From a virus (Duplodnaviria > Caudoviricetes), in IMG/VR virus record IMGVR_UViG_3300030372_001376, positions 1-26,870 of that record: 26,870 nucleotides of DNA, one strand, 5' to 3'. Position numbers and translations under genes: made by a program. The notes under the pieces were generated by a model, which made no database searches, was not told the origin of the DNA, and saw only the letters and a program-made list of their open reading frames with translations. The stretch's first letter is position 1; every line of letters begins with the position of its first letter. Shown one piece after another: positions 1 through 26,870 of this stretch.

Positions 1-52
1 TAAGGTGTTCAAATGCCTTCAAACGGTTTCCTGACAATCTAGGTCTACTCAT
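1..52 (-). CDS. 5' part (runs off window) of a probable calcineurin-like metallophosphoesterase, MSRPRLSGNRLKAFEHL...
   Basis: ATG at 52-50 just after a terminator; open to the window edge. Assignment to the phosphoesterase whose C-terminus lies at the other end is inference from recalled N-termini of such phage proteins. Confidence 0.5.
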   Translation of the reverse strand, partial: MSRPRLSGNRLKAFEHL

Positions 53-65
53 ACTATTGTAAATT

Positions 66-96
66 AAAAAAGGGGCAGCCGTAAAGCCACCCCTTC
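66..96 (-). terminator. Intrinsic terminator after the capsid/major tail genes
   Basis: Minus strand AAGGGGTGGC-TTTACG-GCTGCCCCTT followed by a T run. Confidence 0.85.
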
Positions 97-120
97 TTTA
101 TTATATTATCAACAAGTTTA

Positions 121-669
121 TTAAGCAGCTACTACCGCATTAGTTACATTGTCAAGAGGGTAGTTAGCGTCTCCAATAGTAGGAGGTGTCGCCTGATACC
201 ATACTGCTTTCTCTTTTCCTTGTAACTCGATATTATATCCAGTTAAATCGCCCATTGCCGTACCCGATTGTACTGAGCCTCCTGTAACATTCATTCCAAA
301 TTCTGCTCCTAGTAGCATAATTGCTCCGTCCTGAGTCTGCACCCAAATATTAGGTCGACCAGTACATAGGATTCTTATGTCGTCTATATCAGTAGAATCT
401 AACTTTTGGAAAACCAAAGATAAATTCTGCTCAAAGAACGTAGTTCCATTAGTAGGATTTGATTGAAGGTTAATAGTAAGGCTTGACGTTTCCGGACGCA
501 CATCAAACTGGTAAAAAGTTTGTGCTGCAATAGCACTCACTACACCACTACTCTCTGCGAAAGTTGCGCTGTTTACCATATCTTGGTAGTTGCCAATAAA
601 GACAGCAATTATTCCACCAATTCCGTCCTTACACGAGACGGTTCTTCCACTACTGAGGTCACAAGCCAT
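121..669 (-). CDS. Putative major tail (tube) protein
   Basis: 182 aa, beta-rich, directly after the capsid gene; MACDLSSGR..CKDGIGG start and TGTAMGD-like C-terminal motif (SGTAMGDLTGYNIEL) resemble Bacteroidota phage structural proteins. Confidence 0.65.
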   Translation of the reverse strand: MACDLSSGRTVSCKDGIGGIIAVFIGNYQDMVNSATFAESSGVVSAIAAQTFYQFDVRPETSSLTINLQSNPTNGTTFFEQNLSLVFQKLDSTDIDDIRILCTGRPNIWVQTQDGAIMLLGAEFGMNVTGGSVQSGTAMGDLTGYNIELQGKEKAVWYQATPPTIGDANYPLDNVTNAVVAA

Positions 670-695
670 TTTATTCTATTTTAGAGGTTAAACAA

Positions 696-1730
696 TTATG
701 CGAAAATTGCTGCAAATGCACCAACGATTGCGTCACCAGGCACACCGATTTGGCAACCTAGTCCGAAACGCATAGCAATCTTTACGTTGTCTGATCCGTC
801 GTACTGCCAAGCGTCAATGTATTGAGCCGTCGTGTAATCCGTGTTCAGGTTAGAACCTACTACTAGATTCTCTTCGTAAGTTAATAGCAAACAATCGTCA
901 GGGAATCCAGGACATACGTGAATTGGAATACCTAAGTATTGCAGAGTGTCAAACGCTTGGTTTGTAGACTGCATATTCACACCTTGATGCGCTCCTGAAA
1001 TAGCTAAAGCTGTCATATAGTTACCTGCTGTCTTTGGTGAACAGTAGTAAGCAAGGTCAGGACGATTAAGGATAGCAGGACATTGCGCTAAAGCGTTGTT
1101 ATATACTACGTGGAAAGCACCAGTAGCACCTAAGATAACACTAGCAGCAGCGTCAAATCCTGTAGCACCTACAATAGTTTCATTTGCAGCAGGCAAAGAA
1201 GCACCAATAATTGAAGCGTTGTAACCTGCGTTATCAAAAGTTCCGGAGTTAGAAAGGAAGCCACCTGCAAAAGTACCCGAAGATACCCAAATGTTATCCT
1301 CTACGCCTTGTGCTGCGTAACCTGCAACTGTAGCCATTGAGAAGTTTACAAACTCAGGTGAGCCTGCTGTCATAGTTTCTCTTGCTCCAGTCATTCCAGC
1401 CCACGTAGGTAGTAATGTCTTACGACATAGTGCCTCCATAACTGCAAGGTCTGTAAGAGTAAGAACTCTTTCGCCTAGTGTTAGTGAGTCGTTATCATTC
1501 CAGTCACAATTAGCTGCCTGGATAACGCCCGTAGAACTAAGGCTTGAAATTACGGCTTTGTTTTGTATGCCGTCGATTTGACGCACGAAGTTTTTAGTCA
1601 ACGTCGTTGCGAGTTTAAGAGCAGGAGCTACAAAAGGGGCTGCGTGTACTCCTGCATAAGTTGTAGCAGGTGTAACGGCAGGATTTGCAAACTCTCTACG
1701 CTTACGAGATAGTGAACGTGAATAGCTCAT
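696..1730 (-). CDS. Major capsid protein
   Basis: 344 aa after scaffold; N-terminal TTYAG..A motif and C-terminal DGSDNVKIAMRFGLGCQIG motif typical of Bacteroidota phage capsids. Confidence 0.8.
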   Translation of the reverse strand: MSYSRSLSRKRREFANPAVTPATTYAGVHAAPFVAPALKLATTLTKNFVRQIDGIQNKAVISSLSSTGVIQAANCDWNDNDSLTLGERVLTLTDLAVMEALCRKTLLPTWAGMTGARETMTAGSPEFVNFSMATVAGYAAQGVEDNIWVSSGTFAGGFLSNSGTFDNAGYNASIIGASLPAANETIVGATGFDAAASVILGATGAFHVVYNNALAQCPAILNRPDLAYYCSPKTAGNYMTALAISGAHQGVNMQSTNQAFDTLQYLGIPIHVCPGFPDDCLLLTYEENLVVGSNLNTDYTTAQYIDAWQYDGSDNVKIAMRFGLGCQIGVPGDAIVGAFAAIFA

Positions 1731-2218
1731 TACTTATTAAGGTTTTTATTTATCATATTAAAAGCCTGCGCTGTAGCTTTACCCATTTGAGTATTGCTTT
1801 CCTCAGATACCTCACCAAATGGTGCGTTTCTAAGTGGCTTGGTTGCAGGCGACTGACCAAACTCTCTAAGCTGCTTACGCAACTCAATATTCTGACGACG
1901 TAGGCGTGCAATCTTACGACCTTCACGACCTTCAGATTTGAAGCCTCTACGACCTCTGCGTCTACGCCTCTGACGAGACGCTTCTACTTTTACTTCTTCT
2001 TTCACTTCTTCTTTTTCCTCCACAACTTCACCTTCACTAGCGTCGATTAAATCCATAGCCATTTGGTGTACTGCTTCAGCTTGTTCAGCAGATAACCCCA
2101 TATCTACTAAAAGATTAATAAATGCTTCGTGAGAGTCGGGGGTAGACTCTTCTTTTACTTCGGTAGTTTCTTCGACTTTTTCTTCTACTACTTTTTCTTC
2201 GAACTTATACTTGCTCAT
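1730..2218 (-). CDS. Putative scaffolding protein (acidic N-half, poly-Arg segment, coiled coil)
   Basis: Glu/Lys-rich, heptad segment ..LRRQNIELRKQLREF, then PATKPL..P linker; TAATG-coupled to the capsid gene. Confidence 0.65.
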   Translation of the reverse strand: MSKYKFEEKVVEEKVEETTEVKEESTPDSHEAFINLLVDMGLSAEQAEAVHQMAMDLIDASEGEVVEEKEEVKEEVKVEASRQRRRRRGRRGFKSEGREGRKIARLRRQNIELRKQLREFGQSPATKPLRNAPFGEVSEESNTQMGKATAQAFNMINKNLNK

Positions 2219-2233
2219 ACTTATATATATAAG
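2216..2233 (-). promoter_or_regulatory. Candidate late promoter/initiation motif CTTATATATATAAGTATG
   Basis: 17/18 identical to the sequence at 26596-26613; both end in the ATG of the first gene of a structural block. Confidence 0.6.
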
Positions 2234-2254
2234 GGCGTTTATTTAGCCCAATGG

Positions 2255-2515
2255 TTAATAGCCAAATTCGGCTTCATCAATAATTTCATAAAATAAATCC
2301 TTGTCTAAGGCACGGATCAAAGGGGGTGCTGAACGCTCAAACAATAAGCGTAACCTATCGTAGTCTTCGTCAAAAATAGCGTCCTCCATTTGACCTACAG
2401 CAGCTAAGAATCTAGTGTCATAGTCGTAATCAAACGCAAACTCTTCTAGCATAACCATTAACTCTTCCTGAGCTGAGTTAGTCCATACGTCCCATATTCT
2501 TCTTATTAAGCTCAC
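2255..2515 (-). CDS. Small acidic helical protein (86 aa), candidate DNA mimic/anti-defence
   Basis: D/E- and aromatic-rich, no Cys; GTG start overlapping the upstream TAG; in the ArdA cassette. Confidence 0.6.
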   Translation of the reverse strand: MSLIRRIWDVWTNSAQEELMVMLEEFAFDYDYDTRFLAAVGQMEDAIFDEDYDRLRLLFERSAPPLIRALDKDLFYEIIDEAEFGY

Positions 2516-2736
2516 TATACCTCTCTTACGTCGCCTCTGCCAAACTCGTCTTCGAGTATTGTAAGTAGCTCGTCAAATTCAAAATCGTCTACGTTTTTAG
2601 TGCGTAGCAAAAAATACCTTTCGTCGTATGCGTAGTCTATTCGGTCTACCATATAGTAAACGTACATATCTTCTAAAAAACGCTCCGTATTTAAGAAACC
2701 CAAATTGCTGGGAAACTCTATATATCTTTCCTTCAT
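2515..2736 (-). CDS. Small acidic protein (73 aa), possible distant member of the ~70-aa family
   Basis: Acidic; FLEDMY and ELLTILEDEFG segments resemble the paralogues at 3718-5683. Confidence 0.6.
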   Translation of the reverse strand: MKERYIEFPSNLGFLNTERFLEDMYVYYMVDRIDYAYDERYFLLRTKNVDDFEFDELLTILEDEFGRGDVREV

Positions 2737-2756
2737 ATTCTTTTATATTTTTTTTA

Positions 2757-3461
2757 TCAATAAGGTCTAAAAATGTGTCCGTCAATTTCGTAGTAACCCT
2801 CGTACTCTAAATCTCTAGCTAGTCTTTTGTAGTCTAAGTAATTAGAAATAAAATCAATTCCTAAATCTGTTACGTCGCCGAAACCCTCAATATACCATTC
2901 TGCAAAATCCTCGTCTCGTCCGTCTAGTAAATCTTCAGCTTCAGATATGTCTAAGCCCCAATCTTCAACTAGCTCTTCTATACGAAAGTCATACTTTATC
3001 TCTCTACCAAAACTTTCGTAGTCAAATAAAGCTGCGTAGTAGTCCTCGTTTAGTAGTTCTTCGTCTACTAGATAGTGAGCAAATTCTTCAAAATTTCTAT
3101 GCTCACCTTCATACGCATTCTCCATTACTTCTTCTAGTTGCTCAATACCCCAACCGTGTGCTACAAGCTCAAACATAGTCTCAGGCTTTAGTCCGTATTC
3201 CTTAGCTAAGTCAAATAAGTTATTGTAAGCGTCCCATACGTTCTTATCGTCGTACATTCCAAACGCTGCTTGTTGGTCTAGGTAGTCCCAATCTACAATA
3301 TCGTAATCTTGGTCTTTGTTACTGTACTCAATCCAATGCTCATCAAAAGCATCTACGTATTCGCTATGCGACCTATAAGACAAAGGCTCAAAGTCTACGT
3401 CTACGCTTTTTCCGTCATATAGGTAAAACCTTACCCATACTTGTATATCGTTTCTATCCAT
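2757..3461 (-). CDS. ardA: ArdA-family antirestriction protein (DNA mimic)
   Basis: Very acidic; YDIVDWD motif, AYEGEH..FEEFAHYLVDE, and ArdA C-terminal signatures LFDYESFGREI and YLDYKRLARDL..GYYEIDGHIFR. Confidence 0.85.
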   Translation of the reverse strand: MDRNDIQVWVRFYLYDGKSVDVDFEPLSYRSHSEYVDAFDEHWIEYSNKDQDYDIVDWDYLDQQAAFGMYDDKNVWDAYNNLFDLAKEYGLKPETMFELVAHGWGIEQLEEVMENAYEGEHRNFEEFAHYLVDEELLNEDYYAALFDYESFGREIKYDFRIEELVEDWGLDISEAEDLLDGRDEDFAEWYIEGFGDVTDLGIDFISNYLDYKRLARDLEYEGYYEIDGHIFRPY

Positions 3462-3721
3462 TAGATATTTGTTATTATTTCGTCAATTAAATCGGTTTCT
3501 AACCCTCGTCCGTATTCTCTTTCGGCAAGTGTATAGGCAATGTCAAGTTGAGCAATAGCCCCTCCTGAGTCACCCTCATAAAGAAGGTCACTAGCAAGAG
3601 TCATTACGTCCATTATTTTAGCTGAAGGCATAGACGTAAACTCGTCAAGGAATACACCCATAATAACCTCCGACAAGTCGTCGTAGCGTAGGTAGTCTTC
3701 TATGATTCTTTGTGCGCTCAT
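3461..3721 (-). CDS. Small acidic helical protein (86 aa)
   Basis: Acidic, amphipathic helices; ATGA and TAATG coupled to neighbours. Confidence 0.6.
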   Translation of the reverse strand: MSAQRIIEDYLRYDDLSEVIMGVFLDEFTSMPSAKIMDVMTLASDLLYEGDSGGAIAQLDIAYTLAEREYGRGLETDLIDEIITNI

Positions 3722-3933
3722 ATCTCTATATATTCAAAATCATAATTGTACGCATATAGCGCATCGTAAATCTCTCTAAGTTCTGATTCCATAAAACCAA
3801 ACGTATAGTAAATATCGACTACCACATCGTTACCATCTTGGTAAATGTCGAAGTCTAAACTGCTGTCAGCAATAAGACTTTCAATTCTATCTACCCTTGC
3901 TGTGTAAACTATTATTTGACCTTCTAGTCTCAT
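3718..3933 (-). CDS. Acidic ~70-aa paralogue family member
   Basis: IIVY...DVVV...IYDAL..YNYD pattern; 16 D/E vs 4 K/R. Confidence 0.65.
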   Translation of the reverse strand: MRLEGQIIVYTARVDRIESLIADSSLDFDIYQDGNDVVVDIYYTFGFMESELREIYDALYAYNYDFEYIEI

Positions 3934-4148
3934 TATCCTAAATAATCATATAACATATTTACACTATCCATAGCAAATTCCAAGTCTACTGAAGTGTCAT
4001 AATCATTAGTCTTTATAATTACTTCACCTAACTCGTCTCCTTCTTCTAATTTTATATTGCGAAAAATATCTCCAGGGTTTCTAAAGTAGTCTTCTATAAA
4101 GTCTACGACTTCTTCTAAGTAAACTTGATATACTATTAAATTATACAT
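3933..4148 (-). CDS. Acidic ~70-aa paralogue family member
   Basis: MYNLIVY...FIEDYF...GEVII...DLEFAM; 17 D/E vs 4 K/R. Confidence 0.7.
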   Translation of the reverse strand: MYNLIVYQVYLEEVVDFIEDYFRNPGDIFRNIKLEEGDELGEVIIKTNDYDTSVDLEFAMDSVNMLYDYLG

Positions 4149-4154
4149 TTTATT

Positions 4155-4373
4155 TTATCTTAAATTATGTTCTGCATCAAAACCACCATCTTCTAGTGCG
4201 TCTAAAAACATATCAATTTCTTGACCTGACAACCCTCCTATGATTACGTCATAACCATCGTATTGAATTCTGTCTAAAGAATTATCTCTCGGCAAATCGT
4301 AATCAAAATATTCTAATAAAAAACCTTCTACATTTCTAAGGTCTGCGTCATATACTATTATTTCGTCCCACAT
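4155..4373 (-). CDS. Acidic ~70-aa paralogue family member
   Basis: EIIVYD...FLLEYF...DVII...LDALEDGGFDA; 19 D/E vs 4 K/R. Confidence 0.7.
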   Translation of the reverse strand: MWDEIIVYDADLRNVEGFLLEYFDYDLPRDNSLDRIQYDGYDVIIGGLSGQEIDMFLDALEDGGFDAEHNLR

Positions 4374-4374
4374 T

Positions 4375-5460
4375 TTAATTTCCGTATTTAGCTTTTATTG
4401 AACCGCAAATCTTTTCTGCTGTTTCCTTGTTGCCGTAGCGTTTCATTTGATCCGCTATACATTCGTCCCAGGGGTAAGAGGCAAGCTCTACGTATTCGTC
4501 CTCTAAGTTAGCAAAATTATGGTAATTACCAAACATTTGCTTAAATCTAACTTTTAATAAGGCTCTATAGTATTGTACTTTCATATCGTTTAATTCTGTT
4601 TTTTCTTCTACAACCTCCTCAGTTTTCTCTTCAATTTTCTCTTCTACCTCTTCTACCTCTCCGTCGTATTCTATAAGAACACCCTCAAATACTTCTAACT
4701 CAACACCCCCTTCAGTTTTGTACTTGCCGTTATCAATTTCAATAGGTAGCCCTTCGTCGTCAAGGGTAAATACTGTAGCACCTGCTGATAGACTTTCACC
4801 TTCAGTAGCTAGTACCATTCCGTTTTCTAAGTTTACCTCTGCGTAGAAGTTACGCTTAATAGAGTGCCACATTCTTTTTACTATACTTTTCATATCTGAC
4901 TTTTTTACTTTAGTAGACATTTCTTCTACCGAGTCTAAAAAATAACCCTCTATAGAAAACCCTCGTATCTCACCGTCTTTTACGGCTTGCCACATTTCGT
5001 CATTAGCAACGTGAACACGTACAGCCCAAGTACCTTCAGGCACACTAAGTCCGTAGTGCTTAGTTTTATCCATATCAGGATTTTCAACTATCCACGATTC
5101 AACCACGCTTACACCATCTACTTTGTCCTGGTGTTCAAACGTATGCTCGTTAGTTCGGTTAGACTTTAGGAATAACTCTGAAGCTAGTTTAACAGTTTCC
5201 TTAGAAAAATAAACGTCATACTCTTCGTCGCTTAGTTCGTCATAACGAGGTATATGTTTATCAGGGATCAAAGCTGCACCAATTAGTGTGCGCTTCTCTT
5301 CGTCGATAGCTGCTAGACTTAAAGCCTTTTGTTTTTTGTCTTTAGAAAAGAATACAAAGTTTTCCTCTATAGCAGGAAACTTTACAAGGCTTATAGCCTC
5401 AACGCCAAAAGCGTCTCCGTCCTCTTCTATAAGTAGTTCTACTAATTTTCTGTTAGCCAT
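4375..5460 (-). CDS. Prohead serine protease (XkdF-like) with C-terminal scaffold-like extension
   Basis: AISLVKFPAIEENF, LIGAALIPDKHIPR, TFEH, VVESWIVE, GTW, GEIRGFSIEG motifs. Confidence 0.85.
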   Translation of the reverse strand: MANRKLVELLIEEDGDAFGVEAISLVKFPAIEENFVFFSKDKKQKALSLAAIDEEKRTLIGAALIPDKHIPRYDELSDEEYDVYFSKETVKLASELFLKSNRTNEHTFEHQDKVDGVSVVESWIVENPDMDKTKHYGLSVPEGTWAVRVHVANDEMWQAVKDGEIRGFSIEGYFLDSVEEMSTKVKKSDMKSIVKRMWHSIKRNFYAEVNLENGMVLATEGESLSAGATVFTLDDEGLPIEIDNGKYKTEGGVELEVFEGVLIEYDGEVEEVEEKIEEKTEEVVEEKTELNDMKVQYYRALLKVRFKQMFGNYHNFANLEDEYVELASYPWDECIADQMKRYGNKETAEKICGSIKAKYGN

Positions 5461-5470
5461 TTAAGTTGTT

Positions 5471-5683
5471 TTAGTATAATTCGTCTGCGTCAAAACCTTC
5501 GCTTCTAAGAGCAAATAGTAAATCCTCTTGAGTCTCAAAATCTTCAAGGGATATAATTACATCACCATAAACATCGGTATCAACACCCCTAATCTTATTA
5601 AAGCTAGATTGGTGTTCAAAGTAGTCTTCAAGGAAATATTCTATCTCATCTACGTCTGTGTCAAAAACTATTAAATCATACAT
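5471..5683 (-). CDS. Acidic ~70-aa paralogue family member
   Basis: MYDLIVFD...FLEDYF...GDVII...DLLFALRSEGFDA; 21 D/E vs 3 K/R. Confidence 0.7.
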   Translation of the reverse strand: MYDLIVFDTDVDEIEYFLEDYFEHQSSFNKIRGVDTDVYGDVIISLEDFETQEDLLFALRSEGFDADELY

Positions 5684-5696
5684 TTTATATTGCTTT

Positions 5697-5713
5697 ATAC
5701 TAATCTATATATA
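5697..5713 (-). promoter_or_regulatory. Third copy of the candidate late motif (TATATATAGATTAGTAT)
   Basis: ATATAGATTAGTAT matches ATATATATTAGTAT at 13/14; lies in the gap upstream of the protease/acidic-protein operon. Confidence 0.45.
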
Positions 5714-5718
5714 CCTGT

Positions 5719-7644
5719 TTATCCAGGATTAAGTGAAGATTGTTGGTACATATTGTTGGCTTGCATATTAGCACCCTCTAACTCGCTTTGTACGACAAAG
5801 GCTTGGTTGTTACCCTCTTCAGGTGAGTCGAGTCTAGCTACTCCTGTAGGCACTAAAGCCTGTACGTTAGAACGACCACCACCACCACCTCCGACGTTAC
5901 CACCCCCTCCGTCAGTAGCTTCGTTAAGGATAGCCTTAACTCCAACAAACGCACCTAATACGGCAGCCGTAGACGCTACGATACCTGCAATCATATCCCA
6001 CACAGTTGCGCTCGATTGCGTTGCTGTTTTGATACCATTAGCTAACGCAACAGCTTGTGCAAGCAATACCCCTGTTATAGCAAAGCCTTTTGCAGCTTTT
6101 TCATTATCTCCTGCGAGAGCCTCCATAGTGCCAAATAGATTCTGCGTAGCACTAATTACAGCCTTAGCTCCTGCCTCTCTAATTTTAGTCTCTTTATCTA
6201 CTCCATCTTTTACTATTTCATTCCTTTCGTCTTCGCCTTTCTTTTTTATTTCAGTAAGTTCGAGTTCGTACTGATCCTCTACCATTTTGATAAGCTCTTG
6301 GTTTTCACCTGCCTGAGCTATACGCCTGTCAAACTCTTGCTGCGCCCTCAATTCCTCTTTAGCCTGCTTATCAAAGCTCAGCATCATTTCCTCTTCATAC
6401 TTTAACTGCTCTTCAGTAAGCTCCCTATCCCTTCCGTTAGTACGGATCATAAATAGCTCGTCCTCTAACGCTTGCTCGTCAGCTAATGCCTGTTGCCTGT
6501 CGGCTTCGTCTTCCTCTTTTTGTCTGTCGGTGTAACTCTTATTGAGTGCTTCACGCTCTAATTGGTATGCTTCGTCAATTTTAAGAAGTTGCTCGGCTGT
6601 TGCGCCTGCTAGAGTCGCTTTTATTTTTTGCTCACTATGACGTAGCTCTAAAACCTTTAACTGTCTTTCCTGCTCGTCCTCAATACCTGCAAGTAATATC
6701 TCTTCGCTCAGAGTCTTTTCTAAGTCAGCAAGATATTTAGCGTTAGCCTCTGCTTGTTTTTGAGATTTAAGCTTTTCAGCAGCAGCTTCTTTTTCGGCTT
6801 TATCCCTGTCTTCTACAGAGGTTTTTACTGCTCCTACGGTTCTATTGTATTGCTCTGTTGCATAGGTTAATTGCTCTAATGCTCTAGCAGATTTCTCTTC
6901 AGCTTGGGCTTGCTCCTTTTTTAATCTTGCCACCGTTTCGGCATCCTTGTTGCCAGATTTCCACAGGTGGGCTCTTAATGTCTCGTTAGCTATCGCTTGC
7001 GCTTGCAATTTTCCCTCAAGTGCAATCTCTGCTTCTCGTAAAGCTATAGTTCTTTTTTGCCCCTCTCTTGCTTGCTCTAGCTGTGTCTCCATATCTGCTT
7101 CACGGTCTATAGCACCGTCAAGAGTTTCGTTTAACATATCTAAAGCTATTTGACGCTGTTTACTTGAAGCGTATTGGTCGTCGAGAATACTTAAATATGC
7201 TGTCTGACGGTTGATTAGTTCGTCAGTTACTTCACGTGCTTGCCTGTTCGCATCTGCTGTTACTTTAGCTTGCTCTTCTAAAGACTTATTTGTTAGACCT
7301 ATTGATTCTGATAAAACGTCCCAATTTTCTATAAGAAGTTCAACAGCTATTATAATCAAACCAATACCAACGGACGCCCACGCAGCTTTCAAACCCTTAA
7401 ATGACTTTGACACCCTGCCTATTGACCTTTGGGTAGACTTAAAAGACCTAATAGTCTTTTGCATACCTCTAGGCAATAGTCCTGTAAATAAATCTGCTAC
7501 GCCGCCCCAATTCTTAGAAGTTTTTTTGCCTGCCTTCTGCATAGTCTTAGCCGCTTTATCTACTGACTTCTCTACCTCTACAAGTCCTGCTTCAGTATTG
7601 TTGACGATATCTACCGTCATATCTAATTTAGCGTTTTTTGCCAT
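5719..7644 (-). CDS. Tail tape measure protein
   Basis: 641 aa, long Ala/Glu/Lys helical region, hydrophobic segments near both ends, Gly run and QAFVVQSEL C-terminus; follows tail genes. Confidence 0.75.
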   Translation of the reverse strand: MAKNAKLDMTVDIVNNTEAGLVEVEKSVDKAAKTMQKAGKKTSKNWGGVADLFTGLLPRGMQKTIRSFKSTQRSIGRVSKSFKGLKAAWASVGIGLIIIAVELLIENWDVLSESIGLTNKSLEEQAKVTADANRQAREVTDELINRQTAYLSILDDQYASSKQRQIALDMLNETLDGAIDREADMETQLEQAREGQKRTIALREAEIALEGKLQAQAIANETLRAHLWKSGNKDAETVARLKKEQAQAEEKSARALEQLTYATEQYNRTVGAVKTSVEDRDKAEKEAAAEKLKSQKQAEANAKYLADLEKTLSEEILLAGIEDEQERQLKVLELRHSEQKIKATLAGATAEQLLKIDEAYQLEREALNKSYTDRQKEEDEADRQQALADEQALEDELFMIRTNGRDRELTEEQLKYEEEMMLSFDKQAKEELRAQQEFDRRIAQAGENQELIKMVEDQYELELTEIKKKGEDERNEIVKDGVDKETKIREAGAKAVISATQNLFGTMEALAGDNEKAAKGFAITGVLLAQAVALANGIKTATQSSATVWDMIAGIVASTAAVLGAFVGVKAILNEATDGGGGNVGGGGGGRSNVQALVPTGVARLDSPEEGNNQAFVVQSELEGANMQANNMYQQSSLNPG

Positions 7645-7813
7645 TGTCTTTAATCAGTTTAAGTTTAGCCCAAATACTTGTATTAGCGTCATATCTTCCG
7701 TACCACGTTTTATACAAGGCATCTTTACTATACATATAAGACCGTCCGACTACTATTGCGCTAGGCAATCCATATCCTATTCTGTTTATCCAGTTATCCA
7801 TTACAAGTTCCAA
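7628..7813 (-). CDS. Hypothetical protein (about 57-61 aa)
   Basis: Fills the gap between the tail protein and tape measure with coupled overlaps. Confidence 0.5.
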   Translation of the reverse strand: MELVMDNWINRIGYGLPSAIVVGRSYMYSKDALYKTWYGRYDANTSIWAKLKLIKDNGKKR

Positions 7814-10800
7814 GTTAAGTATTGATTAGTAGAAAGGTTAAGCGTAATAAGTGGGTCGCTTGTTAAATTCCATATAGCACCATCACTAAAAGTTGTTTCG
7901 TCACTAAACGCTAGTTGCACTATTTCTACGTCTAAAATCCAAGTTATATTTTTATTTGTCTCTCCTGCACACAATAATTGAAATTGAGAGGGACGACCTG
8001 CCGAGTCTTGTTTTTGGTTTATTGTTATAGTCCTAGCTGCCCCTGCGTCAGCTTCAGAGTTAATAAGTGTTTGTCCTACACTACGTGACGCTCCTGCTGT
8101 ATTAGCTATAGTACCCTGATAACGCATAGTCATAACATTACCTATAGTAGCAGCAGAGCCTCCTGTGTCTACGGTAACTACGTCTACATTTACCATATAT
8201 ACTGTGTTCGGCACTAATTCAAAGTCCGTAAGTGCTGACTTAGAAGTAGCTGCTGTATTAGCGTTGTCGGTAGTTTTACACGTCATATAAAATGACTGCT
8301 TACTTGCAAAAATATCTTCTAGCTGCATAGACTTGCCTTCAGCAAAAGGAATACCTGCTATAACTGAAGAGCCTAATTGAGACAGCCCTGAGCTTTTGGT
8401 TTGGGATATAGCAGGGTTGCCTCCTACTCCTTTTCCGTCTGATCCTGTAGTGCCTGACTTCCAAAAGCATACGTTAGCGTCGTCGTCCCACACAAAACCG
8501 TTTTCTGTACAGCACGGCTCGGTAGGACTCACGGCTGCCCCTGTAGCTAGGTCTACAAAATTCACCGTGCCGTCTACATTAAACGTCGCAGGGTACGCTG
8601 CACAATCCTGTGACTTATTCCAGTCACTTGCATTTATTAGTTTTATTAGCTCTAAGTTAGCAGGCTTCTCTTGACCTGTAGAAAAATTAGAAACTTTTAC
8701 TACCCTCCAAAAAGAGTCCTTAATAAAAATTTCGTCGTTCCATCTTAGCGTATTTATGTCGAGGGGCGTAAGGTACGCTCGACAAGTCATAATCCTAGCT
8801 TCAGAGCTATACTCTTCGTGCATACGCCTAGCCCAAAATTTACGATAGGCGTGCATAGCCGTCACTCCTGGTGTATTTCCTGCGTTAATTAAAGGATGGT
8901 CTAGTTCATTACCCCAATTTAACGCCCACGAAAGACCTATAGTTGTCGTTGTAACAGGGCTTGTGCTATACTCCGAAAAGAAAGGGTATTTGATTACCGT
9001 TACATTTCCTGCATATGGGCCTCCTACCCTAAATTCTCTATCATTGCCTATGTCTTTTTTACCGTGATAAAAAGCGAATATAGGCTTGGCTTCTACTAAA
9101 TCTACAGCCGTCTGAGTGTCAAAGCCTACGTCATATAAACGAGGTACTAAAACATTAGGAATTTGCGTTGGATCGTATGACGGGCTGCTAGGAATTTCAC
9201 CTAGGCTAAGAGGTTGAAAAAGACCTCCTATACGTTGGTCGCCTGTTGCAAACTCGTTAGGGTTTTCGTAAATAAATCTACCCTTAACATAGCCAAATTT
9301 CGTTTGCCACCAATCATTCTTCCAGTCCTTACCCTCTCCATCTTCAAATGTAATAGTCTTAGATTGAAACCCTGTTGTCGGAGTAATAGCTATAGTGTTA
9401 GCGTCTATTTTTTCCGTCCAGTCTTTTTTATCTGCTGTAGCTGAGAGTATATCGTTATATGGCTCTACGTTAATAATTGTTGGGGTATCAGGGTAGCTAT
9501 AGAGCATTAGGTTAAACCTATGGAATAGTTCGGTTAAAAACTCTCCTACTTTCATATCGGGAAAGTTTGAAGAAACGTCTACAAAAGTTTCTGACGTATT
9601 GTATTCTAATAGTTGAAAAAACGAATAGTAGTCACCTACGTTGGGTTTAATCGTTACCGTATTTCCTCCTATAGAGTGTTCAACAAACAAAGTAAGGGTG
9701 TCGCCTTGTTCTAAAAAGGCAGTCATTACCTCACAGCCTATAACTTGGGTTTGACCGAAGGTGGCAGTATGATTTTGCTCACCGTTAATAACTGGCATAA
9801 AACCAAACGCTGGTGGCTCTTCGCCAAAGTTTTTCAAAACCCTTACGCCAAAATTAAAGTCTCCAGTTAGAGGTGAAGCGTTAGAGGTAACTACAAATTG
9901 ACATTGGAAAAAGTAAGTACCATCAACAGGAGCTACAAACACACCGCTATTGAATAGTCCGTCTACGTCGTTATAGGGGGCAGGGCTTTCTGCTGTAAAG
10001 GGTATAAATGTAGAAATGGTCGTTGTACTACCTTGAAAAGTAAAGTCGTCTTCTAAACCTACCTTTGAAGCGTAAGCAGGACGACCTATTGTGCGCTCTA
10101 CTTCGGTAGCTAAAAACATATATAGGTTAGATACGTCGTTAGTAAAGAAATCGGAGTTAATAGTAAATCCTGCTTTCTGTGCTATTCTATCAAGCAACCA
10201 ATTAACTCTTATAGCAGGCTTAAAGCAATTAGCCGTTAGGTGTCCTGAAGTAGTGCTACTTCCAAAGCCCATACCGTAATTGATAGTAGCGTTGCCGTAA
10301 TGGTAAAACCCTGTATTTAACTCTTCGTCACTGTCACTAACGAATAACCCCCAATCTGACATAGGATATACTATAACGCCTGCACCTACGTTGCCTGTAG
10401 TAATATCGTTAGAGGTGTCCCAACTATTAGTAATATTAGTTGCCGTTAAAGCGTGATCCAAGTCCGTGTCTAATCCTGCGTCAGTAACAAATATTTCTTC
10501 AAAGGTTAAGTCTTTAACAGCGTCGAAAAACGAAGCTACCTCTGCTAGTATACTCACTTCATACTTACTTAAAAAAGGCGTTACTTTATGTAGCTGAAGG
10601 ACACCTACCATAATAGGCACTCCTGAGTCAAAGACTTGCACGTTAGTCTTTACGCCTGAGTCGAAAGTGTCGCTCTCAAAATTTACATTATAATACTCCC
10701 CGAAAAACTGATTATTGTTATCGGTCATAGGCATACTAAACCTAAGCGAGTGAGGCGAGCGTGAATTAGATATATCACGCATTTCCTGTATAGAGTATTC

Positions 10801-10878
10801 AAACTCTACAGGTGTATGCTGTACGTCTAAATTCCAAATTTTCGTACCTGCCTGATTTGACGCTTCTATTCTTATCAT
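7801..10878 (-). CDS. Large tail tip/hub-type protein
   Basis: 1025 aa beta-rich; SIQEMRDISNSRSPHSLRFSMP N-terminus, C1q/TNF-like GVFVAPVDGTYFF segment, YLTPLDINTLRWNDEIFIK motif, Cys-rich linker. Confidence 0.7.
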   Translation of the reverse strand: MIRIEASNQAGTKIWNLDVQHTPVEFEYSIQEMRDISNSRSPHSLRFSMPMTDNNNQFFGEYYNVNFESDTFDSGVKTNVQVFDSGVPIMVGVLQLHKVTPFLSKYEVSILAEVASFFDAVKDLTFEEIFVTDAGLDTDLDHALTATNITNSWDTSNDITTGNVGAGVIVYPMSDWGLFVSDSDEELNTGFYHYGNATINYGMGFGSSTTSGHLTANCFKPAIRVNWLLDRIAQKAGFTINSDFFTNDVSNLYMFLATEVERTIGRPAYASKVGLEDDFTFQGSTTTISTFIPFTAESPAPYNDVDGLFNSGVFVAPVDGTYFFQCQFVVTSNASPLTGDFNFGVRVLKNFGEEPPAFGFMPVINGEQNHTATFGQTQVIGCEVMTAFLEQGDTLTLFVEHSIGGNTVTIKPNVGDYYSFFQLLEYNTSETFVDVSSNFPDMKVGEFLTELFHRFNLMLYSYPDTPTIINVEPYNDILSATADKKDWTEKIDANTIAITPTTGFQSKTITFEDGEGKDWKNDWWQTKFGYVKGRFIYENPNEFATGDQRIGGLFQPLSLGEIPSSPSYDPTQIPNVLVPRLYDVGFDTQTAVDLVEAKPIFAFYHGKKDIGNDREFRVGGPYAGNVTVIKYPFFSEYSTSPVTTTTIGLSWALNWGNELDHPLINAGNTPGVTAMHAYRKFWARRMHEEYSSEARIMTCRAYLTPLDINTLRWNDEIFIKDSFWRVVKVSNFSTGQEKPANLELIKLINASDWNKSQDCAAYPATFNVDGTVNFVDLATGAAVSPTEPCCTENGFVWDDDANVCFWKSGTTGSDGKGVGGNPAISQTKSSGLSQLGSSVIAGIPFAEGKSMQLEDIFASKQSFYMTCKTTDNANTAATSKSALTDFELVPNTVYMVNVDVVTVDTGGSAATIGNVMTMRYQGTIANTAGASRSVGQTLINSEADAGAARTITINQKQDSAGRPSQFQLLCAGETNKNITWILDVEIVQLAFSDETTFSDGAIWNLTSDPLITLNLSTNQYLTWNL

Positions 10879-12275
10879 AGGTTGTTTGGTCTTCTACGTG
10901 AAAGCTGTACTGTAATTGTGTAGTTAGCTACCTTGTCGTTTATTGCTGTATTATAGCTTACAGACATATCTGTTACTACACACCTTAAAAAAGCCTTTCC
11001 TTTCCCTAGTACAAAAGGCTGCTGTATGTCTGCATTATATATATAAACTCTAGGGCTGCTCGCTAAAGATTGTATAAGGTCGTTAAGGTCTTCAGGGTTT
11101 TGCTCTCTTGTGTTGAGGGTTATACTAGTGGTCGTTTGGTTTCCTGAGCTTGTAGTACCCCCTTCCGTTGAGCGTCTATTATAGTCTGTAGTATTGCCTG
11201 CATTAAAAGCGTTGCCTCCTATACTATAGTACGTTTCCCTTTTTACTTGCTGCATTACTTTTGACGCACCATCAAAAACTAAATTATCCACCCCCCCTAA
11301 GCTGTTCCACCAACACAAGTAGTATTCTCCAGGAAATTTGTTATAAGAAAGAGAAACGTCGTTATACCTAGTGTTACACATTTTATGAAACCTATATACT
11401 GCGCTTGCTTCATTCCCTGAAAGCGTGGTGCTTGAGGCTGCCTGTACGTCGTAGTAAGCCCACGCTGAAGAGACGTTACTAGGCTTTAAGGGTGTGCTTA
11501 TAGCTTGATTTTCTAAGTTGGCAGGAAAGCACCCAAAGTATAGAAGAGAAGATTTAATAGGTAAACTAGCAGCAGGGGCTTTACCCCCTTGCGCTGTGTC
11601 ATTAGTAAAGTACCCTGTGGTTAGTGTTGCTCCTGCTGCGTTCTTATACGTAACGTGAAAATAGTTACAGTCGTCACTACCTACGTCGTCACCATTTAAG
11701 AAAGCCAAAGCACCAAATTGACCTTCTACTACATACTGGTTGTAAACTGTATCTCTAGGAGGAATACAGCTTAAAAATTGACCTCCATTATCAGTAAGAG
11801 CAAAATTATCGGAAGAGTTAGACGCAGTTGTACTAAAGGTTTGCGCTCTTAAACTTCCGTTTACTACAATAAAGGTAGCTTGAGTAGCAGCCCCCCAAGT
11901 TTCAGTAGGTGCTGAGTCTGCGTCAGCAGCTTTTTCGTAGCCAAAGTCTACGGCTACCTCTTTAATAGCCTCTGTGTTTGATCCAAAGATTGTACTAGTG
12001 CTTGAAGCCCCTGATGAATTTAGCAAGCCTAATTGCCAAATGTTTTCGTCTTGGCGTACATACGACGCTACTATCTGCTCTATTAAAAATACAGCACTAT
12101 CATTGTTGTTAGGTAGTTGCTTAAACGTGCCTACTACAGTACCCCCAATAGTAACTTTTAAGAGGTATCTAAACTTTGGAGCGTTGTAGTTTACGGTGTC
12201 ACGCACTACGTAAAATATCTCGTCGTATGCCCCTTGAAGTCCTGTCCCTGAGCTTTGGTCTACTGTATATGCCAT
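10875..12275 (-). CDS. Tail structural protein (possible distal tail)
   Basis: 466 aa Ser/Thr/Gly-rich; WWNSLGGVDNLVF and LASSPRVY motifs; position in the tail module. Confidence 0.6.
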   Translation of the reverse strand: MAYTVDQSSGTGLQGAYDEIFYVVRDTVNYNAPKFRYLLKVTIGGTVVGTFKQLPNNNDSAVFLIEQIVASYVRQDENIWQLGLLNSSGASSTSTIFGSNTEAIKEVAVDFGYEKAADADSAPTETWGAATQATFIVVNGSLRAQTFSTTASNSSDNFALTDNGGQFLSCIPPRDTVYNQYVVEGQFGALAFLNGDDVGSDDCNYFHVTYKNAAGATLTTGYFTNDTAQGGKAPAASLPIKSSLLYFGCFPANLENQAISTPLKPSNVSSAWAYYDVQAASSTTLSGNEASAVYRFHKMCNTRYNDVSLSYNKFPGEYYLCWWNSLGGVDNLVFDGASKVMQQVKRETYYSIGGNAFNAGNTTDYNRRSTEGGTTSSGNQTTTSITLNTREQNPEDLNDLIQSLASSPRVYIYNADIQQPFVLGKGKAFLRCVVTDMSVSYNTAINDKVANYTITVQLSRRRPNNL

Positions 12276-12890
12276 TTATATAGTTATTTCTATTGTGTAA
12301 TTTTTGGTAAAGTTGTTCTTGAAGAACACCTGGTAATCTTCGATAATTGCGTCTTCTAATGCTCCTTTGTATTTATTGAACGTGCGCTCTAGTGAGCCTG
12401 AGTAAAAGTAAGTTGGTGCTATGCCATACAAAAAAACAGACCTGCTAATTAAATGCGTCATTTGGTCGTAAGACATAAACCTTCCCGACTTTGTGCTTTT
12501 CCATTGCTTAATGGGTTTGTTGGCTATCCACTCTCTTATACCATTACGTAACCCTCCTTTCTGTCCTGTACCCGAACCAAACTGAAACGGAGAGTCAGGA
12601 GCTTTTAGTTTACTAAAACTACCTTGTACTCCTTGATCCACAAATTCCCAATATGGTGCTTCAGGAGCGTTGAAGTCTAGTGAAATTTGACTAGTCCTCT
12701 TGTCTACGTACAAAGCACTAGCTAGACTATCTGATAAATTGCCTGTTGAGTTTTTACCACTTTTAGCTAAAGAAATTCTAGCACGACGCATTACCTCCTT
12801 AGCGAATTTACCAAACGCTTTTGTAAGAGCAGGCATATCTACCTTAACCGTTTCCTCTAATAGTGTTATGTCAAGACTAATAAGGCGCAA
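12276..12890 (-). CDS. Putative tail completion/neck protein (HK97 gp10-like)
   Basis: Basic; TGNLSDSL, YWEFVDQGVQG, ISRSVFLYGIAPTYF motifs. Confidence 0.6.
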   Translation of the reverse strand: MRLISLDITLLEETVKVDMPALTKAFGKFAKEVMRRARISLAKSGKNSTGNLSDSLASALYVDKRTSQISLDFNAPEAPYWEFVDQGVQGSFSKLKAPDSPFQFGSGTGQKGGLRNGIREWIANKPIKQWKSTKSGRFMSYDQMTHLISRSVFLYGIAPTYFYSGSLERTFNKYKGALEDAIIEDYQVFFKNNFTKNYTIEITI

Positions 12891-13344
12891 TACAAAGGTC
12901 TATTGCGTTAGGTACTCTTATTTCAAAAGACGTACTCCAACCTGTTAGCATATTATCAAACCTTGCTGTAAACGGATCACAAGCCAAAGGAGTTTCAAAG
13001 CCCCAATGGTGTGTTACGTTATCTAGCACAGACTGACTATTCATACTCAAAACAAACTGAGCTATAACGTCCTGCATTATAAGTAGCGTTTCAGCGTACA
13101 CTTGCGTTAGTAGGTCGCTTTGTTTCTCTATAACCAAGTCAGCTATTATCACCTCATACGTAAATGCCGTCACGCCTCCGTCAATAGACGCTCCAGTACA
13201 TTGAGCGTAAAGCAAAGGAAAGAGGTTTACATCAATTTTGTCTATATCTAGTTCGTCTAAACTAAACGTATAAAACTGCCTGAGCTGCTTATGATTGGTA
13301 ACTATAGTTTGGAATACCTCGTTAATGTCTACTACCGTTTGCAT
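12877..13344 (-). CDS. Putative tail terminator-like protein
   Basis: 155 aa acidic; FPLLY and PFTARFDNMLTGW motifs; synteny. Confidence 0.55.
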   Translation of the reverse strand: MQTVVDINEVFQTIVTNHKQLRQFYTFSLDELDIDKIDVNLFPLLYAQCTGASIDGGVTAFTYEVIIADLVIEKQSDLLTQVYAETLLIMQDVIAQFVLSMNSQSVLDNVTHHWGFETPLACDPFTARFDNMLTGWSTSFEIRVPNAIDLCIAPY

Positions 13345-13576
13345 TTAGCTTTATTTTATTTTGTATATTCAAGTCTTTTTCGTAGCACAAAAAAGTAAGT
13401 GCCTCTTCTATATATATAAGAGTTACGCTATTCATTTTAGTTATGTCCCCATCTGCTAAAGCATACATTACTCCGTACCAACCCCATTTGTTGTGGACTT
13501 TGTTTTCAGAGTCTTCCTCGCTTGTTGTATTGAAGAGAGGCGAGAATCTATCGCTAATCTCCTTTCTATACGATAA
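13322..13576 (-). CDS. -1 frameshift extension of the chaperone (84 aa: LSYRKEISDRFSPLF...KWGWYGVMYALADGDITKM...LTFLCYEKDL...)
   Basis: Open -1 frame beginning at the T9 run (13575-13583), ending TAA 13324-13322; fills an otherwise empty gap. Confidence 0.75.
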   Translation of the reverse strand, partial: LSYRKEISDRFSPLFNTTSEEDSENKVHNKWGWYGVMYALADGDITKMNSVTLIYIEEALTFLCYEKDLNIQNKIKLNANGSRH

Positions 13577-14094
13577 AAAAAAACCATAGCCCCTACTACA
13601 ACGTCCATAGTCATATCGAGCATTTCCTCTTGTTTAGTAACGTGAGGCTCGTAAGGCTCTATGGAGTAGCTGTCGTCAGCTTTGCGTTTTGTTATTGGTC
13701 TATACCAAACGGCTAATGCTTTTTCTAGGTTGTCAAATAGGTTATTAGTAGAATAGGACTCCAGGTCAGCGAACTCTCCTACAGTTAGTTTAGTCCAGTT
13801 AGGTATAAAGCCATACTCTACTCCATTGAGTTTTACCTTGCGCTGTAGAGGAAGAGTCATAGCTAAGGGGTTAGGCTCTTTAACAAGCCACATTAAATCT
13901 TCTATTACTTTGCTTACGTCACCATAGTCTGCGTAATCTAAAACCTCACGCTCTAAATCACAAAGGGCAGCCACAGCTTTAAGGGCTGCTTCTTTTGCGT
14001 CGTCGGTGTCATTCCACATTTCTATCATACGTTTGTACTGGCGTACAGTTACGTCTGCATAGCTTTCGGGTATTGTTATTTTTGCTTGTGGCAT
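13468..14094 (-). CDS. Putative tail assembly chaperone (short, zero-frame product)
   Basis: YGFIPNWTKLTVGEFADLE, LAVWYRPI; T9 slippery run at the V-F-F codons. Confidence 0.7.
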   Translation of the reverse strand: MPQAKITIPESYADVTVRQYKRMIEMWNDTDDAKEAALKAVAALCDLEREVLDYADYGDVSKVIEDLMWLVKEPNPLAMTLPLQRKVKLNGVEYGFIPNWTKLTVGEFADLESYSTNNLFDNLEKALAVWYRPITKRKADDSYSIEPYEPHVTKQEEMLDMTMDVVVGAMVFFYRIERRLAIDSRLSSIQQARKTLKTKSTTNGVGTE

Positions 14095-14115
14095 ATTATG
14101 TATATGGTGTATATA

Positions 14116-15267
14116 TTATTGTATATAGTATTTTCCTGTTCGTCTAAGTATCTTATTGAGACATACGTATCTAACTGCGTCTATAAGGTGGTTGTATGCG
14201 TCTACTGGTGTACTAAGCATTTTACCGTTTTTATCGGTCTTCCACTTGTAATTCCTAAATTCCTTTTGTGCGTTTAGGCTATCGTGTTTTATATGTAGCT
14301 TGTGTCTACGCATCGTGTCAATTCCGACTCTTATACTATCTGCGCCCTTTTTTGACGGTTTGACATTAAATCCTAATCTATGTATAGTCTCTATACTTTT
14401 AGGCTCTGCGCTGTCTGCTATTATTTCGTCGTGCCTACCTACTCCGTACTCAGTTAGCTTTTCTGCTATGTCGCTATTTGTTAAACCTCCTTGATATATC
14501 ACCTCTTCAATGTAGAGTCCGTTGTCACAAAGGTACACCTTAGCTAGTGCGCTAGGATCATTCGAAAAACCAAAATCCAAACCAAATGCTACGAGCTTTG
14601 CCTTCTCAGGTAGCTCGGTGTATATGCTAGTCTCAAATATGGTTTCTCTGCTTTTACCTCTTAGTCCTAGTCCATATACACGCCAATAGTTTTCGTCCGT
14701 GTCCTTTAAGCGTTCAATCTCGTCTATAGTGTCTTGCCCTATAAATGGATTGTCTAGGTACGTACTCCTGTAAAAGTTAGCGTCGTCTCTAGGTATAACC
14801 TCATCGTATATCCAATGGTATTCGTCTGAAGGGTTATAGTCTAAAATCATTCTATGGGTTGTACGTAGTATTAGTTGCCTAAAGTCTTCGAGGTGTAATT
14901 CGTTAGCCTCATTAATAAAGCATATATTTCTCTTAGCACCTCTTATCTTTTGTGGTTGGTCGATTGAAATGAACTCCCACTTAGTACCCCATAGGTCGTA
15001 GGTGCTTTCAGTCTTATTGTGATACCTCTCGTCATACCAGTTATTTTCTTTTAGGATATGTATAAAATCCCGTAGCACACTCGCTCTTAGACTTGGGTAG
15101 GATTTGCGTACTACGGTAATAAGCCAACCTGAGTTTCTATTGTAAAAGCAAAACTCTATGAGGCATACCAGGATTGATACTGTCTTGCCTGAGCGAGTAC
15201 CCCCTTGAAAAACAGCTACCCTTTTCTTACACGCTTTAAGGTCATAGTATGTTTTGGGCTGTTGCAT
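14116..15267 (-). CDS. terL: Terminase large subunit (PBSX-type)
   Basis: Walker A GGTRSGKT, Walker B CFINEANE, DYNP, nuclease motifs GLDFGFSNDP, ADSAEPKSI, NHLIDAVRY. Confidence 0.95.
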   Translation of the reverse strand: MQQPKTYYDLKACKKRVAVFQGGTRSGKTVSILVCLIEFCFYNRNSGWLITVVRKSYPSLRASVLRDFIHILKENNWYDERYHNKTESTYDLWGTKWEFISIDQPQKIRGAKRNICFINEANELHLEDFRQLILRTTHRMILDYNPSDEYHWIYDEVIPRDDANFYRSTYLDNPFIGQDTIDEIERLKDTDENYWRVYGLGLRGKSRETIFETSIYTELPEKAKLVAFGLDFGFSNDPSALAKVYLCDNGLYIEEVIYQGGLTNSDIAEKLTEYGVGRHDEIIADSAEPKSIETIHRLGFNVKPSKKGADSIRVGIDTMRRHKLHIKHDSLNAQKEFRNYKWKTDKNGKMLSTPVDAYNHLIDAVRYVCLNKILRRTGKYYIQ

Positions 15268-15417
15268 TTACCATAGTGAAGCTATAACACCTGCCAAAGA
15301 AAACAATACGCACACAGCGTTATTGGTGTCTATTTGGTCGTAGTGGTTTATCTTATAAATAAGGTCGGCTAACGTAAGCACGAAAATAACCCCAAAGCAA
15401 AAACCCTGCACTATCAT
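15268..15417 (-). CDS. Small membrane protein (49 aa, two hydrophobic segments), not in the ORF track
   Basis: MIVQGFCFGVIFVLTLADLIYKINHYDQIDTNNAVCVLFSLAGVIASLW; ATGA overlap upstream, stop abuts the terL ATG. Confidence 0.6.
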   Translation of the reverse strand: MIVQGFCFGVIFVLTLADLIYKINHYDQIDTNNAVCVLFSLAGVIASLW

Positions 15418-15677
15418 ACTTCTATATCATTAAGATATACTGGTGCGTTGCGTTGCTCGAATAGAGGCATACGTATCTCTAATTCAAACTCCTTAAAAGC
15501 TGCGTCCCTTTCACACTTTTTACTCTTCTTAATTTTGTCAAGTATCTTACTCAGGCTATAAATTGCTCTTGGGCGTGATTCGTGTGTTATGCCTACTAAG
15601 CAGTCTGCATAGTCATTTAATTGTAGTACGTTGTACTCTTGCTGCTCTACAAATTCTACTTCTTTTATATCAGTCAT
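15414..15677 (-). CDS. Hypothetical protein
   Basis: 87 aa ORF coupled to neighbours. Confidence 0.6.
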   Translation of the reverse strand: MTDIKEVEFVEQQEYNVLQLNDYADCLVGITHESRPRAIYSLSKILDKIKKSKKCERDAAFKEFELEIRMPLFEQRNAPVYLNDIEV

Positions 15678-15981
15678 TTATATCGTCTTTTTGATCCTCA
15701 CGTTCAAGTACGTCAGCGAACCAACTCGGTTCATTTAGAGGCTCGTTAATATGTATCTGCGTTTCTACCATCTTAGGCAGGAAGTAAGGGAATAGTGAAG
15801 CTAAAGCCTTGAGGTACTTCTCACCACTTTGCTCTCTTAGTAGTGCAAGTTCCTCTTCTATATGTTCTACCTGTCCGTCCATTATCTTAATGAATAGCTC
15901 TCTACCTTCCTTTGTTATTTTGTTGGCTACTCCCTTTGGTCTTCCTTTAAGGTTGCCTGACTCTCCTTTTTTATATGCCAT
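15670..15981 (-). CDS. Putative terminase small subunit
   Basis: N-terminal KKGESGNLKGRPKG motif; upstream of terL. Confidence 0.65.
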   Translation of the reverse strand: MAYKKGESGNLKGRPKGVANKITKEGRELFIKIMDGQVEHIEEELALLREQSGEKYLKALASLFPYFLPKMVETQIHINEPLNEPSWFADVLEREDQKDDIND

Positions 15982-16141
15982 TTGACTGTTTTTGACTGTT
16001 CTTTTCAGTTAATGCTTTTATTCTACCCTCTAGTATCTTCATTTTTTCATCACAGGGTAAAGGCTTAATTATCCAATGTAGCATCTCTAACTCTAAAATT
16101 ATCAACTCGTCGGTTGTGGGGGCTTTTGGTTCGTCACTCAT
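15971..16141 (-). CDS. Hypothetical protein (56 aa), not in the ORF track
   Basis: MSDEPKAPTTDELIILELEMLHWIIKPLPCDEKMKILEGRIKALTEKNSQKQSNGI; fills the gap with short overlaps. Confidence 0.5.
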   Translation of the reverse strand: MSDEPKAPTTDELIILELEMLHWIIKPLPCDEKMKILEGRIKALTEKNSQKQSNGI

Positions 16142-16499
16142 CTAGTTTATTTTTGAAGTGTTGTATTATCTCTTCTGTCTTTTGCTTATAGAATTTCTTA
16201 AAGTCGCCTCTTTCACCTTCCTGCTTCCATAGTATATATAAAACATTCCTTAATCGTTGTGATTGTGACTTGGGTTCGTCATATACATCGAGGTCAATAT
16301 TGTCGAGTTCCTCAATCTCGTCGGGATTCATTTTCTCCTCACCTCTAAAATAGAGTATGCCAAACTGGTCTAGCGTAGCGTCTATATCCATTATCTCAGC
16401 AGAGGTCTTTTCCTGTGTGATAAATCGTAGGCTTACGCTCCTATCTTTTCTACGAGTATATCCGTCGAATATAGCAGGGCATAAAATCTTACTCATCAC
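16134..16499 (-). CDS. Hypothetical protein
   Basis: 121 aa; TRRKDRSVSLRFITQE and KSQSQRLRNVLY motifs familiar from phage proteins, function unknown. Confidence 0.65.
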   Translation of the reverse strand: MMSKILCPAIFDGYTRRKDRSVSLRFITQEKTSAEIMDIDATLDQFGILYFRGEEKMNPDEIEELDNIDLDVYDEPKSQSQRLRNVLYILWKQEGERGDFKKFYKQKTEEIIQHFKNKLDE

Positions 16500-16908
16500 A
16501 CGCAGCCTCGTATGCCTTTTCTAATTCGTTTAGGTAGCCTAACATACACGAACCACATCTGCTTTTCTTTTTACGCATCTTAAATACACGCTCGTACATA
16601 TCTACTACGAGTTGCATTTCACCCCCGTATAGCTTATTGCGTGCCTTAGCAGGTTTAAGTATAGTTTCAAATAATTCTTTGTCTTTGTCCGACATAGTTT
16701 CTGCATAGGGAAAGCGTTTATTTAGCCACGCCTTACGCTCACTACAGCCACAGTCGTCTCCTACTACGGCTTCAACTACGGCTTTGATCCCTGTAGCTTC
16801 AGTTATTTTTTCTATGGTGTCCCCTAAACCCTTTGACTTTTTCTTTGACTTCCTCTTGGGCTTTTCTGAGGGCGTTGTAGAGGGTGCTTTTTGAGATTCC
16901 TGTTGCAT
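16489..16908 (-). CDS. Hypothetical Cys-containing protein (GLGDT...CGC...CxxC)
   Basis: SKGLGDTIEKITEATGIK, DDCGCSERK, RCGSC; possible Zn binding; start uncertain. Confidence 0.65.
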   Translation of the reverse strand: MQQESQKAPSTTPSEKPKRKSKKKSKGLGDTIEKITEATGIKAVVEAVVGDDCGCSERKAWLNKRFPYAETMSDKDKELFETILKPAKARNKLYGGEMQLVVDMYERVFKMRKKKSRCGSCMLGYLNELEKAYEAACDE

Positions 16909-17335
16909 TAGATAATGTTTTTAATGAGTGGTTATGTAGGTAATATATCCTAAATACTTCAGAACTAAACCAATCCATCTCTTGTAAGATACTATTGATA
17001 TAGTCTAAAGTTTCTTTTTTTTCGTTTTCGTTTTCCACAACCTCTTCCTTAGTTTGAAGTAGTGCCAGTGGGTAGTTTACTAATTTTTCTTTGTGCTTGA
17101 GGTATTTATAGTAGAACCTAGTTGTTTTGCTAAATCCACAAATAGCCATAGTCCTGCATATATAACTCATTAGCTCTCCGTCCTTGCACATTTCTTCGAG
17201 CTTTGGTTTTGGTTCTTCTAAATAAAATAAAGCAAGGTCGTTAAGCAGGTCACCTCCGTAGCCTTTGACATACCGAGTAGCAACCACCAGGAGTTCGTCG
17301 TAATTATCTTCAAAGAACTTTCTTACACAGCTCAT
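16799..17335 (-). CDS. Phage sigma-70/ECF-like sigma factor
   Basis: Region-2-like DLLNDLALFYL and region-4 HTH SLKTLSNATGISKSTLYNALRKA; likely start ATG at 17335. Confidence 0.75.
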   Translation of the reverse strand: MSCVRKFFEDNYDELLVVATRYVKGYGGDLLNDLALFYLEEPKPKLEEMCKDGELMSYICRTMAICGFSKTTRFYYKYLKHKEKLVNYPLALLQTKEEVVENENEKKETLDYINSILQEMDWFSSEVFRIYYLHNHSLKTLSNATGISKSTLYNALRKAQEEVKEKVKGFRGHHRKNN

Positions 17336-17729
17336 TGTATTTATCGGTAAACCCCTTCCGTATTTCAATAATTTCTTGTGTCGAGAATTTGCGTGTCTCG
17401 TTGCTCATTCTCACAATTTTCATAGCCGTACCTTCTCCGTAAACTGAGTCTAACCTAGCACCGAACAAAAACTGTTGCCCTCCGTTTGTCAAATTACAAT
17501 GCTTGCATTGGGGCATACAGTTATACAAGTTATTCTCTTCGTCGTATAACCATCTAGTGCTGTACTTAGACCTGCTTTGAAAGTGTCCACAATCGCACTC
17601 GTATTTCCAGTCTACTAATTTCTGACAAGTAAAACAAGATACGTTGCCGTGCCTATCTGCGTGTCTAAATCTAACGTACTTGCTCAAGGCTTGGTCGAGC
17701 TTTTTTACTTCAGTAGAACGCTTAGGCAT
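17310..17729 (-). CDS. ninG: NinG/Rap-like recombination endonuclease
   Basis: LDQALSKYVRFR, CFTC, DCGHFQSR, QCKHCN motifs. Confidence 0.85.
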   Translation of the reverse strand: MPKRSTEVKKLDQALSKYVRFRHADRHGNVSCFTCQKLVDWKYECDCGHFQSRSKYSTRWLYDEENNLYNCMPQCKHCNLTNGGQQFLFGARLDSVYGEGTAMKIVRMSNETRKFSTQEIIEIRKGFTDKYNELCKKVL

Positions 17730-17741
17730 ACGTTAAAGTAC

Positions 17742-17772
17742 AAAAAAAAAGAGGGGCTAAATGCCCCCCTTC
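17742..17772 (-). terminator. Intrinsic terminator after the methyltransferase
   Basis: Minus strand GGGGGGC-ATTTA-GCCCCTC followed by T9. Confidence 0.75.
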
Positions 17773-17819
17773 TAAAATAAACAAACACAGTTATACACAT
17801 CAAATGTTTAACCAATATG

Positions 17820-18731
17820 CTAAGATACACTATTTACCTCTTCTAATTTATTAATAGCCTTAAAAATTTCGTAAGCCACTTGAGGCACTATTGCGTTTCC
17901 GTAGGCTTTGATTGATTCCCTTCGCCACTTAGAAAAGGTAATGCCGTCCAATTCTTTGGAAAGCCCATCATTTCCTCTACAAATAGGGGGTTGAGTTGGG
18001 AAGATTTTCCAGTTTGGAATTTGACATAGTTCGGCAGTTGGTTCAAATGATTCTTGTGTCCTGTGTCTCGCGTTAGATGCTCCATAGAATTTGTTCCTTT
18101 TATGTCTCTTGCGCAAGGTGTCGGTATTAGACTTGAATACTTTACTTGACTTAGTAGACTTCCGTACTTCGTTCCGTTTTTGTATCCATTCTTTGCTACC
18201 CTCTGTCTCATTTTTTCGGGCGTTTCGTCTGTCATCACTGTCGTTGGCGTAAGCAATAAACCAAATTCTGTCTCGTCTATGGGGAGCGTTTTTACCGCAA
18301 GCTGGAAGTAAGTACGGTTGGACTTCGTACCCTTCAGCTTCCAAGTCAGCGCACACTTGCTCGAAAACCAAGCCCCCTGACCAATTAAGAAGTCCCCTAA
18401 CATTTTCGCCCACGACGTACTTCGGGGCAACCTCTCGAATAACCCTAAGCATCTCTGGCCAGAGGTGGCGTTCATCTTCTGTTCCTTTTCGTTCTCCTGC
18501 GTTACTGAAGGGTTGACAAGGGAAGCCTCCTGTGATAATATCAATTCGTCCAAAGTAAGTTGTCGCATCAAATGTTTTTATATCGTTATACAATTTTGAG
18601 TTTGGGAAATGGTGTTTTAATATTTTTTGAGCAAATGGTTCGTATTCACAATGAAAGACGTTCTCCCACCCTGCCCATTCAGCAGCTAGGTCAAAACCAC
18701 CAATACCCGAAAATAGTGATCCGTGTGTCAT
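17820..18731 (-). CDS. DNA cytosine-5 methyltransferase, alpha chain
   Basis: Motif I FSGIGG, IV GGFPCQPFS, VI ENV, VIII RRDRIW, X YGNAIVPQV; motif IX not evident in this frame. Confidence 0.92.
   Translation of the reverse strand: MTHGSLFSGIGGFDLAAEWAGWENVFHCEYEPFAQKILKHHFPNSKLYNDIKTFDATTYFGRIDIITGGFPCQPFSNAGERKGTEDERHLWPEMLRVIREVAPKYVVGENVRGLLNWSGGLVFEQVCADLEAEGYEVQPYLLPACGKNAPHRRDRIWFIAYANDSDDRRNARKNETEGSKEWIQKRNEVRKSTKSSKVFKSNTDTLRKRHKRNKFYGASNARHRTQESFEPTAELCQIPNWKIFPTQPPICRGNDGLSKELDGITFSKWRRESIKAYGNAIVPQVAYEIFKAINKLEEVNSVS
17888..18571 (-). CDS. Overlapping alternative-frame beta chain of the C5 methyltransferase
   Basis: Nested same-strand ORF with LLLTPT, LIPTPCARD and motif-IX-like LNPLFVEEMMGFPKNWT; true start uncertain. 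Confidence 0.75.
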   Translation of the reverse strand: MMRQLTLDELILSQEASLVNPSVTQENEKEQKMNATSGQRCLGLFERLPRSTSWAKMLGDFLIGQGAWFSSKCALTWKLKGTKSNRTYFQLAVKTLPIDETEFGLLLTPTTVMTDETPEKMRQRVAKNGYKNGTKYGSLLSQVKYSSLIPTPCARDIKGTNSMEHLTRDTGHKNHLNQLPNYVKFQTGKSSQLNPLFVEEMMGFPKNWTALPFLSGEGNQSKPTETQ

Positions 18732-19129
18732 TCTATTATTCTGCTTTCACACACCATTTCTTCAGGTAGATTATAGTAATACTTGTAAATTTTAGAGTTG
18801 TCCTTAAAATCCGTTGAAGCAGGCTGCTCACTTTTCTGAATACCTAGAGCAACTATGTCGTCTATTCTTTTACTAATATTAAAAATAAAAACGCCTTTTT
18901 TATCCGTCACTACATAAATAAAATACTTGTTTGACTTTTGAGCCTTTTGGAAATTGGTAAACAACTTAGACGCTTCAATCATTTTAGTTGGGTAATAGCT
19001 TCGTCTATTTTTTATTTCTACTATATGCTGTGAGTCCTCAGCGTCGTAAGAGCAGAATTTACCTTTAGCTTTTTTAAGTTTAAGGTCAAACAGCGAGTTT
19101 AATAACCCTCTTGTTTTAGCCTCATTCAT
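18728..19129 (-). CDS. PD-(D/E)XK nuclease-like protein
   Basis: YDAED...IVEIKNR motif. Confidence 0.6.
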   Translation of the reverse strand: MNEAKTRGLLNSLFDLKLKKAKGKFCSYDAEDSQHIVEIKNRRSYYPTKMIEASKLFTNFQKAQKSNKYFIYVVTDKKGVFIFNISKRIDDIVALGIQKSEQPASTDFKDNSKIYKYYYNLPEEMVCESRIIE

Positions 19130-19709
19130 CTGTACCGAATTTCTTTTTAAGCCTAGCTCCTAAGCCGTGACCTTTTTTTTTCGGTAGTGGTGTGTCGTCA
19201 TTAAGAACGTCGGCTAATCTCTTCGCCAGGTTAAGGGGTTCGATTCTCGTTTGGTTCTTTTCAAACCTTTGGTTGCGTTCCTCTTCTCGTAGTCGCTTCA
19301 TTACTTCCGTCCTTACCTCACCTTCGTACTGACGTATAAATTCTAAAATCTCTGCTGACTTCAGACGCTCAAATAGTTTACCAAATTTACCTTGACGCAC
19401 CATATTAAAGCACGCCCTAAGTTCTTCTAGTTTTAGCGTAGGGTGTTCCTCTAGTATGGAGCGACAGCAAAATTGTAGTTCCTCGTCAGAGGATATAGTC
19501 TTGTTTGCGTCTACGTCTTTAATAAGTCTTCCGACCTCAGCCATAATCCAACCCCTAACTATTTCAGGGTTATGTTTTACCGCTAATCTTATATTCGTTC
19601 CTTCCGTCCAAGCCTCTCTAGGCTTCACCATTAGCCCACTATCCGTTATTAACGAAATCGTTGAGGGCATTAGGTGTGAAGTTATCTGAGCTAAATCCTT
19701 TCTTTGCAT
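19122..19709 (-). CDS. Hypothetical replication-associated protein (possible helicase loader)
   Basis: Directly after the initiator; helical, LKLEELRACF..VRQGKFGKLFERL. Confidence 0.45.
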   Translation of the reverse strand: MQRKDLAQITSHLMPSTISLITDSGLMVKPREAWTEGTNIRLAVKHNPEIVRGWIMAEVGRLIKDVDANKTISSDEELQFCCRSILEEHPTLKLEELRACFNMVRQGKFGKLFERLKSAEILEFIRQYEGEVRTEVMKRLREEERNQRFEKNQTRIEPLNLAKRLADVLNDDTPLPKKKGHGLGARLKKKFGTDE

Positions 19710-20271
19710 TTGTGTTTTGTTTATTTCTGCGTTTCCATTGGCGAGCGCAAGCCTTCCAGTCCTTAATGGAGTTACCCCCCTTCACCTTCCAACCTACACT
19801 ATCGTACCAATCTACGAATTTTTGCGCTTCGTCCAAACTTAATTCTAAATCCTTAAAGTATTCCCACACCTCATCAAAACTTTGTGGTCTACCCTTCTTT
19901 GGTTTAGGTACTTGGTTATAGTTATTGTTTATAGTAGTCCTCAGTGGAGTGAGGTTAGCACCCTCAGTGGAGTGAGGTACGCTCCCACACTCTATTGAGG
20001 TAGGCAACCTCATTAGCCTACGGTTAGCTCCATTTATAACTTGACGCTTACGCTCTAGCCTATTCATTTCTACTAAACCACGTATAGCCTTTTCTATTCC
20101 ACTTTCAGAAATGCCTATAAGATTTGCTAAATGCTCATTGCTTACAAAGCACTCCAGTTTGTTTTTAGAAAAGGAATCTACTTCTAATAGAATTATTTTT
20201 TGCGTCCAAGTTATTGCCTTATCTAAATAGAGTTCAGCAGGAATCCATACGCCCTTAAATTGTCTAGCCAT
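19639..20271 (-). CDS. Replication initiator (lambda O-like organisation)
   Basis: N-terminal winged HTH (CFVSNEHLANLIGISESGIEKAIRGL), iteron-bearing linker, C-terminal FVDWYDSVGWK...KDWKACARQW. Confidence 0.75.
   Translation of the reverse strand: MARQFKGVWIPAELYLDKAITWTQKIILLEVDSFSKNKLECFVSNEHLANLIGISESGIEKAIRGLVEMNRLERKRQVINGANRRLMRLPTSIECGSVPHSTEGANLTPLRTTINNNYNQVPKPKKGRPQSFDEVWEYFKDLELSLDEAQKFVDWYDSVGWKVKGGNSIKDWKACARQWKRRNKQNTNAKKGFSSDNFTPNALNDFVNNG
19939..20024. repeat. Iteron-like direct repeats, candidate replication origin
   Basis: CCTCAGTGGAGTGAGGT exact at 19939 and 19962; degenerate copies at 19985 and 20008 (23-bp period); AT-rich flank about 19915-19937. Confidence 0.7.
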
Positions 20272-20359
20272 AAAATAAGTGTGTTATCATTAGAGCTGCT
20301 AAAAATACAATTAAAATCGTAACCATCTTGTACTGTGTAGTATCAGGGTTTTGAATCAT
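20264..20359 (-). CDS. Possible 31-aa single-TM peptide
   Basis: MIQNPDTTQYKMVTILIVFLAALMITHLFYG; ATGA overlap with the upstream gene, ends over the initiator start. Confidence 0.4.
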   Translation of the reverse strand: MIQNPDTTQYKMVTILIVFLAALMITHLFYG

Positions 20360-20583
20360 AACTCCCGAATACTTTTAACGTCCTCCATACGAACCTTAAT
20401 CATTTCAATAATTTGATCCGTAGGCTCACCACTCCATTTTTGAAGCTCAGGCAAGTACATAAAAAATTGTCGAGGGTTAGAGTTATACCATCTATTGACG
20501 GTATTTTTCCCTAGCCCTAACGCATCGTTAAGCCTTGCGTGAGTTCCAAAGTGAACTTTAATAAATGCTCCCATTGACTTCAT
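20356..20583 (-). CDS. Cro-like HTH protein
   Basis: FGTHARLNDALGLGKNTVNRWY helix-turn-helix pattern. Confidence 0.6.
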   Translation of the reverse strand: MKSMGAFIKVHFGTHARLNDALGLGKNTVNRWYNSNPRQFFMYLPELQKWSGEPTDQIIEMIKVRMEDVKSIREL

Positions 20584-20806
20584 CTGCTAGTTCTTTTTTA
20601 GTTCTTAAAATTTCTGTTGCGTAACGCTTTACTCTACTAAAGTAAGCGTCCGTAGGCTCGTGGTCTAGTGCGCCAGTTGCTTTAAGCGCACACTCCATAG
20701 CCCATTCTATATCTCTACCATTAACAGCCATATATACCGCATCGTTGTAAAGTTGTTCTAATTTTACCTCTTGTTCGTCTACGAACTTTTGACCCATCTT
20801 ACTCAT
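20558..20806 (-). CDS. Hypothetical protein
   Basis: 82 aa ORF in the early operon. Confidence 0.6.
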   Translation of the reverse strand: MSKMGQKFVDEQEVKLEQLYNDAVYMAVNGRDIEWAMECALKATGALDHEPTDAYFSRVKRYATEILRTKKELADEVNGSIY

Positions 20807-20808
20807 AG

Positions 20809-21333
20809 TTAAAAAGGTAAATCGTTATCAGTAGGAGCAGGTATTTCCATATCCTGAGCAGCTTCAGCAGCGTTAATATCTTCCTTAGTCCAACCAGCAG
20901 GTTTTACACCTTTGAACTGGTCGTAAGGGTTTTCTACTAACCTGTCACGCATAAGCAAAAGCTGTCTAGCGTAACTCTCTACGTTGTCTAAATCTTTCAA
21001 AGATCCTAAACCGACTACTGCTGTATTTACAGCCCACGACGCTTCGATACGTTTAGTAGTTTCGTCTTTATATACAGGTACTCTTTCAGGGTTTCCAGTA
21101 CACCAACCTTCGGTACGCCTTCTTACAGCACCCCAAGTAAATCCGTCGTCTTTACGTCCACGCTCTTCTACGACTACCTCGTCACCTGACTTAAACGGTG
21201 GCTCTTGAGTTTTGTGATTTGCGCTAATTGTTGAGCCGTCCTGAAACGTGTACTCAAATCTGTATAACAAACCCTTTGGGCTGTCATACGTTCCTGCGCC
21301 TTGAACTGACGCTACTTTTCTTAATGTTTCCAT
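20809..21333 (-). CDS. Putative single-stranded DNA-binding protein
   Basis: Beta-rich N-terminus and SSB-type acidic tail DNDLPF. Confidence 0.55.
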   Translation of the reverse strand: METLRKVASVQGAGTYDSPKGLLYRFEYTFQDGSTISANHKTQEPPFKSGDEVVVEERGRKDDGFTWGAVRRRTEGWCTGNPERVPVYKDETTKRIEASWAVNTAVVGLGSLKDLDNVESYARQLLLMRDRLVENPYDQFKGVKPAGWTKEDINAAEAAQDMEIPAPTDNDLPF

Positions 21334-21344
21334 TTGTTTATTGT

Positions 21345-21791
21345 TTAATAATTATTCAAAGATTTGCATTTTATTTCTAATAACCTACCCACTCTAGGGA
21401 GTTTTTTTCCATACCTATAAGCTATCCAATTTTTATACTCTTCTTTAGATAGCAGATCGTCATTTACTATTTCGTCTATAGGCACGCATTGTAAACAATA
21501 TTGTAAAGACCAATGGTTACGGCAACCTATATTACCCCAATATGTAACGTCTCCAATGTTTTTTTTATGCTTACCACTATTGCAATAATACTTTATAAAA
21601 TCTATTGCACAGCCCCAACCAACCCACTCACCATCTATTCTAGCTGTTATTACTTTATCGTAGTTTTTAACCAACTCAATGTCAGTTAGTCCAGTAGTCC
21701 TTAGAACGCTACCACCTATCTCGACACGCTCACCTTCTATTGTTTGAGGGTTAGCAGCGTAGTATTCGTTTACGTCTTTATAAATTTGCAT
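21345..21791 (-). CDS. Hypothetical protein
   Basis: 148 aa, Cys/Trp/Tyr-rich, AT-rich DNA. Confidence 0.6.
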   Translation of the reverse strand: MQIYKDVNEYYAANPQTIEGERVEIGGSVLRTTGLTDIELVKNYDKVITARIDGEWVGWGCAIDFIKYYCNSGKHKKNIGDVTYWGNIGCRNHWSLQYCLQCVPIDEIVNDDLLSKEEYKNWIAYRYGKKLPRVGRLLEIKCKSLNNY

Positions 21792-21966
21792 AGTATTCTT
21801 TTTCAGTAAAAATATCTCCTATAACGTAACCCATTTCTGAAAGCTCGTCAAGGTAGTTTTCTAACTCTTGTTCTGTATCAACTTCCTTCCAGTAAGTCCA
21901 ATGAAATCTGTCAGGGTATTCAGCTATATGAACTACAATACAAAACTTGTTTGGGTATTCAGTCAT
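21778..21966 (-). CDS. Hypothetical acidic early protein
   Basis: 62 aa with A-rich leader. Confidence 0.6.
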   Translation of the reverse strand: MTEYPNKFCIVVHIAEYPDRFHWTYWKEVDTEQELENYLDELSEMGYVIGDIFTEKEYYANL

Positions 21967-21976
21967 TTTATTAAAT

Positions 21977-22000
21977 AAAAAAAGAGGGCGTAAACCCTCT
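21977..22000 (-). terminator. Intrinsic terminator after the first early gene
   Basis: AGAGGG-TTTACG-CCCTCT followed by a T run. Confidence 0.7.
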
Positions 22001-22006
22001 AATTAA

Positions 22007-22174
22007 TTACGAATCTAAACCTAAGTCTATTCCGTAAAAGTTTGCTACTGTTTTTAGTAGTATTTCGGTATAGTACTTTTTGTCGGTTGTCATTTCTTCG
22101 ACGAAGCCGTTAGCGTGTAGGTAATCTATTGCTTCAAAGGCTTCTTTTTTTGTAACTGAGTTTAACTTTTCCAT
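22007..22174 (-). CDS. First early gene, 55 aa hypothetical (not in the ORF track)
   Basis: MEKLNSVTKKEAFEAIDYLHANGFVEEMTTDKKYYTEILLKTVANFYGIDLGLDS; between promoter and terminator. Confidence 0.7.
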   Translation of the reverse strand: MEKLNSVTKKEAFEAIDYLHANGFVEEMTTDKKYYTEILLKTVANFYGIDLGLDS

Positions 22175-22198
22175 TGTGTTTTATTTATTTATTTGACA

Positions 22199-22230
22199 CA
22201 AATATATGGTATTTAATCTAATAAAACAAA
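22199..22230 (-). promoter_or_regulatory. Bacteroidota housekeeping-sigma promoter
   Basis: -33 TTTG (22230-22227), 20-nt spacer, -7 TATATTTG (22206-22199) matching TAnnTTTG. Confidence 0.8.
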
Positions 22231-22237
22231 TTTACAC

Positions 22238-22273
22238 AAAAAAAAGGGAGAGACTACGTTTAGTCTACTCCCT
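22238..22273 (-). terminator. Intrinsic terminator ending the portal-lysis operon
   Basis: GGGAG(T)AGACTA-AACG-TAGTCTCTCCC followed by T8. Confidence 0.85.
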
Positions 22274-22319
22274 AATTCCGTTAGCCCATTAAGCTAAACC
22301 AGAAGGTTATGTAAATATA

Positions 22320-22538
22320 CTAATCTTTTTCTAAAAAAGAAAGGCATAAAGGTAAAACTCCTATAAAGCATAATACTACGCCCTGCCAAGTTATTGATCC
22401 TGCCATAGCCGTCAAAGCGTAAGTAACTATAACACCCCCTATAGTTCGTTTAGAACTCCAACGCTTTAAGTCGCCTTTACCCTTAAATACTTCAGTAAGG
22501 TCAAACTTACTGAGCATAGATATTATTTGTTTTTGCAC
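22320..22538 (-). CDS. Small membrane protein, holin candidate
   Basis: Two hydrophobic segments after WSSKRTIGG; in the lysis block. Confidence 0.55.
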   Translation of the reverse strand: MQKQIISMLSKFDLTEVFKGKGDLKRWSSKRTIGGVIVTYALTAMAGSITWQGVVLCFIGVLPLCLSFLEKD

Positions 22539-22714
22539 TCTTCTTTACAGTCTTTGCTAGTAGTATTTTTACCTAATACAACAGCGTTAAAAATTCTAGT
22601 TATTACGTCTAAGATTGCGTCGTCAGTCTTAGTTGCTGTTAAAGCTGTGTACGTACCTAAAAGTGTTATTAGGGCAAGCGTCAGCTCTACCCAATTTTCT
22701 ATTAAAAATTCCAT
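22523..22714 (-). CDS. Small membrane protein, holin candidate
   Basis: N-terminal TM followed by TATKTDD; next to the endolysin. Confidence 0.55.
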   Translation of the reverse strand: MEFLIENWVELTLALITLLGTYTALTATKTDDAILDVITRIFNAVVLGKNTTSKDCKEECKNK

Positions 22715-22720
22715 ATTTTA

Positions 22721-23080
22721 TTATTTATAAGTCCAAATTAAATTTTGTGGTTTATCAAAGTCCATATCGCAATGAATGAAATCAGGTGATATTCCCACTC
22801 TTGTTATTCCTGCTTTTATTAAAGATGATACAATTAAAAAACGTCTTGCGCTATCTTCACAGGAAATGTCACACGCTACAAATTTTGTGTGAGAGCTACC
22901 AGGTACACCACCTACATTTTTATTGTGTTCGGGGCATCTATAGCCACTCGTTATTCTAAAGGGTGTTGAAGCTATATGTCTAGCCTCGTCAAGTAAGTCT
23001 AAAAAGTTCTTATCCATTTTGTCACCTTGACCTGCTATCGGACAATCAAACTCGCTAGTATCAAAGTATCTCAGTTTCAC
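22721..23080 (-). CDS. Endolysin, peptidase M15A family
   Basis: ITSGYRC..HN..VGG...SSH....ACDI...FIHCD zinc-peptidase motifs. Confidence 0.9.
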   Translation of the reverse strand: MKLRYFDTSEFDCPIAGQGDKMDKNFLDLLDEARHIASTPFRITSGYRCPEHNKNVGGVPGSSHTKFVACDISCEDSARRFLIVSSLIKAGITRVGISPDFIHCDMDFDKPQNLIWTYK

Positions 23081-23280
23081 TTAATACCTTGTTCAGCTAA
23101 TAGTAATTTAATTTCCTGCATACCTTCACACAGCTTGCTTAGTAAATCTTTAACTTCCGTTTCGTGCTTTTCTAAGGATATTACTCTAGCTGTTAAAATA
23201 GTGTAGTCCCTTTGGAATTTGAATATCGTACCTAGTAAACCGACAAACAAAAGTAGTAATTCGTATTGTGTTAAATCCAT
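23077..23280 (-). CDS. Small TM plus coiled-coil protein (lysis accessory candidate)
   Basis: Likely start MDLTQYELLLLFVGLLG at 23280 (TAATG coupling). Confidence 0.55.
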   Translation of the reverse strand: MDLTQYELLLLFVGLLGTIFKFQRDYTILTARVISLEKHETEVKDLLSKLCEGMQEIKLLLAEQGIK

Positions 23281-23831
23281 TAGATTTTTACTATTTGATA
23301 AGTGATATAAATATCCATAGCCCACCCTCCGTCAAAATTGTCATTAGCCCAAACGGATAAAGCTAAGTTGTCAATACTTGAGTCTGCCGAACTCCTTGTA
23401 CTGCCTGAGCCTGCTTCGCCAGTTAGTGTTCTGACATTACCACTTGCGAGTCCGTCCATAAAGTAAGCATATTCAACCCAAAAGTCATCTGTTTGGTCTA
23501 CGTCATAACCAATATACAAAGCCTTTCTATTACTTTGAGTCGCACCTGCGCCTGTCGCAATAATTGTTACCGTTAGTGGCACGACCATAAACCCCGAACC
23601 TGGAGCAGCTACTAAAACCTGAAACTCTCCTGAAGTGCCACCATCGTCCAAATCAGTTACTTGTGAATTGTTTAGACTTATTTTATCAGTCTGAATAATA
23701 TATTTATTTTGTACTTTTTTGCTAGTACCTGCTGCGCCTCCTGAAGTGTCGCTTACGTCTACTACGGTATGCAAATCACCCGAAGCAGGGTTATTAGCTA
23801 AAGCTGCTAAGTCTGTGAGTTTTGTTGCCAT
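23280..23831 (-). CDS. Virion structural protein (fibre/decoration-like)
   Basis: KLTDL...DLHTVVDVSDTS...GTSKKV N-terminal motif and beta-rich C-terminal domain. Confidence 0.55.
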   Translation of the reverse strand: MATKLTDLAALANNPASGDLHTVVDVSDTSGGAAGTSKKVQNKYIIQTDKISLNNSQVTDLDDGGTSGEFQVLVAAPGSGFMVVPLTVTIIATGAGATQSNRKALYIGYDVDQTDDFWVEYAYFMDGLASGNVRTLTGEAGSGSTRSSADSSIDNLALSVWANDNFDGGWAMDIYITYQIVKI

Positions 23832-23864
23832 CTTTTTATATACGCCTCAAGTTTGGCGTGGTTT

Positions 23865-24440
23865 TTAAGCGTTAAAATATTTGATACCGAGCGCACCTGC
23901 GAGTGCTTTGAGTTGGTTGTCGTCGGTAACTTTCGGATATACGTTGAGTCCTCCAAAGTAATTGCGTTGAGAAGGTGCTAAGTCTGCACCTGTATTTTGA
24001 GAATATTGAGGTAGCCCTGCCGTATTGTTCTGAATGAAATCAATCATACGTTCACGATAAAACATTGCTATTTCGTTTGACCTAGTTACAACCTCCTTTA
24101 TGTCCGTTATAGTAGCAGGTGAACCTTGTTCTGACGAAGGCACACTTACAGAGTTATTTGCAAAACGCAAGCGCACTACGTAGGCTACTTCACAAAATGC
24201 AAATTGAACTAAAGCAGGTTGTATGTAATCTTCTACTAAGGTCTTATAGTCTCCTGTAAATGCCGAGCTTGTTTGTATTTGAGTTTTCAAATAGTTGTCA
24301 AGCTCCGTACCCAAAGCAGGTAAAATCCACCTATCCTGAGCTATGTTAATATAAGGAGTCAGTAGATTGTCGTCTACTGTTGATCCGAGAGCCGTGTCTC
24401 GTTTTAGCTTACTAGCTGAAATGTATAAAGTTGTAGCCAT
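23865..24440 (-). CDS. Head-tail adaptor protein
   Basis: After portal; INIAQDRWILPALGTELD, LVEDYIQPAL motifs. Confidence 0.7.
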   Translation of the reverse strand: MATTLYISASKLKRDTALGSTVDDNLLTPYINIAQDRWILPALGTELDNYLKTQIQTSSAFTGDYKTLVEDYIQPALVQFAFCEVAYVVRLRFANNSVSVPSSEQGSPATITDIKEVVTRSNEIAMFYRERMIDFIQNNTAGLPQYSQNTGADLAPSQRNYFGGLNVYPKVTDDNQLKALAGALGIKYFNA

Positions 24441-26257
24441 TAGTTTACAGGGTTAGGGTATTTTAGTGAGCCTCGTCCTGGCATATCTATAGGAGCTTCA
24501 GTTTCGTACCCCTCGTCAATTACATAAGGATTATCTCCTACACTACGCATAACAGAATCGAAGTCCCCTTGAATTTCTACCATTTGGTCTTCGCTAAATT
24601 CTGCTATCTCACCATCGGGAGCGTAGATAAATATATTTCTCTTAAAGGCGTGTCTGCAAAAGCAACCACCCTTCCATTTTAGAATATCGTACTCATTTTG
24701 ACCACTTGGTGCAAATTGACCATTTACTCCGTCTTCGCTCATTTCAGCAATATCCTCGTATCTATACATAGCACCACCGTTAGATAAATCCATCATAGCT
24801 ACGCAAAAGTCTCTGCTCTCATAGTTAGGGTTTTCTGGTGGTGTTTTAGCGTTTTCCATATAGCTATAACGAACGGCGAATAAATATCCTTTAGGGCTAA
24901 TTACGTCGTAGTCGGAATCCATATCATAGTTAGCATAAGACTGCCTGTCAAAAGCTCGGTGCATTTTTTTGAACGAGTGAAAGAATTTGTCTTTGCCTAC
25001 GTCCTTAACCTCTTCCTCTTTCCATAGTTGCCAACCTGCACCCATAGGTGAGTGCTTGTCAGCTAAACGCTCCAACCAATACTCTGACGCTTCTTTAGGT
25101 ATCTTTTTAGGGGCTTCAGAAAAATACGTCTTTTCTCTTACCTCTTCTATTATCTCTTCCTGTTCTTCTAAGAAAGACGCAGGTACTAATTTCTTAAACT
25201 CAAGAGGTATCGTAATAGAGCTTGCAGCTAGGATAGGTCTTAGTCCGTCTATAAATAAATCCTGCATAGGTTTAATTACAGTACGAGTAAATAAATCGTA
25301 GCCGTCTCTCATTTCGTCAGCGTTTGATCCAAAACCTCCACCCTCGTTTCTGACACCAAATAATAAAGGTGTAGTTACTCTATGCCCTGAGAGTATTTTT
25401 GTCTGCACCTCTTTAGAAAGGAAGTCGTAGGTCTTGTGAGCTTCAGATAAATTAAGAGCCTCTATTTGTGGTGCGCTTTCAGGCTCACTAGAAAAGGTCA
25501 TTAGAATTTTACCTGCGTTAGAAGCCCCTCCAAACTTGTTATAGATTAAACGCTCTAGCTCTGCACGCTCTTCCTGTGTAGGCACTCCGTCTCTGAAGTT
25601 AATCATACACGAAGGGAAAAGTCCGTTAGTGATATTAGACTTGTGGTAAGCTGAGAGGTCTGAGTCTACCTGGATATAGTTTGTAGACGAAAGGTAATCG
25701 GGTAAGCCATAGTAAAAACTAAGTGGGCTATAAAGTTTAATATGTAGTAGCTGACTGGCTGCTGTCCTATCTGCTACATTAAATGCAGGTATAGGGTTAG
25801 GCTCTTTATTTGAATACCAGTCAGTCGAGTGGTAAAAAAGCTGTACGTTGTCTTCGTCGTCAGCTACAGCGCATCGGATAGTAGACGCAGGTATATGGTG
25901 AACTTCAGAAATGGTAGACCTGTCCTGCGACCAAATTACATTTAGGTAGCATTGACCGTATAGTTTAAGGTCAAAGGTTGCACGGCGCAAACAATCTCCA
26001 CTACCAAAAATTTGCTTTACTTTTAACCATTGCTCAACGTGAGAGTCTTTGAACTCCGACTCTAGCCCCTCTCCGTAAATCATTTCAGCGCAACCCTTTA
26101 CTATAGCACCGTGAATAGAGCTTGAAGCGAATAGCTGCTCTAAATAGTGTGGGTAGTGGTTGTCAGCACCCATCTCAATAAACTTCTTATTGTTCGACTC
26201 AACGAAGTGAGGCGTGTTTGTGCTTTGGTAATTAAGTACCGATAATTTTTGTTGCAT
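24440..26257 (-). CDS. Portal protein with C-terminal extension
   Basis: GADNHYPHYL, YYGLPDY, NGLFPS, FGGASNAGK, ILSGHRVTTPLLFG; likely start ATG 26257 (TAATG coupling). Confidence 0.88.
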   Translation of the reverse strand: MQQKLSVLNYQSTNTPHFVESNNKKFIEMGADNHYPHYLEQLFASSSIHGAIVKGCAEMIYGEGLESEFKDSHVEQWLKVKQIFGSGDCLRRATFDLKLYGQCYLNVIWSQDRSTISEVHHIPASTIRCAVADDEDNVQLFYHSTDWYSNKEPNPIPAFNVADRTAASQLLHIKLYSPLSFYYGLPDYLSSTNYIQVDSDLSAYHKSNITNGLFPSCMINFRDGVPTQEERAELERLIYNKFGGASNAGKILMTFSSEPESAPQIEALNLSEAHKTYDFLSKEVQTKILSGHRVTTPLLFGVRNEGGGFGSNADEMRDGYDLFTRTVIKPMQDLFIDGLRPILAASSITIPLEFKKLVPASFLEEQEEIIEEVREKTYFSEAPKKIPKEASEYWLERLADKHSPMGAGWQLWKEEEVKDVGKDKFFHSFKKMHRAFDRQSYANYDMDSDYDVISPKGYLFAVRYSYMENAKTPPENPNYESRDFCVAMMDLSNGGAMYRYEDIAEMSEDGVNGQFAPSGQNEYDILKWKGGCFCRHAFKRNIFIYAPDGEIAEFSEDQMVEIQGDFDSVMRSVGDNPYVIDEGYETEAPIDMPGRGSLKYPNPVN

Positions 26258-26598
26258 TATGGAATATATACGTAATCGTTGTCTGAGTCTCCTGTGGTGT
26301 ACACGGTGTATGAGCTTTCGCTTAATGGTGTCGTGCCGTCTGAAACGTAGCATAACCTCTCAGCAAAGGTAGTCCCCCCACTATAGAACTTTAACATATA
26401 CATACCCTCTATTAAAGCAGGGGTTTGTACAGGGTAGCTGAACTGTTGGTAACGGTCATTGTTTACCGTTGGCGTTAAGGACAAGGTAGTAACTTTTTCA
26501 GTTAGTTGATTAGTAAATTCTAAACTTACTGCACCACTAGAATAACCGTCTAGTTTTAATACTATTGTTGAAGTTGCTGTTGAGTCTATTTGCACCAT
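26257..26598 (-). CDS. Hypothetical beta-rich protein upstream of portal, probably structural
   Basis: 113 aa; first gene after the candidate late motif. Confidence 0.6.
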   Translation of the reverse strand: MVQIDSTATSTIVLKLDGYSSGAVSLEFTNQLTEKVTTLSLTPTVNNDRYQQFSYPVQTPALIEGMYMLKFYSGGTTFAERLCYVSDGTTPLSESSYTVYTTGDSDNDYVYIP

Positions 26599-26613
26599 AC
26601 TAATATATATAAG
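26596..26613 (-). promoter_or_regulatory. Candidate late promoter/initiation motif CTTATATATATTAGTATG
   Basis: 17/18 identical to 2216-2233. Confidence 0.6.
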
Positions 26614-26628
26614 AAATACCCTAAGCGT

Positions 26629-26870
26629 TTACAACACTAACCCTTTAGAGTGCTTTTGTTTTTTTCTACCTAGCTCCATAGGTACGTTTATACAGGTGTG
26701 GTTTCCAATTATAACAGCCACGCCTAACGCCTGTTTTTTGTAGTGTTTAGCGTATGCAGCAGCGTAAGATTCTCGGTCAATCCCACACCCCACTTGACAA
26801 GCGAAGATTTTATATTTAGCTCCGACGAACCAGGTCGTTTCCATTTTTGTATGGATATGTCCCTGAACGG
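26629..26870 (-). CDS. 3' part of a calcineurin-like metallophosphoesterase (5' end outside window)
   Basis: Frame stays open upstream of the tracked Met: VQGHIHTKMETTW...QVGCGID; GHxH is metallophosphoesterase motif V. Confidence 0.75.
   Translation of the reverse strand, partial: VQGHIHTKMETTWFVGAKYKIFACQVGCGIDRESYAAAYAKHYKKQALGVAVIIGNHTCINVPMELGRKKQKHSKGLVL

Follow-up and report, generated by a model that had tools for sequence, protein, structure and literature searches.

In T4, an N-terminal signal directs the packaging of the internal proteins Ip1-3, each of which blocks one GmrSD system; the capsid targeting sequence of T-even internal proteins is N-terminal, and basic character is described for related ones (excerpts of PMC12373910 and PMC9026906). 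Ip1, Ip2 and Ip3 are small and non-conserved, and they occur in variable sets between related phages. P1 DarA and polyvalent proteins fused to MuF or portal likewise contain head-tied counter-restriction or effector domains, which are cleaved and delivered with the virion (excerpt of PMC5512222).

The small genes described here ('cassettes') resemble the T-even internal proteins in size, in lack of conservation and in their variable sets between related phages. The internal proteins are also a model for the mode of action proposed below, in which cassettes would be packaged, injected and each block a different restriction system. Unlike internal proteins, the cassettes are acidic and share no tag; their genes, connected by a DNA linker, lie within the head gene block of a phage of ~30 kb. 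The literature searched, which covered few subscription papers, contained no description of this acidic cassette array.

The window, by which we mean the whole stretch of 26,870 nucleotides analysed, is a tailed-phage contig (26.9 kb) present in marine metagenomes, with no RNA data set among the listed sources, and it may miss a few kilobases. The closest cultured protease is that of Nonlabens phage P12024L/S (37%), and we found no cultured phage that matches the window capsid or ArdA protein. Scaffold homologues occur in one Flavobacteriaceae MAG and one Parvibaculum MAG, so a Flavobacteria host is likely rather than certain. From the tape measure gene to the scaffold gene, the window encodes A, the prohead protease, B, C, D, E, a 234-aa ArdA homologue, F and G (Table 1). 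The eight non-protease ORFs in this interval are the eight most acidic among the 41 ORFs of the window, and A is the most acidic of all.

Table 1. Features of the cassette array and neighbouring head genes (window coordinates)
Feature	Position	Strand	Description
Tape measure protein	5719..7644	-	Fixed upstream border of the array; PHROG 1538, E 5.5e-6; synteny
TATATATA motif	5706..5713	-	Ahead of the array; candidate phage late promoter
Cassette A	5471..5683	-	70 aa, net charge -18; ferredoxin-like family member; replaced or missing in contigs of run X3
Sub-clade linker TAAAACAACTTAA-ATG	5461..5473	-	Stop-to-start; joins A and the protease
Prohead protease	4375..5460	-	PF14550, E 1e-16; BLASTP to the L048 scaffold, E 3e-11; fusions in relatives
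Cassette B	4155..4373	-	72 aa, net charge -15; same family as A
Cassette C	3933..4148	-	71 aa, net charge -13; same family as A; DNA identical to the L002 copy
Cassette D	3718..3933	-	71 aa, net charge -12; most divergent of A-D; orthologues in distant clade members
Cassette E	3461..3721	-	86 aa, acidic, other family (f2); homologues protease-fused in L037-L039
ArdA-family anti-restriction homologue	2757..3461	-	234 aa, net charge -47; PF07275 and fold
Cassette F	2515..2736	-	73 aa, net charge -10; replaced or deleted in relatives
Cassette G	2255..2515	-	86 aa, acidic; found 28 times in 47 loci, which makes it the most constant cassette; usually last before the scaffold
Scaffold-like protein	1730..2218	-	Putative, from position and homology of the layout of array-less relatives; no significant Pfam or PHROG match
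Arg-rich scaffold segment	1844..1987	-	Residues 78-125, with 18 K/R and 5 D/E among the 48; acidic cargo might bind here
Major capsid protein	696..1730	-	PHROG 1623, E 5e-9; Arg-rich N-terminal arm

By sequence, A, B, C and D belong to one protein family. The preliminary description had proposed four acidic paralogues and a possible fifth. On recomputation, its ORF coordinates, its lengths (70, 72, 71 and 71 aa, with 73 aa for the fifth) and its hand counts of D/E against K/R residues (21/3, 19/4, 17/4 and 16/4 for A, B, C and D) all hold, as does the separation of one copy by the protease gene, with A on one side and B, C and D on the other. Alignment scores were compared with those of 3000 composition-preserving shuffles. 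The pairs A-C (z 13.5), A-B (z 8.4) and B-D (z 4.9) are significant; A-D (z 1.0), B-C (z 1.7) and C-D (z -0.3) are not significant by themselves, and the four proteins are thus joined as a chain. A profile of 17 relatives, which included D orthologues and left out the window proteins and their close database homologues, recovers A (E 6e-8), B (E 2e-10), C (E 2e-5) and D (E 2e-16), with a best E of 0.025 among 1124 shuffled or reversed decoys. An iterated family profile converges at 24 sequences (E <= 1e-3) and includes none of the 1124 decoys. The homology of the four thus stands, and for the fifth ORF, F, the comparisons give no support for membership: its z is at most 1.3 against A-D (3000 shuffles), it is missed by both family profiles, and hhalign of an F-like set against the A-D family gives a probability of 14%.

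A and C share 39% identity, and databases contain intermediates between them. The dN/dS of D against three orthologues is 0-0.07, which identifies D as a real gene under purifying selection. Searched against 1.84 billion representative proteins, the family profile returned 35 matches (30 short and 5 long). The five long matches were considered as polyproteins and rejected as unrelated repeat proteins (insect allergen repeats, HYR, RTX repeats and FliD). The five short matches whose clusters were looked up lie on contigs of at most 30 kb, which fits a confinement of the family to this phage group. The window and L001-L003 (L numbers denote loci of relatives) contain 3-4 family members each and the other 43 loci contain 0-2, a count that is biased because the profile was seeded from the window. 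A-D have nothing above cut-off in Pfam, NCBIfam or PADLOC and no PHROG match at E 0.1, and the best BFVD match for the family is an unnamed 71-aa protein with 39% identity. A match to a known structural head protein, which would have spoken against an inhibitor family, was found in none of Pfam, PHROGs, NCBIfam, the listed fold-search rows and BFVD. Together, A-D make up a sequence family that is new, though its fold is common.

This fold is predicted to be ferredoxin-like. The AlphaFold2 model of A (26-row alignment; pLDDT 85, pTM 0.69) has the order strand-helix-strand-strand-helix-strand, as guessed earlier from hydrophobic periodicity, and the ESM Atlas model is in accord. The best match in a VIA fold search has a Z of 8.9 (rmsd 1.9, 65 residues aligned), with many tied rows. 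The matches are generic ferredoxin-like domains (ACT, RRM and HMA), with 6-20% identity in most rows. A-D resemble these domains in fold and differ in having neither a CxxC metal motif nor a basic RNA-binding face; A-D contain no Cys, the HMA-type CxxC after strand 1 is absent, and no column there is conserved for Cys or His in 26 sequences. Foldseek against the PDB gave no match at E <= 0.001. Ocr, Ugi, Arn and Acr proteins, DNA mimics that are like A-D in small size and strong negative charge (~70 aa and net -12 to -18 in A-D), do not occur among the listed Foldseek PDB rows, the VIA top 50 or the PDB profile search rows. Conservation across the 26 sequences is concentrated in the hydrophobic core and at acidic positions on both helices, with no conserved catalytic column in the family alignment. 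ESM Atlas feature matches were all below 0.8 and uninformative. The fold is generic and points to no target or function.

A protease search confirmed 254 viral stretches, and the top 80 of these served as relatives. The closest 46 form one group, in which small acidic ORFs flank the protease in 44; the contigs of group members L012 and L041 end just past the protease. No acidic ORF run was found in the other 34, more distant relatives. The hypervariable array between the tape measure and scaffold genes has eight cassettes in the window, four of them A-D. We identified 349 small array ORFs (a few of them spurious); clustering gives 122 groups at E 1e-5 and 108 at E 1e-3. A net charge of -0.1 per residue or lower is found in 92% of the 281 unique cassettes. 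The 22 complete distinct arrays contain 7-12 cassettes each and have a total charge of -87 to -168. Among Pfam searches of the 122 cassette representatives, only DUF3846 passes, and DUF7249 is just below cut-off. PHROG searches of 62 non-ArdA representatives and three ArdA copies returned only families of unknown function, save ArdA. Several arrays also contain, behind the same linker as other cassettes, a ~270-aa Thr/Gly-rich cassette that looks fibre- or decoration-like by eye.

Phages that are nearly identical have few cassettes in common. In 13 pairs of loci with protease domains at least 95% identical, the overlap of cassette families is only 0.16 (Jaccard). Contigs from other runs (X3-X5, three studies) break at gene borders relative to the window, with several of the joints having short sides of 27-47 bases. 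F is replaced or skipped (2514 to 2755) in contigs of X3, X4 and X5; A is skipped in an X3 contig, B and C are skipped together in an X5 contig, and 205 bases sit between E and D in an X3 contig. C has no differences from its L002 copy over 70 codons, whereas the neighbouring D has six synonymous differences and the protease has a dS of 0.23. In the family tree, D clusters with copies from L018, L040 and L046 (support 86/89, not starred) and not with A, B and C. A single clade of A-D is rejected with a p-AU of 0.00016, which is partly trivial because each of A-D has near-identical orthologues, and the conclusion therefore rests on the grouping of D. Above chance-level matches of 11-22 nt, no DNA repeats join the A-D genes. 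Turnover of the array is whole-gene replacement rather than fast point change, and the unit is a reshuffled array of ~120 unrelated acidic cassette families, of which the A-D family is one. The suggestion that these genes arose by duplication with strong divergence in this genome is thus not supported: the orthologues of D are in distant phages, C was newly exchanged, and single genes are swapped at their borders. The related suggestion of an arms race is supported in character by the ArdA homologue in the same gene run.

A repeated stop-to-start linker precedes many of the cassettes. Of 282 cassettes and 37 proteases in L009-L046, 144 and 12, respectively, have TAA-ACAACAGAGAT-ATG (up to two mismatches) in front; none of 127 core genes and none of 16 ArdA genes has it. 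The linker is not just a start signal, because a start signal would precede core genes too. In the sub-clade of the window (W and L001-L008), the variant TAAAACAACTTAAAG precedes 27 of 30 genes in the slots up to the protease; within the window itself, the linker is well kept only at the A-protease junction. A scan of all viral contigs identified the exact linker 17-mer in 85 stretches. All loci with at least two exact copies hold clade core genes, except the short locus L162, and the 17 single-copy loci that lack core genes appear to be chance matches. L002 and L006 contain copies of the protease 3'-end between downstream cassettes. From these patterns we infer recombination at the linker. 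The A-rich, Shine-Dalgarno-free starts agree with Bacteroidota translation (excerpt of PMC6847099).

The array is similar to an integron in its single-gene units and repeated junction. Integron arrays consist of promoterless single-gene units swapped at a repeated junction, with attC sites that are longer than the 11-nt spacers that separate most cassettes here. Unlike in integrons, the cassettes of the phage array meet at a short stop-to-start linker, which also serves as the translation start region, and Pfam scans of the 41 ORFs of the 26.9-kb contig, perhaps a few kilobases short, detected no integrase. A NinG/Rap gene is present in the window.

The only array member with a known function is ArdA. 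The window ORF scores 38.7 bits against Pfam PF07275 (gathering cut-off 27). Its model (pLDDT 92) has the two chains 2w82_B and 2w82_A as top Foldseek matches (prob 1.00, TM 0.66-0.67 by target, rmsd 5.6-6.3, E 7.5e-3 and 2.2e-2), and the next match has a prob of 0.12. A sequence search of the PDB gave spurious repeat matches only, which were discarded. ArdA copies of three relatives match PHROG anti-restriction families. The 2W82 chain has 162 residues against 234 aa for the window ORF, and the window gene differs from known ArdA genes in lying among head genes; in L019 and L020, ArdA is fused to the protease. We identified ArdA in 15 of 22 complete distinct arrays; 15 more distant ArdA-like matches lie outside such arrays where they were mapped (11 loci). 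All cassettes share the strong acidity of ArdA, but A-D, unlike the window ORF, are not ArdA homologues.

Several observations connect the array to the phage head. In 9 of 43 full-length proteases of relatives, the C-terminus runs into a cassette that elsewhere is a free gene; the window protease has no fused cassette. This arrangement resembles P1 DarA and the polyvalent proteins in that an effector domain is fused to a head protein; in the array phages, however, the carrier is the prohead protease, the fusions are sporadic and involve single cassettes, and most cassettes are free genes. Six different cassettes are fused, including ArdA (L019 and L020), a member of the A-D family (L021, E 5e-16) and an E homologue (L037-L039), and L040 may contain a seventh (borderline, E 0.013). 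Fused proteases have close unfused sisters (L021/L027, L004/L005 and L041/L034) in a protease tree whose root is weakly supported. Each fusion joint encodes a basic residue with M, L or F at one of the next three positions. Similar motifs are repeated in 11 of 12 scaffolds, the exception being the window scaffold, which has no match to the strict pattern. The sequences thus suggest that basic-x-x-(M/L/F) motifs are prohead protease cleavage sites.

The scaffold of array phages is also unusually rich in Arg. Its Arg fraction is 0.099-0.165 in 24 array loci and 0.010-0.042 in 24 array-less loci, with no overlap, a contrast of one clade with outgroups that may reflect a single evolutionary event, so that its small p-values look stronger than they are. 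Five further array loci have 11.6-16.7% Arg in the scaffold, and the cultured relative P12024L, which has no array, has one Arg in 173 scaffold residues. The capsid arm has 3-5 Arg in array phages and 0-2 in the others. Within the clade, the scaffold Arg count is correlated neither with total cassette charge (rho -0.29, p 0.19, n=22) nor with cassette number (rho -0.02). Across the 122 cassette families, neither the N- nor the C-terminus carries a common tag (at most 0.44 bits per position), a common T4-type N-terminal capsid targeting sequence is absent (at most 0.38 bits at N+2..N+12), and a short basic leader pattern occurs at the start of four of them. The absence of the targeting sequence places the cassettes outside the class of T-even internal proteins.

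Apart from the copy ahead of the array, the TATATATA motif is intergenic at ~2234, 13420 and 26613, in each case preceding a virion gene block (that of the scaffold and two others), and two further matches fall inside genes. On the scanned strand, a complete match to the host-type promoter consensus occurs only at 22206, far from the array. In six loci (L018-L020, L022, L023 and L025), a host-type -7 box lies immediately before the array, and expression of these arrays may therefore be early.

We propose, at about even chances, that the cassettes are head-packaged and co-ejected putative counter-defence cargo that blocks host nucleic-acid-binding defences such as restriction enzymes. The array would be transcribed late from the TATATATA motif. 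No tag would be needed for its products to enter the prohead: they would pair by charge with the Arg-rich scaffold segment and the capsid arm, or be carried in as protease fusions, and would be freed during maturation by protease cutting at basic-x-x-(M/L/F). Ejected with the DNA, they might inhibit host enzymes through polyanion or DNA mimicry, with the ferredoxin-like fold as a small stable frame that carries a variable acidic surface. Cassettes may be exchanged between co-infecting phages by short-homology recombination at the linkers, perhaps aided by NinG/Rap. This proposal is favoured by the position of the array inside the head gene block, the protease fusions, the Arg-rich scaffold and the presence of ArdA in the arrays. 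It is weakened by the lack of a shared tag, the lack of a charge correlation within the clade and the -7 box in six loci, and also because the fold names no target and D is under purifying, not diversifying, selection. More tentatively, the cargo may be addressed by charge alone: the Arg-rich scaffold would load any small protein that is acidic enough, and each phage would carry 7-12 putative injected inhibitors, drawn from more than 100 uncharacterised families and reshuffled at linkers without an integrase.

It is also possible, though we consider it rather unlikely, that the cassettes are anti-defence proteins that act unpackaged in the infected cell, with the head region merely a tolerated and strongly expressed insertion hot spot. 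ArdA usually acts once expressed in a new host. The lack of a targeting tag in 122 families and the host-type promoter box in six loci agree with action in the cell, and acidic proteins are presumably hard to package together with DNA. Six independent fusions of a cassette to the prohead protease are difficult to explain in this way, as are the restriction of the Arg-rich scaffold to array phages and the lack of a host-type promoter ahead of the window array. Some anti-defence role for the cassettes, packaged or not, is probable, because the packaged and unpackaged readings add.

Readings that involve no anti-defence role fare worse. Acidic core proteins with largely free sequence could be structural charge partners that neutralise Arg-rich scaffold peptides during assembly, DNA condensation or ejection. 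Charge, not sequence, is indeed the common trait, total array charge lies between -87 and -168 in the 22 arrays, and G is almost fixed beside the scaffold. A folded ArdA in 15 of those arrays, strong purifying selection on D and the missing charge correlation within the clade make this improbable, and ~120 families in constant turnover would exceed the needs of a charge buffer. That the cassettes are decoration or host-range proteins of the outer capsid surface is highly unlikely: ArdA works inside cells, the fusion partner is an internal protease, and PHROGs, BFVD and fold searches gave no decoration-protein match. The Thr/Gly-rich cassette behind the same linker in several arrays points towards such a role. 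A recent and local tandem duplication, in which the copies of a single inhibitor gene then diverged within this lineage, would account for the 3-4 family members per locus in the window sub-clade, and A and C, given their identity and their intermediates, may stem from a past duplication in the sub-clade. As the whole explanation, we regard it as just as remote and largely refuted, since the nearer relatives of D are in distant phages, C was lately exchanged, A-D share no linking DNA repeat beyond chance, and the same slots in relatives hold unrelated cassettes.

If the proposal of head-packaged counter-defence cargo is true, the array is a screening library of ~120 uncharacterised candidate inhibitors of Bacteroidota defences, anchored by ArdA, and proteins would be loaded into a capsid by charge with no need for a targeting peptide. 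Even if packaging is wrong, gene-precise shuffling at a translation-start linker would be a testable route to phage modularity.

The protease and scaffold are encoded by a single gene in P12024L, a cultured Nonlabens phage that lacks the array, and by two genes in more distant array-less relatives (L047-L080). Phages of the array clade, which carry a row of exchangeable small acidic genes (cassettes) between the tape-measure and scaffold genes, have a different split point from L047-L080, with the scaffold N-terminal domain kept on the protease. The cassettes sit between the two halves of this split gene pair.

The protease of the window ends in a small two-cysteine domain that is also found in L009, L017, L067 and L074 and is absent from most clade members. 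This domain may be another fused passenger. A few free cassettes, including those of a DUF7249-like family, start with a short basic leader. This leader resembles the joints of protease-cassette fusions and might act as a miniature tag for loading or cleavage. Some junctions (L010, L031, L043, L045 and L046) carry a 9-base form of the linker, the short stop-to-start sequence conserved ahead of many cassettes. Read in frame, it gives T-T-E-M, resembling the joint motif in the protease fusions. We speculate that the linker may derive from a coding cleavage linker.

One nearly neutral, Thr/Gly-rich cassette (268-289 aa), present in several arrays, resembles, by eye, a decoration or fibre protein. 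None of its five copies had a Pfam match and none of the three copies searched had a PHROG match.

Positions of features in the window and in related viral loci
Feature	Locus	Position	Strand	Match
Prohead protease (split)	window	4375-5460	-
Scaffold-like protein (split)	window	1730-2218	-
Protease/scaffold gene layout	L048
Protease/scaffold gene layout	L199
Two-cysteine domain, protease C-terminal end	window	4375-4490	-	PHROG 4907 (weak, E 0.09)
Free cassette, basic leader with terminal L or F	L005	2566-2859
Same	L011	2860-3153
Same	L006	7085-7348
Thr/Gly-rich cassette	L010	4151-4972
Same	L024	4323-5159
Same	L027	7905-8717
Same	L034	7632-8438
Same	L037	9722-10591
NinG/Rap recombination nuclease	window	17310-17729	-	PF05766 (E 1e-8)
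C-5 DNA methylase	window	17820-18731	-
Nested 227-aa ORF	window	17888-18571	-

A clade member on a contig of 27,890 bases (L201) was found in a Parvibaculum metagenome-assembled genome (MAG), while the closest genome match lies in a Flavobacteriaceae MAG; this may reflect mis-binning. The C-5 DNA methylase gene of the window entirely contains a 227-aa ORF on the same strand in a different frame, for which a Pfam scan gave no match. The NinG/Rap nuclease is a candidate helper for cassette exchange. In one sub-clade (L018-L020, L022, L023 and L025), a TAnnTTTG box of host type precedes the array, directly past the tape measure stop, and may drive early expression in these phages.
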